NCBI GenBank assembly: GCA_024572335.1
Contig: GCA_024572335.1_3052.1
Strand: one strand, 5' to 3'
DNA length: 64,000 nt
From: a phage
Made by a program: the position numbers and the translations under genes. Positions 1 through 64,000 of the stretch are shown one piece after another. Position 1 is the first letter of the stretch. The number at the start of each line of letters is the position of its first letter. The notes below the pieces were generated by a model. The model worked only from the letters and a program-made list of their open reading frames with translations. It did not search any database and was not told the origin of the DNA.

Positions 1-29
1 AAAAAAAAAAATTTAAACTTTATGCAAAT

Positions 30-449
30 TTATGCTAAAGCTGCTTCGCACCATTTTTTAATTTGGAATTCAGGAACTACCATGAACTGGCCTGCAAAAA
101 CAATATTGTAGAGCTTGACACCATCTTCTACCCAACGGTCCGAAATAAAACCAGCGACTTGATTCGTTGTCCATGGAGTTCCATCTGTTGCCGCCGCAAT
201 TGTGAATTTATGGTCTTTTACAACTAAAACTGAAGAACAAAGTTTCCATTTAAATGCGCTTTCTTCTGGCTCAATGAACTGACTTGAGACATAACCAATG
301 TTACCATCAGCGTCACGAACTTTAACCTCGTTACGACCAAAAACTGGATCACTTACAGAAAGAACTTCAACCAGCTTTCCTGCAACTTTAGAACGAGAAG
401 CAACGGATACATATACGTAATCACCAGTAGAGAGATTTACAATATTCAT
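30..449 (-). CDS. Hypothetical early protein; member 1 of a tandem paralog trio sharing a C-terminal domain
   Basis: 139 aa ATG ORF, SD AAGGA upstream; C-terminal motif ISDRWVEDGVKLYNIVFAGQF shared with the next two ORFs. Confidence 0.6.
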   Translation of the reverse strand: MNIVNLSTGDYVYVSVASRSKVAGKLVEVLSVSDPVFGRNEVKVRDADGNIGYVSSQFIEPEESAFKWKLCSSVLVVKDHKFTIAAATDGTPWTTNQVAGFISDRWVEDGVKLYNIVFAGQFMVVPEFQIKKWCEAALA

Positions 450-458
450 AATAATTCC

Positions 459-932
459 TTAAGCTTTACGAGGAGAAGCATAACGAGTGATTTCAGATTC
501 TTCAACAACCCGGAAGTCACCTAAGAATACGATATTGTAGAGCTTTTCACCATCTTCAACCCATTGGTCTGTGATGAAGCCACACATCCTATCAGTTTTA
601 CTTGGACCAGCGAAATCATCAATATAATCGAATTCTTCATCAGTTACAAATTCAACGCCTTTACACAACGCCCATTTAAATTGTGCATTAGACTCAGTGG
701 ATTCAACTTCTTCAACAGAAGCAAAATGAGAGCTAACACGAGTTTCCAGAAATTTAGGACTTACGTAAGCGTACTGAGTTTCAGTTTTTCCAGAACTAGG
801 AATGATTCGAACTTTAACTTCTATAACACGACCAGTACCATTAGTACGAAGTCCTACCACTTCAACTAGACGACCTGCAGCTTTAGAACGAGATGCAGAC
901 GATACACGCTTAATTTCACCGATAGTAATCAT
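459..932 (-). CDS. Hypothetical early protein; paralog trio member 2
   Basis: 157 aa ATG ORF; C-terminal ITDQWVEDGEKLYNIVFLGDF; N-terminal SASRSKAAGRLVEV resembles member 1. Confidence 0.6.
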   Translation of the reverse strand: MITIGEIKRVSSASRSKAAGRLVEVVGLRTNGTGRVIEVKVRIIPSSGKTETQYAYVSPKFLETRVSSHFASVEEVESTESNAQFKWALCKGVEFVTDEEFDYIDDFAGPSKTDRMCGFITDQWVEDGEKLYNIVFLGDFRVVEESEITRYASPRKA

Positions 933-1004
933 AATTTTTCTCTCTTTGTTGTTAAGATTTATTCTCCATGAGAGCCATTATAACAGGCTCTCTATAAAGT
1001 AAAC

Positions 1005-1499
1005 TTAATTAAGGATATTAATTACTGCACTACGTGGAACTACACTAAAATCACCTGCATGAACAACGTTCAGAAGTTCAACACCGTCTTCAATCCACTG
1101 ATCAGTTACCCATCCACTCACTGGACCTGCGAACGGACGTCGAATTGAAACAGCTTTACACAACAAATCAGTAGGCTCAATAGGCTTAACCAGAGTACCG
1201 TACATACAAGCGATATCCATATCAATACAGATGTCTTTAACGGGTTCTACTTCTTCAATCAACAGTTCAAAGTCGGTGCTTGGAAGGGCGGTAGTAGAAA
1301 TTGTACCGTATGAATTTTTAATTTCTAAGAATAACCAAGGGCCTTCAGCTTGTTTGATGAAGTTAACAATAGTGAAACTATTACCTTGAGTGGCGCCTAA
1401 AATTTCACAAAACTTTTCATAAGCTCGCACTGAAGCACCATACCAGTTGATTTGCTTTTCGTCTTTCAGGATGTAAGTAGCTGTAGTACTGATATTCAT
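1005..1499 (-). CDS. Hypothetical early protein; paralog trio member 3 (C-terminal domain only)
   Basis: 164 aa ATG ORF; C-terminal VTDQWIEDGVELLNVVHAGDF. Confidence 0.6.
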   Translation of the reverse strand: MNISTTATYILKDEKQINWYGASVRAYEKFCEILGATQGNSFTIVNFIKQAEGPWLFLEIKNSYGTISTTALPSTDFELLIEEVEPVKDICIDMDIACMYGTLVKPIEPTDLLCKAVSIRRPFAGPVSGWVTDQWIEDGVELLNVVHAGDFSVVPRSAVINILN

Positions 1500-1511
1500 G
1501 ATGTTTTCCCC

Positions 1512-2024
1512 TTAATCTAAGGTAATAAAGCCTTTTAATTCGGCGTGTGATTTGCGGAACATTACTTGATGTCCGCCAATGATAACTTGGTCATCTGGAA
1601 CTTCATAAATCGCAATGTACATTCCACGTTCTTTTAAGTCTTCACGCTCTTCTCGAGTGAACCATCTCATCATATCATATTCACTAGCGAAAGCAAAATG
1701 ATATAATGCAATAAACCACAATGGAATATAATTTTCAATTCGTGAATAATCTTTATTCCATTTAGTTTTAATAACATCATTAGCATTTTCAACTAATAAC
1801 TTATCATCGTGTGGAATAGGAATACTTTCATGGCTTTCATAATTATCGCTATGATGATGAAATGACGATGAATTAATACCGCAAAATTTTAGCCAAGTTC
1901 GAGTTTTCATAGAATCAAATCCACGATAAGGAGTTGATTGAACGCATAACTCTTGCCTAATTTTCATTATACCACTATCATCATTTAATGCGCTAAACGA
2001 TGATTCAACACGATAAATTTTCAT
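1512..2024 (-). CDS. Hypothetical protein
   Basis: Track ORF 1512..2063 begins at TTG inside a promoter; internal ATG at 2024 (MKIYRV) follows SD GAGGA. Confidence 0.5.
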   Translation of the reverse strand: MKIYRVESSFSALNDDSGIMKIRQELCVQSTPYRGFDSMKTRTWLKFCGINSSSFHHHSDNYESHESIPIPHDDKLLVENANDVIKTKWNKDYSRIENYIPLWFIALYHFAFASEYDMMRWFTREEREDLKERGMYIAIYEVPDDQVIIGGHQVMFRKSHAELKGFITLD

Positions 2025-2050
2025 TTTATTATCCTCAGTAGCTATGGTGT

Positions 2051-2081
2051 TATAATACCACAACTAACCGAGGAAGTAAAC
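2051..2081 (-). promoter_or_regulatory. Early-type promoter
   Basis: Minus strand GTTTAC, 18 nt, TATTAT; followed by SD GAGGA and ATG 2024. Confidence 0.5.
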
Positions 2082-2087
2082 AACTTT

Positions 2088-2771
2088 TTATCGTTTTGTT
2101 GGAAGAGACAGAGGATCGCACTCTTCCTCTGACGGAGCATCTTCAAGACCCATAGCATATCGCAAAGCATACTTCATCATCAGGATGTCTTTCGCACAAT
2201 CATGAATAGAATCATGCGCAACGAATCCATCTAAAGTTCCCTTTGGAAGAGGACATGTAGTCATATCACGAACAAGCAGAAGTGCTTCAATTCTGGTACG
2301 AATATCACGCTGATTCCAAAATTTACAAGGTTCTAACTTAAATGTATCAAGCTCATTCTCGGAAACACCATTAAGACGTTGAATATCGCGAATGAGATCA
2401 ACTAAAATTGGAAAATCAAACGACATTCCACGGCACCAGCCTTGAGATTTCCAAGGATCGATGTTATGTGCATTGATGTAATCATTAAATTTTGCAATAC
2501 CATCGATAGTGCTTACATCTTCATCTGATGGTGCAATATTTTTTCGAGCTTCAGGAGATTGATTTTTCCACCATTCGATAGTGCTTTTAGTAAAAAGACG
2601 ATGTCCTTTTTGACTTTTTAAGTCAAATTTAATTTTAATGCCACGTGAAACTAATTCATCGAATGTTTCAACAACTTCCGGGTTAGGGTCAAAAGCAATT
2701 ACAGCCAAATCAATAACAGCTGCTTTTTCACCGCTTCCCATCGTTTCAAAATCTATAATAAAATCAAACAT
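2088..2771 (-). CDS. dexA: Exonuclease A (DexA), DEDD-type 3'-5' exonuclease
   Basis: 227 aa, matching T4 DexA size; N-terminal FIIDFETMG acidic motif; position below dda. Confidence 0.8.
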   Translation of the reverse strand: MFDFIIDFETMGSGEKAAVIDLAVIAFDPNPEVVETFDELVSRGIKIKFDLKSQKGHRLFTKSTIEWWKNQSPEARKNIAPSDEDVSTIDGIAKFNDYINAHNIDPWKSQGWCRGMSFDFPILVDLIRDIQRLNGVSENELDTFKLEPCKFWNQRDIRTRIEALLLVRDMTTCPLPKGTLDGFVAHDSIHDCAKDILMMKYALRYAMGLEDAPSEEECDPLSLPTKR

Positions 2772-3013
2772 TAAACTTTCCTCGCTAAATCGCGAATTTG
2801 ACCTACAGTATAATCTTGGATATAAACTTTATTAATGGGCTCATCAATAAATTTTGCCATAGATTCAATATCTTTTTGCATCTCTTCAAGACTGTATACT
2901 ATCTTTGAAGCTTTTTCACGAATAGTTACATTTTCAGGTCCTGGATTTTCTTCAATGACAGCTTTAACATTTGCCATAAGAGATTTAAACTGATACCAAC
3001 TTAATTCAATCAT
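2771..3013 (-). CDS. Hypothetical small protein
   Basis: 80 aa ATG ORF, start overlaps dexA stop. Confidence 0.45.
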   Translation of the reverse strand: MIELSWYQFKSLMANVKAVIEENPGPENVTIREKASKIVYSLEEMQKDIESMAKFIDEPINKVYIQDYTVGQIRDLARKV

Positions 3014-3266
3014 TAATAATCGCCTTATAAAGATGGCTAATTTCGCCTAAAACATAATCACTGATTGTAACAGTTTTCACTTCACCACAAAAGAATTCTA
3101 ACGCAATTAAATCTCGTTCAATTTCTTCTAATTGAAGCATTAACTTGCCTGATTCAGTTTTCACATTTTTGCGATTTTTACTATAAGCTATTTCATAAAT
3201 TTCGCTTACTTTATCTTGAAGAAGATAAAACTGGTCTTTAGTTATTTCCACGAATAGCTTCCTCAA
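3006..3266 (-). CDS. Hypothetical small protein (start uncertain)
   Basis: 86 aa track ORF with TTG start; in-frame GTG at 3251 preceded by GAGGAA is a possible true start. Confidence 0.4.
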   Translation of the reverse strand: MRKLFVEITKDQFYLLQDKVSEIYEIAYSKNRKNVKTESGKLMLQLEEIERDLIALEFFCGEVKTVTISDYVLGEISHLYKAIIND

Positions 3267-3498
3267 ATTTAATTAGTAATTTACAGACACTTTCATCTAG
3301 TGTAATTACCGTATCTGTATTACTGTGATATGATTGTTTTTCAATTCGTTTAATTGCTAATATAGTATCACTTATAAGATAAAGCTTATGAAGGAGCTCA
3401 GCTCCTGTTACCATAACATCGAGATTATCTTGCTTATTAGTATGCTTCCTTATACCATCTATTAGACGATTTAAATATTTTGAATTGATGTTAATCAT
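3238..3498 (-). CDS. Hypothetical small protein
   Basis: 86 aa ATG ORF directly downstream of dda. Confidence 0.45.
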   Translation of the reverse strand: MININSKYLNRLIDGIRKHTNKQDNLDVMVTGAELLHKLYLISDTILAIKRIEKQSYHSNTDTVITLDESVCKLLIKFEEAIRGNN

Positions 3499-3504
3499 AT
3501 AGCC

Positions 3505-4824
3505 TCACACATAAAACACATCATAACGACCACGTGTTACACCAACATAAAGAAGCTGCTGAGCTAGTTCAGCATCTGCATAATGAATACAAGGCGTATA
3601 AATGAAAGCACGGTCTACAGACATACCCTGAGCTTTATGGAATGTTGATGCAGGAAGCGCTTTCACTTTACTAAACTGTGATTTAGCATCCCAAAAATCA
3701 CTCCACGGAGCTTTTCCGCCTTTATTCCAATTTTTATAAGTTTCTGCCGTTTTACCTAAAAACAGGTTAAACTTATATAGCTCTTCATCAGATGAAATTA
3801 TTTTAATCTTTTCACGATAATATTCATCATCGCCGTAAGTTTCTACTGTTAAATCCCAATGACGAATTAAGTATTCTCCAGGAACACCACGAGCTTTAAC
3901 AAACGTTGATGTATACTCTGCTTCTATAATACGAACTAATTGTCCATTATTAAAAATAATTTCTGATACAGGCTTTCCATCAATTTTATATGTTTTAATT
4001 AACGGTTCTTGCATTACAATAATTTCACCGACAATAAAATCTTTATCAGTTTCAAAAATCTTTTTACGAATAATGCTATTTAACTTATCAACAGATTTAT
4101 TCGTAAATGCCATTACGCGATTTTCAAACAAATCATCTAGTGATTTGACGATTGAAAAATAATTTACCATAAAATCGCGTAAAGCGGTATCACCAGTAAA
4201 TCCACGTACTCCATGACCGTCAACAACTTTATCATAAATCCACTTACCGTTACGAACGTCAGTAGCTACATCAATAATAGGAGCATTACTGCGTTTAACT
4301 TCAGTGAGTTCACACTGATAAAAATCTTTGTGTGTAAAGAATGGACTGATATAAGCAGTATTTTCTCCTGGATCAACAGGTCTAATTTGCTTATTATCAC
4401 CTATTCCAATTATAGTACACCACGGTGGGATAGTTGAAAGCAGAATTTTAAATAGCTTTCTATCATACATTGACACTTCGTCGCAGATTAATACCCTGCA
4501 TTTAGCTAAATCTGGTACTTCCTTCTGTTCAAAAAGAACGTTTTCTTCATACGTAACTGGGTTAATTTTAAGAATACTGTGAATAGTACTCGCTTCTTTC
4601 CCCGACAGTTTTGAAAGAATCTTTTTAGCTGCATGTGTAGGAGCTGCCAAAATGATACCAGTTTCGCCTGTTGATATTAAAGCTTCAATGATGAACTTAG
4701 TAAGAGTAGTCTTACCAGTACCAGCAGGTCCATTAATAGTTACATGATGTTTCTTTTCTTTAATAGCCCTCATAACGATGTTAAAGGCATTTTTCTGGCC
4801 TTCTGTCAAATCATCAAATGTCAT
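3505..4824 (-). CDS. dda: Dda DNA helicase (SF1B)
   Basis: 439 aa; Walker A GPAGTGKTT, Walker B CDEVSMYD; N-terminus matches recalled T4 Dda. Confidence 0.9.
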   Translation of the reverse strand: MTFDDLTEGQKNAFNIVMRAIKEKKHHVTINGPAGTGKTTLTKFIIEALISTGETGIILAAPTHAAKKILSKLSGKEASTIHSILKINPVTYEENVLFEQKEVPDLAKCRVLICDEVSMYDRKLFKILLSTIPPWCTIIGIGDNKQIRPVDPGENTAYISPFFTHKDFYQCELTEVKRSNAPIIDVATDVRNGKWIYDKVVDGHGVRGFTGDTALRDFMVNYFSIVKSLDDLFENRVMAFTNKSVDKLNSIIRKKIFETDKDFIVGEIIVMQEPLIKTYKIDGKPVSEIIFNNGQLVRIIEAEYTSTFVKARGVPGEYLIRHWDLTVETYGDDEYYREKIKIISSDEELYKFNLFLGKTAETYKNWNKGGKAPWSDFWDAKSQFSKVKALPASTFHKAQGMSVDRAFIYTPCIHYADAELAQQLLYVGVTRGRYDVFYV

Positions 4825-5132
4825 CGGAAAGTCCCTGCAATTGGAATACTAACAATACGCCCAGTATCTAGAATTCGTTGATATAATCTTTGTGTATCTA
4901 CATCAGGCTTAACATGTTTAACTTCTATTTTATTAAACCAAAACTTGCGTGGAGTCTCAACTAGTCTTGGAATTCCCATACCTAAAGCTAGTTTATATTG
5001 GTCTTTGAGAGTAGTAAAAACTCTATCAGCAATCTCTCTTTCAAAAAACACAGCAGGACGATGTTCATCAAGTGGAACTGGCGCCGTAAATCCGTCTTTG
5101 TCTCGGTAAACTATCGCATATACATAAACCAT
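4821..5132 (-). CDS. Hypothetical protein (dda.1 position)
   Basis: 103 aa ATG ORF overlapping dda start by 4 nt. Confidence 0.5.
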   Translation of the reverse strand: MVYVYAIVYRDKDGFTAPVPLDEHRPAVFFEREIADRVFTTLKDQYKLALGMGIPRLVETPRKFWFNKIEVKHVKPDVDTQRLYQRILDTGRIVSIPIAGTFR

Positions 5133-5133
5133 A

Positions 5134-5880
5134 TTATCCTCGGATAAGTTTAAAAATTGAACAATTTAGCGGGTATCCTCTTTTCAGTTTAAGTTTATCA
5201 ATAAAAGACAAGTTTTGATACCGCTCTACACCTTGAATAATTTTATCACACATATCATATTGCATTTCTGCTTCTGACAACTTTTTCACAATTTTCCAAT
5301 CCGAGCCTTTAAGAAGAACGTTCAGTTTAACAACTTCAGCGCCTTCTGCTATGCGAGAACCATCAATACGAGCTTTAAGTGCTATAATCCTTAGCTTAAT
5401 GTCAGAGGTCTGTTTTGATTTAGAAAGCTGAGAAATGTGTTCAATTCGATTTTCACGCTTTTTCTGTATAGCTTTAATTTGATTATAAGTCTTTTTGATT
5501 TTAGCCCATTTCTTTTCATCTAAATTTAGTTTATGAACTTTTTTCGCAGATGAACGACCAATTCGCAAAGCAAATAAATCCCGTTTTTCAATCAACTCTT
5601 CTAAAGTATAATCAGAACGAAATGTATTATACTTTTTCTTTACTGCAATAACATTCCCTTTAATGTATCCAATGTTATTATCAAAACGTTCTAATGATAA
5701 TTTCTCTCCTTCAATACGATTATCAAAAGGTTCTCCCGAGTAAGCACAAACTTTTTGATCTAAAATGTTCTTAATGTAATTGAAGTCTAAGTTAAAATCT
5801 TTAGAACGTCTTTTTGCAGATGCCTGAGTATGCTCTAAACGACGTTTAATTTTACGAATTTGGTTATTAGACAGTTTCAT
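5134..5880 (-). CDS. Hypothetical protein at the T4 srd position
   Basis: 248 aa ATG ORF; size and position fit T4 Srd; sequence not independently recognised. Confidence 0.5.
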   Translation of the reverse strand: MKLSNNQIRKIKRRLEHTQASAKRRSKDFNLDFNYIKNILDQKVCAYSGEPFDNRIEGEKLSLERFDNNIGYIKGNVIAVKKKYNTFRSDYTLEELIEKRDLFALRIGRSSAKKVHKLNLDEKKWAKIKKTYNQIKAIQKKRENRIEHISQLSKSKQTSDIKLRIIALKARIDGSRIAEGAEVVKLNVLLKGSDWKIVKKLSEAEMQYDMCDKIIQGVERYQNLSFIDKLKLKRGYPLNCSIFKLIRG

Positions 5881-5910
5881 ATTTTTCTCACGGACGGTTA
5901 ACTTACTTAT

Positions 5911-5940
5911 ACTATATCATTTTTACTTCAGCTTGTAAAC
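5911..5940 (-). promoter_or_regulatory. Early-type promoter upstream of the srd-position gene
   Basis: GTTTAC, 18 nt, TATAGT on minus strand. Confidence 0.5.
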
Positions 5941-5996
5941 AACTTTATGTAAAATGCTTCAAAAATTTCATGGTATAATGAATCTAAGTCCTTCCA

Positions 5997-6599
5997 TTAT
6001 AGATTAAATCCTTCAAAATCAAGAGTATAGATAGTGTATGTTGAATACTTTTTATACTCATATCTATCTGCAATTCTAAATACACTTCCAGCTGGTATCA
6101 TTACTTCTTGTTCATCTGAAACTAATTCCATATTACGATAACGATGGCTATCCGGAAACTTAAAGTTTGGATTGTATTCTTTACAGCGTAGAGCTTTTAT
6201 AGCATACTCCTGGAAATTGAATACCATAGGAGCTTTGAATTCAAAAATAACTTGTGTGTTATACTCTAAACCAGAAGCAAAATGTAGAGCTATATTTTTA
6301 TCATATGAAGCTGATACGACTTTATCAAATGTAATAATATCAATTCCTTGATTTAACACCTGCTTAGTCTCGACTGGAACACCTCTCCAAAGAGGTTTAT
6401 CGTTTGGAACCAAACGAGATTTGATTATTTCATTTAACCAAGTATGGTCATCTGGTTTGTTGGTAATACAATGAATTAAAAGTTCAATTTCAGATAAATT
6501 AAACCCTTCAGAAAGTAATTCTTCACGAATAGAAGCACGCACCGATGCATCCATTGATTTTATTTTAAAATCTTTTAGTTGCATTACTGAGTATTTCAT
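5997..6599 (-). CDS. modA: ADP-ribosyltransferase ModA
   Basis: 200 aa; R (LWRG), S-x-S (VSASY) and E-x-E (DEQEVMIP) ART motifs; size and position as T4 ModA. Confidence 0.75.
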   Translation of the reverse strand: MKYSVMQLKDFKIKSMDASVRASIREELLSEGFNLSEIELLIHCITNKPDDHTWLNEIIKSRLVPNDKPLWRGVPVETKQVLNQGIDIITFDKVVSASYDKNIALHFASGLEYNTQVIFEFKAPMVFNFQEYAIKALRCKEYNPNFKFPDSHRYRNMELVSDEQEVMIPAGSVFRIADRYEYKKYSTYTIYTLDFEGFNL

Positions 6600-7219
6600 T
6601 CAACTACCTCAATATCATAAACTTTAAATGTTCCAAACGAATCGTGTAATTTTTCTTTTGAAATAGAAGTTATTTTATACTTTCCAATTGGAATCATCCA
6701 TTCTTGTTCACACACAATCATCATTAAGTTATCAGTTCTTTCTGAATCTAACCCGTCAGTATCTTCATACGTGTACTTAAACTCAGTATTAGGAGAAGAA
6801 AGTATAATATCGCTGATATGGTCAGAATAATTAAAAGCTTTATCAGTTTTTAAGCGAAAAATTATTTCAGTGAAATACTCAAAATAAGAAAAACCACATG
6901 CTGTGTGCAAACTAGTAGTAAATGAATCTACCCTGTTCGTTGAAAACACTTCTCCAACTTGTAAATCTTTAATAAGTTCTTCTGTTGATTTTGATATACC
7001 ACGATATAACTGATAAGGTGATTTAGTTAAATGCTTTTTAATGATTTTATTCAACTGCCGATGAAGAGCTTCATTCTTTTTGGCTTCCATACATTGCCAA
7101 AGAACAGACTGCTCAAAATCAGTAAATTTTTCACAGACCTTTTTATACATATCATATTGAAAATCAACGCTTTCAGCTTTTATAGATAACTGTTCAACAT
7201 CTGCAAGATTAATAATCAT
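6596..7219 (-). CDS. modB: ADP-ribosyltransferase ModB
   Basis: 207 aa; R (LYRG), S-T-x-S (FSTNRVDSFTTS), E-x-E (CEQEWMIP); strong SD GGAGG. Confidence 0.75.
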   Translation of the reverse strand: MIINLADVEQLSIKAESVDFQYDMYKKVCEKFTDFEQSVLWQCMEAKKNEALHRQLNKIIKKHLTKSPYQLYRGISKSTEELIKDLQVGEVFSTNRVDSFTTSLHTACGFSYFEYFTEIIFRLKTDKAFNYSDHISDIILSSPNTEFKYTYEDTDGLDSERTDNLMMIVCEQEWMIPIGKYKITSISKEKLHDSFGTFKVYDIEVVE

Positions 7220-7246
7220 GATAGCCTCCGTATACTTCAGAAGCTA

Positions 7247-7275
7247 TCATATCATCGTTAGAAAGGAAAGTAAAC
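7247..7275 (-). promoter_or_regulatory. Early-type promoter upstream of modB
   Basis: GTTTAC, 18 nt, TATGAT. Confidence 0.45.
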
Positions 7276-7286
7276 AACTTTTTGAA

Positions 7287-7469
7287 TTATTTTGCCCAGG
7301 GAGCCCAAGGCGGAGGGTCAAGATGGTATGAAGCTAGTTCTTCTAGAAGAGCATCTGGGGCTTCAATTCCATAATTCTGTAATACTATACGGTATTCTTT
7401 CTTATAATCACTAGAATCATTCTGGATATTCGTAGAATGATTATCTTCTAACATCTCAAATAAATCCAT
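7287..7469 (-). CDS. Hypothetical small acidic protein
   Basis: 60 aa ATG ORF. Confidence 0.4.
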   Translation of the reverse strand: MDLFEMLEDNHSTNIQNDSSDYKKEYRIVLQNYGIEAPDALLEELASYHLDPPPWAPWAK

Positions 7470-7477
7470 ACTAATTC

Positions 7478-7948
7478 CTAGCGATAAAAACCAAATTGAC
7501 GATTAGTTTCAATGATCTTTCTTTCTTCTTCGGACATTCTCCAGCGTAGTCCAACATCAAAATGAGCCCAGACCATCCTAACAAATGCATTTATATCTTT
7601 AATATCTTCAATAATGAATGTTTTACTTTTAGAAGGTTGACTCGCTAATTTAACTTTATCGTCTTCAAACATGTCAAAAAGACCATATTCATGAGCTCTT
7701 TTATAGCCTTTAATAGTTAAAGCTTCAGAAGAAGAAAATGGTGAATCTGTATTCTGCAAAATATCTTCAGTATGCTTTATAATTAGAATAATATTTTCTG
7801 GATATTTTCTTTCTTTTATATCTTTAATTAAAATATCCGGATTTTCTGCTAAAGGAATAATTAACGAGCATTTTTTATCAAGTGTATTTACTGATTTACC
7901 TTCTTTAGACATAAATCCTATTGAATACAGTTTTGCTACTTCAATCAT
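7478..7948 (-). CDS. Hypothetical protein
   Basis: 156 aa ATG ORF. Confidence 0.5.
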
Positions 7949-8101
7949 GTGATTTCCTCTTGCCTACTAATGGACCGTCAGGAATTTTATTTTCCTGAAT
8001 GTATTTTTCATTTTCTTCCATCATTTTACTGCCAATTTTAAGAAGCAAATCCAAAGCTTCATTTGCTTTAGCCTTTGCCTCTTCTAACGTCATATCTTTG
8101 G

Positions 8102-8305
8102 TCATGATTTATCACCATAGATGTCTCTCATCAATTTAAGCGCTGAGCGTTCTAATTTCTTTTCTTTCTCAGCACTAATCATTGATTTCATCCATTCTTC
8201 TGACTCGTTCTGCATTTCTTTATTTGCTTGTTCAACCCAACCATCATCAATATACATTGAGTTTGGTCTATTGAACCATTCAAGAATCTTCTTGAGAGCT
8301 TTCAT
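8102..8305 (-). CDS. Hypothetical small protein
   Basis: 67 aa ATG ORF. Confidence 0.4.
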
Positions 8306-8765
8306 TTATTTTACCTAAAACAATAGTATGGACACCGTCAAATTCATGAATTTTTAGCAAATTTGGATGTAAACTATTCCATACAGAAGAAATAAAGTAT
8401 GATAACGCATCTTCACTCGCAATTATAAATTTGTTTCCTTTATCTATTTTCCAGTTATATATTGAATCGTACGAATAAAAAGATAAGGGTTTATCATTAT
8501 ATTGTTCTGCGCTAACATTAATGTATTCGGATTTAGTAAATGCTTCAATTGCTCTAAATGGAATATTTGGTACAGTTTCAATAATTCCGATCTTTTTAAG
8601 TTTTATTTCAGCATCTTCTGGAACTGGCATTGAAACGAAATTTTCTACGAGATACATTGGGTCACAATAACCCTTATCAATCACTACGGCTACAGTAATT
8701 GGAACATCTTTAGCAAACGACATGCTATTACTGCTAATATACATTTCAAACAAAATCGCTTCCAT
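8280..8765 (-). CDS. Hypothetical protein
   Basis: Track ORF 8280..8777 has TTG start; internal ATG at 8765 (MEAILF) follows SD GAGGA. Confidence 0.45.
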
Positions 8766-8773
8766 AATTTTCC

Positions 8774-9115
8774 TCAATCACAAGATGTAGATGAACAACT
8801 AGAATCACAAGAACTTCCACATGAATCACCTGCCCATACATGAACAGGAACATTGGTGTCATATGAATCAGAACTAGACTGTGTATTCTGTGCATTAGAT
8901 GATGTAGTAGGTACTGACCAGCGCCAAGGATTTTTATAATATTCTTGGGCTTCTTCATAAGTCATAGTAACTGCTTCTACTGTTCCATCTCCCATATAAA
9001 CATATTCAACTACAGTTAAAGGAAGATAGTCATTTGAGATAGGAACTACACCTTCTCCCGGAGTTGTAGAGAAAAAATCTGTAAAGAAATTTTTAAACCA
9101 ATTAAAGATAAACAT
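8774..9115 (-). CDS. Hypothetical protein with Cys/Ser-rich C-terminal tail
   Basis: 113 aa; C-terminus [18 protein letters not shown]. Confidence 0.45.
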
Positions 9116-9327
9116 TACAAAAAGCCTCTTTGAAATTCGACTCTTTGAAATCCACCCCAGTCAGTATATCGCATTTCAGCATTGAACTCGACTGAACCAT
9201 CTGCATGCATCATGAATGAATGCGTGACGACATCACAATCCCAGCTTTTCATACCCCATTTATCAGAGATAGCTTTATCAAGAACCTTCTGAAGGTCTTC
9301 ATTTGGTTTAATCCAACGATTTAACAT
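9115..9327 (-). CDS. Hypothetical small protein
   Basis: 70 aa ATG ORF downstream of a canonical early promoter and SD GGAG. Confidence 0.45.
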   Translation of the reverse strand: MLNRWIKPNEDLQKVLDKAISDKWGMKSWDCDVVTHSFMMHADGSVEFNAEMRYTDWGGFQRVEFQRGFL

Positions 9328-9353
9328 AGTGTTCTCCTCTATAAGATATTTTT

Positions 9354-9383
9354 ATTATACCATACTCATTTTGGAAAGTAAAC
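9354..9383 (-). promoter_or_regulatory. Early promoter (canonical)
   Basis: GTTTAC, 17 nt, tgGTATAAT extended -10; SD GGAG then ATG 9327. Confidence 0.65.
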
Positions 9384-9397
9384 CAGTAAAATGAAAA

Positions 9398-9419
9398 AAG
9401 GACTCCCGGAGGAGTCCTT
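9398..9419 (-). terminator. Intrinsic terminator after soc
   Basis: Minus-strand RNA AAGGACUCC-UCCG-GGAGUCCUU followed by UUUUUUCAUUUU. Confidence 0.75.
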
Positions 9420-9423
9420 GAAA

Positions 9424-9669
9424 TTATTCACCAATTACTTTCCACAAATCTTCGTTTGCAGTAATCCATTCAGTACGTTGATTTTCTTCATATACTGTAG
9501 AATATGCTGCTTTTTCAGAAGGGAATGTCTGATAATGAGCACCAGAAATTTTGTGAACGTCAGAATAAAGAGGGAAAGCTACTGAAATTTCCTTTCCTTC
9601 AATTTTCTTATTTCCATCTAATTTCTGCTCAAATGTTTTGATATTAACATAACCGCGAGTACTAGCCAT
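9424..9669 (-). CDS. soc: Small outer capsid protein Soc
   Basis: 81-codon ORF matching recalled T4 Soc (MASTRGYVNIKTFEQKLDGNKKIEGKEISVAF...); late promoter TATAAATA upstream, terminator downstream. Confidence 0.85.
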   Translation of the reverse strand: MASTRGYVNIKTFEQKLDGNKKIEGKEISVAFPLYSDVHKISGAHYQTFPSEKAAYSTVYEENQRTEWITANEDLWKVIGE

Positions 9670-9699
9670 GTAATTCTCCTTTTATTTAAATTACATGAT

Positions 9700-9707
9700 T
9701 ATTTATA
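9700..9707 (-). promoter_or_regulatory. Late promoter for soc
   Basis: TATAAATA on minus strand about 30 nt upstream of soc ATG, then SD AAGGAG. Confidence 0.65.
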
Positions 9708-9751
9708 ATAATTCTCACGGCTTTTAAGTCGTCGTTTAAATAAACGAGCTA

Positions 9752-10270
9752 TTAATAACCTCGGTCTTGACGAGCGAAGTTTTCAGCATTTTTCAGATAA
9801 TAAAGTTTAAAGATTTCTTCAGCCGTAAGACCAAGACCTTGGAACATGTTCAGAACGAAATGAAGAATATCAATCATTTCGAATTTAATTTCCAATTGGT
9901 CTTGCGGAGACAAATCAGTAATTAGAGTTTCACGACGTTCACCATGCTGAGCTTTCCACGGCTTCCATACAGCAGATGCATCTTTTTCGCCATTGCTCAT
10001 ACCACCAAGAGAAGTCAGAAGTTCGCGGAATTCATCATCAATATAATCTTTCTGATTACGCAGCCAATCAACAACTTCACCTGCGGTAGCCAAATCATCA
10101 GGATGACGATTATATTCAGGTTTATCTTTAGCTAAACGAATCTGCAGAGATTTCTGCATGTCAAGCATTACCTGTAGCGGGTCTTTTTCATCACCGAGAA
10201 TATCCCAATATTCATTTTGAGCTTTATCAGCGCCTTCGATCAGTTGACTACATTCGTTAAAGTAAGCCAT
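9752..10270 (-). CDS. 56: dCTPase/dUTPase gp56 (MazG-like pyrophosphatase)
   Basis: Track ORF has TTG start; ATG at 10270 (MAYFNECSQ) gives a size matching T4 gp56; MazG-like EExxE/D helices. Confidence 0.8.
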   Translation of the reverse strand: MAYFNECSQLIEGADKAQNEYWDILGDEKDPLQVMLDMQKSLQIRLAKDKPEYNRHPDDLATAGEVVDWLRNQKDYIDDEFRELLTSLGGMSNGEKDASAVWKPWKAQHGERRETLITDLSPQDQLEIKFEMIDILHFVLNMFQGLGLTAEEIFKLYYLKNAENFARQDRGY

Positions 10271-10330
10271 TATTTTTCCTTTCAATTCATTAATAAGTTA
10301 AATAATTATATCATTTGAGTATGTAAGCAA

Positions 10331-11670
<1,340 letters not shown>

Positions 11671-11695
11671 TATATCATCCTCAGCAATTTATTTT

Positions 11696-11725
11696 ATAAT
11701 ACCATAACAAGCTGAGAAAGTAAAC
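11696..11725 (-). promoter_or_regulatory. Early promoter upstream of the 186-aa ORF and dam
   Basis: GTTTAC, 18 nt, GTATTATA; SD GAGGA. Confidence 0.55.
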
Positions 11726-11769
11726 AAATTTATGAAATTTATGATAAATATTAATTTAAAGGAGGATAC

Positions 11770-11970
11770 ATGGTACAAAAATTAATGGCACTTGTTAATG
11801 CCATAAAAGGTAATAAGAAACGTATAGCTTTTACTATTTCTGCTATGATAGGAATTTTACTTTGGAATTTTGTTTTATCGCCAGTTGCTATTGCTCATGG
11901 CGTTAGTATTCCAGTAGTTACTCTTGATACATTCGTAGATTTAGCATTTGCTTTAGTTGGGTTAATTTAA
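11770..11970 (+). CDS. Small hydrophobic membrane protein, the only convincing plus-strand gene
   Basis: 66 aa; strong RBS AAAGGAGG 5 nt before ATG; predicted TM helix; stop codon overlaps gene 61 stop on the opposite strand. Confidence 0.5.
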   Translation: MVQKLMALVNAIKGNKKRIAFTISAMIGILLWNFVLSPVAIAHGVSIPVVTLDTFVDLAFALVGLI

Positions 11971-12995
11971 ATCTTAGCATATTTAGATAGCCGCATTTTA
12001 GCCATCAACCCCTGGGCAATATTATTTTTCATATATTCCATAATTTGTTCAGGGGTTGCACCTTCCTTTCTAATCATATCATTAACATCTTTTGATTTCC
12101 AGGGAGATTTATCCCAAAACATAACCCTTTCTCCTGCATCAACTAATTTAGTCATTCGTTTAATAGTGTCAGGGTGACGAGGTTCATTATCTAAGACCCA
12201 CACTCGTCTATCTTTAAATGGAACAACTTCTAGGTCTAATTGACCACCCGTAATAGCTATACCATTTTCAATAAAAAGTGAATCTATAGGTCCTTCTAGA
12301 ACATATACATCACCATCTTTGACTCGTTCGACTCCATAGATTTTTGTTGCCTCAGGATAAGCTTTGATGGTGATATATTTTTGAGGAGCATCTTTCTTTA
12401 ATGCACGTCCTTGAAAAGACTCAGCTTTTCCGTTAGCATTATAAATTGGAATAACAAGACGAGGCTCAGGTGTTTCCTTTTTATATGTTCCTGGAGCTAT
12501 ACTATTAACTAATTTAGGCCATTCAGTTGTAAACCAAAGATATTTCCATTTATCCTTTGGAATACAACGAGCTTTTACATATTTTATAATTGCATGGTCT
12601 TCCGCCAATTTATCTAATCTGATGCATGACGGAAGAGATTTAATTATTTTCTTCTCAGGTTGTTTAGGAAGTTCTTTAGGTTTTTCTACTGGACGACTTT
12701 TACCTTTTTCTTTTCTTATTTCAAAGATATACTCACGATATAAATCAGGTTCAAACTCCTTTAAATATATTCCGATTGGTGCATGATAGTTACAGTTATA
12801 ACAATGAATATTTCCTTCATTATTATCACCGTAATACCATCCACGGGCTTTATTCTGGTCGGTTTTTGAATCTCCACAAACAGGACATCTAAACCGTAAT
12901 TTAAAAGTTGAACTATTATTTACTTGTGTGAATTTAGGTAAATGAGCTAATGCACGGTATGCAAACTCATTATCAATCCAAGGTATTGATGACAT
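11967..12995 (-). CDS. 61: DNA primase gp61
   Basis: 342 aa; zinc ribbon CPVCGDSK...CYNC; TOPRIM-like EGPIDSL; adjacent to helicase 41 region. Confidence 0.9.
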   Translation of the reverse strand: MSSIPWIDNEFAYRALAHLPKFTQVNNSSTFKLRFRCPVCGDSKTDQNKARGWYYGDNNEGNIHCYNCNYHAPIGIYLKEFEPDLYREYIFEIRKEKGKSRPVEKPKELPKQPEKKIIKSLPSCIRLDKLAEDHAIIKYVKARCIPKDKWKYLWFTTEWPKLVNSIAPGTYKKETPEPRLVIPIYNANGKAESFQGRALKKDAPQKYITIKAYPEATKIYGVERVKDGDVYVLEGPIDSLFIENGIAITGGQLDLEVVPFKDRRVWVLDNEPRHPDTIKRMTKLVDAGERVMFWDKSPWKSKDVNDMIRKEGATPEQIMEYMKNNIAQGLMAKMRLSKYAKI

Positions 12996-12997
12996 TT

Positions 12998-13162
12998 TTA
13001 CTCTTCTTTTTCTTTAGATTCCTCTTTTTTCTTTTTAGGAATCTGTTCAGGACCTTTATTTACTACAGCGCCTGATGTTGTTCCAGTAGAGATATTTTCA
13101 GGACTACCACCTGAATCTCCAGCGACCATATTTTCTTTGATAAATTCTTTATATGTTTTCAT
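12998..13162 (-). CDS. Small low-complexity protein with capsid-targeting-like N-terminus
   Basis: 54 aa ORF not in track (below 60 aa); translated by hand: MKTYKEFIKENMVAGDSGGSPENISTGTTSGAVVNKGPEQIPKKKKEESKEKEE; stop 2 nt before gene 61 ATG. Confidence 0.35.
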   Translation of the reverse strand: MKTYKEFIKENMVAGDSGGSPENISTGTTSGAVVNKGPEQIPKKKKEESKEKEE

Positions 13163-13206
13163 ATTAACCTCTATTCATAAAAGCATTAAAAATTTGGTCA
13201 TCAATA
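13160..13206. repeat. Direct repeat copy A (3' end of the 118-aa gene plus next start codon)
   Basis: About 47 nt, roughly 90 percent identical to 13518..13564. Confidence 0.8.
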
Positions 13207-13520
13207 GATGGCGCAGTAATATTTTCTGCATCATTTAGCAAATCATTAATTTCATCAGATAGCATAACACACGTACCTTTATTTCCTGTAATTGTTACTG
13301 CACAATTACGAACGTTTTCTTTATCAAATTTTAGGTTAATATTTTCATAGTGAAAATCCTTTAATGCCGAATATATCTTTAAAATGAAATTGTCTTTTAC
13401 TACAATAAACCCAACCTCACTATTAAAACGCGGTTCATGGAAACTGTAATAAACCTTTTCATCTATAAAATCGTATGAAATTTTTTCCATTTTTAAATAT
13501 GAAAATTCAGAACTATACAT
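13164..13520 (-). CDS. Hypothetical protein (61.1/61.2 region)
   Basis: 118 aa ATG ORF; C-terminal SIDDQIFNAFMNRG duplicated from upstream gene. Confidence 0.5.
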   Translation of the reverse strand: MYSSEFSYLKMEKISYDFIDEKVYYSFHEPRFNSEVGFIVVKDNFILKIYSALKDFHYENINLKFDKENVRNCAVTITGNKGTCVMLSDEINDLLNDAENITAPSIDDQIFNAFMNRG

Positions 13521-13564
13521 ATTAACCTTTATTCATAAAAGCATTAAAAATTTGATCGTCAATA
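13518..13564. repeat. Direct repeat copy B (3' end of the 213-aa gene plus next start codon)
   Basis: Near-identical to 13160..13206; both encode IDDQIFNAFMN[RK]G-stop. Confidence 0.8.
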
Positions 13565-14154
13565 GAAACTTTTACTTTAGGCTGTTCTTCAAACGGTAAT
13601 TCATATCCACATATTACAATTTTGTGATCGATACCAAAATACACAGAAGCAATATTATTAATATTATTTTCAGTGAAATCTAAATCAACATCAATATCTT
13701 TTTGACTAACGCTCAAAGGATAATTAATACGAATAATTCGATTATCTTTAACAAAGATTCCACCGACATACTCTGTGCTGCGTTTAAAGTTTACACGTTT
13801 CCTAAATGAAAAATATTCAGGTTCTTTATGCGCTCGACTCATAGGGCTTAAAGTGTATTCCGAATATGAAATATCAAATCCTACACCTTCAATATGAGCC
13901 AACGTGTCATGATTAAACCAATTATAATCATATGCCAAATCCATTATATTGTAATATGTGAAAGGCACCGGATTAACATCATGTGTTGTACCTTTAAAAT
14001 CTGCCCAGGCAACGATTTCGTTATCTTTAACAATTACAAAAATTGTGCCAATAAGATATCCACGGTTATTTTCATCAGGCGTTATATTATAACATTGTGC
14101 ATCAGGAAATTTACCGTATTTAAACGGTGGATTTTTGTGCATATAATAAATCAT
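13522..14154 (-). CDS. Hypothetical protein (61.1/61.2 region)
   Basis: Track ORF 13522..14163 has GTG start; ATG at 14154; C-terminal SIDDQIFNAFMNKG. Confidence 0.5.
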   Translation of the reverse strand: MIYYMHKNPPFKYGKFPDAQCYNITPDENNRGYLIGTIFVIVKDNEIVAWADFKGTTHDVNPVPFTYYNIMDLAYDYNWFNHDTLAHIEGVGFDISYSEYTLSPMSRAHKEPEYFSFRKRVNFKRSTEYVGGIFVKDNRIIRINYPLSVSQKDIDVDLDFTENNINNIASVYFGIDHKIVICGYELPFEEQPKVKVSIDDQIFNAFMNKG

Positions 14155-14155
14155 A

Positions 14156-14449
14156 TTATTCACCTGTGATTTCAGTTACGATATTTTTGTTATTAAAGTT
14201 TTTATCGCAATACAAAACATAATTATACTGCATTACACCACCAGACTTAAGCTGTTTTTGTACTTCAGCTTTCATTTCAGGGCGATCACGCTCAACGATA
14301 TTCATAATATCTGCTTCAATCTGAGTTTCAACTTCAGTCTGATCCGCAGTCATAGACCATTCACACAAATCTTTATCATAACCTGCCATAGCAGGCTGAG
14401 CAGCACAAGAAGCTAAAGCAAAAATTGCAGCAAAAACAAATTTTTTCAT
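14156..14449 (-). CDS. sp: Periplasmic protein Spackle-like (Sp)
   Basis: 97 aa with cleavable signal peptide MKKFVFAAIFALASCAAQPAMA; size and position as T4 sp. Confidence 0.6.
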   Translation of the reverse strand: MKKFVFAAIFALASCAAQPAMAGYDKDLCEWSMTADQTEVETQIEADIMNIVERDRPEMKAEVQKQLKSGGVMQYNYVLYCDKNFNNKNIVTEITGE

Positions 14450-14476
14450 GATAATCTCCTCAGTAGTTTATGTTTA

Positions 14477-14507
14477 TATAGTATCTCAATTTCCAACAAA
14501 AGTAAAC
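14477..14507 (-). promoter_or_regulatory. Early promoter upstream of sp
   Basis: GTTTAC, 17 nt, TACTAT; SD GAGGAG. Confidence 0.55.
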
Positions 14508-14509
14508 AG

Positions 14510-14767
14510 TTATTTTAAAACTTCTGCATAATCACATGTTACAAACTGTTTCTCTAACTTGACGATTTTACGAAAGTATCTTTTGCATTGACGAATCTGT
14601 CGCTTCGTAGGACGTACAGCAAACTTAATAAATTCCACTCGACCAAATGGAGGACTTTCTTCTGCTGGAATATCTAACACCAATTCCCACGTATCTGCAA
14701 TAAGTGCTTTGAATTGAGTATTTTTCCTGACGTTATACGGAGTAGGTTTAAATAAAACAATATGCAT
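14510..14767 (-). CDS. Hypothetical protein (61.4 position)
   Basis: Track ORF 14510..14821 has TTG start; ATG at 14767 (MHIVLF) follows SD AGGA and abuts dmd stop. Confidence 0.45.
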   Translation of the reverse strand: MHIVLFKPTPYNVRKNTQFKALIADTWELVLDIPAEESPPFGRVEFIKFAVRPTKRQIRQCKRYFRKIVKLEKQFVTCDYAEVLK

Positions 14768-14768
14768 A

Positions 14769-14951
14769 TTATCCTCGGAAATCCACTTCGCACACTTTCT
14801 TGTCATCAATGAAAGCTTCAACTAATGCTTTATTAACTTCAGCATATTGAGTAGTAGCCCATTGAACGTCATCTTTCATCATTGTGATTTCTTTAGTAAA
14901 CATGCTTTCATTCTTAAACCACCCCATAAAAACTACCTTTACCAATTCCAT
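14769..14951 (-). CDS. dmd: Dmd-like antitoxin (discriminator of mRNA degradation)
   Basis: 60 aa, same length and position as T4 Dmd (gene 61.5) just downstream of gene 41; own early promoter. Confidence 0.6.
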   Translation of the reverse strand: MELVKVVFMGWFKNESMFTKEITMMKDDVQWATTQYAEVNKALVEAFIDDKKVCEVDFRG

Positions 14952-14980
14952 AACAATCTCCTCATTTAACCAACAAGACT

Positions 14981-15010
14981 ACTATACCATAGTCTTGTCA
15001 GCTTGTAAAC
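14981..15010 (-). promoter_or_regulatory. Early promoter upstream of dmd
   Basis: GTTTAC overlapping gene 41 stop, 17 nt, GTATAGT; SD GAGGAG. Confidence 0.55.
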
Positions 15011-16437
15011 TAAAATTTTAATTCATTCGCCAAAGCATCTAACTGAGCTCGAGCTGATTCATTTCTTTGATAGCGATTTTGCTCAGCCTGAATCTGTTGT
15101 GAACCTGCTACTTCGTTCACTTCGGTTGGAGTAGAATCTTGTTCAATTTCTACCCATTTCTGATTTCCTTTTTGAACACCCATCAAAAACTTATTCCACT
15201 TATTCTTATCGCCATATCGTGATTTGATTTGCTTAATGAGTTGTTGTTCAGCAGCTGCTAGCTCCTCGGTTTCAATGACCGCAAGCATAAAATCAGCTGT
15301 TGCTGGAAGACCAGCAGATTCTGCAATATCGCTCATGTTAACATCGGAAGAGTCCCAAGCTTGTTTACCAACCTGTGCTGCAGTCCAAAGAACGGTTTCG
15401 GTTTCAACAGCCAGAGCACGTAATTCCTCTGCAATAGCTTTAACAGTTGTGTAACTATTTTCTGAATAAACTCTAATGCGGCAAGATTTACAAATACCTA
15501 GATAGTCGACAATAATGATTGTTGGAACAAAATTCTTTTTGAGCTTCAATTCATTCAAGAGAGACCTGAATGTATTAGCGTCTGCTCCACCAGTAGGATA
15601 TTGTTTAACGATTAAACGACCGAGAGTAGATTTCTCACGCCATTTTTCCATTTTTCCTTTATACTCAGCGTAAGAAATATGCCCATCATCAATGTCATCA
15701 AGAGAAACATCAAGCATATTAGCATCAATACGCTTAGCACAGACTTCTTCTGCCATTTCCATGGAGATATAAAGAACGTTATGACCAAGCTGCAAATAAT
15801 CTGCTGCTAATGAACAAAGTCCTAATGATTTACCAACGTTAACACCAGCCATTAAAACGTTCAGTGTTCCAGTCTCAGCTCCGCCTTTAGTAATTTTGTT
15901 TAGAATTCTGAGTTTAAATGGAACCTTACGAGCTTTATTCATATAAGATAGCCAACGTGCTTCGTAGTCATCCATCCAATCATGACCAACGTAGCTATCA
16001 AATGAAATTGATAATGCTTGACGCATGATGTCAGGAATAGCACCAACATCCGGCATTTTCTTATTTCGTTTTTCCGGAGGAAGCTCAGCATTAGTTTGAA
16101 TTTCGATTATTTTAGACGTAGCATTAAACATTGCTCGTTGCTGAACATATTTTTCAGTTTCTTTTACTAACCAACTGTGATCTTCTGGAGAATCAACTAG
16201 TTTTGAAATAAGTGTTTTTACACCAGAATATTCTGTTTCAGTAAATGAACTATTTTCTAATGCAACAATTAACGCATTAATAGATGGAACGCTATGGTAC
16301 TCATTAACATGAGATTTAATTAATTTGAATGTATTTTTAGCTGGACCACTTTCAAAATATTCTGAATCCATATATGGCCAAACTTTTGAAAAATAAGCTT
16401 GATCAAATATGAGATGAGAAAGAATAATTTCTACCAC
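15010..16437 (-). CDS. 41: Replicative DNA helicase gp41 (DnaB family)
   Basis: 475 aa; Walker A GVNVGKS; GTG start with strong SD TAAGGAG. Confidence 0.9.
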   Translation of the reverse strand: MVEIILSHLIFDQAYFSKVWPYMDSEYFESGPAKNTFKLIKSHVNEYHSVPSINALIVALENSSFTETEYSGVKTLISKLVDSPEDHSWLVKETEKYVQQRAMFNATSKIIEIQTNAELPPEKRNKKMPDVGAIPDIMRQALSISFDSYVGHDWMDDYEARWLSYMNKARKVPFKLRILNKITKGGAETGTLNVLMAGVNVGKSLGLCSLAADYLQLGHNVLYISMEMAEEVCAKRIDANMLDVSLDDIDDGHISYAEYKGKMEKWREKSTLGRLIVKQYPTGGADANTFRSLLNELKLKKNFVPTIIIVDYLGICKSCRIRVYSENSYTTVKAIAEELRALAVETETVLWTAAQVGKQAWDSSDVNMSDIAESAGLPATADFMLAVIETEELAAAEQQLIKQIKSRYGDKNKWNKFLMGVQKGNQKWVEIEQDSTPTEVNEVAGSQQIQAEQNRYQRNESARAQLDALANELKF

Positions 16438-16446
16438 ACTTACTCC

Positions 16447-16791
16447 TTAAAAGAATTTAAATTTTTTCTTTGACCTTTTATTAAATGCATCTTGTAGTTG
16501 CATTGTAATACATTTTTCTACATGAGGAGCTAACTCAGCTTTTCTTTCTTGGTCAAGAACAGCAAAGTCCATTACAACCTTTCCATCAACCCAATCTAAT
16601 TTTGTCACATACACAATGTGTGTAGAACCATCTTCTAGTTTAATGACAATCTCCTGGATAACATTTTCCATGGCAGATTTAATTATCTTAAGAGATTCAT
16701 TAAAAAGACGTTCTTTTCTTTTTTCTTCCCCCTCCGAAGAGGGGGATTCATCTATAATTTCTAGATCTAAGTCTAAATCATCTTTATTCAT
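16447..16791 (-). CDS. 40: gp40-position protein (head vertex assembly factor in T4)
   Basis: Track ORF has GTG start at 16809; ATG at 16791 overlaps uvsX stop; size about 114-120 aa. Confidence 0.55.
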   Translation of the reverse strand: MNKDDLDLDLEIIDESPSSEGEEKRKERLFNESLKIIKSAMENVIQEIVIKLEDGSTHIVYVTKLDWVDGKVVMDFAVLDQERKAELAPHVEKCITMQLQDAFNKRSKKKFKFF

Positions 16792-17965
16792 TAAATTCTT
16801 CCATACCACTTAACTGCTCGAGGTCAGTTTCTAAATCAGCAGCTGATTTACTTTTACTTTCTGGAGATTTAAATTTTTCAACCTTTGAGTTAATCAATTC
16901 ATCAACTTCAGCTTCAACAATTTCATTACTATCAATAGCACCTAACTGATAAGCACGTTTAATAGCATCTCGGAATGGTTGATGCTTAAATAAAGGACCC
17001 CAGAATGTAGTGCAGTTGGTATCTTTTGCACGCCAAGATTTTTCTTCGCGAATCATCTCGCCGGTTTCTTCGTCAAGAAATTCACGCGCATACCAGCCAT
17101 TTTTAGGTTTTACTACAAATCCTAATTCTAGAGCCATATCTAACAATCCAGAATAAGGATCGATACCACCGTCAAATTTAACATCAATAAAGAATTTACT
17201 TTTTTCTTTAACGGTACGAGATTTTTCTACATTTAGAACAAATTGATATCCCTGAAGATCAGAACCATCTTTAATCTGACGTTTACCGATAATGAATACA
17301 GTATCAGCCGAATACATTACGCCTGTACCGCCTGTCATCACGGTTTTACTAAACATTTCAATTGTTTCAATTGTATGGTTAACCGCAACACATGGAATAT
17401 TTTTAATGCTAAAGTAAGGAGTAACAATACGGAATAATGACTTCAGTGATTTAGCACGAGTCATATCTGCCACAGATTTTTCATTCAAGGCATCTTCCGT
17501 TTCTTTCTTAGAAGCCATATTACCAATTGAGTCGATGAATACAATAACCTTTTCACCACGCTCAATAGCTTCAAGCTGGTTCACCATATCAATTTTCAGC
17601 TGTTCAACTGACTGGATTGGTGTATGAATTACTCGTTCCGGGTCAACTCCCATAGATCGCAAATAAGCTGGAGTGATACCAAATTCGCTATCATAGAATA
17701 GACAAACCGCGTCAGGATATTTGTTCAAATATGCCGCAACCATAGTCAAAGACATATTTGATTTAAAGTGTTTAGAAGGCCCTGCGAAAATAGTTAAACC
17801 AGACTGCATGCCGCCATCAATCGCACCAGAAATAGCAATATTAAGCATTGGGATTTTTGTACGGATTACATCCTTTTCATTAAAGAATTTAGATGTAGTC
17901 AGTTCAGCAGTCATTTTAGAAGTTGAAGCTTTAATCAAACGGGATTTTAAATCTGCAATAGACAT
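16784..17965 (-). CDS. uvsX: Recombinase UvsX (RecA/Rad51 family)
   Basis: 393 aa; Walker A GPSKHFKS; highly similar but not identical to recalled T4 UvsX. Confidence 0.9.
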   Translation of the reverse strand: MSIADLKSRLIKASTSKMTAELTTSKFFNEKDVIRTKIPMLNIAISGAIDGGMQSGLTIFAGPSKHFKSNMSLTMVAAYLNKYPDAVCLFYDSEFGITPAYLRSMGVDPERVIHTPIQSVEQLKIDMVNQLEAIERGEKVIVFIDSIGNMASKKETEDALNEKSVADMTRAKSLKSLFRIVTPYFSIKNIPCVAVNHTIETIEMFSKTVMTGGTGVMYSADTVFIIGKRQIKDGSDLQGYQFVLNVEKSRTVKEKSKFFIDVKFDGGIDPYSGLLDMALELGFVVKPKNGWYAREFLDEETGEMIREEKSWRAKDTNCTTFWGPLFKHQPFRDAIKRAYQLGAIDSNEIVEAEVDELINSKVEKFKSPESKSKSAADLETDLEQLSGMEEFNE

Positions 17966-18042
17966 TCATTTTTTCCATAGGCATCATTATATTTTCCTCA
18001 CTGGTTAAAGATAGAGTAATTATAACACAATAAATTTAGGCA

Positions 18043-18885
18043 TTAATCAACTGCTATCGGATGAATAGCATTAAACTTATGAAATGCTTCTGATTTTTCT
18101 TTGCGCGAAACACACATGCGAAGAACCTTTAATGGCTCGTCTTCTTCACCCAACGATTTTCGTTTTTCAATATTAGAAGTTTTCCAACGAGCTTGCTCTG
18201 GAAACTCTCTATTGATTTGCTCAAGCGCTCTATTATGTTTAGAATTACTACGAATTGAACTGCACCCGCCAGGAGCTTGTGCTTTTCCAGATACAACCAG
18301 ATATTTGAACAAGGCCAAATGCGGATAACCTTGATTAATTAAATTGAGAAATGCATACATATCTTCGCACAAATCAATTTTTCCATACCCAATTTGTTCT
18401 GTAGTAAGTTTTCCGAGGTCATACCATGTATTCGTGAATCCATATGAATTTTCACGATAATTACCCCAAGATGAAGTAATTTTAAAAATAGGTAGACGAG
18501 CATGACCGTGATAATACCCACAATCCATGGCATCTTCGACGTATTGAATCAATTCATAGAACTGTTCACGGGTTAATTGATTGACTTTATCCACACAACG
18601 ACGGTCATCTCTTTTTCGCATTGAACTCATACGAATAGTAGTATCATCGTCAATCATCCAGATTCGTTGACCTGCATACATATCAGTAATTGCTTTACGA
18701 GTACCGGCAATTCCGTTTACATCATCAGGAATAGTTATAATTTTAGCTCTAGACCCATAGGCATCATAATAAGCTTTTTCTTCATGTTCACGCACTACAA
18801 TATGGGGTTCATAATCAGTCGGAAACATATCAAGGGCAGAAACTGCCCCGACACGCTGATAACTTGGAATTACGAATTGAATCAT
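18043..18885 (-). CDS. GT-A fold glycosyltransferase at the beta-gt locus (not T4 Bgt)
   Basis: About 280 aa; GT2-like N-terminus FVIPSYQR and DxD-type motif IWMIDDDTTI; sits between uvsX and gene 42 where T4 has bgt. Confidence 0.6.
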   Translation of the reverse strand: MIQFVIPSYQRVGAVSALDMFPTDYEPHIVVREHEEKAYYDAYGSRAKIITIPDDVNGIAGTRKAITDMYAGQRIWMIDDDTTIRMSSMRKRDDRRCVDKVNQLTREQFYELIQYVEDAMDCGYYHGHARLPIFKITSSWGNYRENSYGFTNTWYDLGKLTTEQIGYGKIDLCEDMYAFLNLINQGYPHLALFKYLVVSGKAQAPGGCSSIRSNSKHNRALEQINREFPEQARWKTSNIEKRKSLGEEDEPLKVLRMCVSRKEKSEAFHKFNAIHPIAVD

Positions 18886-19622
18886 TTCCACTCACCTTTA
18901 TAGTCTTTTTTCACAATATGAGTTTCGCCAGTATTCCACCAATGATCAACCAAGTAAAAATGACGAGAATATACATGAAGACTTCCGACATTCCATATAA
19001 TAGAACCTGCTTTATACTGACGAGTTGAATCGCCGGCATTCAAATCAGATACTAATTTATCTAATACGTATTTTTGCCATGCATAATCATTACGGAATCC
19101 GAAGACCACGTCATTTGAGCGCATGCTTACTACTGCATTGACTTTCTTATCACGAATCAGGTACTGTACTGTATTAGTACACATGAAATCTGACATACCA
19201 TCTTTATTGTAGTCAAATTGCATGGATGGACGAGTATAAATCATAATACCACGTCGAGAATCAGGGTTTTGACCAAGTTCAGCTAAACACATATCATACT
19301 GGGCGTAGTTATCTTCTGACCAAATAGCCCAACCGTAATTCGAATTAATTTCGCCTTTAGAAGATGCGACCTGCTGCCAAATCTTTGGTGTTTCACCTGG
19401 AATATCTTTAACAAACAAGCTCTTAGATTTATACCATTCAAGTTCACGCTGAATGTATTCATCATTAAGAGCGCCAAAAATAAACGGTTCATCTGCTACA
19501 AATGATGTGCCAATAATTTCAATAGTTTTAACACCAGTTTTATCAACTACGAAATCTTTTTCTTTTAATGCAAGCCCCAAATGAAGACGGATTTCTTCAA
19601 CTGTCATAGAGTCACTAATCAT
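18882..19622 (-). CDS. 42: dCMP hydroxymethylase gp42
   Basis: 246 aa, size and position as T4 gp42; thymidylate-synthase-like fold. Confidence 0.85.
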   Translation of the reverse strand: MISDSMTVEEIRLHLGLALKEKDFVVDKTGVKTIEIIGTSFVADEPFIFGALNDEYIQRELEWYKSKSLFVKDIPGETPKIWQQVASSKGEINSNYGWAIWSEDNYAQYDMCLAELGQNPDSRRGIMIYTRPSMQFDYNKDGMSDFMCTNTVQYLIRDKKVNAVVSMRSNDVVFGFRNDYAWQKYVLDKLVSDLNAGDSTRQYKAGSIIWNVGSLHVYSRHFYLVDHWWNTGETHIVKKDYKGEWK

Positions 19623-19775
19623 TTAAACCTCAATTGATACATTCATATTTAACTTGTAACAGTAATAAACCCCAACCTAAAATAATAGTTGGAATCATAA
19701 GAGGAACCGTTACACTATAGTATATACTTATTATAATCATCAAGATTAAAAGCAACACTGCTATAATTTTGCTTT

Positions 19776-20027
19776 TCATTCCTTCTCTCTGATGATAATT
19801 ACCTGATTTGGTTGTGCAGACTTTTTAGTTTCACCCGCAATTGACCAAATAAATGTAATAAACCAACCAATAATTGACCAGTTAAACAGTAAAGATGTGA
19901 AAAAGATTCCTACTGTCGATTTTGACCCACGCATCAAGGCAATGAACCATGGAAGCATGTATATAATAATAGCCAACACACCTGAAACTAAAACCATAAA
20001 AATTGAACCTGCTACTAAAGTTTCCAT
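19776..20027 (-). CDS. imm: Immunity protein Imm (membrane)
   Basis: 83 aa, two predicted TM helices; size and position as T4 imm. Confidence 0.6.
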   Translation of the reverse strand: METLVAGSIFMVLVSGVLAIIIYMLPWFIALMRGSKSTVGIFFTSLLFNWSIIGWFITFIWSIAGETKKSAQPNQVIIIREKE

Positions 20028-20034
20028 GTTTTCC

Positions 20035-20415
20035 TCACTTAGTCAAATTTTTTACACATGAATTATAAGAATTCACTACATACTCCATCGGAGCATTTTT
20101 ACCAGTACGCCATTGGTAATTATTAGCCCAATTAGCCCAAAGCTCGGCGCAGTAGTTTTCAATTTTTTCTTCGCGTGTAATTACATCAGAATTACGATAT
20201 GCTTGAGCAGATTCATCTGGACGAATAGCTTCGTCAAAATTCGCCTGCATTTGTTCGACTGTTTGATTTGGAGCTTCTTTATAACACTTGACATTAGGAT
20301 TATAAAATTTGCTTGAACAGTTTACAATTTTTCCTACATCAGACTGATTTACTACCGGTCCTTGAGCCACACAACCAGTAAGACCTAATGCAATAACCAA
20401 AATAGCGATTTTCAT
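20035..20415 (-). CDS. Lipoprotein (imm.1 position)
   Basis: Track has TTG start; ATG at 20415; lipobox LTGC after signal peptide MKIAILVIALG; SD GGAGA. Confidence 0.55.
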   Translation of the reverse strand: MKIAILVIALGLTGCVAQGPVVNQSDVGKIVNCSSKFYNPNVKCYKEAPNQTVEQMQANFDEAIRPDESAQAYRNSDVITREEKIENYCAELWANWANNYQWRTGKNAPMEYVVNSYNSCVKNLTK

Positions 20416-20450
20416 TTCATTCTCCAAATCCGTATCAGTAGTTGATATTG

Positions 20451-20483
20451 ATATAGTACCATGGAAGAACAGTCTTGTAAACA
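20451..20483 (-). promoter_or_regulatory. Early promoter of a repeated promoter-leader cassette
   Basis: A/T-rich UP-like run, GTTTAC, GGTACTATAT -10, then conserved leader with SD GGAGA. Confidence 0.55.
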
Positions 20484-20570
20484 GTTTTGTGAAAAAATTT
20501 TTAATGAATTCTAAAGGTCCAGAATCATCTGTTTTTCATAAGTATAGATTTATATTACTTGTATGAAAAA

Positions 20571-20586
20571 GGGACCCGGAGGTCCC
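20571..20586 (-). terminator. Intrinsic terminator after gene 43
   Basis: GGGACC-UCCG-GGUCCC hairpin followed by U5 on the minus transcript. Confidence 0.75.
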
Positions 20587-20599
20587 TAGATTTATTCTA

Positions 20600-23296
20600 T
20601 CAGCCAAACAGGAAGTCTAACGAAGCTTTTTCTTCATAGTCCATACCAGCCGATTCACACATGCCTGCAAGCGGTTTAACAAACGATTTTTGGAACAAAG
20701 TTGAGTAGTCAATCCAAGACAGTACGTCAGAACGAATTTCTTTTGGAAGTTCTGTACCCGACGGCCAAGCAATGCATTTGTCACCAAATGGATTTCCTTC
20801 ACGCAATGGAAGAACCATTACTTTATTTCCATCCAAAATTGGAGCTACACCTAAACCGCTAACAGCTCGACGATAAGTTAGCACACCACGAATATGGAAC
20901 GGGCATTTAAATCCTGGCCAACCTTTATCATCATATTTCGCTATATCGTTCGCAGTTTTTACTTCAGCAATAACTTTATAGTCAAGTTGACGATATTCTT
21001 TCTCGAAGTTCTTGTAATATTCTTGGACAGACTCTTCACCTTCCTGAAGAATACGACGAATACTTTCTTCGAGAGCTTCTTGAACCGCTTTAGGCGTTGA
21101 ACTCTGCTGAGTTTCCATACCCATGATTTTTAGATGTGGTTCAGCAAAACGCTTATCTTCCATATCATATACGTTCAGAGCATAACGCTTTTTCGCTTTC
21201 CAAAATCCACCAACGCCCTTTGAACCAAGTGGAGGGCAAGAAATAGCTTCACGGTCCATATGCATCAGATGCTCGCGGTTATTCATATAATCACATAACT
21301 CACGATATGCAGCATCAATCATAGGTTCCATCTTTTTCTTACCGAACTGATTCATGAATTCAACTAAATCGTTCTGCTCTTTGAATCGGTCAAGACCAAC
21401 TTTTTCAATAACTTTATCTACACAAACATATACCGAATCAGTATCACCTGCTGCAATGAAATCTTCGCCATTAGTTCCGCATACTTTATTCAGATATTCA
21501 TTAATTTTACGAGCAATCCACTGAATACCAACTTGGCCGAAAATTGTGATAGCAGTAGCATTTCGCAAATCATAGTAACGGAAATGAATATTACCAAGAG
21601 CACCATAAAGACTGTTAATAAGAATTTTACGGTTCAGCTGATTTGTATTAGCAAGTGTAGCCGCTTTTTCACATTCTTCAATCAAACTATTGAGAACAGA
21701 TTCAGTATAATTCGATAGTTCATTTAAGAAATCATCACTGAACTTAACATATCGTTCAACTTCAGGTTTAGTTGAACAAGACCCTGCGCCTTTCATAATA
21801 ATCTTTTTAATAGCTTCGGCATTCATTTCTTCAGCGAACATTTTCTTTTTCCAATCTTTACGCTGGAAAAATACTTTAGCGATTTCCTTTGGAATGATAC
21901 CTTCTTGATGCTTATCGTACATCCATCCATTCGGAGAACAAGAATATTCATCACTCGGTTTAGGAGCTGTTCCTGCGATATATTCATGAATTGGATGAAC
22001 TTTAAACTGACCACGAATAGTCTCAGGACTAATGTTAACCTGACGAATAATGCTCGGATACAGAGACGTCAAGTCAAAACTCATAATATATCGACGAGCA
22101 ATTGGTTTAGGTTCAAACACAAATGCACCCGGAAAACTCTGTTTAACATGCGAACCTTGTTGAGGAATAACCTTATGTTCACCTTTCAATGAGTTAAAAA
22201 TAATAGCATCCCAGGTTTTAATAGGACTCATTACACCAGAAAAAGGCATTTTAGCGTAATAAGACATACTTAAAACTAGATCGATAAACCCGCGAATTTT
22301 ATCAATTGCTTGAACTGATTCTACGTCAATGATGTTATAACTAATGTATCGTTGATGATTAGTCTCACGAAGTTTATTAATAGGACCGTCGTATGGTAAT
22401 TTACCTTTTTTGGTTTCATGCTGAGCAACTGATTCCAAAGAGAATGACGGCAAATTAGTAAATGCGAATTTCTTATACAAATCTAAATAATCAAGAATAG
22501 ATACGCCATCAATAGAATAAATTTCTTTGCTACCGTACATATTTTGAATAAGTTTAGATTTTACTCGACCGATTGGAGAGAAGCGTTTCATACTACGTTC
22601 ACCGAGAACCATTTTAACACGATTCATGATATACGGAACGTCAAATCCCTCAATATTCCAACCAGTAAAAATAGCAGGTCGTTTCTGTTCCCAAAGATTG
22701 ATATATTCCATGAGCATATCACGCTCGTTATCGAATGGCATATAAATTACTCGGTCAAGAATTTCTTGAGGAACTTCATCACCACCTTCACAGTCAAGCT
22801 TAGCAGCTAACTTTGCATCCCATTTTGATACTGAACCATACATTGAATTCAAAAGGTCGAAAACATAAAAACGATCATCAATTGAATCGTAATGAGTGAT
22901 AGCATCAATTTCATATTCAGCTTTCATTGGGTCAGGAAATTTATCACCAGTAACCTCAATGTCACAGTTAGCTACACGAACAAATTTTCGGTCATAAACA
23001 ATTTCTGAACCATACGTATCACTGATATAAGCGAGTTTAAAATCGTTCATACCGAGAGCTTCGAAACCGATGTCTTCCATTCGTTTCATCCAATCTCGAG
23101 CATCTTTCATTGATGGAAATTTTTGAGGAGCGCAGTTTTTACCATAGATGTCTTTGTACTTTGACTCTTCCTTACAATGCCTAAACATAGTCGGAAGATA
23201 TTCTACTTCACGAGTACGTTCCTTTCCGTTTTCATCAATATAACGTTCAACAATGTTATTTCCGACTGTTTCGATAGAGATATAAAATTCTTTCAT
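20600..23296 (-). CDS. 43: DNA polymerase gp43 (family B)
   Basis: 898 aa; PolB motif DTDS (AAGDTDSVYV), exonuclease motifs; matches T4 gp43 length. Confidence 0.95.
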   Translation of the reverse strand: MKEFYISIETVGNNIVERYIDENGKERTREVEYLPTMFRHCKEESKYKDIYGKNCAPQKFPSMKDARDWMKRMEDIGFEALGMNDFKLAYISDTYGSEIVYDRKFVRVANCDIEVTGDKFPDPMKAEYEIDAITHYDSIDDRFYVFDLLNSMYGSVSKWDAKLAAKLDCEGGDEVPQEILDRVIYMPFDNERDMLMEYINLWEQKRPAIFTGWNIEGFDVPYIMNRVKMVLGERSMKRFSPIGRVKSKLIQNMYGSKEIYSIDGVSILDYLDLYKKFAFTNLPSFSLESVAQHETKKGKLPYDGPINKLRETNHQRYISYNIIDVESVQAIDKIRGFIDLVLSMSYYAKMPFSGVMSPIKTWDAIIFNSLKGEHKVIPQQGSHVKQSFPGAFVFEPKPIARRYIMSFDLTSLYPSIIRQVNISPETIRGQFKVHPIHEYIAGTAPKPSDEYSCSPNGWMYDKHQEGIIPKEIAKVFFQRKDWKKKMFAEEMNAEAIKKIIMKGAGSCSTKPEVERYVKFSDDFLNELSNYTESVLNSLIEECEKAATLANTNQLNRKILINSLYGALGNIHFRYYDLRNATAITIFGQVGIQWIARKINEYLNKVCGTNGEDFIAAGDTDSVYVCVDKVIEKVGLDRFKEQNDLVEFMNQFGKKKMEPMIDAAYRELCDYMNNREHLMHMDREAISCPPLGSKGVGGFWKAKKRYALNVYDMEDKRFAEPHLKIMGMETQQSSTPKAVQEALEESIRRILQEGEESVQEYYKNFEKEYRQLDYKVIAEVKTANDIAKYDDKGWPGFKCPFHIRGVLTYRRAVSGLGVAPILDGNKVMVLPLREGNPFGDKCIAWPSGTELPKEIRSDVLSWIDYSTLFQKSFVKPLAGMCESAGMDYEEKASLDFLFG

Positions 23297-23356
23297 AGAT
23301 ATTCCTTAGTTTATAGCCCGAGTTATTAGGCTCTTGATATATTATACTCCAAATAA

Positions 23357-23370
23357 GGGGCCGAAGCCCC
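23357..23370 (-). terminator. Terminator-like hairpin between regA and gene 43
   Basis: GGGGC-UUCG-GCCCC tetraloop hairpin then UUAUUUGG. Confidence 0.6.
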
Positions 23371-23374
23371 TTGC

Positions 23375-23743
23375 TTAATTACCAATCGTATATTTAGGAA
23401 CGAGTTTCCATTCATGTTTTTGTTTAAAAGAAATAACTCGGAAGTTATTAGTTAAATCTTTCATAAAAGTTCTTTGACCAGGGACGATTTCAATCAGTCC
23501 CCAATCTTCTAACAGCCATGCAATCGAATCACGACGAACTTCATCTTCTTCTGTCATTTCAACTTGACGGCCATCCATACGAAGCATTTCTTTAAAATGA
23601 ACGATATAGTATAGTCCTTTTTTCTGAAGAATATGACAGGACTGATACAGAACTTTATCTTTATTATTAGCAATTCCCATACGAGTCAAAGTTTCTTTTA
23701 CTTTCAGAAAATCTTCAGGTTTTTTAAGAGTAATTTCAATCAT
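23375..23743 (-). CDS. regA: Translational repressor RegA
   Basis: 122 aa between genes 43 and 62, as in T4. Confidence 0.8.
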   Translation of the reverse strand: MIEITLKKPEDFLKVKETLTRMGIANNKDKVLYQSCHILQKKGLYYIVHFKEMLRMDGRQVEMTEEDEVRRDSIAWLLEDWGLIEIVPGQRTFMKDLTNNFRVISFKQKHEWKLVPKYTIGN

Positions 23744-23744
23744 T

Positions 23745-24308
23745 TTACCATTCCAATGCTAGTTTTTTGAGTTGTTTCTGTTCTTTTACGTTCTTAGTCA
23801 CTTCTTTCAAAAAATCATCCGTGACTAATCCTTTAAGTTCTTTTAATACTAAAGGTAGTTTTCCATTTTTAGTAAGAATTGATTTATAGTTAATTGCATC
23901 ATTTGTATTAACTTGATACCGCTTAGCAAGTAACTTAATAATCAATACTTCGGTGGAATCTTCAACTAGTTTTGCCCATTTACCATATCTTTTACCACGA
24001 GGAACTGCAGCCATTAGATAATTAAAATGAGCTTCATCACTTAAACCTGATCCAATTAAATTCATAGCATATACAGCTGGCATGCACTCTGGAAATTGTG
24101 ATAATGCATTTTCAACCATGAATTTTGAATAATCTTTTTGAGCAATAGAGCATTTAGTTTTATTATTAATAGCTCCAATTATTTCAAAAAATTCATTTTC
24201 AGCTTTTTCTTTAAAAGAATCAGCAGCGGATTGGACAGCTGTCCAATCTTTTGAATACCAAGCAACTTGATGCTCGTTTAATTGAATATCATCTTCAAAT
24301 AAGCTCAT
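23745..24308 (-). CDS. 62: Clamp loader small subunit gp62
   Basis: Track has GTG start; ATG at 24308 gives 187 aa as T4 gp62. Confidence 0.8.
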
Positions 24309-24309
24309 A

Positions 24310-25269
24310 TCACTTCCACTGCATTTCACATGCTAACTGAATGAAAAGATAAGCTAAATGCAATTCAGTATTAGCTGCAATACCATGATACTGATTATTT
24401 TCGCCGACAATTTCGTACATACGAATAATACTCTGTGGAGTTACACGTGAATAGATTTCTTCGGCAAGTTTACCCACGAACCACGAATAATCGGCTGCAT
24501 ATTTTGGTGCTAAAGCTCTGAGTTGTTTAACATCTTTATTTTTGAGAGACTCAAGAACATCATCAATAGCACCACGATCGTTAGTAACCAGTGATAAAAT
24601 ACCAGCATCCAAAACACCTTTAGATGAATAACTATCGAGCTCGCCAATAGTTTTACGAAAATCAGGAAAATTCTTTTTAACCAAAGCTGCTACAACTTTC
24701 ATATCAGCTATAGCAATTCCTTCATGCTTGCAGATTTCAGTCAATCGACGAATCATCTGCTTCATCATTTCAATTTTATCTTCATCGGTCGGTTGACCGA
24801 ACGTAATAACTCGGCAGCGTGACTGAAGCGGTTTAATAATACCATCAATATTGTTAGCAGTAATAATAATACTACAGTTTGAACTATAAGCTTCCATAAA
24901 GGAACGAAGATGTCGCTGAGACTCTGCTAATCCTGAGCGGTCAAATTCATCAATAACGATTACTTTTTGACGACCATCAAATGAAGCTGCACTGGCAAAA
25001 TTAGTCAAAGGACCACGAACGAAATCAATTTTACAATCTGATCCATTCACAAACATCATATCAGCATTTACATCATGACACAGTGCTTTTGCTACAGTTG
25101 TTTTACCTGTTCCTGGAGAAGGAGAATGAAGAATAATATGTGGAATCTTACCTTTACTTGTAATAGATTTAAAGGTTTCTTTATCAAAGGCGGGAAGAAT
25201 ACATTCATCGATAGTAGATGGACGATATTTCTGTTCAAGAATGTGTTCTTTTTCATTTACGGTAATCAT
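24310..25269 (-). CDS. 44: Clamp loader large subunit gp44 (AAA+)
   Basis: Track has TTG start; ATG at 25269 gives 319 aa; Walker A GTGKTT, Walker B DEFD, SRC motif. Confidence 0.9.
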
Positions 25270-25304
25270 AATTTCCTCATTCAAGTTTTAGTGTAAATTA
25301 TAAA

Positions 25305-25316
25305 GGGCCGAAGCCC
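25305..25316 (-). terminator. Terminator-like hairpin between genes 45 and 44
   Basis: GGGC-UUCG-GCCC then UUUAUAAUUU on minus transcript. Confidence 0.6.
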
Positions 25317-25320
25317 TCTA

Positions 25321-26007
25321 TTAAAAATCGTGGGTAGAATCAGCTTCAAGAGCTACTACATAATTCGCGTGTTCACCTTCAAATTTAGCAGCACCTTGTT
25401 TACCTTTTGCCCAGAGCAGAAGTTTATAATTTCCTGGTTGCATTTTCATATTTGCCATATTGATAATGAAATTAAATGTATTTTCACCATCATAATCACC
25501 AAGAGTCAAAGAATATTTAACACGGGTCAGAGCAGAATCTTCTACTTTATTAAAACCGTTAATTACGATTTTACCCTCTTTTACCGTGATAGCAATTGTA
25601 TCAATCTGCAGACCACGAGATACACGCAACAGTTGTTGAAGGTCTTCAGCTTTAATTTCAGTAACAACAGATGCTACCGGGAATGGAATTGGTTTATTAG
25701 GAGCAACTACTGTACTCGGATCGGCTGCTGGCCAAAAAATTGTTGAGCGGGCATCAGCAATTTTAATATTTCCATCTTCTGACTGGGAAATTTCTGCATC
25801 ATCATTAACTAAAGACAGAATACCGAGAAAACCGTTCAAATCGTAAATTGCTACATCAAAATCAATAACGTCAGAAATATTTGCTTCCGCATAAGTTGTA
25901 CCATTAACTGCGCGAGTCATAATAAATTGACCGGATTTAAGCATAATACCAGAGTTAATAGTAGCGAAATTTTTAAGCAGAGCAGTAGTATCTTTAGACA
26001 GTTTCAT
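25321..26007 (-). CDS. 45: Sliding clamp gp45
   Basis: 228 aa, position between 44 and rpbA; middle promoter upstream. Confidence 0.85.
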   Translation of the reverse strand: MKLSKDTTALLKNFATINSGIMLKSGQFIMTRAVNGTTYAEANISDVIDFDVAIYDLNGFLGILSLVNDDAEISQSEDGNIKIADARSTIFWPAADPSTVVAPNKPIPFPVASVVTEIKAEDLQQLLRVSRGLQIDTIAITVKEGKIVINGFNKVEDSALTRVKYSLTLGDYDGENTFNFIINMANMKMQPGNYKLLLWAKGKQGAAKFEGEHANYVVALEADSTHDF

Positions 26008-26038
26008 GTAATTTCCTTCAATTCAAATGAGATTTAAT

Positions 26039-26062
26039 TTTATAACTAATTTAATAAAGCAA
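26039..26062 (-). promoter_or_regulatory. Middle (MotA-dependent) promoter candidate upstream of gene 45
   Basis: MotA-box-like TTGCTTTA about 10-12 nt upstream of TATAAA on minus strand. Confidence 0.45.
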
Positions 26063-26452
26063 TTAACGATTAAAATCAGCCGCAATTGTTTCCGCAACAA
26101 TTTGAGCAGCAACAATTAGACGTTCATCTGCATTACCGCAATAATCATCTTCAAGGCGTTCACCACATGAAGTCATAATAAATTTAGCACCAGCATTTAA
26201 AGATTCTGTCGTATGTTTGCGCATCAGTTCAATCCATTTATTACTTACTTCACGATCGATAGCTTCATAATACGCATGACGAGCAGGTGCAGATTTAATT
26301 TTGTTCTGAATAACTTCCATTGCGTTATCAGAAAGAGACAAAACCCATGCTCGACGAATTTTATTTTGGTTTTGTGGATTTGATTCAGAACGCACGTGTT
26401 TTGGCTGAATATCTTTTACATCAACAGTATAATTCACAGTAATTTTAGTCAT
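26063..26452 (-). CDS. rpbA: RNA polymerase binding protein RpbA
   Basis: 129 aa, position between 45 and 46 as in T4. Confidence 0.7.
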
Positions 26453-26461
26453 AATACACCT

Positions 26462-26650
26462 TTAGTCATAATAATCAGTAACAGTCCAAGCTTCATTTCT
26501 ATTGGACATTATTTTTGTATATTCTGCTTTAAATGCATTCCTAAGCATAGATTCAGTAACTATATGCTCTTCATTAGAAAAATTATTTCTCAGAATATAT
26601 CGTTTTATTTCAGGAATAGTTAATAGATGCTGTCCAGTTGAATATTCCAT
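26462..26650 (-). CDS. Hypothetical small protein
   Basis: 62 aa ATG ORF. Confidence 0.4.
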   Translation of the reverse strand: MEYSTGQHLLTIPEIKRYILRNNFSNEEHIVTESMLRNAFKAEYTKIMSNRNEAWTVTDYYD

Positions 26651-26705
26651 GTTTTTCCTCCATAGAGATTATACTCTAATAAATTAAAGCATAATCTCTT
26701 ATAAA

Positions 26706-28388
26706 TTAAACCATTACAGTAAATCGACCAACTTTCTTCATTTGAAGATGCTGACCATATGCTTGTGGGTCATGGTCTCTATGTGAAATAACAAAAACAT
26801 TAGTATTTTTTAAACTATCTAAAATAGTTGAAATAGCTTTTACACCTTCAACGTCGGTCGCTGAATCAAAAACTTCATCAAGAATTAGTGTGTTTATTTT
26901 AACACCTGAAACTTTTTCAGCAATATCACGCCAAGTAAATAAAAGAGCAATATCAATTCGCGCTTTTTCACCTTGACTGAATGAAGCATAACTAAAATCT
27001 TCACGACCACGGGATTTAATTGTCTCATTAAATTCTTCATCTAATGTAAACACATAATCCGCTTCCATTATTTTAAGATAATGGTTAATCTGCTTATTAA
27101 ATAATGGAATGTACTTTTTAATAATAGCACCTTTAATACCAGAATCTTTGAGCATATCAGTCAAAATTCCTCGGTGGTATTTTTCCATTACTAAATTAGT
27201 TTTTGTCTTAACAATTTTATCAAGTTCTTCTTGAAGCAGTGCTATTTCATCAGCATGGTCAATAAACTCAGAAGATGCTTTTTCTATAGCTGCTTTAACT
27301 TTTTTAGCTTTATCTACCGTCGTGATTAGAGATTGCTTTTTATTGCGAATATCATTTGCCAACGACTGCTGTGTTTTAATATTATCTCGGTATTCATCAA
27401 CAAGAACTTTTAAATTATCACGATGTGTTGAAAGCTGTTCAAACGAATGCGTACATTCAGAAACTTTATCTTTAATTTTAGAAACAACTTTATCACCGGA
27501 ACTTAATTGTGACAAGCAGGTTGGACATAATCCACCTTCGTGATACATATTAATGACTTTATTATACGAGTCAATTTTTGATTTAATTAAAACTGCTTCT
27601 TGACCGATTTTATTAAATGCATCAGTCGGGTCTTCGTCTAAAACAATATTAACTAATCTTTCATTAGCTTCTTCTATTTCTGATTTTAGCGTTCTAGCTT
27701 CTTTTGCCAAATCATCATACATATTTTGTAGACGAGTAAGGTTGTCACCCGTTAATTTTTTATGGCGTTCAACGTTATCATTATATATTTTAATTTGTTG
27801 GATAATACTATCTTTTTTAACATCAAGCACTTGGTTCTGCGAATTTAATTCGCGTATTAGTGCTTTATTAAGCTTATCCATTTCAGCTAATGTTCCTACC
27901 TCAAGCAGGTCTTCCACAAGCTTTCTTCGTGCAGGGGTCGACAAACCCATGAAAGGGGTATACCCTGCTGTACCAAGGACAACAATCTGCTTGAAACTGG
28001 CATATGACATTCCAATAAGCTGTTCAAATTCTGCTTGGAAATCTTTACTGCTGGCAGATTCATTAAGACGTGTACCGTTAACGGTGATTTCGAAAACGTT
28101 CGGTTTTTGTCCTCTTTTGATATAGTACTTTTTCTCATCATATTCCATCCACAGTTCAACTAAAAGTTCTTTCTTATTTGTACTGTTTATTAATTGACCT
28201 TTCTTTACATCACGAAATGGCTTGCCAAAAAGCCCAAATGTGATGGCTTCTAACATAGTAGACTTACCACCGCCATTTCGTCCAGTAATAAGAGTTTTTT
28301 GAACCTTATCTAATTGAATGTCAATAGGATTTCCACCTACTGACATTATATTTTGATACCTAACTCGGTTTAGTTTAAAATTCTTCAC
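26706..28388 (-). CDS. 46: Recombination nuclease subunit gp46 (Rad50/SbcC-like)
   Basis: 560 aa; Walker A GRNGGGKST, coiled coil with CPTC zinc hook, signature FSQGEKA; GTG start. Confidence 0.9.
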   Translation of the reverse strand: MKNFKLNRVRYQNIMSVGGNPIDIQLDKVQKTLITGRNGGGKSTMLEAITFGLFGKPFRDVKKGQLINSTNKKELLVELWMEYDEKKYYIKRGQKPNVFEITVNGTRLNESASSKDFQAEFEQLIGMSYASFKQIVVLGTAGYTPFMGLSTPARRKLVEDLLEVGTLAEMDKLNKALIRELNSQNQVLDVKKDSIIQQIKIYNDNVERHKKLTGDNLTRLQNMYDDLAKEARTLKSEIEEANERLVNIVLDEDPTDAFNKIGQEAVLIKSKIDSYNKVINMYHEGGLCPTCLSQLSSGDKVVSKIKDKVSECTHSFEQLSTHRDNLKVLVDEYRDNIKTQQSLANDIRNKKQSLITTVDKAKKVKAAIEKASSEFIDHADEIALLQEELDKIVKTKTNLVMEKYHRGILTDMLKDSGIKGAIIKKYIPLFNKQINHYLKIMEADYVFTLDEEFNETIKSRGREDFSYASFSQGEKARIDIALLFTWRDIAEKVSGVKINTLILDEVFDSATDVEGVKAISTILDSLKNTNVFVISHRDHDPQAYGQHLQMKKVGRFTVMV

Positions 28389-28648
28389 AAAAGATTCCTT
28401 TTAATGTATCTTTTAGACCATTCTATCATATCATCATAATCTAAAAAGTATTCATCAAATTCAGCCATGCAAACAACGCCTTGTGCTGTTTTTGATGTAA
28501 TATAAATTATTCCAACATATCTAGAATCTTCTTCGGTATAATCAATATTTGCTATGAATTCATCATTAATGTCAAATGTCGAAAACTTCACAGTATGCAT
28601 CCTTAATACAAGATACAGCCATATCTTGTAATGATTTAGGTGTGTCAT
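28385..28648 (-). CDS. Hypothetical small protein (46.1 position); start uncertain
   Basis: 87 aa track ORF overlapping next ORF by 77 nt; true start probably internal. Confidence 0.35.
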   Translation of the reverse strand: MTHLNHYKIWLYLVLRMHTVKFSTFDINDEFIANIDYTEEDSRYVGIIYITSKTAQGVVCMAEFDEYFLDYDDMIEWSKRYIKRNLL

Positions 28649-28835
28649 TATCTAAAATGTTGAAGTTAAAAGATACAGCCCAGTCAGTGCAGACCGTAAC
28701 CTTTTTAATACAATTATCTTCAACCTCTAGCGGTTCAAACCAATATTCAATAATTTCTTTATGACCAATATCATCTTTTACTTCGCATTCAAAATGCTGA
28801 CTCATCATAACATTTTTAAATTCATCAAAAGTCAT
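28572..28835 (-). CDS. Hypothetical small protein (46.2 position)
   Basis: 87 aa ORF, start overlaps gene 47 stop. Confidence 0.4.
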   Translation of the reverse strand: MTFDEFKNVMMSQHFECEVKDDIGHKEIIEYWFEPLEVEDNCIKKVTVCTDWAVSFNFNILDNDTPKSLQDMAVSCIKDAYCEVFDI

Positions 28836-29851
28836 TGCGTTGCCTCTACATATAACTGATTTGCATATTGAATAAGTGCTTCGCGGTCAGAATCAGTGAT
28901 GTCTGGAATTGCATTAATGTATTCTTCCATCAACGTCTGAAGAGATTGAACTTCAACTTCTTCACTGTCATCTGACTCGACAGAGTTATCAATCTTTGAC
29001 ACAACTCGTAACGAATGCACAACTTTTTCTAGTTCAGATTCGAACTTCGTTAGATTTTTGTCTACTTCAGTTACTATAACACGTACTGATAGATTTGTAA
29101 AATCTTTATAGTCAATTTTTCCTTTAAATGGATAATGAATTCTACGATGCCAGGTAGTGTTGTTTGGAATAAATTCCATTCGTTCTGTTTCTGTATCAAA
29201 CATCCAGAACCCACGAGGGTCATTCTCGTCACCTGCAGTTAGTGTCCATGGTGTCCCAATATATCTGACGTTTGCAGCCTCAGAAATAGTATGGAAGTGA
29301 CCAGACCACACCTCTTTATAAGTCTTAAGGAAATCAGGTTCAAGACCGTGAGATTTCATTCCTTTATAAAAATAAAATCCATTCAGTTCCCAGTGACCAA
29401 CACAAAAAGAAGCAGAAGAAGTTTTTATGTGCTCGAGAATTTCACCAGTATTTTCTTCACACATCCAAGGAATTAAATCAATTAAACATCCGTCAAAATC
29501 TACTGTAGTAGGCTTATCATATACTTTAACATTAGGATATTTAGCCAAAAGCTCAGTAGAGGCATTTGGAGTTAAAGTATTTTTAAAGTGCATATCATGG
29601 TTTCCTACAACAGTATGCAGGGTAATACCAGCATCATCAAGCATTTGAACTATTTCACGAGCGAACTCCATAGTTTTATGTGTGATTGCTTTTCGCACAT
29701 CAAAAATATCACCATATTGAATCCAGGTAGTAATTCCATTTTTCTTAGAATATTCTATTGCTTGTTTAATTCCATCTAACTGAATGGATTGAACCCACTC
29801 ATCATCGGCTTTAACGCCTAAATGCCAATCACCTAAATTTAAAATTTTCAT
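28832..29851 (-). CDS. 47: Recombination nuclease subunit gp47 (Mre11/SbcD-like)
   Basis: 339 aa; calcineurin-like phosphoesterase motifs GDWHLG, GDIFD, GNHD. Confidence 0.9.
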   Translation of the reverse strand: MKILNLGDWHLGVKADDEWVQSIQLDGIKQAIEYSKKNGITTWIQYGDIFDVRKAITHKTMEFAREIVQMLDDAGITLHTVVGNHDMHFKNTLTPNASTELLAKYPNVKVYDKPTTVDFDGCLIDLIPWMCEENTGEILEHIKTSSASFCVGHWELNGFYFYKGMKSHGLEPDFLKTYKEVWSGHFHTISEAANVRYIGTPWTLTAGDENDPRGFWMFDTETERMEFIPNNTTWHRRIHYPFKGKIDYKDFTNLSVRVIVTEVDKNLTKFESELEKVVHSLRVVSKIDNSVESDDSEEVEVQSLQTLMEEYINAIPDITDSDREALIQYANQLYVEATQ

Positions 29852-30011
29852 ATATCAAGAACCGTCATTGAAATGCAAAATAAAATTATTGAAATAAATC
29901 CATCTGGAGTGCTAAAGAACCCAATCCAACATGCTCTAGTGAATAGATAAAATGCAAGAAAAAGTATCACATATCCAAGAAATATCATTATATCAAACTC
30001 CGTATAAAGCT

Positions 30012-30029
30012 AAAGGGCCGAAGCCCTTT
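30012..30029 (-). terminator. Terminator hairpin at the agt stop
   Basis: AAAGGGC-UUCG-GCCCUUU then UAGCUUUAUAC. Confidence 0.6.
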
Positions 30030-31230
30030 ATTTTGTAATAATGTCAAACTGTTCTTTAAAACAGAAGCTTGAATCTTGATGCTGATACAAAAATTCATAT
30101 GCTTTTTCTCGCTCACGGTCATAAAGAGCTCGGTCAGATGACAGTTCTTTAATACGTTCAAATGTTGATTCCATATCATTTTCATCAAACCAAATGATAC
30201 CGCTATCATGCGAGGTCAAAGGAGTATTATCAACACGGAATTTTAAATTTTCGCCAGTAGATTTCCAAAATACCGGAATTGTTCCACATGCACCAAGCTC
30301 GAGATGAGTATATTCTAAAGAACGTTGTAAATATTTTTTGTCCAACTTACTCAGTTGATAACCAAATCCGGATTTACTCATGCGTTCAAGCATTTCGCTA
30401 TTTACATAACGGTCAAGAATTTGCGTTGGCAAATTAGGAGCAATTTTAATTTGGTCTACTTGATGAAGACGATAATACTCGTATGGAATTCCTTTTTCTT
30501 TAATAGGAATGAACGCTGGAGAACGTTCCAGACCTTCCATAATAGTACTTAGTCCTGCAGGTTTAAGATGTTTTTCATGAAAATCAAACATCTGATAAAA
30601 ACCTTTCCATGTAGTAGTACGACCAATCCAACGGTTGATATTCATGTTAATTTCAGAAACATCTTTCCAGTAGGTTGATCGAACCTTCGCAATATCCATA
30701 GGAGGCTGAAAGTTGTATACGGTCGGTGCTTCTTCAACATCATCAAACAGTGAAACAGTTTCTGGATACCATTCTTTCATTAAAACTTTATTAAAATCAC
30801 CATTATCAGAATGGCTAAAAATAACATCAGCTCGACGAACAGTTTCTTCTAATCCCAAATTTCGACGCAAAGAAAGAGAAGAATGGTCATGCTGATAAAC
30901 TACAACACGAACAGAAGGTTTAATGTTATCAATAATTTTTTTATAGTTATTAATAGTGTCTTCTTCAACCGAAGTAGCAGGAACTGAATTGATAATTAGA
31001 ATATCACAATCATTTACCAGCTTAAGTGTTTTATCGTATTCTTTTGCCAATAAAACCGGAATTGAAAATGATTTATAATCATGCGCGCAATTACGAGTAA
31101 ATGATTTATCTTTAGCATAAACCAAAGTCACTTCATGACCATTTTTAATAAACCAATCACGTTGCTCGAGTGAGAATTTTGTTACACCACAACCTTCAAG
31201 ACCTCGAGCCATAAAAATACATACTTTCAT
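30028..31230 (-). CDS. agt: Alpha-glucosyltransferase
   Basis: 400 aa; sequence closely matches recalled T4 Agt (MKVCIFMARGLEGCGVTKFSLEQRDWFIKNGHEVTLVYAKDKSF...). Confidence 0.85.
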   Translation of the reverse strand: MKVCIFMARGLEGCGVTKFSLEQRDWFIKNGHEVTLVYAKDKSFTRNCAHDYKSFSIPVLLAKEYDKTLKLVNDCDILIINSVPATSVEEDTINNYKKIIDNIKPSVRVVVYQHDHSSLSLRRNLGLEETVRRADVIFSHSDNGDFNKVLMKEWYPETVSLFDDVEEAPTVYNFQPPMDIAKVRSTYWKDVSEINMNINRWIGRTTTWKGFYQMFDFHEKHLKPAGLSTIMEGLERSPAFIPIKEKGIPYEYYRLHQVDQIKIAPNLPTQILDRYVNSEMLERMSKSGFGYQLSKLDKKYLQRSLEYTHLELGACGTIPVFWKSTGENLKFRVDNTPLTSHDSGIIWFDENDMESTFERIKELSSDRALYDREREKAYEFLYQHQDSSFCFKEQFDIITK

Positions 31231-31280
31231 TTAATATCCTCTTTGTTTTGGTTTATTTTACCAAAAATTTATAAAGCAAT

Positions 31281-31300
31281 ATAGGAGCCGAAGCTCCTAT
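31281..31300 (-). terminator. Terminator-like hairpin upstream of agt
   Basis: AUAGGAGC-UUCG-GCUCCUAU then AUUGCUUUAUAAAUUUUU. Confidence 0.6.
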
Positions 31301-31470
31301 CCGCATAATACACCGTATAGAGGCTCATTAGAGCTTCTAAATTTTATACGCTTATATGTTATAGTTCCTTCTGCTTTAGCTTTATCATGAGACTCTTTAA
31401 AGCGTCTCATCATTTCCTCTTTAGAGGAACGAATTTTATTATAATCTATTTCAGAAGTCTGGGTGTTCAT
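31297..31470 (-). CDS. Small basic protein (unlisted ORF)
   Basis: 57 aa hand-translated ORF MNTQTSEIDYNKIRSSKEEMMRRFKESHDK...; stop lies inside a terminator hairpin. Confidence 0.3.
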   Translation of the reverse strand: MNTQTSEIDYNKIRSSKEEMMRRFKESHDKAKAEGTITYKRIKFRSSNEPLYGVLCG

Positions 31471-31473
31471 CTT

Positions 31474-31680
31474 TCATAGTTGCCACCATTTTTTGACTTG
31501 ATAGGAATCAACCCACACTTTCATATTAGGGTCTGCTCTTACAATAGGAGGATTAACTTCTTTAATTGAACTATCATGGTATTCTTTTTCAGAAATTTTC
31601 ACACAAAGATGACCATTCAAAGATTCAGTAAATCCTGCATTAATTTTAAGACGCTTGAATTTTACGTGTGTAAGCATCAA
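31474..31680 (-). CDS. Hypothetical small protein
   Basis: 68 aa ORF. Confidence 0.4.
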   Translation of the reverse strand: MMLTHVKFKRLKINAGFTESLNGHLCVKISEKEYHDSSIKEVNPPIVRADPNMKVWVDSYQVKKWWQL

Positions 31681-31963
31681 TCATATCCTCAATTTGCGAT
31701 CTAGTAGTCTTCCAAAGAATACTGATGAGTTCATCGTTATATGGCTGTTTTAGAATATCCCGACTTTTCTTGATAGCATATTCGTATTGAGCAAAATTAT
31801 TGTTTTCAGCTGCAATCTGAGCGTGCTTATAAAGACGATTCAGTTCGCGTTTGTTTTTAGACAATAACTTATTTGCTTTTCTTTCTGCTTCAAGACGGTT
31901 CTTTTCTTCAATAGAAGAAATAAGCTTTTCCACTTCATCATTAATTTCGGGTTTATCAGTCAT
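31646..31963 (-). CDS. Hypothetical protein
   Basis: 105 aa ATG ORF. Confidence 0.45.
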   Translation of the reverse strand: MTDKPEINDEVEKLISSIEEKNRLEAERKANKLLSKNKRELNRLYKHAQIAAENNNFAQYEYAIKKSRDILKQPYNDELISILWKTTRSQIEDMIDAYTRKIQAS

Positions 31964-31964
31964 A

Positions 31965-32183
31965 TTATTTCTCTAATATAAAATAAAAATCATCATCTGT
32001 TAAATGATACCGATAGTTTAATTCTACACCATTAGATTTAAAAGCGGTATCATACGGATTTTCTGGATCAATATCAATGTCAAGAGCTAAAACTTCCCTG
32101 AGATACATTTTAAGTAAATAGGGAATAGCTTCAACTTCAGGTATTTCTTCCAAGAATCCGGAGAGGTTAATCGTTAGCCTCAT
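31965..32183 (-). CDS. Hypothetical small protein
   Basis: 72 aa ATG ORF. Confidence 0.4.
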
Positions 32184-32724
32184 ATAAAAAATCCAAACTA
32201 GGAGAATCGTCTACAACACTTTTCTTTTCAGCCCCCGGTGTTCTATAGGTTGATTCTTCGTAATGCGTCATTTTATCGTAGATGTCTTGAATAAAAGTTT
32301 CATCTACTAACGCAACCATATCGTCGTCACGACTGTCATAGACATTGTGAACGAAGTAACTGTATTTCTTTGCAACTTCCTTACGTTCTTTTTTAATACG
32401 TTGGACGAATGCATTAAAACAAGCTTGAGTTATATATGCATGTGGGTTTTTATATTTCGTTTCATCAAAATTATGAAGCCCCTTAATAGAAGCTTCTATA
32501 CCATCTGCAATCATTTCTTGTTTCCAAGACTGGGTGTATCCTGAAAAGTTGAAACGCTTAGATAAGCCTTCTGCAATAAGCATAATGGCTAATCCGATAG
32601 TATCATTCTGACGAACTACTTTATTTGGGTCTTTATTATTTGCTAATTCTGTTTTCCAATCAATAATAGCTTGTAAAAGCTCTTTATTGTTTACGTAATT
32701 ATATTTAGGCTTAGTTTCTGACAT
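32167..32724 (-). CDS. 55: Late sigma factor gp55
   Basis: Track has GTG start; ATG at 32724 gives 185 aa matching recalled T4 gp55 ([26 protein letters not shown]...). Confidence 0.9.
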
Positions 32725-32802
32725 TTTCACCTCTTAGCTCAATTCATAGATCTATTATATCATAATATTTGAAGATCTATCTTAAAGCATAGAGGATATC
32801 AG

Positions 32803-33072
32803 TTATCTAAGTAAGCAGTATGCTTGGAATACTTTCTCCATCATCTTTTTAAATTCATGAATATCTATATAATGACTAGTTAGATCAGCATGATATAAAA
32901 AGTCTAAAAACTTTTCATGTGTGCTAACATATTCGCTTTCATTTAATTCAGAAACATGGCTTTCCCAATATCCAACACCAGTCTTATTTGGGAAAAATGA
33001 AATTTTCATGTATTGGTCAACATAGAAAATGCCATAATTTTCAATAGTAATAGAAATATTAATAAATTTCAT
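32803..33072 (-). CDS. Hypothetical protein
   Basis: 89 aa ATG ORF. Confidence 0.4.
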   Translation of the reverse strand: MKFINISITIENYGIFYVDQYMKISFFPNKTGVGYWESHVSELNESEYVSTHEKFLDFLYHADLTSHYIDIHEFKKMMEKVFQAYCLLR

Positions 33073-33284
33073 ACATTCATCAACTTAGCCGCTTCAAGAG
33101 CTGCATCTAGTGAATCAAATTGATCGACATATTCAATCAGTTCGCCATAATTGGCATATAACCACCATTGGCTAAATTCATACTCAAGGATGAATCCGTT
33201 TCCTTCAATTTGAGTTAAACCAATGCCATTTGTATTTACTTCATACCCAGCAAGACGCAAATCGTTAATAAGAGCTTCGTTCAT
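33069..33284 (-). CDS. Hypothetical small protein
   Basis: 71 aa ATG ORF. Confidence 0.4.
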   Translation of the reverse strand: MNEALINDLRLAGYEVNTNGIGLTQIEGNGFILEYEFSQWWLYANYGELIEYVDQFDSLDAALEAAKLMNV

Positions 33285-33286
33285 AA

Positions 33287-33613
33287 TTATACCTTAGTAA
33301 TTTTCAGGTCTGCAAATTTTTTCTTGCGTTGATTTTTCATGCGACGAATAGTTTTATCGGAAATTTCATGCTTTTGATAAGCTTTAGATTCTACACCAAA
33401 AGCTTTAACATCAAATTCTGACAAGATATATTGAACCAGCAATTCACGGACAGTATTGCGTCCAATCTTCTGATCATTCTGTTTCATCGTCTGATGAAGC
33501 TCTTTTTCCCATTTATCCAAAATTTGAGGAGTTACAATATCGCCTTTTTCTAGCAGAGAAACTACTTTATCATATGCATAAGAATTGATGGCGTTTTTAA
33601 TTTGAATAGTCAT
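33287..33613 (-). CDS. Hypothetical protein
   Basis: 108 aa ATG ORF. Confidence 0.45.
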   Translation of the reverse strand: MTIQIKNAINSYAYDKVVSLLEKGDIVTPQILDKWEKELHQTMKQNDQKIGRNTVRELLVQYILSEFDVKAFGVESKAYQKHEISDKTIRRMKNQRKKKFADLKITKV

Positions 33614-33651
33614 ACATTATCCTCAATTACATTAAAATTTTATTATCCAAA

Positions 33652-33667
33652 AAGGGCCGAAGCCCTT
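33652..33667 (-). terminator. Intrinsic terminator
   Basis: AAGGGC-UUCG-GCCCUU followed by UUUUGG and AU-rich tail. Confidence 0.7.
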
Positions 33668-33866
33668 AGCTAAACTGTTTGGCACCCTTCCAGCCTTCAT
33701 ACATCATTGCGACTGACAATGACAAAGCTCCTTCACATGCTGCATACTTATTATTCCAGAACCAATTTAGAAAAACTTCATCCTCAATACCATTGTGTTT
33801 CATGTTCTGGAAAAATTTGGCGCGTTCTTCACGAAGCTTTTGCGATAATTTAGATTCAGGATTCAT
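33666..33866 (-). CDS. Hypothetical small protein
   Basis: 66 aa ATG ORF; stop inside a strong terminator. Confidence 0.4.
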   Translation of the reverse strand: MNPESKLSQKLREERAKFFQNMKHNGIEDEVFLNWFWNNKYAACEGALSLSVAMMYEGWKGAKQFS

Positions 33867-33998
33867 TTAAATTTCCCAATTACCATTTTCATCAATAAAT
33901 TTAATCCAGTCATTTACTGACCACTTGGTCGTATCGCCTTTTGGAGCAACATTTAAAGTGTATAATCCTTGTTTAAAAAGCATTCGTTTGATATTCAT
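33867..33998 (-). CDS. Hypothetical small protein (start corrected)
   Basis: Track ORF 33867..34082 overlaps the next gene; internal ATG at 33998 follows SD GAGGA, giving 43 aa. Confidence 0.3.
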   Translation of the reverse strand: MNIKRMLFKQGLYTLNVAPKGDTTKWSVNDWIKFIDENGNWEI

Positions 33999-34005
33999 AT
34001 TTTCC

Positions 34006-34299
34006 TCAGCTGTAACGATAGCACTCGTTTGATTTGCGCTTAGCAACTCGTTGAGAAGTATTGTAATCAAAATCATCGTCAATGTAAACTGATTTTTTCA
34101 ACTTTCTTACTTCACCACGTAATTGGCGATTTAGCTCATCTTTAACTTCTGAATCAATACCTTTCATTCTACGCCATTTATCAGAGCGAAAAATGTTTTC
34201 AACCATATCTTTATGACTTACCCCATCAGGAGCTTTACGCTTTCCGAAATAGTCATAATCACGCACTTTTAAGTCTTTACGACGATACGTTTTACCCAT
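34006..34299 (-). CDS. Hypothetical basic protein
   Basis: Track ORF 34006..34338; ATG at 34299 (MGKTYRRKDLK) follows AAGGAA. Confidence 0.4.
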   Translation of the reverse strand: MGKTYRRKDLKVRDYDYFGKRKAPDGVSHKDMVENIFRSDKWRRMKGIDSEVKDELNRQLRGEVRKLKKSVYIDDDFDYNTSQRVAKRKSNECYRYS

Positions 34300-34474
34300 G
34301 GAGTTTAATTTCCTTAGCAACTGAACTAAATACAGCACGATCGCAAATCATGCGTTTATGTAACTTGAGTATAATATAGCAAACTTCAAAACTATTTACA
34401 TGAGTAACACGAACAGCATTACCATTAATGAGATAATACTGCCCCTTTTTAATTTCTTTATCAACCATAACCAT
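34292..34474 (-). CDS. Hypothetical small protein
   Basis: 60 aa ATG ORF downstream of an early promoter. Confidence 0.4.
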   Translation of the reverse strand: MVMVDKEIKKGQYYLINGNAVRVTHVNSFEVCYIILKLHKRMICDRAVFSSVAKEIKLHG

Positions 34475-34504
34475 ATCAATTCCTCAAAGGCAATTCATAT
34501 GTTA

Positions 34505-34534
34505 ATAATACCACAGTTTGAGCTTGTTGTAAAC
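34505..34534 (-). promoter_or_regulatory. Early-type promoter
   Basis: GTTTAC, about 17 nt, GTATTATTA; SD GAGGA. Confidence 0.45.
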
Positions 34535-34614
34535 AACTTTGTGAAAATTATTTTAGGGAATGATAAGAAGGGAACGATAGCTTAGAATGGTAATATACAG
34601 AATGTGAGAAAGAA

Positions 34615-34629
34615 AGGCCCAGAGGGCCC
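34615..34629 (-). terminator. Terminator after nrdH
   Basis: GGGCC-UCU-GGGCC hairpin then UUUCUUUCU. Confidence 0.55.
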
Positions 34630-34632
34630 GTC

Positions 34633-34956
34633 TTAGTCTTCTATGATATCTCTATCATATCCAAGTGAAATGAGAGTTTCTTTGAAGTGTTTAATGTTCT
34701 TTTGTCTAGAATCATTAATGAAAATGACTGGATAACGAATGTTAAGAGATGTGAATCCAGCGCGTTTAGCAAGAGATACAATCAGCGGACGATCATACTC
34801 AATCTTACCGTTATTTGTAAGAACTTTATAGAAAGTAAAAGGAGCATTAAGCTCCTTTAGAAGTTTTGTAACTGATTGACATCCAGGACAACGACCTACT
34901 TCTTCGGGGATGCCATAGATTTCAATCTTATTCTTTAAATTCGAGTTTTGTTCCAC
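34633..34956 (-). CDS. nrdH: Glutaredoxin-like protein NrdH
   Basis: CPGC redox motif; track ORF 34633..35085 over-extends; in-frame GTG at 34956 preceded by AAGGA is a plausible start; adjacent to nrdG/nrdD. Confidence 0.5.
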   Translation of the reverse strand: MEQNSNLKNKIEIYGIPEEVGRCPGCQSVTKLLKELNAPFTFYKVLTNNGKIEYDRPLIVSLAKRAGFTSLNIRYPVIFINDSRQKNIKHFKETLISLGYDRDIIED

Positions 34957-35239
34957 GAGAAATAATTCCTTGATAAGCCCAGTATGGCGGGTTAACAGAA
35001 TCCTCACCAGAGTTTTCTTCAGGAAAATAAACCTGGATAACGAAGCCGGATTCATCAAAGGTGAAATAAGTAGTAGGCAGTTCACCTAACAAATCGGCAC
35101 GAGCGTTGATTTCTTCGAGGTCTTGTTCACGTCCAGCCCAGAAGCTTGGGTTCAGACTACATTCATAGAAATAATAGTCATTACCGAACATATCAAAACC
35201 ATTCCAACTCTCTACTACATACCGCTCAAAACTAATCAT
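34928..35239 (-). CDS. Hypothetical protein
   Basis: 103 aa ORF upstream of nrdH. Confidence 0.45.
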   Translation of the reverse strand: MISFERYVVESWNGFDMFGNDYYFYECSLNPSFWAGREQDLEEINARADLLGELPTTYFTFDESGFVIQVYFPEENSGEDSVNPPYWAYQGIISRGTKLEFKE

Positions 35240-35241
35240 AA

Positions 35242-35457
35242 TTAAGCCTTTTTATCAAGAACAGCATTCAGCTTGTTAGTAATTTTATCCAGACGCTTAT
35301 TGAACTCACTAGAAGATAAGCCCTTTTCTGGAGAAATTAAACTAATAACGAAAAATACAACAATAAAAGGAATAAGAAAAATAGCTCCAACTGCCATAAA
35401 CAAAAAGAACGTTACAGTTGTAAGAAAATCAGCTAAACCTTTACGAAATTTATACAT
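35242..35457 (-). CDS. Small membrane protein
   Basis: 71 aa; hydrophobic stretch FLFMAVGAIFLIPFIVVFFVISLI. Confidence 0.45.
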   Translation of the reverse strand: MYKFRKGLADFLTTVTFFLFMAVGAIFLIPFIVVFFVISLISPEKGLSSSEFNKRLDKITNKLNAVLDKKA

Positions 35458-35572
35458 ATTTTACCCTTAATTGATTAACCAAGCATTGATAAGCACTAAA
35501 CTATATTGGGAATAAAATTCTGGACCAAAATGAAAAATCATATCATTTATAGTATCCATAATGTAATTCAGT

Positions 35573-36043
35573 TTAATCATGTTTCCACACCCCATCGGTA
35601 TTTGACCAAAGTCGCTGATTATCTGATCCTCGCCACAGCTTTTTGGTCGGAAGATTTTTCTCATACTTCCCATCAATAATAACATCAACATATTTAAGCA
35701 TTTCTAGTTGTTTAATATCTTCAAACTTATATCCTGTCCACAACCAAATGCTTTTATTGGGATAAAGATTTTTAACTGTTTGAACGATGCAATGAATCAC
35801 GTCTCTGTTATCAGGATAAAGAGGGTCACCTCCGGTTATAGTTAATCCTTCTATATAATCATTATTCAAACATTCAATTAATTGTTCTAGTGTTTCACCA
35901 GTGAATGGAATACCATTTCTAGCATTCCATGTTGATTTATTATAACACCCTTCACATTTATGCAAACAACCTGTAACGAAAAGAACGGTCCTGCAGCCAG
36001 GACCATTAACAAAATCGCAAGGATAAAATCTATCATAATTCAT
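35573..36043 (-). CDS. nrdG: Anaerobic ribonucleotide reductase activating protein NrdG (radical SAM)
   Basis: 156 aa; CxxxCxxC cluster motif GCLHKCEGC. Confidence 0.85.
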   Translation of the reverse strand: MNYDRFYPCDFVNGPGCRTVLFVTGCLHKCEGCYNKSTWNARNGIPFTGETLEQLIECLNNDYIEGLTITGGDPLYPDNRDVIHCIVQTVKNLYPNKSIWLWTGYKFEDIKQLEMLKYVDVIIDGKYEKNLPTKKLWRGSDNQRLWSNTDGVWKHD

Positions 36044-37857
36044 TGGTGCTTAACCCTATGCATGATTTCTTTATTTTTGCCGAGATTAAATCCGCGTTCG
36101 TTCGGATTTCCAAGATAGCCGCATGTTCTTCTTATTGTGTTCATCTTTTTAGGATCAGTTTCTCCACAGATAGAACAAACAAATCCGTTTTCAGTAGGAG
36201 TCATTTCATGGGTGCTTCCGCATGTAAAACATTTATCTACTGGCATATTAACACCAAAATAATCTAAATGTTGTGCAGCATAATCCCATACAGCCTCAAG
36301 GCCTTTTAGGTTATTTTTCATATCAGGAAGTTCAACATAAGAAATGTGACCACCTGTCGCAATGAAATGATATGGCGCTTCACGAGAAATCTTTTCAAAC
36401 GGAGTAATATTTTCTTCTACTGAAACATGGAAACTGTTAGTGTACCATCCTTTATCGGTAACATCTTTTACACTTCCATATTTTTCTGTATCAAGTTTAC
36501 AGAAGCGATAACAAAGGTTTTCAGCAGGAGTCGAATACAAACTAAAAGCAAACCCAGTTCTTTCAGCCCACTGTTTAAGACGAGCATTCATTTTAGTTAA
36601 AATTTCTTGTCCAATGTCACGACCGACAAGAATATTCAATTCATGAATACCAATGTATCCTAAAGACACTGAACTTCTACCGTTTTTAAATAACTCAATT
36701 ATGTCGTCATCAGGTTTAAGACGAACCCCGAATGCACCTTCTTGGTAAAGAATAGGAGCAACAGTAGCTTTAACTCCTTTTAAGGAACTAATTCTACACA
36801 TCAAAGCTTCAAAACACAAATCCATACGTTCATTGAATAATTCAACAAATTTCTGTTCATTGAACTGTGTTCCAATATAAGAATCCAACGCGATGCGAGG
36901 AAGATTCAGTGTTACAACACCAAGATTATTACGTCCATCAAGAATTTCATTACCAGTCGAATCTTTCCATACGCTCAAGAAACTACGGCAACCCATTGGA
37001 GAAACAGGAATAGATGAACCGGTGATAGCTTTATTATTCTTAACTGAAATAATATCAGGATACATCCTTTTGCTTGCACACTCTAGAGCAAGCTGCTTAA
37101 TATCATAGTTCGGATCGTCTTTATAAAGATTAACGCCTTCTTCAACGAACATAACAAGTTTAGGAAAAATAGGAGTTATCCCATCACGACCAAGACCTTT
37201 AATACGATTTTTCAGAATTGCTTTCTGAATCATTCGTTCAGTCCAGTCAGTTCCCGTACCAAATGTAATTGTTACAAAGGGAGTCTGTCCGTTTGAACTA
37301 AAGAGAGTATTTACTTCATATTCATAAGCTTGGAATGCATCGTATACGTCTTTTTCTGTTTTAGATTGGGCATAATTCAGTGCATCGGCGATTTGCCATT
37401 TTTCTGCGTCCTCGATATGTTTTGCATAGGTGCGTTTAACATAAGGAGAAAGTACTTTATCTACATTCGCAAAAGTCGTTCCGCCGTATTGGTGAGAAGC
37501 AACCTGTGCGGTAATTTGTGCCATAATTGCAGTAGCAACGCCAATTGATTTAGGAGTTTCAATCTGTGCATTACCAAGCTTAAATCCGTTTTCAAGCATT
37601 CCTTTTAAATCTACTAAACAACAATTAGTAAATGGAAGAGCAGGGGAATAATCAATATCATGGAAATGAATAATTCCGCTTTCATGCGCTTTCATAATAA
37701 AAGACGGGACCATATTTTTGGCAATGTGTTTAGACACAATACCAGCCATAAGGTCCCGTTGAGTTGGAAAAACACGAGAATCTTTATTAGCATTCTCGTT
37801 TAAAAGGTCTTTATTAGTTTTATGAATCAATCCTTCAATTTCTTTTTCAATTGTCAT
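36040..37857 (-). CDS. nrdD: Anaerobic ribonucleotide reductase NrdD, uninterrupted
   Basis: 605 aa continuous ORF; C-terminal glycyl radical motif RRTCGYLG and Zn site CFTCGS...CSICG. Confidence 0.9.
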   Translation of the reverse strand: MTIEKEIEGLIHKTNKDLLNENANKDSRVFPTQRDLMAGIVSKHIAKNMVPSFIMKAHESGIIHFHDIDYSPALPFTNCCLVDLKGMLENGFKLGNAQIETPKSIGVATAIMAQITAQVASHQYGGTTFANVDKVLSPYVKRTYAKHIEDAEKWQIADALNYAQSKTEKDVYDAFQAYEYEVNTLFSSNGQTPFVTITFGTGTDWTERMIQKAILKNRIKGLGRDGITPIFPKLVMFVEEGVNLYKDDPNYDIKQLALECASKRMYPDIISVKNNKAITGSSIPVSPMGCRSFLSVWKDSTGNEILDGRNNLGVVTLNLPRIALDSYIGTQFNEQKFVELFNERMDLCFEALMCRISSLKGVKATVAPILYQEGAFGVRLKPDDDIIELFKNGRSSVSLGYIGIHELNILVGRDIGQEILTKMNARLKQWAERTGFAFSLYSTPAENLCYRFCKLDTEKYGSVKDVTDKGWYTNSFHVSVEENITPFEKISREAPYHFIATGGHISYVELPDMKNNLKGLEAVWDYAAQHLDYFGVNMPVDKCFTCGSTHEMTPTENGFVCSICGETDPKKMNTIRRTCGYLGNPNERGFNLGKNKEIMHRVKHQ

Positions 37858-38327
37858 TTTAAACTCTTTCTAAGCTGCTTCTTAAATGAAGCTATTAATT
37901 GTGTTTTGGTGTCAAATTCATTATATTCAAATCCTCTTTGAAGCATCTCAGCCATCATTTCCTCTTTTCCTAAACGAGAAAATTCCTTTGATTTATCTCC
38001 AACGAAGTTAGGGTGAATATTATTTTGGGTGTAATCGGATTTTAAATAAGTAAGTAAATTTTCTAACCATTCAAGATAATCAACACCCTGTCCCTTTAAT
38101 CCAGAACGATTAAATTTATGCTTCATTTGACCTTCTGCAGCATTGCAGAGATTACAGAGCAATCCACGTACCTTTCCTGCTTTTGGTCCATTTAATTCAT
38201 GGTCATGGTCGAGGTGATTAGCTTGAACATCAGGATTTAGTTCTCGTTGGCAAATTAAACATTTACCATTTTGTGCATCATAAAATTTCTGTTTTTCTTC
38301 TTTATATAATTTGCCAGTCAATAACAT
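37854..38327 (-). CDS. 49: Endonuclease VII gp49 (Holliday junction resolvase)
   Basis: 157 aa; zinc-binding CLICQ...HLDHDH...CNLCN. Confidence 0.85.
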   Translation of the reverse strand: MLLTGKLYKEEKQKFYDAQNGKCLICQRELNPDVQANHLDHDHELNGPKAGKVRGLLCNLCNAAEGQMKHKFNRSGLKGQGVDYLEWLENLLTYLKSDYTQNNIHPNFVGDKSKEFSRLGKEEMMAEMLQRGFEYNEFDTKTQLIASFKKQLRKSLK

Positions 38328-38368
38328 AATAAACCCTTACCTTAAATAGATAAGGGTATTTATTATTT

Positions 38369-38854
38369 TCAAGTATTGTAAAACATTTGATTCAATCGCT
38401 TATATTGCCGAATCTTTTGGTCAGAAAAAGAAATTTGAGTTTCAAGCCATTCAATGTACTCTGCGGCAGCTTGCATTAAATTTCCTTCATAGCCATCGTT
38501 ATTTTCTTGTGCAGCTAATTTAGCTAATGCGTATGGAATACGTTCACCTTGAAAATCGGCTTTAGGCTTCTGAACAACTTGATTAGTTCTCTCTACAACT
38601 TCTTCAATTTCGCCATTTTCGACTGATTCAGTATTCCACAAGCACCAATACGTAATTGGCTTATCGTAGATATTAATAATCTTTCCATCAGAAAGTTCAA
38701 TTTCAATAATTCCAGTAACAGGTTCTATATCATCTTCACATTCTTTTGCAAGTTCACGAACTTTAAAGACAGTACCTGCACTAAGTTCCGGCCAGTAATT
38801 ACACAGCCCTGTATCAGCACGATTAATTCTAAACCACTTATCTACTGTAATCAT
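38369..38854 (-). CDS. Hypothetical protein at the T4 pin position
   Basis: Track ORF starts at TTG 38872; ATG at 38854 gives 161 aa (T4 Pin size); own early promoter. Confidence 0.5.
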   Translation of the reverse strand: MITVDKWFRINRADTGLCNYWPELSAGTVFKVRELAKECEDDIEPVTGIIEIELSDGKIINIYDKPITYWCLWNTESVENGEIEEVVERTNQVVQKPKADFQGERIPYALAKLAAQENNDGYEGNLMQAAAEYIEWLETQISFSDQKIRQYKRLNQMFYNT

Positions 38855-38904
38855 GTCCCATCTCCATATCAATTAAGTCATTTATCGTTGGTTCATTATA
38901 TACT

Positions 38905-38934
38905 GTTTCTTCATCAGTGTAAACCGGTTCTTCC
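38905..38934 (-). promoter_or_regulatory. Early-type promoter upstream of the pin-position gene
   Basis: GTTTAC, 16 nt, TATATAAT; SD GGAGA. Confidence 0.5.
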
Positions 38935-38976
38935 GGCTCTGGCTCTACAGTTTCCCATCTAGCCGCCCACCAAGGT

Positions 38977-39147
38977 TTAACCCCGAAGCTTATTAAGTTC
39001 TTCATAATCAATCCAGGATTCTAATCCTGATGGCAGGTCACATTCAATTTCCCAAAGAAGTTCTTCAATTTTATGAAGACGATCTAATTCTTCAACAGGA
39101 ATAGTAACCATTGATGGAGCTCTTGCTGCACTAATATCGTATATCAT
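38977..39147 (-). CDS. Small acidic protein (unlisted ORF)
   Basis: 56 aa hand-translated: MIYDISAARAPSMVTIPVEELDRLHKIEELLWEIECDLPSGLESWIDYEELNKLRG. Confidence 0.3.
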   Translation of the reverse strand: MIYDISAARAPSMVTIPVEELDRLHKIEELLWEIECDLPSGLESWIDYEELNKLRG

Positions 39148-39149
39148 AT

Positions 39150-39365
39150 TTACCCCAATTTAACCATACAATCGCCATATTTCCACTTAGAAATAGACTT
39201 TTCACCATTAGAATAATAAACTTCGAGTTTAGCACGATTATTTTTAATTTGAATAACCTTGGCTGTCATCAAAGTTCCATACCCATAATAAACTGCAACT
39301 TCATCACCTACATATACCGCGCTTCCGCGGTAATCATGAATATAGTCAGTTCCTTCAAGCATCAT
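39150..39365 (-). CDS. Hypothetical small protein
   Basis: 71 aa ATG ORF overlapping nrdC stop. Confidence 0.4.
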   Translation of the reverse strand: MMLEGTDYIHDYRGSAVYVGDEVAVYYGYGTLMTAKVIQIKNNRAKLEVYYSNGEKSISKWKYGDCMVKLG

Positions 39366-39625
39366 TTAAAATATTCTCGCAATTGGTCAAATCCACCAAT
39401 ATGACTTCCATCAGGAGCAAATACCTGAGGCATTGTCAAGCCGATTTGAGTATCACGACCTAGTTTAGTCAGAAGCTCAGCAATTTTCTCATCATCAAAA
39501 ACACCTTTTTCTGGCATAATGTTGATAAATTCAAATGGCTGTTTCTTCACGGTCAAAAGACGTTTTGCATTATCGCAATACACACATTTATGGATGTTGC
39601 TATCATAACCATATACTTTAAACAT
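39362..39625 (-). CDS. nrdC: Thioredoxin/glutaredoxin NrdC
   Basis: 87 aa; CVYC redox motif; size matches T4 NrdC. Confidence 0.7.
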   Translation of the reverse strand: MFKVYGYDSNIHKCVYCDNAKRLLTVKKQPFEFINIMPEKGVFDDEKIAELLTKLGRDTQIGLTMPQVFAPDGSHIGGFDQLREYFK

Positions 39626-39626
39626 A

Positions 39627-39884
39627 TTATTCCTTAATTCCTAGTACTTGTTTAAAAGTCTCGTCGTAATCAAGACTTTGGCCCGTTTGTTCTTTATGTT
39701 TGTATATAATATCACTTACTTCTGATAGCATATTTTTATATGAACGAGTTAAAGCAGATTTAAGCACGCTGTATCTATCAGGAAATTTACCATGTTCATT
39801 ATAATACGCTATTGCTAATTCACGGACTGCCTTTTCAGCAGTCTCCATATATTCTTTACGCTTTGTCATTTTCTTCTCGGTCAA
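39627..39884 (-). CDS. Hypothetical small protein (start uncertain)
   Basis: 85 aa track ORF with TTG start; internal ATGs at 39869 and 39848. Confidence 0.4.
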
Positions 39885-40173
39885 ATCGGTGTTTACAATG
39901 ACGACATTTATAACGAAGATTACTAGTCTGCCAATGAACTAATTGTACCTGTTCAGTACCGCATTCAGGACAATTAGGAACGCTTTTAGAAGCCCTTTCG
40001 CGACGTTCAACCATAGCCATAATGGCATCCCAAGCTGGAGGTTTAAAATCTAAATCATCACAACCGTGAATCTTTCCACGCATTTCCAGATCGTCTTCTT
40101 CACCAGCCATAATAATTTTAATTAGACTGGAATTACTTGAAGCTGCAATATCTTCTAATAGACGCTTTTTCAT
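39856..40173 (-). CDS. Zinc-ribbon protein
   Basis: 105 aa; CPECG...(18 aa)...CRHCKH four-cysteine ribbon. Confidence 0.45.
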
Positions 40174-41093
40174 TTCAGTACCTCAATAGCATCACGTAAA
40201 CCATTTGCTTTGGCGGTTAAAGCCTTAATAACTTTAGTATGCTCTTCAATCTGTTTTTCAACTTCAATCAAACGGGCACTGAGATATTCGCGTTCTTCTT
40301 TCATAGTATCATTCCCATGATTGGGCTTTGGCGTAGATTTAAATTTACTAGGGTCCTTTAACTTAATAACAACTTTAGTTTCAAACAGTGAAAGACCATA
40401 ATTCGTATTATCATCAAAGGATTCAACTACGTCCATTTTAGACAATAACGTACGAAGATTATAAGTCAAAGAACGAATCGTTTTATTATGTTTATTAGCT
40501 TCGCATGGTTTCATATATGGAAGATTTTTATATATTTCATGTGGAGCACAAACAATAATTGACAATTCAACTGGTCCATTCTGCGATGGAATGAATTTAG
40601 CCGTAACCCAATCTTTTACATTTACATTAATAGTACGGTCATCGCCATGACAAAACAGTCTACGAGAATGCTTAAAAAGCATATTCACATTATTATTAAA
40701 TTCGTGTGAAAACTCACTAGCAAATTTTTCTTTACTATTTTTAGAAAACCATTCTTCTAAATAAGTTCTTTTCACGTCATTAATAATATTAAATGTAACA
40801 ACATTAGCATTTGATACATTAGTCTCAATGTAGCTTGGATACATAAATTTTTTAACATTATTAACAGCTATCACAGAAGATAGTAATCGGGAACGTTTAA
40901 ACCATTCAAGCAAATTGCCTAACGAATGAGAATAAGCGTTTTGAGTATCTTTACAGATATGATTTTCCTGACCAACATATTGAAGGAAATCACGAAGAAT
41001 ATTATTGATTACTGCTCTGTGCCCGATCTGATAATTACGGTGTTTAGTAATAAGACTGTCAAAATAATCAATATAATGTTTACGAGTTTTCAT
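40170..41093 (-). CDS. Hypothetical protein with C-terminal coiled coil (array member 1)
   Basis: 307 aa; last about 40 aa heptad-like [42 protein letters not shown]. Confidence 0.5.
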   Translation of the reverse strand: MKTRKHYIDYFDSLITKHRNYQIGHRAVINNILRDFLQYVGQENHICKDTQNAYSHSLGNLLEWFKRSRLLSSVIAVNNVKKFMYPSYIETNVSNANVVTFNIINDVKRTYLEEWFSKNSKEKFASEFSHEFNNNVNMLFKHSRRLFCHGDDRTINVNVKDWVTAKFIPSQNGPVELSIIVCAPHEIYKNLPYMKPCEANKHNKTIRSLTYNLRTLLSKMDVVESFDDNTNYGLSLFETKVVIKLKDPSKFKSTPKPNHGNDTMKEEREYLSARLIEVEKQIEEHTKVIKALTAKANGLRDAIEVLK

Positions 41094-41145
41094 ATTCTTC
41101 TCACTTGGTTAATGGTTTATACTCCGAGCCATCCTTGGCTTTAAA

Positions 41146-42147
41146 TTACTTAATTAACTGTAAAGCTTGTTCAAGACGATCAAGACGATTAACGGATTCT
41201 TCCCAAATCTTTTTAGCCTGCTCATATTCTTTCTGCGCTTTATTAGAAATTTCTAGAACTTCTTTATAAGCTTTTTCTAGTGCAATAACTTCTGGACGAA
41301 TTTCTACCGGTTCAGGTGAATCGTCAAGATTATCCATTAGTTCCTCAAGGGTAGTTTCTTCTTTAGGAGTATTCACAATTTCCTCACATTTTTGTTGATA
41401 AATTTCTTTATCAGTAGGTGAATAAGCACATTTCACTTCACGAAGACTAATTACAATTTTATATCCTTCCCATCCGCATATATTCTTAAAAGGATATGTA
41501 TGAATATTTTCTACTGTTTCCATACAAAGTAATGCAGTCTCTAACTGACGAGTTATAGTGCTAGCAATTGAGAAAAATTTATTAATATTCTTTTGGTTAG
41601 TTTCTGGTGTAAAAAATCCATAATTCACAAAAATAGCTACTTTATTTTTATCAAGCTCATATTCTTTTACGATAATCATATCAGAAGCCAAAGGATGAAT
41701 TTGACGATAATCGCCATAACATAATTTAGAAGCTGATTTTAGAATTTGTCCTTTGAAAAGTCTGAAATTACTAATCCAACGACGAGTAAAAATATTCTCA
41801 GGGTCTTCTTTATTATTAAGATGATAAGAATTAACATCACCGAACCAATTATATCCTACTACATCTTTAGTTCGTTTAATTTCTTTCCCAAAATTACCAA
41901 GAATATCCCGATTAACCAAATATGAAAGAAGACGAGACTCTTTAAAAGTTTTTTTGATAACATCTTTATCTACACGGCTAGAAATTTTACGAATTTCATG
42001 AATAAATTTAGTAGAAGAAACAATACTTGCATCAACACTATTGAGCCATTGATTGATAATAGAAAGAACGATATTTTGACCAAACATCGGTATAGCTTTA
42101 TCATCAATAACGCTATTGAATGATTTGATATATTCGTTACGAGTCAT
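41146..42147 (-). CDS. Hypothetical protein with C-terminal coiled coil (array member 2)
   Basis: Track start TTG at 42201 lies in a promoter; ATG at 42147 (MTRNEY) follows SD GAGGAG; C-terminal coiled coil. Confidence 0.5.
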   Translation of the reverse strand: MTRNEYIKSFNSVIDDKAIPMFGQNIVLSIINQWLNSVDASIVSSTKFIHEIRKISSRVDKDVIKKTFKESRLLSYLVNRDILGNFGKEIKRTKDVVGYNWFGDVNSYHLNNKEDPENIFTRRWISNFRLFKGQILKSASKLCYGDYRQIHPLASDMIIVKEYELDKNKVAIFVNYGFFTPETNQKNINKFFSIASTITRQLETALLCMETVENIHTYPFKNICGWEGYKIVISLREVKCAYSPTDKEIYQQKCEEIVNTPKEETTLEELMDNLDDSPEPVEIRPEVIALEKAYKEVLEISNKAQKEYEQAKKIWEESVNRLDRLEQALQLIK

Positions 42148-42175
42148 AATAATAATCTCCTCAGTAGAAAGTAAG

Positions 42176-42208
42176 AACATTATACCACATCCTTGTGGCA
42201 ATGTAAAC
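42176..42208 (-). promoter_or_regulatory. Early promoter
   Basis: GTTTAC, 17 nt, tgGTATAAT; SD GAGGAG then ATG 42147. Confidence 0.55.
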
Positions 42209-43227
42209 TAGTTCAGTGCATTTAGTGCATTGTTCAGTTTAGAACGTTGCTTCGTAAGATTTTTGACTTTTTCTTGAGCTTTTTCCAACATCTTTTCAGC
42301 TTCTAGCACTTCATTAGTTGCTTTAACGAGTTCATCATCTACTGCCTTAAGGGACTTCTCAATCGCATCCGCGTGCCATTTTTCAACAGGTTTAAGACTC
42401 GGATTTTCAATAGGAAGAAAATTCACTTTATTGAATTTCCATGCATCTTTATTACCTGAACTATACATCCAAAATTTAGGATCATTTGACGAGTAATTAG
42501 ATAAATTTAAGGTATCTTGTACTTCCTGCTTTTTCTCTTGTGTAACTTCGTCCTTTCTCAAAAAATCGTATTTAAATGAAACGATCATATCAAGTTCATA
42601 TGTTGTTGTGTCTAATTTAAATCGTTCGAAATGCTGTGAAATCTTAGACTGAACTGCAGCAACAACATCCATATACTTAAATGCTTCTGTCAGCTGTGAT
42701 TTAAGGCATTCACAAATTGAAAGAGAATTTTTTGTATTAGGTTTAAAGCTAATTCGTGCAGTTCTATTATTTTCTTTTAATGGTCTTACTTCCATCTGAA
42801 GAGTATAACCATCAAATTTCAGATTCTTTAAGTTAATATCAGAGCCTTTTAATCGACTAGCCGTCGACAAAATTTGCTTTAATTGTTTACGGAATAGAGC
42901 AATAAATCTCCACTCAAGACGATAATGATTTGGATTAAAAAATCCAGATGATAAATCGACCTTACTCTGACCAACACCTTGAACAAACAGAGGATTTTTA
43001 TAATCAATAGTTTTACAGAAATCGGTGAGCTGCTCACGAGCAGTCATTTGTGTAATATACCCCGCTTTACTAAAATGACGTAACCATTCACTGCTATTCA
43101 TATATTTAAAGTGAATATCACGATTAACTTTATCAGGGTCTAAATTATTTTGGCACAAAAATGTCATAACATCACGAGTATAGCTGGCATTACGAACCAT
43201 ATCTTCAATTTGAGAACGAGTTTTCAT
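42208..43227 (-). CDS. Hypothetical protein with C-terminal coiled coil (array member 3)
   Basis: 339 aa; C-terminus LVKATNEVLEAEKMLEKAQEKVKNLTKQRSKLNNALNALN. Confidence 0.5.
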   Translation of the reverse strand: MKTRSQIEDMVRNASYTRDVMTFLCQNNLDPDKVNRDIHFKYMNSSEWLRHFSKAGYITQMTAREQLTDFCKTIDYKNPLFVQGVGQSKVDLSSGFFNPNHYRLEWRFIALFRKQLKQILSTASRLKGSDINLKNLKFDGYTLQMEVRPLKENNRTARISFKPNTKNSLSICECLKSQLTEAFKYMDVVAAVQSKISQHFERFKLDTTTYELDMIVSFKYDFLRKDEVTQEKKQEVQDTLNLSNYSSNDPKFWMYSSGNKDAWKFNKVNFLPIENPSLKPVEKWHADAIEKSLKAVDDELVKATNEVLEAEKMLEKAQEKVKNLTKQRSKLNNALNALN

Positions 43228-43235
43228 GGTGTTCC

Positions 43236-44123
43236 TTAAGATTTAAGTAAATCGACAATTTTAATTAACTTTTCACGCTCAGATTTAGCTTTACTACTCA
43301 ATCCAGATAGTCTGAAAATTTCATCGTCATACTGTTGAATAGAAATATTCAGCTCTTCAATTTGCTTATTAAAATAATCAATTTGTTCAGAATGTTTTTC
43401 ATTACTACGAACTGGTACAGGTTTTGTAGGTAATTTAGATGAACTGGATTCATCCGGGCGATAAATTAAAATACAACTTGAACCAATCGGGCATTTAGCA
43501 CCAGATGAATATTCTAATGTTCCGACTTCTTTTAAAACTTCAAAAGCTAAACAGAGATGATGCCCCATATTAACATAATCTGTAGAGCGAGCTCTGATGT
43601 AATAATCATCTCCGCGAATACTAAATTTAAAGCATTTAAGGTCTTCTGTATTATTGGTCTTAAAAATCATTTGTTTATCTAGACCTTTAGCTAATCGAGC
43701 GCCTAATGCTAATAATCGTCGTTGATTTTCCCACAAATCCGCAATCATTTGGTCAAATGATAATTTCGGCATTAGTCGACCATAAAGGTCGTATCCTTTA
43801 TTATAATTGCGAAGGATTTCACTCGCGTTAATACGAGACAATGCTCCAATTTTATTAAGTGCTTTCATAATGCGATTAGATAAACTCATTCCAGATCCGT
43901 TTGTTCGCTGTAAATGTTTTTCTAATCCAAATCCAATATCAACTTTAAATTTATCTAAAATTTCAGCATGAACATCTCTGTCAATAACATTCAAATCCAA
44001 AGTTGGGTTAAATCTATGAAAAAATTTATCTGGCTCTCCACGACGAAGTACAGTCCATTCATTTAATTTTTTATTAACTAAAGATTTAATTACTGCATTG
44101 ACATTATTAATTACTACTGACAT
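43236..44123 (-). CDS. Hypothetical protein with C-terminal coiled coil (array member 4)
   Basis: Track has TTG start; ATG at 44123; C-terminus QIEELNISIQQYDDEIFRLSGLSSKAKSEREKLIKIVDLLKS. Confidence 0.5.
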   Translation of the reverse strand: MSVVINNVNAVIKSLVNKKLNEWTVLRRGEPDKFFHRFNPTLDLNVIDRDVHAEILDKFKVDIGFGLEKHLQRTNGSGMSLSNRIMKALNKIGALSRINASEILRNYNKGYDLYGRLMPKLSFDQMIADLWENQRRLLALGARLAKGLDKQMIFKTNNTEDLKCFKFSIRGDDYYIRARSTDYVNMGHHLCLAFEVLKEVGTLEYSSGAKCPIGSSCILIYRPDESSSSKLPTKPVPVRSNEKHSEQIDYFNKQIEELNISIQQYDDEIFRLSGLSSKAKSEREKLIKIVDLLKS

Positions 44124-44134
44124 ATTTTTCTCAC

Positions 44135-44539
44135 TCAATTTTCAATTTTACTAAATACACAGAATATGATGGAAAAGACTATATAAGCACCGCATACAGA
44201 TTGAACTAATACCATTCCAAAGAACCAAACAATATTATCAAACAATGTCTGTTTTACGTCGAAAGGACGTAAACTTACAGTAATATTATCGCCTTTTTCT
44301 ATTGATGAATACATCTCTGGTGAAATATATTCACTAAATCTATAACCGTCTTTGAGTTCATATACGGCAATAAACGATAAACTAGACCCCTTTCCTTGAG
44401 TTCCTGTAAGGGTATTAACTACAGTAACATCATAATCTTTATAATGCATATAATCATTAATTGCGTAATAACCATATGCAATTACTACACATAAACAACA
44501 TATCAATAAATTCAATCTTTTAATTATCAACTGTTTCAT
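44135..44539 (-). CDS. Membrane protein
   Basis: 134 aa; N- and C-terminal hydrophobic helices. Confidence 0.45.
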   Translation of the reverse strand: MKQLIIKRLNLLICCLCVVIAYGYYAINDYMHYKDYDVTVVNTLTGTQGKGSSLSFIAVYELKDGYRFSEYISPEMYSSIEKGDNITVSLRPFDVKQTLFDNIVWFFGMVLVQSVCGAYIVFSIIFCVFSKIEN

Positions 44540-44594
44540 AATAATCTCAATTAAAAGGGCTTAGAACCATTATACCATCCTTGGTATAAAGCGG

Positions 44595-45122
44595 TTATGC
44601 GAGTACCGTCTTTAACCGTTCTTCAAACTTCCGAAGAGTATTTTGGCGTTCAGCTCTTTGCTTTTTGTAAGTTTCAATACGCTCTGAAATGAGAGTGTAT
44701 CGCTCATTTACTGATTCTTTCATAAAATCAGGAATTTCACGAGAAGCTTTAATCTCGTCAAATTTATCAATAACAGCTTGCTCTTCAGCAATTAAGTTAT
44801 CATACATTAAAATATCTTTCTTGATAAACTCAATATCTTCTTGAGTTACACGAGATAATTTAGATGCTTTATCCTTTTTGTACTGTTCGTTAGTATCACG
44901 AGACCAGTGTAATGTACGATTTTTATTCGTGTTCTTGTAAATTTCTACAATACCAATCTCATCGATAATAACGATCCAATTCCAACGGGATTTGTAAATT
45001 TGTCCTCCATCAACAGTGATTTCACCACCGATTGAGACATCATTAAAGAACTTGCTTTGAGCTTCAGATTTAAATTTACCATCGTTATAATTTATCAGGT
45101 TGAAAATATCTTTAGCGTTCAT
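44595..45122 (-). CDS. Hypothetical protein with helical C-terminus
   Basis: 175 aa; strong SD GGAGG; own early promoter. Confidence 0.5.
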   Translation of the reverse strand: MNAKDIFNLINYNDGKFKSEAQSKFFNDVSIGGEITVDGGQIYKSRWNWIVIIDEIGIVEIYKNTNKNRTLHWSRDTNEQYKKDKASKLSRVTQEDIEFIKKDILMYDNLIAEEQAVIDKFDEIKASREIPDFMKESVNERYTLISERIETYKKQRAERQNTLRKFEERLKTVLA

Positions 45123-45146
45123 TTTTGTTCCTCCGTAGTTGATAGT

Positions 45147-45179
45147 TGCATAGTACCACAGAGGAACGGTCTTGTAAAC
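45147..45179 (-). promoter_or_regulatory. Early promoter
   Basis: GTTTAC, 17 nt, GGTACTATG; SD GGAGG. Confidence 0.5.
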
Positions 45180-45181
45180 AA

Positions 45182-45484
45182 CTAAAAGAAACTTCTTTCA
45201 CAATTTTTTCCACTGAACCAAGCGCTCACTGCTTTCTTAGTCTCAGGAGCAGTGTTATCCATAAACCATTCAAAGGCAGCCTTTTTATGATTCTGGAGGG
45301 CTTCTCGGGCTTTAATCTGCTCACGGTCTATTAACACTAACATATGAGCCTTTCTTGTCACCAAAGGCTTCTTATGATTTTTTGAATACTCCCAATCATT
45401 TGTCCAACGCATTGTCGTTGCGAACTGATGAACCGCGTCTTTAATTTTAGTTTCATAAATTTCACGAGCTTTTGAGTATAACAT
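45182..45484 (-). CDS. Hypothetical protein
   Basis: Track ORF 45182..45496; ATG at 45484 follows SD GGAGG. Confidence 0.4.
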   Translation of the reverse strand: MLYSKAREIYETKIKDAVHQFATTMRWTNDWEYSKNHKKPLVTRKAHMLVLIDREQIKAREALQNHKKAAFEWFMDNTAPETKKAVSAWFSGKNCERSFF

Positions 45485-45585
45485 CTTTACCTCCATTTAC
45501 CAGTTTAATTCTAGTCATCTTTTTAATGGCAGTCCATATAATCTATTTCTGAACTGCCTTTTTGTCTTAGAAGTCCTCTTATGAA

Positions 45586-46554
45586 TTATTTCAGAAGAGT
45601 AACCTCAGCGATTTCTTCCCAACCGTTTTTGTCGGTCATAATAAAGTCAGCAAGATAAAGCGCAGTACGCAGTGAAACATTGCGTAAACGATTAACATTG
45701 ACTTTCATCCATGATAATGCTTTATAAGTTTCTTCATCAGAAAGACCGCGCTTTTGCATCATGTCAGTTGAAAGAATAACATCTTCAACCCTGACCATAA
45801 TTTCTTCATTAGTGTGAACACCCAAATCCAAATAAACTGAGCGGGACACTAATGCTTGTAAATGCGGAGCAAGTTTAGTACCACGGTCTAATTCGCGGTC
45901 AATGTCAACGTTTGTGATAAAAACAATCGTTCCTTTAAATTCAAACTCACGCTCAATGCCTTTTTCTTCTAAGTAAGAAGATGTGGTGCTCCAGCAGACT
46001 TTACGGGTCTCTCCAGTGTCCAGAGCAGCTTTCAGAAGATTAAGAATGTCCATATCAGAGAAAACATCCACATCATCAATCAAAAGGACAGAATTCTCTT
46101 CACGATTATTCCAAAGCTGTTCATAAAGACCAATACCAGAGATTTTACCATTAATGCTTTTATATTCAATGTATCCAATATCATTTGCTTTATTTAAAGC
46201 TTTATCTAAAGAATACGTTTTACCAATACCCGCCGCACCAGAGATAATTAATGAACGAATGTTTCCGTTAATAATACCATTCGTCATCATTCCCATAACA
46301 TTAAATCTTTTATTAATGCGGGTTTTCATATCTTCATACGATTCTTTAACTTCTTCAACTTTTACACCATCATATGAAATGTCTGATTTATAAACCCAAA
46401 CACCGCGACGTTTACCGTCAATTTCAACAAAAACTTTACCATCTCCTTGTGCATCTACCGGAGCATTATCTGGGAACCATTCGCCTAAGAGCTCAAAAGT
46501 TCCAGAGATTTCTTTACCGAAGTAGATACCCTTATTGATAGTTACAGTTTTCAT
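45586..46554 (-). CDS. AAA+/P-loop ATPase
   Basis: Walker A GAAGIGKT, Walker B VLLIDDVD, sensor-1-like TIVFITN; ATG at 46554 with SD GGAGA (track start is TTG). Confidence 0.6.
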   Translation of the reverse strand: MKTVTINKGIYFGKEISGTFELLGEWFPDNAPVDAQGDGKVFVEIDGKRRGVWVYKSDISYDGVKVEEVKESYEDMKTRINKRFNVMGMMTNGIINGNIRSLIISGAAGIGKTYSLDKALNKANDIGYIEYKSINGKISGIGLYEQLWNNREENSVLLIDDVDVFSDMDILNLLKAALDTGETRKVCWSTTSSYLEEKGIEREFEFKGTIVFITNVDIDRELDRGTKLAPHLQALVSRSVYLDLGVHTNEEIMVRVEDVILSTDMMQKRGLSDEETYKALSWMKVNVNRLRNVSLRTALYLADFIMTDKNGWEEIAEVTLLK

Positions 46555-46586
46555 TTTATTCTCCAAATCCGTATCAGTTGATAGTT

Positions 46587-46618
46587 GTATAGTACCATAA
46601 AGCTTTATGCTTGTAAAC
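46587..46618 (-). promoter_or_regulatory. Early promoter of the repeated promoter-leader cassette, upstream of the AAA+ ATPase
   Basis: GTTTAC, 17 nt, GGTACTATAC; conserved leader and SD GGAGA. Confidence 0.55.
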
Positions 46619-46648
46619 CGTTTTGTGAAAAATTTTTGAAATAAAAAA

Positions 46649-46666
46649 GGGAGCCCGAAGGCTCCC
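46649..46666 (-). terminator. Intrinsic terminator after the nucleotidyltransferase-like gene
   Basis: GGGAGCC-UUCG-GGCUCCC followed by U6. Confidence 0.8.
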
Positions 46667-46668
46667 TA

Positions 46669-47682
46669 TCATTTATAATAACTTCGGTGGTTTTCAAGAT
46701 AAACCCTCTCAAGGAAGTCATCCCAAAAACCCATGTCTACTTTTTGCTGCATACCGTTCTTAGAAGCTTCAATAGATGCTGCTTCTACTTGATCGACCAC
46801 ATCTTCCAAAAACTCTTGAACAGTTTTAAATGGGTGTTTACCCAGCTTCACGTCGAGAATAAATGGAGCGTCTTGAAGTGGATAGACTAAGTCACCAGTT
46901 TTGTAAATTTCCAATAGTTGGAGTCCACCACGACAAGCATGACTCAGAGCTTTCCAGTCAATGCCCTCATTCGCTTCAGCCTTACGAGCACGTTCGCCGT
47001 ATTCAGCATCAAGTTTATTCAAAGACTGCTTAAGCTCAATAAGAGAAAGTGTTGTCTGATATTTACGACCCAACACAGTGTAGAACGTTTGTGGACCGGT
47101 TTTCTCATGATTATGGAATACCCATTCACAAAACTCGTTTTCAGGGAGTCGGTGTTTGATATCTTCTACCTTAGTTCGGCGTAAACGATCTGGAATTCCC
47201 TCTTGGTAATCAACCCACTGGTCAGGGATTTGATTAACTACTTTCAATACATCACGTAATGCGGCCAAACGAGAACCCTTGACACCGTATTTAGAAGCTT
47301 GCTTGCGGACATATCCTAAATAGGATTTCATGTTAGTCGTATAAAAACGAGAACGGTTGTCTTGAATAAACTTCCACACATCAGGCAAATCAGATTTAAC
47401 CACTAGTTCAGGTGGAGTGTGAAGCATATCCAATGCTACAGTTTCACCATCTGCTGCTAATTTAAAGAAATATTTAAGACTGTATAGTTCATGGTCAATA
47501 TCATCTTTAGTGTTTTTAGATGATGTGTTGTTAGTGTTTTTACTCATGTGCTCTTTGACATTTCCGATAAGAATATCGCGGGCAGGAGGAACAAAGATTT
47601 CTTTAAAATCTACATCAGATTCTGGGGTAGAAGTTCCATAAAGATGACTACCAAAATAGCTTTTCATTACTGTTTTCATCAT
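46669..47682 (-). CDS. Pol-beta superfamily nucleotidyltransferase-like protein
   Basis: 337 aa; N-terminal hG[GS]x9DxD motif YFGSHLYGTSTPESDVDF and downstream VALDML acidic motif. Confidence 0.55.
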   Translation of the reverse strand: MMKTVMKSYFGSHLYGTSTPESDVDFKEIFVPPARDILIGNVKEHMSKNTNNTSSKNTKDDIDHELYSLKYFFKLAADGETVALDMLHTPPELVVKSDLPDVWKFIQDNRSRFYTTNMKSYLGYVRKQASKYGVKGSRLAALRDVLKVVNQIPDQWVDYQEGIPDRLRRTKVEDIKHRLPENEFCEWVFHNHEKTGPQTFYTVLGRKYQTTLSLIELKQSLNKLDAEYGERARKAEANEGIDWKALSHACRGGLQLLEIYKTGDLVYPLQDAPFILDVKLGKHPFKTVQEFLEDVVDQVEAASIEASKNGMQQKVDMGFWDDFLERVYLENHRSYYK

Positions 47683-48140
47683 TCAGCCTTATATTCAATA
47701 ACAGGACATACTTTAGCTTTACGAGCTTTTAAAAATTCAACGATAATCGATTTCTTGGGTTGAATAGGAGGTAAACCTTTATTTTTCCTATCAATGTTTT
47801 CTACGTGTAAAGCATAATCCTTTTTCCATTTATAATCTTTATATTTTTCACGCAAATGTGCAGGAATAACAAATGAACCGATAATAAGTAAAACAACCAA
47901 AAGCGCAAGTATAAATGCCGATGGAAGAAGAGCCCATAAACTACCGAAAATAAGCCAACGTTGTAGGCTTTCTGCACAAATAATTGTTAACCCTACGAGT
48001 ATAGCACACCCAAAAATAGAAACGAAAAATGTAGGTATGGCAATAGACCAAAAATATGCGCATAGTGTCTTAGGTCGTTGCCATTCATCGTTAAACAATT
48101 TGAATAATTTATAGTGCCAAGAGTTTTCATTAATAATCAT
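47679..48140 (-). CDS. Membrane protein, translationally coupled to the nucleotidyltransferase-like gene
   Basis: 153 aa; 2-3 predicted TM helices; stop overlaps downstream start. Confidence 0.5.
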   Translation of the reverse strand: MIINENSWHYKLFKLFNDEWQRPKTLCAYFWSIAIPTFFVSIFGCAILVGLTIICAESLQRWLIFGSLWALLPSAFILALLVVLLIIGSFVIPAHLREKYKDYKWKKDYALHVENIDRKNKGLPPIQPKKSIIVEFLKARKAKVCPVIEYKAE

Positions 48141-48142
48141 AA

Positions 48143-48664
48143 TTATCCTTTCATTGAAGGCGTAACGGTTGTTAAATACTTAATCATAGCTTCAGCTTCT
48201 GATTTTGATAGTGAAATTTCTTCACCGTTTTGGCGAATAGAAACAAAATCTGGATGACGATCACCACCAGCTTTTAAAACACACATATAAGTATCAGCTT
48301 CGCCTTCAATATTTGAAATGATTGAAGCAGTTCCACACGAATGTGGTTTTTGATAAATCAATACAGCTTTTCTTCCACCATTTGACTGTTCATAGGCTTT
48401 TAATACATCAAACAAATCAGTTCTTTTATCAATAGCTAAAATGTTATTTTCATCTTCAATGTTAAATCCTTCGGATACTTCATAAAGCGTTACCCATAAA
48501 TCGCCAATATCAATAACAGCATTTACTTTTCCACGGCTTTCAAGAGTATGACAAATTTTCTTGATTTCGTCATAACTCATTTTAATAATATCATCTCCTT
48601 GACTAAGAAAGATGTCATTTTTAAATTCAACACGAATTAAACCACTTCCACTTGAAATAAACAT
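48143..48664 (-). CDS. Hypothetical protein (paralog pair member)
   Basis: 173 aa; C-terminal EAEAMIKYLTTVTPSM resembles next ORF. Confidence 0.45.
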   Translation of the reverse strand: MFISSGSGLIRVEFKNDIFLSQGDDIIKMSYDEIKKICHTLESRGKVNAVIDIGDLWVTLYEVSEGFNIEDENNILAIDKRTDLFDVLKAYEQSNGGRKAVLIYQKPHSCGTASIISNIEGEADTYMCVLKAGGDRHPDFVSIRQNGEEISLSKSEAEAMIKYLTTVTPSMKG

Positions 48665-48670
48665 ATTTCC

Positions 48671-49228
48671 TCACTTTGAAATCATAGTTGGAATAACAGA
48701 ATCAAGATAAGTCTTTAGTGCAATAGCTTCGTCTTTGGTAAATGTGACAATATGTGCTCGAAAATCGTCAATTTGACGAATAGTTAAGACATCTCCTTCT
48801 TCATAACATTTTGATACGTTTAAAACAGTTTCATCATTCTGATTGCAAGCGTTAGTAATAATAGCATTGCAATTTTTAAACCATTTTAAACTATGTTTTC
48901 TTTCATTAGAATAATAAAAATATTTAATCTTATCTATAAAACTATCCCAATGGATAACTGATAAGCATATTGACTCGCTTTCAATATTAAATCCTGGGCA
49001 TGAAGAATAAAAATGAATTTTATGCTCATCATTAATGCTTACAATTTTATCAGTATAAGGATTTTCAATTTTGGTTAAATGAATGATTTCACTAGGCGTA
49101 AAATATAACATGTCATCTTCTTGCGTCAAACGATACATGTTATTTACTTTTTCTATAGCCAATTCACCAAAAAGTGGACTAACTTCTAATACTAATCGTT
49201 TCATATTGATTCTCTTCGACTCGCTCAC
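48671..49228 (-). CDS. Hypothetical protein (paralog pair member)
   Basis: 185 aa; GTG start with AAAGGAG 9 nt upstream; C-terminal DEAIALKTYLDSVIPTM. Confidence 0.45.
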   Translation of the reverse strand: MSESKRINMKRLVLEVSPLFGELAIEKVNNMYRLTQEDDMLYFTPSEIIHLTKIENPYTDKIVSINDEHKIHFYSSCPGFNIESESICLSVIHWDSFIDKIKYFYYSNERKHSLKWFKNCNAIITNACNQNDETVLNVSKCYEEGDVLTIRQIDDFRAHIVTFTKDEAIALKTYLDSVIPTMISK

Positions 49229-49230
49229 AA

Positions 49231-49335
49231 TTACATACTCCTTTGAATAATATCAATAATGTTGTTCACCAGATTATAGGTAAACAAAGGATAATTATAT
49301 TGAATCATCACATACACAACAAACAAAATTTTCAT
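49231..49335 (-). CDS. Very small hydrophobic ORF (leader peptide candidate)
   Basis: 34 aa hand-translated MKILFVVYVMIQYNYPLFTYNLVNNIIDIIQRSM; SD GAGGAG; immediately downstream of an early promoter. Confidence 0.25.
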   Translation of the reverse strand: MKILFVVYVMIQYNYPLFTYNLVNNIIDIIQRSM

Positions 49336-49360
49336 TCTCTTCTCCTCAGTAGTTGACAAG

Positions 49361-49393
49361 ATTACTATACCATAACCTTGCCAACTTGTAAAC
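49361..49393 (-). promoter_or_regulatory. Early promoter
   Basis: GTTTAC, 17 nt, GGTATAGTAA; followed by 34-aa leader ORF. Confidence 0.5.
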
Positions 49394-49558
49394 CATTAAA
49401 TGACGTTTTCGATAAAATTCTGAAGCTTTGTATGAGCATCAACCATGATTTTCATTTCTTCTTTAGCGAAAGCTGTGCCTCTTTCTCGAGAAGAACATTC
49501 ATAGTCAGAAACTGCGTTAGCATATTCTTCAATTAGTTTCATTAAAAACATCTGCTTT

Positions 49559-49753
49559 TCAGTTTTCATTATTCCACCTAATCATTTCAAGATATTGAAC
49601 TAACTTAGCTTTAGATTTATCCAAATCCTTTTTAGCTGTTTCTATACCGTCGTATGAATATCCTTCACAATGCTCAACCGCTAATTGATATGAATCTATT
49701 TCAATATCACGTGCTAATTTAATGATTTTTTCAAACTGTTCGCGTGTTAGCAT
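49559..49753 (-). CDS. Hypothetical small protein
   Basis: 64 aa ATG ORF. Confidence 0.35.
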   Translation of the reverse strand: MLTREQFEKIIKLARDIEIDSYQLAVEHCEGYSYDGIETAKKDLDKSKAKLVQYLEMIRWNNEN

Positions 49754-49755
49754 AC

Positions 49756-49959
49756 TTAAACTCTCGTATTATGATCGATAATTTCATCAAGAAACATATC
49801 TAACGCTTCTATAGCATTATCCACTTTAGTTTCAAAGTCTTTAATGCCTTTATTCGAAATACCCGATGAATACCAAGCAAAGTCAATCAGCTCTTCATCT
49901 GCTTTACGAATTGAAGCCACTAATTCCTTGATTTTATCTGCTTGCTCTATACTAATCAT
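49756..49959 (-). CDS. Hypothetical small protein
   Basis: Track ORF 49756..49995 has GTG start; ATG at 49959. Confidence 0.35.
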   Translation of the reverse strand: MISIEQADKIKELVASIRKADEELIDFAWYSSGISNKGIKDFETKVDNAIEALDMFLDEIIDHNTRV

Positions 49960-50147
49960 TATTCCACCACATATGACAGAGAGAATATTGCACACGCCAT
50001 GTGAGTTGCAACTTCATCACACATATTATAACGTTTCTTAAGAAGTTCTACAAGTTCTTCACTAGTAACTTCATCCATGTCGACGAAAAAATCACCATTA
50101 ATGATGACGTAGATATTTCCTTCTTGATTGAGCGCTTCAATTTTCAT
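49959..50147 (-). CDS. Hypothetical small protein
   Basis: Track start TTG at 50192 lies in a promoter; ATG at 50147 follows SD GAGGAG. Confidence 0.35.
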
Positions 50148-50174
50148 GATGTTCTCCTCTTTATCTAATAGTTG

Positions 50175-50205
50175 TATAGTATCACAGCTCAAACGGAAAG
50201 TAAAC
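50175..50205 (-). promoter_or_regulatory. Early promoter
   Basis: GTTTAC, 17 nt, GATACTATAC; directly downstream of a terminator. Confidence 0.5.
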
Positions 50206-50221
50206 CGGTAAAATGAAAAAA

Positions 50222-50237
50222 GTCTCCCGAAGGAGAC
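50222..50237 (-). terminator. Intrinsic terminator
   Basis: GUCUCC-UUCG-GGAGAC followed by U6. Confidence 0.8.
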
Positions 50238-50242
50238 TAATG

Positions 50243-50629
50243 TTATTCGAGGGAAAGAAGATACTTACTCTGGTAAAACATTCCAGTAATATCATCTATC
50301 GTGCTTTGAATGGCTGGAGGCATTTCTTTATAAATGCTGTTAGATTGGTCTAGTATGCGATCAATCATTTTAATTGTGTCGGTAGGAAGTTTACTGGCAT
50401 CTGGAATTGAAGGCGTGTATTTTCTACCAGAATACCCCAAATATTGCTCACCAAATTTATCAATCAAATCTGGCAACTCGGAGAAAATAAAATCGTATGC
50501 TTTGTGTCTAGCATAACTTTTAGTTTCAAAATGCGCAGAATGAAAATAAGCTTGTGCAGCCATTAATAAACCTAAGTATTCATCTGCCTTTGAAGGTTTT
50601 CCACTTTGTGAAAAGTCGCTGAATTTCAT
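50243..50629 (-). CDS. Hypothetical protein (rI.-1 position)
   Basis: 128 aa ATG ORF between a terminator and rI. Confidence 0.45.
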
Positions 50630-50919
50630 TCAGTCTCCAATTTAATGTTCATAATTCTAGCGTATGATTGTGCCATCTCCGCGCCTCGTTCTATACATTC
50701 AAAATCAGAAGAGCACGGGTCATTTTTATAGGTCGTTCTCATAAAACTATAGAACTGTTCAGATGATTCTACGCTTTTATTTTCAAAAAGCATATAAACA
50801 TGTCTAATACCAGATTCCATAAATTTATCAAAATGAGGATCGACATTCGCTTCAATTGATGGAGATAAAGCAAATGACAATCCTAGCATGGCAAAAAGTG
50901 CCGTTGCTTTTAAGGCCAT
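50626..50919 (-). CDS. rI: Lysis inhibition regulator RI (periplasmic, signal-anchored)
   Basis: 97 aa; N-terminal MALKATALFAMLGLSFALSPSIEA signal sequence; size and position as T4 RI next to tk. Confidence 0.6.
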   Translation of the reverse strand: MALKATALFAMLGLSFALSPSIEANVDPHFDKFMESGIRHVYMLFENKSVESSEQFYSFMRTTYKNDPCSSDFECIERGAEMAQSYARIMNIKLETE

Positions 50920-50931
50920 AAAGGCCTCCTA

Positions 50932-51144
50932 TCATTTTTGTCCTGTATTTACTTTATGCCGGTGCACGGCCTTAACTTTATCAAGGTATTTTTCAAAATT
51001 TCGCAATCTAGTATAGTCTGCCGGAGATTGGTTGAGTGATACTTCTCGACGCAAAGCTGAAATGATATTTCCAACTTCCCTACGAATTTCATCTAATTGA
51101 AGCACAGTAAGATTGCGAAGTTGCTTTTCAGTTAATTGTAGCAT
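50932..51144 (-). CDS. Hypothetical small protein
   Basis: 70 aa ATG ORF. Confidence 0.4.
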
Positions 51145-51186
51145 ATATACCCCTTTAGTTAGATAAACCTATTTATAACTTTTGCA

Positions 51187-51768
51187 CTAACCGAGCTTTT
51201 TAGTTAATTCGTTCCAGTGTTTTCTACACAAAGAAACATAAATTTCATCACCAATACAGATTTGATTACCTTCTTTAACTGGTGTTCCATCTTCCATTAA
51301 TCGAGCTGTCATAATCGCTTTTTTACCACAATGACAAACTGCCTTTAGTTCAATAAGTTTATCTGCAATCGCTAAAAGTTCTTTAGAACCTTCAAACAAT
51401 TTTCCAGCGAAATCAGTCCTTAATCCATAAGCCATAACAGGAACATTATATGTATCAACAATTCGGCTCAATTGATGCACTTGTTCAGTTTTTAAAAACT
51501 GAGCTTCATCTACAAATACACAATGAATATCTTTTTGTGCTTCAGCCCATTTATAGAACTCGAAAATATCCATATCATCTGTAATAATATTCGCTTCCTG
51601 CTTAATTCCAATGCGAGAAACAACTTCACAGACAGAATCGCGAGTATCAATAGCAGGCTTAAGAACTAATACACCCATTCCACGTTCTTTATAATTATGT
51701 GCAGCAGTCAAAAGAGAAGCAGATTTTCCAGCATTCATTGCTGCATAAGTAAAAATTAAACTCGCCAT
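51187..51768 (-). CDS. tk: Thymidine kinase
   Basis: 193 aa; P-loop MNAGKSASLL; C-terminal zinc-binding cysteines/His. Confidence 0.85.
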   Translation of the reverse strand: MASLIFTYAAMNAGKSASLLTAAHNYKERGMGVLVLKPAIDTRDSVCEVVSRIGIKQEANIITDDMDIFEFYKWAEAQKDIHCVFVDEAQFLKTEQVHQLSRIVDTYNVPVMAYGLRTDFAGKLFEGSKELLAIADKLIELKAVCHCGKKAIMTARLMEDGTPVKEGNQICIGDEIYVSLCRKHWNELTKKLG

Positions 51769-51777
51769 ATCACCTTC

Positions 51778-51963
51778 TTAAAGCGTATTCACATAAGCTA
51801 TTAATTCATTTTCTTTCTTATCAAACCGATCAGCAAATTCTTCCTGCTGTTCGGGAGATAGCGGGCCGTATTCATCATAAAAGGTGTTTGCTTCTGTATG
51901 CTCATCTAGAAGTTCATGGATAAGCTCAAACAATTTATCTTTTTGTTCTTTACTCAGACTCAT
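51778..51963 (-). CDS. Hypothetical small acidic protein
   Basis: 61 aa ATG ORF. Confidence 0.4.
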   Translation of the reverse strand: MSLSKEQKDKLFELIHELLDEHTEANTFYDEYGPLSPEQQEEFADRFDKKENELIAYVNTL

Positions 51964-52129
51964 ATATTAATTTCCAGGAGTTTTAAAATAATTCGCTTTT
52001 GCTTAAATATTTCCATAGTTAAATGATCAGTATCTTTTTGACCAATTCCAATGGCAAAACCTTTATTAGCAGCGAGTTCAATTAAATTATCAAGCTCACG
52101 TAACACTTCGTATTGTAACTCAAAACTAT

Positions 52130-52336
52130 TCATTTTGGTTTACCTTCTTTAACGAAATCTGGATAAGGATAAAATCCCGAATAAAATCCTTCACCTTTAT
52201 GATTGATACATCCTTTATTAGAACAATAGCACCAATAATCGAAATCACAAGTCATTTCATCGTTGCATAAAGCAAAAACAACCGGCCACTTACACTTTTC
52301 ACAGTGGGCATTTTTAAGAATGCTAGTTTGGCTCAT
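52130..52336 (-). CDS. Small Cys-rich protein
   Basis: Track ORF 52130..52357; ATG at 52336 follows AGGTGA; cysteine pattern CEKC...C...C...CYC...C. Confidence 0.4.
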   Translation of the reverse strand: MSQTSILKNAHCEKCKWPVVFALCNDEMTCDFDYWCYCSNKGCINHKGEGFYSGFYPYPDFVKEGKPK

Positions 52337-52545
52337 AACCATGTCACCTTTAAGCAATATTCTTCTACGTGCTGTTTACGACCTTTCTTATCAATAAAGG
52401 TATATTCAACGAATGTTCCAATGTAGTCTTTATCTACATCATGTGGACTATTAATTGGACATTTAGTACGGCAAATGCGTTCCCATTGACGAATAATTAC
52501 TGCTTTGTTTTTAGGATCAAACGGATGCGGGTAATGTACTTTCAT
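52333..52545 (-). CDS. Hypothetical small protein
   Basis: 70 aa ATG ORF. Confidence 0.4.
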   Translation of the reverse strand: MKVHYPHPFDPKNKAVIIRQWERICRTKCPINSPHDVDKDYIGTFVEYTFIDKKGRKQHVEEYCLKVTWL

Positions 52546-52996
52546 AATCCACCACTATTAAATCAATATCAGGAGTAAACATGTCAATTAATTTAGAAAC
52601 CTTATCCCAATCGCCGCCAGCGATACCACAACCTATGCGTGGAATGTAAATTACTGGTTTGAACAAAAGGGTTTCTGCCTGTAGATTTAATTCTATCATG
52701 CAGTTTACTAAAGCACCATAATCAAGATTAGGACCTGGTTCGTATTGCGTATACAGGTTATAGCATATACCAAATCCCGTAGGACTATGTTTAAAAACAA
52801 TAGACATATCGCCTAATTTATCACGAGAACCGTACTCAGTAGTGGTTTTATCTATTTCTAAAATTTTGGGATAGGCTCTTGCTAATTGACCCGCTACACC
52901 TGAACCCATAGTATGAAAACAATTGCACCCGTGCGCAATAATATTACCTTGAAGAAATAGGGCGACAATATCGCCCTTGATATATTTTACAATCAT
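52517..52996 (-). CDS. Macro domain protein (ADP-ribose binding/hydrolase fold)
   Basis: 159 aa; GDIV...NIIAHGCNC...GSGVAG and IPRIGCGIAGG motifs typical of macro domains. Confidence 0.65.
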   Translation of the reverse strand: MIVKYIKGDIVALFLQGNIIAHGCNCFHTMGSGVAGQLARAYPKILEIDKTTTEYGSRDKLGDMSIVFKHSPTGFGICYNLYTQYEPGPNLDYGALVNCMIELNLQAETLLFKPVIYIPRIGCGIAGGDWDKVSKLIDMFTPDIDLIVVDYESTLPASV

Positions 52997-53334
52997 CTAG
53001 TACTCAATCCTCGATTATAAGAATCTACCAAACGGTCAACCATTGAATGACAAGCGGCTTTATCTTTCTCCTCCGCAACTGAACATTCTAAGGTATTCCA
53101 CTTTTTAGCATATCGTTTTAACAATGTATCATTTTTGTATCTGCTTGATTTATCTCTTTCTCCGTCTTTATATGCATATATTAATTTCTGCGCAAATTCA
53201 GCTTGGCATGCTTTATTTTTCCCGCAATAATCCGCTGCAGTACGGTTTACATACTCTCTAATTTCAGTATATGATGTATCTGCTAACGCAGAAAATGAAA
53301 TTAATCCTATACATAAAACCAAAATTTTAGTCAT
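52993..53334 (-). CDS. Secreted/periplasmic protein
   Basis: 113 aa; signal peptide MTKILVLCIGLISFSALA; four conserved Cys. Confidence 0.45.
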   Translation of the reverse strand: MTKILVLCIGLISFSALADTSYTEIREYVNRTAADYCGKNKACQAEFAQKLIYAYKDGERDKSSRYKNDTLLKRYAKKWNTLECSVAEEKDKAACHSMVDRLVDSYNRGLSTR

Positions 53335-53872
53335 TTACTATTTCCAAAAGTTTATTATTTTTAAGGTAATTAGCCTTTTCTAGGACTTCAGAAGCATATT
53401 TAGAACCTGCTTTAACATTCCATCCCGAATTATAAGAGGATATTGCTTTTCTTATATCGCCCTTATGTATATTTAACCAATAAGAAAGTTCAATGTACGC
53501 CCAGGAAGCTGAATTGGACCGTTTATTCAACATTCTTTTTATTTCAGCATCGGTCATATTATAACCAAGTTCCTTAACTCTTGCTCGCATAGTAGGCAAA
53601 TAATTTTGGAACATTCCATAAGCGTGATGCTTTGGTTTAGATTTTAAATTAACTCCGCCAGAGCTTTCTTGCCATAAAATAGCAGCCATTATATGACCTA
53701 ATCCGCTCTTGTGGATATTTTTGTGTGTTTTATATTTTCCATCCTTAGAAAATTGTTCCCCGAATTGATACGCGTAACGCATGTTATCGAGTTGGACATT
53801 ACTGAAAGTATGCTCGGAGCTATGTGCCATCATTGAAATGGCCAATAGACCAGCGAGTAGTGCTTTTCTCAT
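53327..53872 (-). CDS. Secreted lytic transglycosylase-like (SLT domain) protein
   Basis: 181 aa; signal peptide; SLT-like ILWQESSGG ... GMFQ ... YNSG motifs. Confidence 0.55.
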   Translation of the reverse strand: MRKALLAGLLAISMMAHSSEHTFSNVQLDNMRYAYQFGEQFSKDGKYKTHKNIHKSGLGHIMAAILWQESSGGVNLKSKPKHHAYGMFQNYLPTMRARVKELGYNMTDAEIKRMLNKRSNSASWAYIELSYWLNIHKGDIRKAISSYNSGWNVKAGSKYASEVLEKANYLKNNKLLEIVND

Positions 53873-53879
53873 GCTTACC

Positions 53880-54341
53880 TCATTGAGTTTTAATTACTGC
53901 TTTAGAAGCCTTTCCTGGTAAACGACGACTGTTGATAATTGCCATCCTACATTGAAGTGACGGGTCTTTGAACTTCGCATTAGGTTTACAAACTGTAAAT
54001 CCAAGCCAAAGATTTCCATTTGTGATTTCTAAACGTCCAGGACGGTATTCAACCCCATCAATAAAATCCTCGTCAATGTCAGGACGCGGAGGCATACTCA
54101 GGAATTCATTAACTTCTAAAACATGGTCTTTTATTTTATGGAATAATTCAAAAACGTATGTCTCATCAATCTCCCGTTGAATTGCACGATCAAGAAGATG
54201 TTGAGAATATTTTAGATGAAACGATGAGACTCCTTCTGCTTTTGATGCTTCACGAATCTCATTGTTAATTTGACGAAACTCCGACTCAAAGTGACGACGA
54301 AGCTTATTTCGACGGATAAAAACTTCTGTATTGATAGTCAT
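53880..54341 (-). CDS. regB: Endoribonuclease RegB
   Basis: 153 aa as T4 RegB; position between tk-side ORFs and the lysozyme side; own early promoter and SD GGAG. Confidence 0.55.
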   Translation of the reverse strand: MTINTEVFIRRNKLRRHFESEFRQINNEIREASKAEGVSSFHLKYSQHLLDRAIQREIDETYVFELFHKIKDHVLEVNEFLSMPPRPDIDEDFIDGVEYRPGRLEITNGNLWLGFTVCKPNAKFKDPSLQCRMAIINSRRLPGKASKAVIKTQ

Positions 54342-54369
54342 GTTATTCTCCTCTTAACTGATAGAAAAA

Positions 54370-54398
54370 TTATACCACAGTCAAGAGGAAAAGTAAAC
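54370..54398 (-). promoter_or_regulatory. Early promoter upstream of regB
   Basis: GTTTAC, 17 nt, tgGTATAAT; SD GGAG. Confidence 0.55.
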
Positions 54399-54400
54399 AG

Positions 54401-54679
54401 TTATTCTTTAAATCTAATCAATTTATTCATAGACTTTGAAACTTCTGCACGAACCTCATGTAAGTTTTTAAGCTGTTCAAGACGCTGCTCATAGTAAGCA
54501 ATTTCATCTTCTTCGAGACAGTCCTGTGAATCTTCTTTAAGATAACGTGCATAGTCCTGAAAAGCTTTACGGACTACTTCCTGAAAGTCATCAAGACTTT
54601 GAATTTTCTTAGGAGCGGCAGATACACGACGAGGTGCAGTATAATACTCATAACCAAACCCTGCACTTAATTGAGCCAT
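54401..54679 (-). CDS. Hypothetical protein
   Basis: Track ORF 54401..54721 has GTG start; ATG at 54679. Confidence 0.4.
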
Positions 54680-54945
54680 TAGTATTTTTCCTCTGGTTGG
54701 AACACTGCACGACAAGCCCACATACTGGCTTCTTTGAGTTTCGTTTTAGCAATAGTTAACTGATCGAGGCTTTCAGCATAATTCTTCGCGAGTTCATAGT
54801 CTTCACAGCTATTAAATGCTTCCCAAAATTCATCGTATAAAGCATCAAAGATAAGTCCTAAACGAACTTCAGCGTCTTTGATAGCATTCACTTTACCGAT
54901 TTTCTCTTCAGTATGCGGCTTATAACTTTTAATGTCTTCAATCAT
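54679..54945 (-). CDS. Hypothetical protein
   Basis: Track ORF 54679..54981 has TTG start; ATG at 54945 follows SD GAGGAAG. Confidence 0.4.
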
Positions 54946-55159
54946 ATTTGACTTCCTCACCAGTACATAAATCATATTCAACTAAACGAATAGGTTCATG
55001 AATGCCATATCCTTGAACAGAAATTTCTGTCGTAGGATAAATTCCATCAATATCACCCATATTCCAGGCTTCGTTAAATTGCTGTTCGCCTGAATTACTA
55101 AACCACTCGGCGAAAGCATTTAGCACATCTTTAGAACCTTCAATAATTATCTTTGCCAT
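54938..55159 (-). CDS. Hypothetical small protein
   Basis: 73 aa ATG ORF. Confidence 0.4.
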   Translation of the reverse strand: MAKIIIEGSKDVLNAFAEWFSNSGEQQFNEAWNMGDIDGIYPTTEISVQGYGIHEPIRLVEYDLCTGEEVKYD

Positions 55160-55521
55160 TACAAACTCTCAGTAAAGGTACGAGCGATAACGTCGCGCTG
55201 CTGTTCCGGAGTCAGAGAGTTAAAGCGAACTGCATATCCGGATACACGGATGGTCAGCTGCGGATATTTTTCCGGATGCTTAACTGCATCTTCCAGAGTT
55301 TCGCGACGCAGAACGTTAACGTTCAGGTGTTGACCACCTTCAATTTTAACTGTAGGCTGTTGCTCAATTTCAATTTCACGGGCATGCAAACCGTAGAAAA
55401 TTTCTGGGTCTACAAAAGAGTCCTCTTTAAAGGTTTTGGAGACAATAATTCGTGCTTGAATACCATCTTCAAAATAAATAGTACCTTTATGTGTGCCTTC
55501 AAGAATTTGATATGCTTTCAT
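55159..55521 (-). CDS. Autonomous glycyl radical cofactor-like protein (GrcA/YfiD-like)
   Basis: 120 aa; glycyl radical signature [11 protein letters not shown] near C-terminus. Confidence 0.6.
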
Positions 55522-55528
55522 ATAAACC

Positions 55529-55909
55529 TCAATTAGAAAATAAATTTATCCAAGATTGTTCTTTAATTAAAAATGGCTCAGAATCATATGCCATTAAACT
55601 CTGTGTGATTAGTCCTTTAAAAGGCCCATCAATAAATTCCATGGTAAAATATGGAATTTTATTCATTAGCCGTGCATTAGGAGCAGTACATAAAACTCTG
55701 CATCCTTTGAATACGCCTTTTTGTAATTTGTATTGCTTAGGATAAAATTCGCTTAAAATGTTATTTTTTGCCAAAATTTCAAAATGATTCACCAATTTAT
55801 TTTTAATAGTTTTTGGCGAAAAATAAAGATATTCGAAAAGCTGAGTGTCTGTCATCATTGCATTCCAATCACAAAAAATTGAGGACGAGTAATACCACCA
55901 ATGCAACAT
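55529..55909 (-). CDS. Hypothetical protein
   Basis: 126 aa ATG ORF. Confidence 0.4.
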
Positions 55910-56394
55910 TTACTATTACAGCAGTAGTGTACAGTGTCAATATGGACACTATAAATCTTATCCATATCAGGAGATTTGACAGGCTCATCAATTATATACA
56001 AAATTCGCGAAAGCGATAAACCTCTGAACTTGCTTCCTTTATTACCAATAAAACTGCGCACAGAATCAGTAAATAAACGAAAACGTATATCATCATTAGA
56101 ATAACGCGAAAATTCCTTTTTAATGTTATTTGCAGAAATTTTAGCGTAAGCTGAAGTATTAGAAAGAACAATAACTGTTCCGCCATCATACAGCCAATTA
56201 GCAGCAAAGTTAGTCACAGCAATTGATTTACCAGATTGACGTCCACCGTCTAGTCGAAGTGTGCAATACTGCTTAAATAATTCTTCAAATGGCGGGATAT
56301 ATTCGTTTTTACAAATTTCTTCTACTCTAGCATCAGAATGGTGTGTAAAAGCATTCATCAGGGATAGATAAGGACCAGTTAAAAATGTTCTCAT
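55855..56394 (-). CDS. Small P-loop NTPase
   Basis: Walker A DGGRQSGKS, Walker B ILYIIDEP; likely start ATG 56394 (track start 56442). Confidence 0.5.
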   Translation of the reverse strand: MRTFLTGPYLSLMNAFTHHSDARVEEICKNEYIPPFEELFKQYCTLRLDGGRQSGKSIAVTNFAANWLYDGGTVIVLSNTSAYAKISANNIKKEFSRYSNDDIRFRLFTDSVRSFIGNKGSKFRGLSLSRILYIIDEPVKSPDMDKIYSVHIDTVHYCCNSKCCIGGITRPQFFVIGMQ

Positions 56395-56535
56395 TTTATT
56401 CTCTCTAGGTTTGGGCCATTCCGTGGCGCATGAATTGTCCATTTCTGTATTTACCCATTACCGCACTTGGGCTCGACCTTATTACAGGTTGGCGGGAATC
56501 CCTCATAGAATCATGAGGTCCAGTTTGTTCCCATA

Positions 56536-57009
56536 TTATTTGAACGATTTAACGTACTGAATAGAACCCTTACTATTCACAAAGGCAATTTTACCATTTT
56601 TATTATACATGGTAGCAGTACGCTGATAACCATAGGTTTGTTTACCAGATTGATAACCAACTAATGCAAAATTATCTTCACCCATTTTATTCTGTTTAGC
56701 GCGAATGCGTTCATGACCATGTGCCATAAGAACCTTAGCATCACCAGTTGCAATGGATCGACGAGTTTTTTCATCTTCAACTGCATTAACAAAGTCGTCA
56801 AATGAATCAAATTTAGCATGAGATTTATTATACAATTTTCCATCTACTGCATAATTATATCCCTGTACATCCATCTCAACTTCTGTACCATCATCCAATA
56901 CAGCAGTAATTTTTTGACCTTTTTTAAATTTCAAAAGATCAGTAAAAGATTCAGCAATAATTTGAGAATTAATAGCTGCTTCAGTGATAAATTCTTGATA
57001 TGTTTTCAT
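56536..57009 (-). CDS. Internal protein (IP) with capsid targeting sequence
   Basis: 157 aa; N-terminal MKTYQEFITEA matches the T4 IP capsid-targeting decapeptide; located just downstream of e as T4 ipIII/ipII. Confidence 0.6.
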   Translation of the reverse strand: MKTYQEFITEAAINSQIIAESFTDLLKFKKGQKITAVLDDGTEVEMDVQGYNYAVDGKLYNKSHAKFDSFDDFVNAVEDEKTRRSIATGDAKVLMAHGHERIRAKQNKMGEDNFALVGYQSGKQTYGYQRTATMYNKNGKIAFVNSKGSIQYVKSFK

Positions 57010-57060
57010 GGGTTTCCTTTAAATATTTTAATTAGTAATTTGTCTCTTCAAGCAACTGTG

Positions 57061-57093
57061 AATATACTATCACAATTCTAGGAGAAAGTAAAC
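57061..57093 (-). promoter_or_regulatory. Early promoter upstream of the IP gene
   Basis: GTTTAC, 17 nt, GATAGTATAT. Confidence 0.5.
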
Positions 57094-57097
57094 AACT

Positions 57098-58066
<969 letters not shown>

Positions 58067-58085
<19 letters not shown>

Positions 58086-58555
58086 TCAGTGATAAAGTTA
58101 TTTAAATTTTGAGTGTATTTCTTTTCATCAAAAATCTTTTGCTGTCTGCGTAGCCGCCATGGCATTTCAATGAACACGCACCATATCCCAGATAATATTG
58201 CTGCAGTAAAAATATTAACAAGTATGGTTAAAAGAATCCAATCTCCTATTCTGTCCATTGGATTTTTTATAAAAAAGTAAAATACGAATGATGTCACAGG
58301 AAGACTAATAATATACCACAGAATCATAATTTTATCTGTGAACCAATCAGCGTTCGTTAACTTAGCGCGACCATTATGAATACACACGAATTTATCATCT
58401 GTTATAATAGATGGCTTAGCTGCTTGATATCCCATTCTAAACTCACTAATCAACAAATTTTTCATATCTTCGGAACAACCATTCCAGTCAACTCTATCAA
58501 CTGAAATGCCATCATCCCCATCATCTAAATCATACCAGCGAGTTTTTAAAATCAT
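58067..58555 (-). CDS. Membrane protein
   Basis: 162 aa; two predicted TM helices. Confidence 0.45.
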
Positions 58556-58914
58556 TTAATTTTCCTACAATCACTCACAAACTCTTCCATTGATTCTTTT
58601 TCAATATAAGACATGTAGCTATTATATTCCTTTAATTGTATTTTGTAATCTTTTTTTCTTTGCCAATTTATTTTAAAATTATCATAATGAAAATATAACA
58701 TGGTACCAAAGAATGAAAATAATGAAATAATTTTAGTATAGTGAAGTTCACTCCAAACTTCTATTATATTTACTGTGCCGTCAATGTTTAAAATAAGACA
58801 GTCAATTAACAATCCAAAAAGACTACCCGCAAGAGCTGCAGCCAACGCTACAGCAAAAATTAAAAATGACTCAGGAAGAGAATATTTGACTTTATTTAGT
58901 TTTGGCTTTTGCAT
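58552..58914 (-). CDS. Membrane protein
   Basis: 120 aa; predicted TM helices. Confidence 0.45.
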   Translation of the reverse strand: MQKPKLNKVKYSLPESFLIFAVALAAALAGSLFGLLIDCLILNIDGTVNIIEVWSELHYTKIISLFSFFGTMLYFHYDNFKINWQRKKDYKIQLKEYNSYMSYIEKESMEEFVSDCRKIK

Positions 58915-59288
58915 CGTGATTCCTTAACAAATTTCATAATTTCATCAAATTCATGCGCAGCAAGTTTAAGCTGATGTTCCTTTTTAATCTTTTTACACTG
59001 AGCTTTCCAATCACGTACACGTTTACGATAGTGTCTTCCTTGATACCAATATCCTATCCAATTTATAGGTACTAATAAAAGCGGAACTACCAATGGAAGA
59101 ATTAGTGTTGCTCCAAATATTGCACCAGATTCAATATCAGTCATAACGTCTATAACTATTCCAGCAATCAACAGAATCACAAATGATACGGCTACCACAG
59201 GACCTATTAACACATCAGTAGAAATTATCTGACGCTTTAATTCATACTTTAAGGGTTTACTTGGAAGATACATTGATGGCTTTGACAT
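58896..59288 (-). CDS. Membrane protein
   Basis: Track ORF 58896..59309 has TTG start; ATG at 59288 follows AAGGAA; two TM helices. Confidence 0.45.
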   Translation of the reverse strand: MSKPSMYLPSKPLKYELKRQIISTDVLIGPVVAVSFVILLIAGIVIDVMTDIESGAIFGATLILPLVVPLLLVPINWIGYWYQGRHYRKRVRDWKAQCKKIKKEHQLKLAAHEFDEIMKFVKESRCKSQN

Positions 59289-59862
59289 ATTCTCTACATT
59301 CCTTAACAAATTTTTCTAATAATAAATCGCTTTCAAAATTAGGATTTTCCACGAATTTATCAAAAAGATCATCGACAACAGTTAAGATATTCTTTTTATT
59401 AAGAATACGCTTATTTTCATATTTTGTTTCAGAGTCAACTATAAGAGTAAAGAAATATTTCTTTCCCTGAAATTTTACCGTAGTATCAATATAGAACAAA
59501 TTTGACTTTTGTAAATTACGTTTAAACCATGCGTCACTTAAACTGTAAACGCCAAGATAATCATAATCGTCATTTAAATAACAAACTGTCCATTCAGGAG
59601 AAATGAAATCAGTAAATTCAACATCAAAATCACACGTCAATGAATGAATTGATTCAATACTTTTAATGAGTATTCCAGGACGTATTAAAGACTTTTTACC
59701 TTTATAAAATCCAGAAAGACTTTCATCAGTTTCGTATGAAGACCCCCAATAATAATTACGTCCTTCTGCCATATGTTTAAGAGCATTTAGTAATTGATCT
59801 GGAACATCAACCTGTCTTTGGAACTCTTCAAACATTGAATTGAAATCACTTTGCATTTTCAT
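59257..59862 (-). CDS. Hypothetical protein
   Basis: 201 aa ATG ORF. Confidence 0.45.
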   Translation of the reverse strand: MKMQSDFNSMFEEFQRQVDVPDQLLNALKHMAEGRNYYWGSSYETDESLSGFYKGKKSLIRPGILIKSIESIHSLTCDFDVEFTDFISPEWTVCYLNDDYDYLGVYSLSDAWFKRNLQKSNLFYIDTTVKFQGKKYFFTLIVDSETKYENKRILNKKNILTVVDDLFDKFVENPNFESDLLLEKFVKECREYVKAINVSSK

Positions 59863-59882
59863 TCCTATTTACTCCAAGTAAT

Positions 59883-59898
59883 AGGGGCCGAAGCCCCT
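59883..59898 (-). terminator. Terminator-like hairpin
   Basis: AGGGGC-UUCG-GCCCCU then UAUUACUUGG. Confidence 0.55.
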
Positions 59899-59903
59899 TA
59901 TCA

Positions 59904-60497
59904 TTATTTCAGAGAATTAATATATTCCTGAACATCGGCAGAGGTAGTTTCAACCCCAGAAATATTGCCATTAAAGGTTTCAACTCGGGCAAGAGTATCT
60001 TCAATATCAACCTTAGTCAGCGCTGCAATTTCAACTACATCATCAGCAGTACTAATTCCGAGGGCATTCGCGGCGCGAGTTTCACGGATATATTCCAATT
60101 TAACTGCAAGTTCTTGGCGAGCATCATCTAACTCAACTACTTTCTTGGCGATTTCAATTCGCATTTCAGCATAACCATCAGCTTTAGTAGTCAACTGCTC
60201 AGCTGTTCGACGATATAGTAAACCAAGTTTAGCATGCATTGTTACATCTTGACCTTCCGAAAGAAGCTTGCGAATTTCACGCTCTTTTGATTCGGCCTGC
60301 TTATTCTTTTCGACAATAAGTTCACGAATACGCTTTTCTTCATTAATAGATTTAACAGAAGCAGTTTTTAGATCTTTAATCTTATCAAGTAGTTTTGCTG
60401 CTGCAGCAGTATACTGTTCTTCAACAGATAGATTTTTAGCCATAGCAGAACCAAGTTTAGTGCGAATAAACTCAACAATTTTCTTCAGTGTGTTCAT
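59904..60497 (-). CDS. Coiled-coil protein, PspA/IM30-like by composition
   Basis: 197 aa almost entirely helical heptad-like sequence; early promoter upstream. Confidence 0.45.
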
Positions 60498-60541
60498 AGC
60501 ATTTCCTTTAGTTAATTAAGGGTTTTATAATCCGTGGGAGT

Positions 60542-60571
60542 ATTATACTCTACTCCCAAGAGTTTGTAAAC
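60542..60571 (-). promoter_or_regulatory. Early-type promoter
   Basis: GTTTAC, about 18 nt, GTATAATA. Confidence 0.5.
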
Positions 60572-60904
60572 TTATTCTTCGTCCAATTCATCAATAAATT
60601 TATCGATACTACTATTAATAGACTCATCGATGATTAACAAAGCATCATCATCTATAATATTAATATTTTCTAAAGCATCAATATAAGCTTGATTGACTAT
60701 AGACCATGCCCTTTGAAAATATGGGGTTTCATCATCAGGACTGAACCAACGTACACCTTCAAAGATACGTTTAGCATAATCCAACACCCATTGTACAGGC
60801 ATGTTTTGAGAGCGTTCATTAAACTCTTCAAAGTCCTTAGATTCAAAAAGCTCTTCAGGATAATAATTTCTATTACAAAAAGCTTTACTAAAGTTACGTT
60901 TCAT
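60572..60904 (-). CDS. Hypothetical acidic protein
   Basis: 110 aa ATG ORF. Confidence 0.4.
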   Translation of the reverse strand: MKRNFSKAFCNRNYYPEELFESKDFEEFNERSQNMPVQWVLDYAKRIFEGVRWFSPDDETPYFQRAWSIVNQAYIDALENINIIDDDALLIIDESINSSIDKFIDELDEE

Positions 60905-60960
60905 AATGTTCTCCTCAAAGTTATAGGCTCATAATATCTCAATCATGAGCCTGTGTAAAC

Positions 60961-61224
60961 TTATTTCATATTATTGAAATATTCTTCAGCAATTTCATCA
61001 TTATCATGATAAACTTTAGAAGACAGTTTAACATAACTTTCAGCAGTGAACATGTTAATCACAACCTTTACAGTATACCACTGACCATCTTCATTACCCA
61101 TTACTGCGTAAGTTTCAAACAACGGATGATCAGGACCGATAACTTTAATATCATTCACTGTACGACCGAAATCTTCTGAAACACATTTCATAAAGAAGTT
61201 GAACAGTTCGCCGTAATTATCCAT
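60961..61224 (-). CDS. Hypothetical small protein
   Basis: Track start TTG at 61287 lies in a promoter; ATG at 61224 follows SD GGAGA. Confidence 0.4.
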   Translation of the reverse strand: MDNYGELFNFFMKCVSEDFGRTVNDIKVIGPDHPLFETYAVMGNEDGQWYTVKVVINMFTAESYVKLSSKVYHDNDEIAEEYFNNMK

Positions 61225-61265
61225 TTCGTTCTCCAAGTTGTTTTCTGTATCAGTAGTTGATAGTT

Positions 61266-61297
61266 GTATAGTACCATGGAAGGACAAGGATGTAAAC
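61266..61297 (-). promoter_or_regulatory. Early promoter of the repeated promoter-leader cassette
   Basis: GTTTAC, 17 nt, GGTACTATAC; conserved leader and SD GGAGA. Confidence 0.55.
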
Positions 61298-61327
61298 CGT
61301 TTTGTGAAAAAATTTTTAAAAAGTTTT

Positions 61328-61351
61328 GGGGAATTCTAGGGCAGGGAGGGG
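61328..61351 (+). other. G-quadruplex-forming motif in non-coding DNA
   Basis: GGGG-N7-GGG-N2-GGG-N1-GGGG on the plus strand in an otherwise AT-rich genome. Confidence 0.5.
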
Positions 61352-61434
61352 AAATCAAAGGATAGGATAATATATTATAAAGGGTAGAAACTAAATGATG
61401 TCTAGAGAGGCCTGGAAAGGCCTAGATACCAAAA

Positions 61435-61458
61435 AGCCCCAACCTTTCGGCTAGGGCT
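61435..61458 (-). terminator. Terminator after the IP-like gene (copy 1 of a repeated hairpin)
   Basis: AGCCCxAGCCGAAAGGUUGGGGCU bulged hairpin followed by U5. Confidence 0.65.
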
Positions 61459-61465
61459 AAGAATG

Positions 61466-61939
61466 TTATTTGATTTGTTTAGCAGACCAAATGCGGTCTT
61501 TAATAATTTTTTGGATGTCTTCAACATACTCAAGAGAGTGAGCATGTGGGTTATCTTTGAAACTATAAGCACGAGCTAACTTTTGACCTTCAGTTTTGAT
61601 TACTAAAAGCTCTTTAAGGATAGCTTCATATTTGGAGATAATTCCTTTAACAATATTTTTCTCTTGTGCGACTTTAGGATCTGCTTTAGGAGCAGGTTTA
61701 CCCGAAGCCTTTGCAAAAGCAGCGCCAGTAGCAACTAAACTTTTCCAGGCCATACTAACTGCATTTCCCGTAAATCCTTCTGCTTTCATGTCGCGAGCAA
61801 ATTGGAATCGTGATTCATCAGAAGCATCTTTATAGGAATATTTACCCGCTGCAATGGCTGCTTTTGCGACAGCTTGAATTTCGGTGCTAGACGCTTCATT
61901 TAACACCGCTTCATTTAAAAATTGAGTATATGATTTCAT
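61466..61939 (-). CDS. Internal-protein-like gene with capsid-targeting-like N-terminus
   Basis: 157 aa; N-terminal MKSYTQFLNEA; late promoter TATAAATA upstream; flanked by duplicated terminator hairpins. Confidence 0.5.
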   Translation of the reverse strand: MKSYTQFLNEAVLNEASSTEIQAVAKAAIAAGKYSYKDASDESRFQFARDMKAEGFTGNAVSMAWKSLVATGAAFAKASGKPAPKADPKVAQEKNIVKGIISKYEAILKELLVIKTEGQKLARAYSFKDNPHAHSLEYVEDIQKIIKDRIWSAKQIK

Positions 61940-61975
61940 CTTATTTCCTGTTTTAATTTGTAGATTTAATATACT

Positions 61976-61983
61976 TATTTATA
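61976..61983 (-). promoter_or_regulatory. Late promoter upstream of the IP-like gene
   Basis: TATAAATA on minus strand about 35 nt upstream of ATG 61939. Confidence 0.55.
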
Positions 61984-61989
61984 CTAAAA

Positions 61990-62013
61990 AGCCCCAACCT
62001 TTCGGCTGGGGCT
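61990..62013 (-). terminator. Terminator after the tRNA/stable-RNA region (copy 2 of the repeated hairpin)
   Basis: AGCCCCAGCCGAAAGGUUGGGGCU followed by U5. Confidence 0.7.
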
Positions 62014-62064
62014 AAGCCTTGCGGCAACCTTGTCGGGGTTCCACCTGCTAAGGCAAGTGTTTGT

Positions 62065-62157
62065 ACGAAACGCCGGGATTCGAACCCGGTTATCAAGCAG
62101 TTGACGCTACTCAATATTTTTAAAAGGCCATATCTCGACCATATCCGAACGTTCCGT
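62065..62157 (-). ncRNA. tRNA-like stable RNA candidate (T4 rnaC/rnaD-type)
   Basis: 8-bp acceptor-like stem (ACGGAACG/CGTTTCGT) enclosing a perfect T-arm CCGGG-TTCGAAT-CCCGG but about 60 nt of non-canonical internal sequence. Confidence 0.3.
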
Positions 62158-62324
62158 CAAAAACGCTACTCGGCTTACGGCAAAGATATTTCCTCGAATC
62201 GATAATTCGGTGCGCCGTTTCTGCTGTGATATAAGGGGACATTAACAAAACATAAAGATTTATTAATGCCAGTCCTTAAACAGGGAACATCAGTCCGACG
62301 ACTTACCGGTAGCGACCCGGTTTC

Positions 62325-62675
62325 TTAATATTCTTTTAAAGCATCAATCTGTTCACGGCGTTTACGCCATAAATCAATTGCTTCATACGCAGATTCAGCA
62401 TTTCGAATTAGCCGGCATTTATGTAAAGACTTATGATTTTGATATTGTGTAGATAATGGAATTGTATCTAAAAGGTCTTTACGATCAAAGTATTCGTAAC
62501 CATCTAAACCAAATGAACGATTTTTGAGAAATTGCCAATGGCCAAATTCATTTTCAACATAAACATAATCTGCATGCTGATAAAGTAAATTAATTACACG
62601 TTCAGAAATAGCAGTATCATTATGATTAAAATAGAATGTTAAATCATGAACTACTAAATAAACATTACCTTTCAT
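62325..62675 (-). CDS. Hypothetical protein within the tRNA region
   Basis: Track ORF 62325..62723 starts at TTG inside tRNA-Arg; ATG at 62675 follows SD GAGGA. Confidence 0.4.
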   Translation of the reverse strand: MKGNVYLVVHDLTFYFNHNDTAISERVINLLYQHADYVYVENEFGHWQFLKNRSFGLDGYEYFDRKDLLDTIPLSTQYQNHKSLHKCRLIRNAESAYEAIDLWRKRREQIDALKEY

Positions 62676-62693
62676 ATTTTCCTCACTTATAAT

Positions 62694-62770
<77 letters not shown>

Positions 62771-62777
62771 TATTTTG

Positions 62778-62849
62778 CGGACGTGATAGGATTCGAACCT
62801 ATAACCAATCGCTTAACAGGCGATCGCTCTGCCATTGAGCTACACATCC
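62778..62849 (-). tRNA. tRNA-Asn (anticodon GUU)
   Basis: Acceptor GGATGTG/CACGTCC, D-stem GCTC/GAGC, anticodon stem ATCGC/GCGAT, loop CTGTTAA, T-loop TTCGAAT; CCA not encoded. Confidence 0.8.
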
Positions 62850-62853
62850 AAAT

Positions 62854-62940
62854 TGGTGGGGAGTGGTGGAGTCGAACCACCCGAGTCGCAATGACAATGA
62901 ATTTACAGTCCACACCGCTACCTCTACGGGATAACTCCCC
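62854..62940 (-). tRNA. tRNA-Tyr (anticodon GUA), long variable arm
   Basis: Acceptor GGGGAGT/ACTCCCC, anticodon loop CTGTAAA, variable arm TGTCATTGCGACTCG similar to E. coli tRNA-Tyr; CCA encoded. Confidence 0.75.
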
Positions 62941-62949
62941 AAATTAATT

Positions 62950-63024
62950 TGGTGGCCCTGGGTGGAATTGAACCACCATCTGGCGATTATGAGTCGCTTG
63001 CTTGAACCTTCCAGCTACAGGGCC
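62950..63024 (-). tRNA. tRNA-Ile (anticodon CAU, lysidine-type as in T4) or Met
   Basis: Acceptor GGCCCTG/CAGGGCC, anticodon loop CTCATAA, T-arm GGTGG-TTCAATT-CCACC; CCA encoded. Confidence 0.75.
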
Positions 63025-63025
63025 T

Positions 63026-63101
63026 TGGTGCTGATTAACGGAATCGAACCGCCGACCTTCTCATTACAAGTGAGTTGCTCTACCTACTGAGCTAAATCAG
63101 C
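63026..63101 (-). tRNA. tRNA-Thr (anticodon UGU)
   Basis: Acceptor GCTGATT, D-stem GCTC/GAGC, anticodon loop CTTGTAA, T-loop TTCGATT; CCA encoded. Confidence 0.85.
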
Positions 63102-63106
63102 AAAAC

Positions 63107-63196
63107 TGGCGGAGGCGATAGGATTTGAACCTATGAGTCGCCGGAGCGACTGCCGGTTTTCAAGACCGGTGCATTAAACCACTCTGCCACGCCTCC
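63107..63196 (-). tRNA. tRNA-Ser (anticodon UGA), long variable arm
   Basis: Acceptor GGAGGCG, anticodon stem CCGGT/ACCGG, loop CTTGAAA, long variable arm; CCA encoded. Confidence 0.85.
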
Positions 63197-63198
63197 AG

Positions 63199-63272
63199 TC
63201 TCCATACAAGGATTTGAACCTTGGACCTCCTGATCCCAAATCAGGCGCTCTACCAAACTGAGCTACACGGAG
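63199..63272 (-). tRNA. tRNA-Pro (anticodon UGG)
   Basis: Acceptor CTCCGTG, anticodon stem CCTGA/TCAGG, loop TTTGGGA, T-loop TTCAAAT; CCA not encoded. Confidence 0.85.
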
Positions 63273-63282
63273 TAAATTAAAT

Positions 63283-63356
<74 letters not shown>

Positions 63357-63361
63357 AAATT

Positions 63362-63448
63362 TGGTGCGAGAAGTGGGACTCGAACCCACAAGGAAATCAT
63401 TCCGCAGCATTTTAAGTGCTGTGCCTTTACCAATTTGACCATTCTCGC
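63362..63448 (-). tRNA. tRNA-Leu (anticodon UAA), long variable arm
   Basis: Acceptor GCGAGAA, anticodon stem CAGCA/TGCTG, loop CTTAAAA, long variable arm, T-loop TTCGAGT; CCA encoded. Confidence 0.85.
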
Positions 63449-63449
63449 G

Positions 63450-63522
63450 CTGGGAATAAAGGACTCGAACCTTTGCATCCTGGAATCAAAATCCAGTGCC
63501 TTACCAACTTGGCTAATTCCCA
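63450..63522 (-). tRNA. tRNA-Gln (anticodon UUG)
   Basis: Acceptor TGGGAAT/ATTCCCA, anticodon stem CTGGA/TCCAG, loop TTTTGAT; CCA not encoded; separated from tRNA-Leu by 1 nt. Confidence 0.85.
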
Positions 63523-63619
63523 ATTATTAACAAAGGCTCTCAAGCAAGAACCCTTGATGATAGAGGGTATTAATCAGTGCGGTATGAGTTAATAATAACA
63601 AATAATTCTTAAAGCATAT

Positions 63620-63907
63620 TTACCATTTATGATAATACATATTTACGATGCACTCAAGACCCAAAGGATTCTTGAAAATATCATATTCAAGAGGACCTTT
63701 TTCTGTTTCAATAAAGAAATCAAAATTTACTGTATTAAATTTACGGTCTTCCTTCACTAATTTAACTTGAGAAGATGAACGGTCAACATAAACCTTTTCA
63801 ACTTCAAAACATGTTAAAACGCCATAATCATCAATCAAGGCTTTAGCCGCGTCTTGATCATATTTATATCCATTTTCAATGGACGATACTTTAGCATAAA
63901 GAATCAT
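63620..63907 (-). CDS. Hypothetical protein upstream of the tRNA cluster
   Basis: 95 aa ATG ORF. Confidence 0.4.
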   Translation of the reverse strand: MILYAKVSSIENGYKYDQDAAKALIDDYGVLTCFEVEKVYVDRSSSQVKLVKEDRKFNTVNFDFFIETEKGPLEYDIFKNPLGLECIVNMYYHKW

Positions 63908-64000
63908 TATTACCCTTCATCAACAATAGTATGAGTGTGGGCATTTACAATTTGCCACCAATCAAAGCGATTAGAACCATACATTGGTTTGTTCTCATTT
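63908..64000 (-). CDS. 3' end of a gene truncated by the window edge
   Basis: Open frame running off the window end, stop at 63908..63910; C-terminus ...RFDWWQIVNAHTHTIVDEG. Confidence 0.3.

What the first reader, a model, noticed from the sequence alone, without database searches (positions are those of the whole stretch)
62020..62330. tRNA-like stable RNA candidate downstream of tRNA-Arg
The segment contains a perfect T-arm (CCGGG-TTCGAAT-CCCGG) closed by an 8-bp acceptor-like helix, but with about 60 nt of internal sequence that does not fold as D and anticodon arms. This resembles the RNase-P-processed small stable RNAs (species 1 and 2) that accompany the T4 tRNA cluster, whose function is still unknown. 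The rest of 62160..62330 is also non-coding and relatively GC-rich.
Basis: partly seen in the sequence, partly recalled or inferred. Interest (0 to 1): 0.45.

Follow-up and report, generated by a model that had tools for sequence, protein, structure and literature searches.

The report
T4 species 1 and 2 RNAs
The flagged stretch holds this T4-type phage's copies of two long-known small stable RNAs (rnaD/species 2 and rnaC/species 1) that ride in the phage tRNA operon; the RNAs are ordinary for such phages, and what they do is still unknown after 50 years.

Summary
The window end comes from a Tequatrovirus (100% identical here to Shigella phage ESH35). It carries a T2-like cluster of 10 tRNA genes on the minus strand.

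The finding is real and already known. On the minus strand, 62329..62208 is the ortholog of T4 rnaD (species 2 RNA). 62202..62062 is the ortholog of T4 rnaC (species 1 RNA; 136/139 identical). A conserved ~48-nt trailer and an intrinsic terminator follow.

Covariance models built only from other phage genera, or from other rnaD subtypes, hit exactly these intervals (146.5 bits, E=2e-34; 107.6 bits, E=1e-26).

Its 8-bp "acceptor" helix is present in the sequence but is not the conserved pairing:
- In 20 homologs the 3' strand pairs with the RNA's 5' end (CGAUUCG/CGUUUCG).
- That helix has two invariant U·U mismatches and one compensatory A-U to G-C change.

rnaC is a four-way, tRNA-shaped RNA without D or anticodon arms. 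A 6-bp loop-loop contact is likely. rnaD is a 5' hairpin plus a long irregular helix.

No Rfam family covers either RNA, and the literature through 2025 calls their function unknown. My best guess for the function is a tRNA mimic or decoy; this is inference only.

The parts
62208..62329 (-). rnaD (species 2 RNA) ortholog, ~120 nt. Its 5' leader overlaps the TAA stop of the trna.2-like ORF (62327..62325).
   Evidence: The T4T rnaD annotation maps to 62329..62209 and the T2L annotation to 62328..62208. Identity to T4T is 105/121. Model R2, built from 8 homologs that carry other apical-hairpin types, hits 62330..62207 with 107.6 bits, E=1e-26. In the consensus structure 98% of cells are paired and 7 pairs show compensatory changes.
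62305..62321 (-). rnaD hairpin H1: a 5-bp stem with the invariant 7-nt loop GUCGCUA. It has the dimensions of a T-arm.
   Evidence: Compensatory changes occur at two stem pairs (AU:18 GC:4; CG:22 AU:1), and the loop is invariant in 23 sequences. The '+ strand terminator-like' hit is this hairpin read on the wrong strand.
62210..62302 (-). rnaD body. It comprises terminal helix H2 (62302..62296 with 62217..62210), a conserved internal loop GACUGA/GAAA, helix H3 (62289..62286 with 62225..62222), and a variable apical hairpin.
   Evidence: H3 pair 42/113 reads UA:12, AU:8, GC:1. The apical hairpin exists in three unrelated sequence versions among the homologs.
62203..62207 (-). 5-nt spacer AAUUA between rnaD and rnaC. 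The same kind of spacer separates an upstream tRNA's CCA from rnaC in other genera.
62062..62202 (-). rnaC (species 1 RNA) ortholog, ~140 nt: a tRNA-shaped four-way junction.
   Evidence: The T4T rnaC annotation maps to 62202..62064 and the T2L annotation to 62201..62062. Identity to T4T is 136/139. Model R1, built from 17 non-Tequatrovirus homologs, hits 62202..62059 with 146.5 bits, E=1.9e-34, and this is its only hit in the window. The MFE fold has z=-3.5. The consensus is 98.7% paired, with 20 pairs showing compensatory changes. The RNAC probe oligo in PMC9697503 starts TCGATTCGAGG, which is this 5' end.
62195..62201 (-). rnaC P1 5' strand CGAUUCG. It pairs with 62072..62066 (CGUUUCG) to form a 7-position acceptor-like helix with two invariant central U·U mismatches.
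   Evidence: All five Watson-Crick pairs are kept in 20/20 sequences. Pair 4/138 reads GC:17, AU:3, which is compensatory. The U·U columns are invariant.
62128..62191 (-). rnaC P3 long hairpin, in the position of the D-arm and closed by P2 (62194..62192 with 62127..62125). Its apical loop is UUGACG (62160..62155).
Evidence: The stem is replaced wholesale in Karamvirus and Marfavirus, yet the loop UUG(A/G)CG is retained.
62091..62116 (-). rnaC P4 hairpin, in the position of the anticodon arm but with a 6-nt loop CGUCAA (62106..62101). The loop is complementary to the P3 loop, giving a proposed 6-bp kissing contact.
   Evidence: The P4 stem has 7 of 9 pairs with compensatory changes. The loop-loop pairing is 100% kept in 20/20 sequences, with one compensatory A-U to G-C change in 5 Marfavirus sequences; slid controls give 16-50% paired.
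62073..62089 (-). rnaC T-arm CCGGG-UUCGAAU-CCCGG. It abuts the P1 3' strand directly, as in a tRNA.
   Evidence: Pair 119/131 reads UA:13, GC:6, AU:1.
62014..62061 (-). Conserved 3' trailer with three small hairpins (62059..62042, 62040..62026, 62025..62016).
   Evidence: The fold has z=-3.9. The trailer is nearly invariant in Tequatrovirus, Dhakavirus and Gaprivervirus, and follows rnaD directly where rnaC is absent.
61985..62013 (-). Intrinsic terminator of the tRNA/rnaD/rnaC transcription unit (10-bp stem, GAAA loop, U-tract).
   Evidence: PMC2330249 states that the T4 tRNA-cluster transcript terminates after the species I RNA gene.

Best explanation
The interval encodes, on the minus strand, the two small stable RNAs of T-even phages: rnaD (species 2, 62329..62208) and rnaC (species 1, 62202..62062). 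A conserved trailer and the operon terminator follow.

Both RNAs are passengers of the phage tRNA operon. They are transcribed with the tRNAs and cut out by the host tRNA-processing machinery.

rnaC has the top half of a tRNA: a 7-position acceptor helix stacked on a canonical 5-bp T-arm, with a 3' tail U-A-CAA. In the positions of the D and anticodon arms it carries a long hairpin (P3) and a 10-bp hairpin with a 6-nt loop (P4). The loops of P3 and P4 are complementary and probably kiss.

The tRNA-like top half gives RNase P its 5' cleavage site, which also releases the rnaD 3' end. It also gives the 3' trimming and CCA-repair enzymes their substrate. That is why the RNA is excised and stable.

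rnaD is not tRNA-shaped. It has an A-rich leader, a T-arm-sized hairpin with an invariant loop, and a long irregular helix closed by the RNA's 3' end.

What is shown here: identity, boundaries, structures and distribution. What rests on established T4 knowledge: excision by tRNA-processing enzymes. What is inference only (about 30%): having no anticodon, rnaC cannot decode, and it most likely acts as a tRNA mimic that occupies a host factor which recognises the tRNA acceptor/T-arm, for example a tRNA-targeting defence nuclease. rnaD may likewise be a host-specific accessory RNA.
For: Homology and synteny:
- 806 phage records match the region. T4T and T2L annotate the matched region as rnaD and rnaC, in the same order after tRNA-Arg.
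- Identity to T4T is 136/139 for rnaC and 105/121 for rnaD.
- Independent covariance models hit exactly these intervals.

Structure:
- Covariation supports all helices of both RNAs.
- The kissing loops are complementary in 20/20 sequences with one compensatory event.

Processing context:
- In other genera rnaC sits directly between tRNA genes, e.g. EcS1 tRNA-Phe-CCA + 4 nt + rnaC + tRNA-Trp.
- rnaD starts right after a tRNA's CCA in T4, JS98, sb4 and A5-4.
- The rnaC model gives weak hits (13-19 bits) on ordinary tRNAs, which shows the shared top half.

Expression in T4:
- Both RNAs accumulate late and are detected by Northern blot (PMC9697503).
- They are made from the ~1.75-kb tRNA precursor, which terminates after the species I gene (PMC2330249).

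Hint of a host-specific role:
- A single convergent SNP in rnaD arose in all three lines of a T4-like phage adapting to E. coli ECOR34. The virulence index rose from 0.17 to 0.98 (PMC12685909).
- Phage tRNA arrays are known counter-defence loci (PMC11555353, PMC10264068).
- There is no copy in 5,426 E. coli genomes or 72,556 plasmids.
Against: No experiment assigns a function; reviews and omics papers up to 2025 call it unknown. The decoy idea is by analogy only.

- No binding partner is known, and the P4 loop is not anticodon-like.
- In Winklervirus and Kanagawavirus the rnaC T-loop is UGCAUUC/UGCAUGC. This weakens any model that needs canonical T-loop recognition.
- The kissing contact rests on one evolutionary event.
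- The exact mature ends come from database annotation of T4 and T2L, not from data on this phage. It is not settled here whether the 3' end is repaired to CCA.
- The convergent SNP could have been standing variation in the ancestral stock.
Confidence: 0.85

Rival explanations
1. One reading: a ~93-nt tRNA-like RNA (62157..62065) closed by the 8-bp helix ACGGAACG/CGUUUCGU next to the T-arm. That is a tRNA-Sec-like 8/5 top half with an aberrant 59-nt interior.
For: The helix exists in this sequence. Rfam tRNA-Sec gives a weak full-length alignment of exactly this span (16.4 bits, E=4.9). 83% of cells still pair across homologs.
Against: Pair 49/138 is broken in 15/20 homologs and pair 50/137 in 8/20, with no compensatory change. 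The U-to-C change in the 3' strand is compensated at the 5' end of the 140-nt RNA, not at the internal site. The internal segment is replaced in Karamvirus and Marfavirus. The fold costs 13.3 kcal/mol in the full RNA. The T4 and T2L annotations and the published RNAC probe place the 5' end 45 nt further upstream (PMC9697503). The tRNA-Sec score is far below the gathering score of 47.
Confidence: 0.04
2. The interval encodes small proteins, as many GenBank phage records annotate ('hypothetical protein' x3 under the match).
For: Mechanical ORFs of 34-53 aa with TTG starts overlap the region. Several deposited genomes annotate CDSs there.
Against: Homologs differ by single-nucleotide indels and by wholesale replacement of hairpins while base pairing is kept. 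In total 27 pairs show compensatory changes. GC content and fold z-scores are RNA-like. T4 makes stable RNAs from this DNA (PMC9697503, PMC2330249).
Confidence: 0.02
3. rnaC and rnaD act in cis only. They would be structured spacers or 3' caps that guide processing of the polycistronic tRNA precursor and protect it from 3' exonucleases, with no function once released.
For: They are always inside or at the end of tRNA arrays, next to a terminator in Tequatrovirus and Dhakavirus. They depend on tRNA-processing signals.
Against: The released RNAs accumulate as abundant stable species late in T4 infection (PMC9697503). Loops and internal loops that are irrelevant to end protection are invariant across genera: GUCGCUA, GACUGA/GAAA, UUGACG/CGUCAA and the U·U pairs. 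In EcS1, Karamvirus and A5-4 the RNAs lie mid-array, not at the 3' end. Many T4-like phages have tRNA arrays without one or the other RNA.
Confidence: 0.12
4. They are trans-acting base-pairing riboregulators of phage or host mRNAs.
For: They have conserved single-stranded segments: the rnaD leader AAGAAA, CCCUG, and the rnaC A-rich linker. PMC9697503 calls them 'small regulatory RNAs'. The rnaD H1 loop CGCUAC is complementary to GUAGCG, which occurs twice in rnaC.
Against: No target is known. [quoted passage not shown] The RNAs are tightly folded and have no terminator hairpin plus U-tail of their own. Each occurs without the other in several genera.
Confidence: 0.12
5. rnaC is a decayed tRNA gene, a pseudogene without function.
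For: It has a tRNA-like top half and lies in a tRNA array, yet no tRNA detector calls it.
Against: The sequence is conserved from Tequatrovirus to Marfavirus, with compensatory changes in every helix and invariant loops. The RNA is stable and abundant in T4.
Confidence: 0.02

Closest known systems
Bacteriophage T4/T2 rnaC (species 1 RNA, ~140 nt)
   Same: It is the ortholog. Identity to T4T is 136/139. It has the same position downstream of rnaD and upstream of the trailer and terminator, and the same T-arm and ends. It is recovered by a model built from other genera.
   Different: Only 3 substitutions relative to T4T. As in T2L, the upstream neighbourhood carries a trna.2-like ORF between tRNA-Arg and rnaD, and there is no segB.
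Bacteriophage T4/T2 rnaD (species 2 RNA, ~120 nt)
   Same: It is the ortholog. The 5' hairpin, terminal helix and internal loops are identical, and the position is the same.
   Different: The apical hairpin differs from T4T: 105/121 identity overall, and only 88/121 to T2L, which carries an unrelated apical hairpin. Here the 5' leader overlaps an ORF stop codon instead of abutting the CCA of tRNA-Arg.
Canonical tRNA (Rfam RF00005)
   Same: rnaC shares the four-way junction topology, a 5-bp T-arm with a UUCGAAU loop abutting the acceptor 3' strand, location in a tRNA array, and presumed RNase P and 3' end processing.
   Different: rnaC has no D-arm, no 7-nt anticodon loop and no variable region. 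Its acceptor helix has two U·U mismatches, and CCA is not encoded (the tail is CAA). ARAGORN and RF00005 do not call it.
tRNA mimics that keep only the acceptor/T-arm half (tmRNA tRNA-like domain; bacterial YrlA Y-RNA-like RNAs; plant-virus tRNA-like structures)
   Same: The design principle is the same: the tRNA top half is kept for recognition by tRNA enzymes, and the rest is replaced by another module.
   Different: There is no tag reading frame and no G3·U70. ARAGORN finds no tmRNA. Rfam reports no tmRNA, YrlA or TLS hit even at E up to 10. The resemblance is architectural, recalled from general knowledge, and not a tested homology.

Membership tests
T-even phage rnaC (species 1 RNA) | Sequence homology to the annotated T4/T2 rnaC gene | tested here: met
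   136/139 identical to T4T rnaC and 135/139 to T2L.
T-even phage rnaC (species 1 RNA) | Conserved secondary structure: terminal acceptor-like helix, long hairpin, second hairpin, T-arm | tested here: met
   Model R1, built from 17 non-Tequatrovirus homologs, gives a full-length hit at 62202..62059 with 146.5 bits, E=1.9e-34. The MFE fold of the window sequence equals the consensus.
T-even phage rnaC (species 1 RNA) | Position in the tRNA operon, same strand, before the operon terminator | tested here: met
   tRNA cluster 63522..62694(-), rnaD, rnaC, trailer, terminator 62013..61990(-).
T-even phage rnaC (species 1 RNA) | Accumulates as a stable ~140-nt RNA, matured from the tRNA precursor (RNase P-dependent 5' end) | not testable with these tools
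   Known for T4 (PMC9697503 Northern blot; PMC2330249; classical literature from memory). There are no expression data for this phage.
T-even phage rnaD (species 2 RNA) | Sequence homology to the annotated T4/T2 rnaD gene and position immediately 5' of rnaC | tested here: met
   105/121 identical to T4T. A 5-nt spacer separates it from rnaC, as in T4 and T2L.
T-even phage rnaD (species 2 RNA) | Conserved core structure: H1 hairpin with GUCGCUA loop, terminal helix, GACUGA/GAAA loop, H3 | tested here: met
   Model R2, built from 8 homologs of other subtypes, hits 62330..62207 with 107.6 bits, E=1e-26. Covariation is shown.
Canonical tRNA | Cloverleaf with D-arm, anticodon arm with 7-nt loop, and T-arm; score at or above the Rfam RF00005 gathering score, or an ARAGORN call | tested here: not met
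   ARAGORN finds 10 tRNAs, none in 62020..62330. There is no RF00005 hit here at gathering threshold or at E up to 10. The P4 loop has 6 nt.
tRNA-Sec (RF01852) | Score at or above the gathering score of 47 bits; 8/5 acceptor/T architecture conserved | tested here: not met
   16.4 bits, E=4.9. The 8-bp helix it relies on is not conserved.
tmRNA | tRNA-like domain plus tag-peptide reading frame | tested here: not met
   ARAGORN reports no tmRNA in the window. There is no Rfam tmRNA hit.

The most novel reading that the evidence does not exclude
rnaC is a rigid tRNA-shaped mimic. Two invariant U·U mismatches mark its acceptor helix, and a 6-bp kissing contact (UUGACG x CGUCAA) locks the hairpins that stand in for the D and anticodon arms. 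Together with the independently mobile rnaD, which is also found in the tRNA array of a Vequintavirinae phage, it forms an accessory counter-defence or host-range module of phage tRNA arrays. This module would titrate a host factor that recognises the tRNA acceptor/T-arm.
Probability: 0.15. Interest if true: 0.7.

Novelty: already known. Interest (0 to 1): 0.25.

Why it matters
As a genome feature this is a re-identification. [quoted passage not shown]

It still matters in three modest ways:
- Most deposited T4-like genomes leave these genes unannotated or cover them with spurious "hypothetical protein" CDSs. Rfam has no family for either RNA. The alignments and models made here would fix that.
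- Their function is a 50-year-old open question. The comparative structures give concrete, mutable targets for experiments: the true acceptor helix with invariant U·U pairs, the candidate kissing loops, the invariant rnaD loops, and the conserved trailer.
- Three observations fit an accessory, host-dependent role in the current picture of phage tRNA arrays as counter-defence loci. The two RNAs have modular, independent distributions. rnaD occurs in an unrelated myovirus subfamily. And an adaptive SNP in rnaD has been published.

Tried and rejected
- **Rfam search.** At gathering threshold over the whole window, and at E up to 10 over 61300..62700, the only hits in the interval are chance-level (isrK, tRNA-Sec, anti-hemB).
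- **ARAGORN.** No tRNA or tmRNA in the interval.
Tested by pair counts and by constrained folding, and rejected.
- **Coding potential of the overlapping ORFs.** Rejected on indel and covariation grounds.
- **Pfam on the flanking ORFs** (trna.2-like, 157 aa, 95 aa). No families.
- **Pattern scan of metagenome contigs** for more diverse rnaC. The rnaC model confirmed only one of them (L062), and that one is identical to a known Marfavirus copy, so it added nothing.
- **IMG/VR pattern scans.** These gave 12 true rnaC loci plus one false positive (L022), and 14 rnaD loci.
- **Search for copies in E. coli genomes and plasmids.** None.
- **Literature searches for a function or for the processing papers**. 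No functional study was found. Miller et al. 2003 (PMC150520) is not held, so statements about RNase P processing, CCA repair and viability of deletion mutants rest on my memory of the classical T4 literature.
- **K-turn reading of the rnaD GACUGA/GAAA loop, and a permuted-tRNA reading of rnaD H1+H2.** Neither fits the consensus cleanly, so I left both as open ideas.
- **Late-promoter motif TATAAATA.** None lies upstream of rnaD inside the cluster. The one at 61983..61976 belongs to the next gene.
Full report
**Context.** The last 3 kb of the window carry ten tRNA genes on the minus strand, at 63522..62694: Gln, Leu, Gly, Pro, Ser, Thr, Met, Tyr, Asn, Arg. A 116-aa ORF follows at 62675..62325, and then the flagged interval. 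A blastn search of 61940..62340 against 50,697 phage records gave 806 matching records. Almost all are T4-like coliphages or Shigella phages, and the best is Shigella phage ESH35 at 100% identity. The window is therefore from a Tequatrovirus with a T2-like tRNA cluster.

**Checking the observation.**
- The perfect T-arm is real. It lies on the minus strand at 62089..62073, one base off my first estimate.
- The 8-bp helix ACGGAACG (62157..62150) / CGUUUCGU (62072..62065) can be drawn, with 59 nt between it and the T-arm.
- No tRNA detector calls a gene there. The permissive Rfam search gave only a chance-level tRNA-Sec alignment of that span: 16.4 bits against a gathering score of 47, E=4.9.
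- The interval has 45.7% GC against 34.4% for the window.

The description is accurate as far as it goes.

**What it is.** Two records in the phage collection annotate the matched DNA. T4T annotates rnaD ("small, stable RNA; species 2 RNA") and rnaC ("species 1 RNA"). T2L annotates rnaD and rnaC after tRNA-Arg and a trna.2 ORF.

A three-way alignment and coordinate transfer place the genes as follows:
- rnaD at window 62329..62208 (minus strand).
- rnaC at window 62202..62062 (minus strand).

Identity to T4T is 136/139 for rnaC and 105/121 for rnaD. The RNAC Northern probe published for T4 begins TCGATTCGAGG, which is exactly the 5' end mapped here (PMC9697503).

**Independent membership test.** I collected homologs from other genera:
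- rnaC from Kagamiyamavirus, Winklervirus, Kanagawavirus, Karamvirus, Moonvirus, Marfavirus and IMG/VR contigs.
- rnaD from Dhakavirus, Mosigvirus, Gaprivervirus, one Vequintavirinae phage and IMG/VR contigs.

A covariance model built from 17 non-Tequatrovirus rnaC sequences has a single hit in the 64-kb window: 62202..62059, full length, 146.5 bits, E=1.9e-34. A model built from 8 rnaD sequences whose apical hairpin is of a different type from the window's hits 62330..62207 with 107.6 bits, E=1e-26.

**Structure of rnaC.** In 20 distinct sequences the RNAalifold consensus and explicit pair counts give a four-way junction:
- **P1.** CG(A/G)UUCG at the 5' end pairs with CGUU(U/C)CG at the 3' end. 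This is seven positions with two invariant central U·U mismatches. The third pair switches A-U to G-C (3 vs 17 sequences).
- **P2.** AGG/CCU.
- **P3.** A long hairpin whose stem shows many compensatory changes and is replaced outright in Karamvirus and Marfavirus.
- **Linker.** A-rich.
- **P4.** A 9-10-bp hairpin with a 6-nt loop; 7 of 9 pairs show compensatory changes.
- **T-arm.** After one nucleotide, the 5-bp T-arm abuts the P1 3' strand as in a tRNA.
- **Tail.** U(A/C)CAA.

Overall 98.7% of cells pair, against 38-49% in the slid controls.

The window sequence's own MFE fold is this structure (-49.3 kcal/mol, z=-3.5).

It uses the same 3' strand but an internal partner that lies in the apical part of P3.
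- Across homologs one of its pairs is broken in 15/20, another in 8/20, and nothing compensates.
- The U-to-C change in the 3' strand is matched by A-to-G at the 5' terminus. The internal site changes G-to-A, which is the wrong way.
- Forcing the helix costs 13.3 kcal/mol.

The native acceptor-like helix is therefore the terminal one, consistent with a ~140-nt RNA rather than a ~93-nt one.

**A candidate tertiary contact.** The P3 apical loop UUG(A/G)CG (window 62160..62155) is complementary to the P4 loop CG(U/C)CAA (62106..62101).
- All six pairs hold in 20/20 sequences, although the P3 stem below the loop is unrelated between lineages.
- The five Marfavirus sequences carry the compensatory A-U to G-C change.
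- Slid controls give 16-50% pairing.

This is one evolutionary event, so I rate the kissing contact as likely, not proven. I could not check whether it has been described before.

**Structure of rnaD.** In 23 distinct sequences rnaD consists of:
- a ~9-nt A-rich leader;
- hairpin H1 (62321..62305), with 5 bp and the invariant loop GUCGCUA, and two stem pairs showing compensatory changes;
- the dinucleotide AA;
- terminal helix H2 (GUCGUCG with CGGCG-C-AC);
- a conserved internal loop GACUGA/GAAA;
- helix H3, whose first pair occurs as U-A (12), A-U (8) and G-C (1);
- a small CCC/A loop;
- an apical hairpin that exists in three unrelated versions (T4/window type, T2 type, JS98/A5-4 type).

98% of cells pair, against 29-47% in the slid controls. 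rnaD is not tRNA-shaped. Its 3' end closes the long helix and leaves only a 1-2-nt overhang.

**Biogenesis (partly shown, partly established knowledge).**
- In EcS1, rnaC lies between tRNA-Phe (ending in CCA), a 4-nt spacer and tRNA-Trp. In Karamvirus it lies between tRNA-Trp and tRNA-Gly.
- In T4, JS98, sb4 and the Vequintavirinae phage A5-4, rnaD begins right after the CCA of a tRNA.
- The spacer between rnaD and rnaC (AAUUA) resembles the spacer between a tRNA and rnaC elsewhere.

It follows that RNase P cleavage at the rnaC 5' end separates the two RNAs, and that 3' trimming stops at the terminal helices. That RNase P is the enzyme, and that the non-encoded CCA is repaired, is my recollection of the classical T4 literature. 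I could not retrieve those papers.

**Surroundings.**
- Downstream of rnaC a 48-nt trailer folds into three small hairpins. It is almost invariant across Tequatrovirus, Dhakavirus and Gaprivervirus. In Dhakavirus, which lacks rnaC, it follows rnaD directly.
- Then comes the terminator at 62013..61990.
- A near-identical terminator copy lies at 61458..61435, and the sequence after it continues like T4 after its single copy. This phage therefore carries a ~555-bp cassette inserted relative to T4. The cassette consists of the T4 late-promoter consensus TATAAATA (named from memory) at 61983..61976 and a 157-aa ORF with no Pfam match.

**Function.** Nothing in the searchable literature assigns one:
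- "their biological roles are unknown" (PMC3014915, 2010);
- "RNAs of yet unknown functions", late-accumulating and Northern-validated (PMC9697503, 2022);
- "unknown function" (PMC12685909, 2025).

PMC12685909 reports that all three lines of a T4-like phage evolved on the semi-permissive E. coli ECOR34 acquired one and the same SNP, inside rnaD. The virulence index rose from 0.17 to 0.98.

Several observations point the same way:
- the RNAs reside in tRNA arrays;
- the two RNAs come and go independently between genera;
- rnaD has been transferred into an unrelated myovirus subfamily;
- neither occurs in E. coli genomes or plasmids;
- phage tRNAs have a recent, documented role in escaping tRNA-targeting defences (PMC11555353, PMC10264068, PMC12409363).

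From these I commit to the following as the most likely mechanism, at roughly 30%. rnaC keeps exactly the part of a tRNA that acceptor/T-arm-binding enzymes read, and it has lost the decoding part. It therefore acts as a mimic that occupies such a factor. rnaD is a second host-specific accessory RNA. This is inference.

The main rivals are a purely cis role in precursor processing and a base-pairing regulatory role, at about 12% each. The remainder is simply unknown.

**Verdict.** The interest is modest. These are known genes that are poorly annotated and absent from Rfam, and the comparative structures derived here make their old open question somewhat more testable.

Noticed in passing
window 62014..62061 (-): A conserved 48-nt trailer lies between rnaC and the terminator and folds into three small hairpins. 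It is nearly invariant in Tequatrovirus, Dhakavirus and Gaprivervirus. It follows rnaD directly where rnaC is absent, and in Gaprivervirus L031 it lies ~500 nt away from rnaD. Its third hairpin switches from GCC-GCAA-GGC to ACC-CUA-GGU. Its function is unknown; it could be a processing signal or a third RNA element.
   Followed up: partly
window 61435..62013 (-): The operon terminator (62013..61990) is duplicated almost exactly at 61458..61435. Between the copies lie the motif TATAAATA (61983..61976; the T4 late-promoter consensus, named from memory) and a 157-aa ORF (61939..61466, no Pfam family). After the second copy the sequence continues like T4 after its single terminator. This looks like a gene cassette inserted between duplicated regulatory hairpins.
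   Followed up: partly
L005 1418..1623 (Escherichia phage A5-4, Vequintavirinae): A clear rnaD homolog follows tRNA-Tyr directly, inside the tRNA array (Met, Tyr, rnaD, Gly, Gln, Pro) of a phage subfamily unrelated to T4. Its H1 and H3 stems carry compensatory changes. This implies horizontal transfer of rnaD between phage tRNA arrays.
   Followed up: partly
hits (e.g. ON528745.1, MK373786.1, ON528736.1): Many deposited T4-like genomes annotate one to three 'hypothetical protein' CDSs over rnaD/rnaC, or nothing at all. Only a few (T4T, T2L, RB5, RB55) carry the RNA features. Rfam 15 has no family for either RNA.
   Followed up: no
L006 402..546 and L007 406..550 (Kosakonia phage Kc304, Enterobacter phage CIP9): In these rnaC homologs the canonical T-loop UUCGAAU is replaced by UGCAUUC or UGCAUGC, while the T-stem and everything else are kept. 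Canonical T-loop recognition is therefore apparently not essential for this RNA.
   Followed up: no
window 62305..62321 and 62091..62170 (-): rnaC contains GAGUAGCGU twice, once in P3 and once in P4. The GUAGCG within it is perfectly complementary to the invariant rnaD H1 loop (CGCUAC). This could be chance or an rnaC-rnaD contact. It cannot be tested by covariation because the loop never varies, and each RNA also occurs without the other.
   Followed up: no
window 62305..62321 (+): The consensus scan reports a '+ strand terminator-like' site here. It is the rnaD H1 hairpin read on the wrong strand, followed by the A-rich leader's complement, so it is an artefact of the scan.
   Followed up: yes
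window 62325..62675 (-): A 116-aa ORF homologous to T2L trna.2 sits between tRNA-Arg and rnaD, where T4 has nothing; T4 instead has segB upstream of tRNA-Arg. Its TAA stop (62327..62325) lies inside the annotated rnaD 5' leader. In this phage the rnaD 5' end therefore cannot come from 3' processing of tRNA-Arg, as it can in T4.
   Followed up: partly
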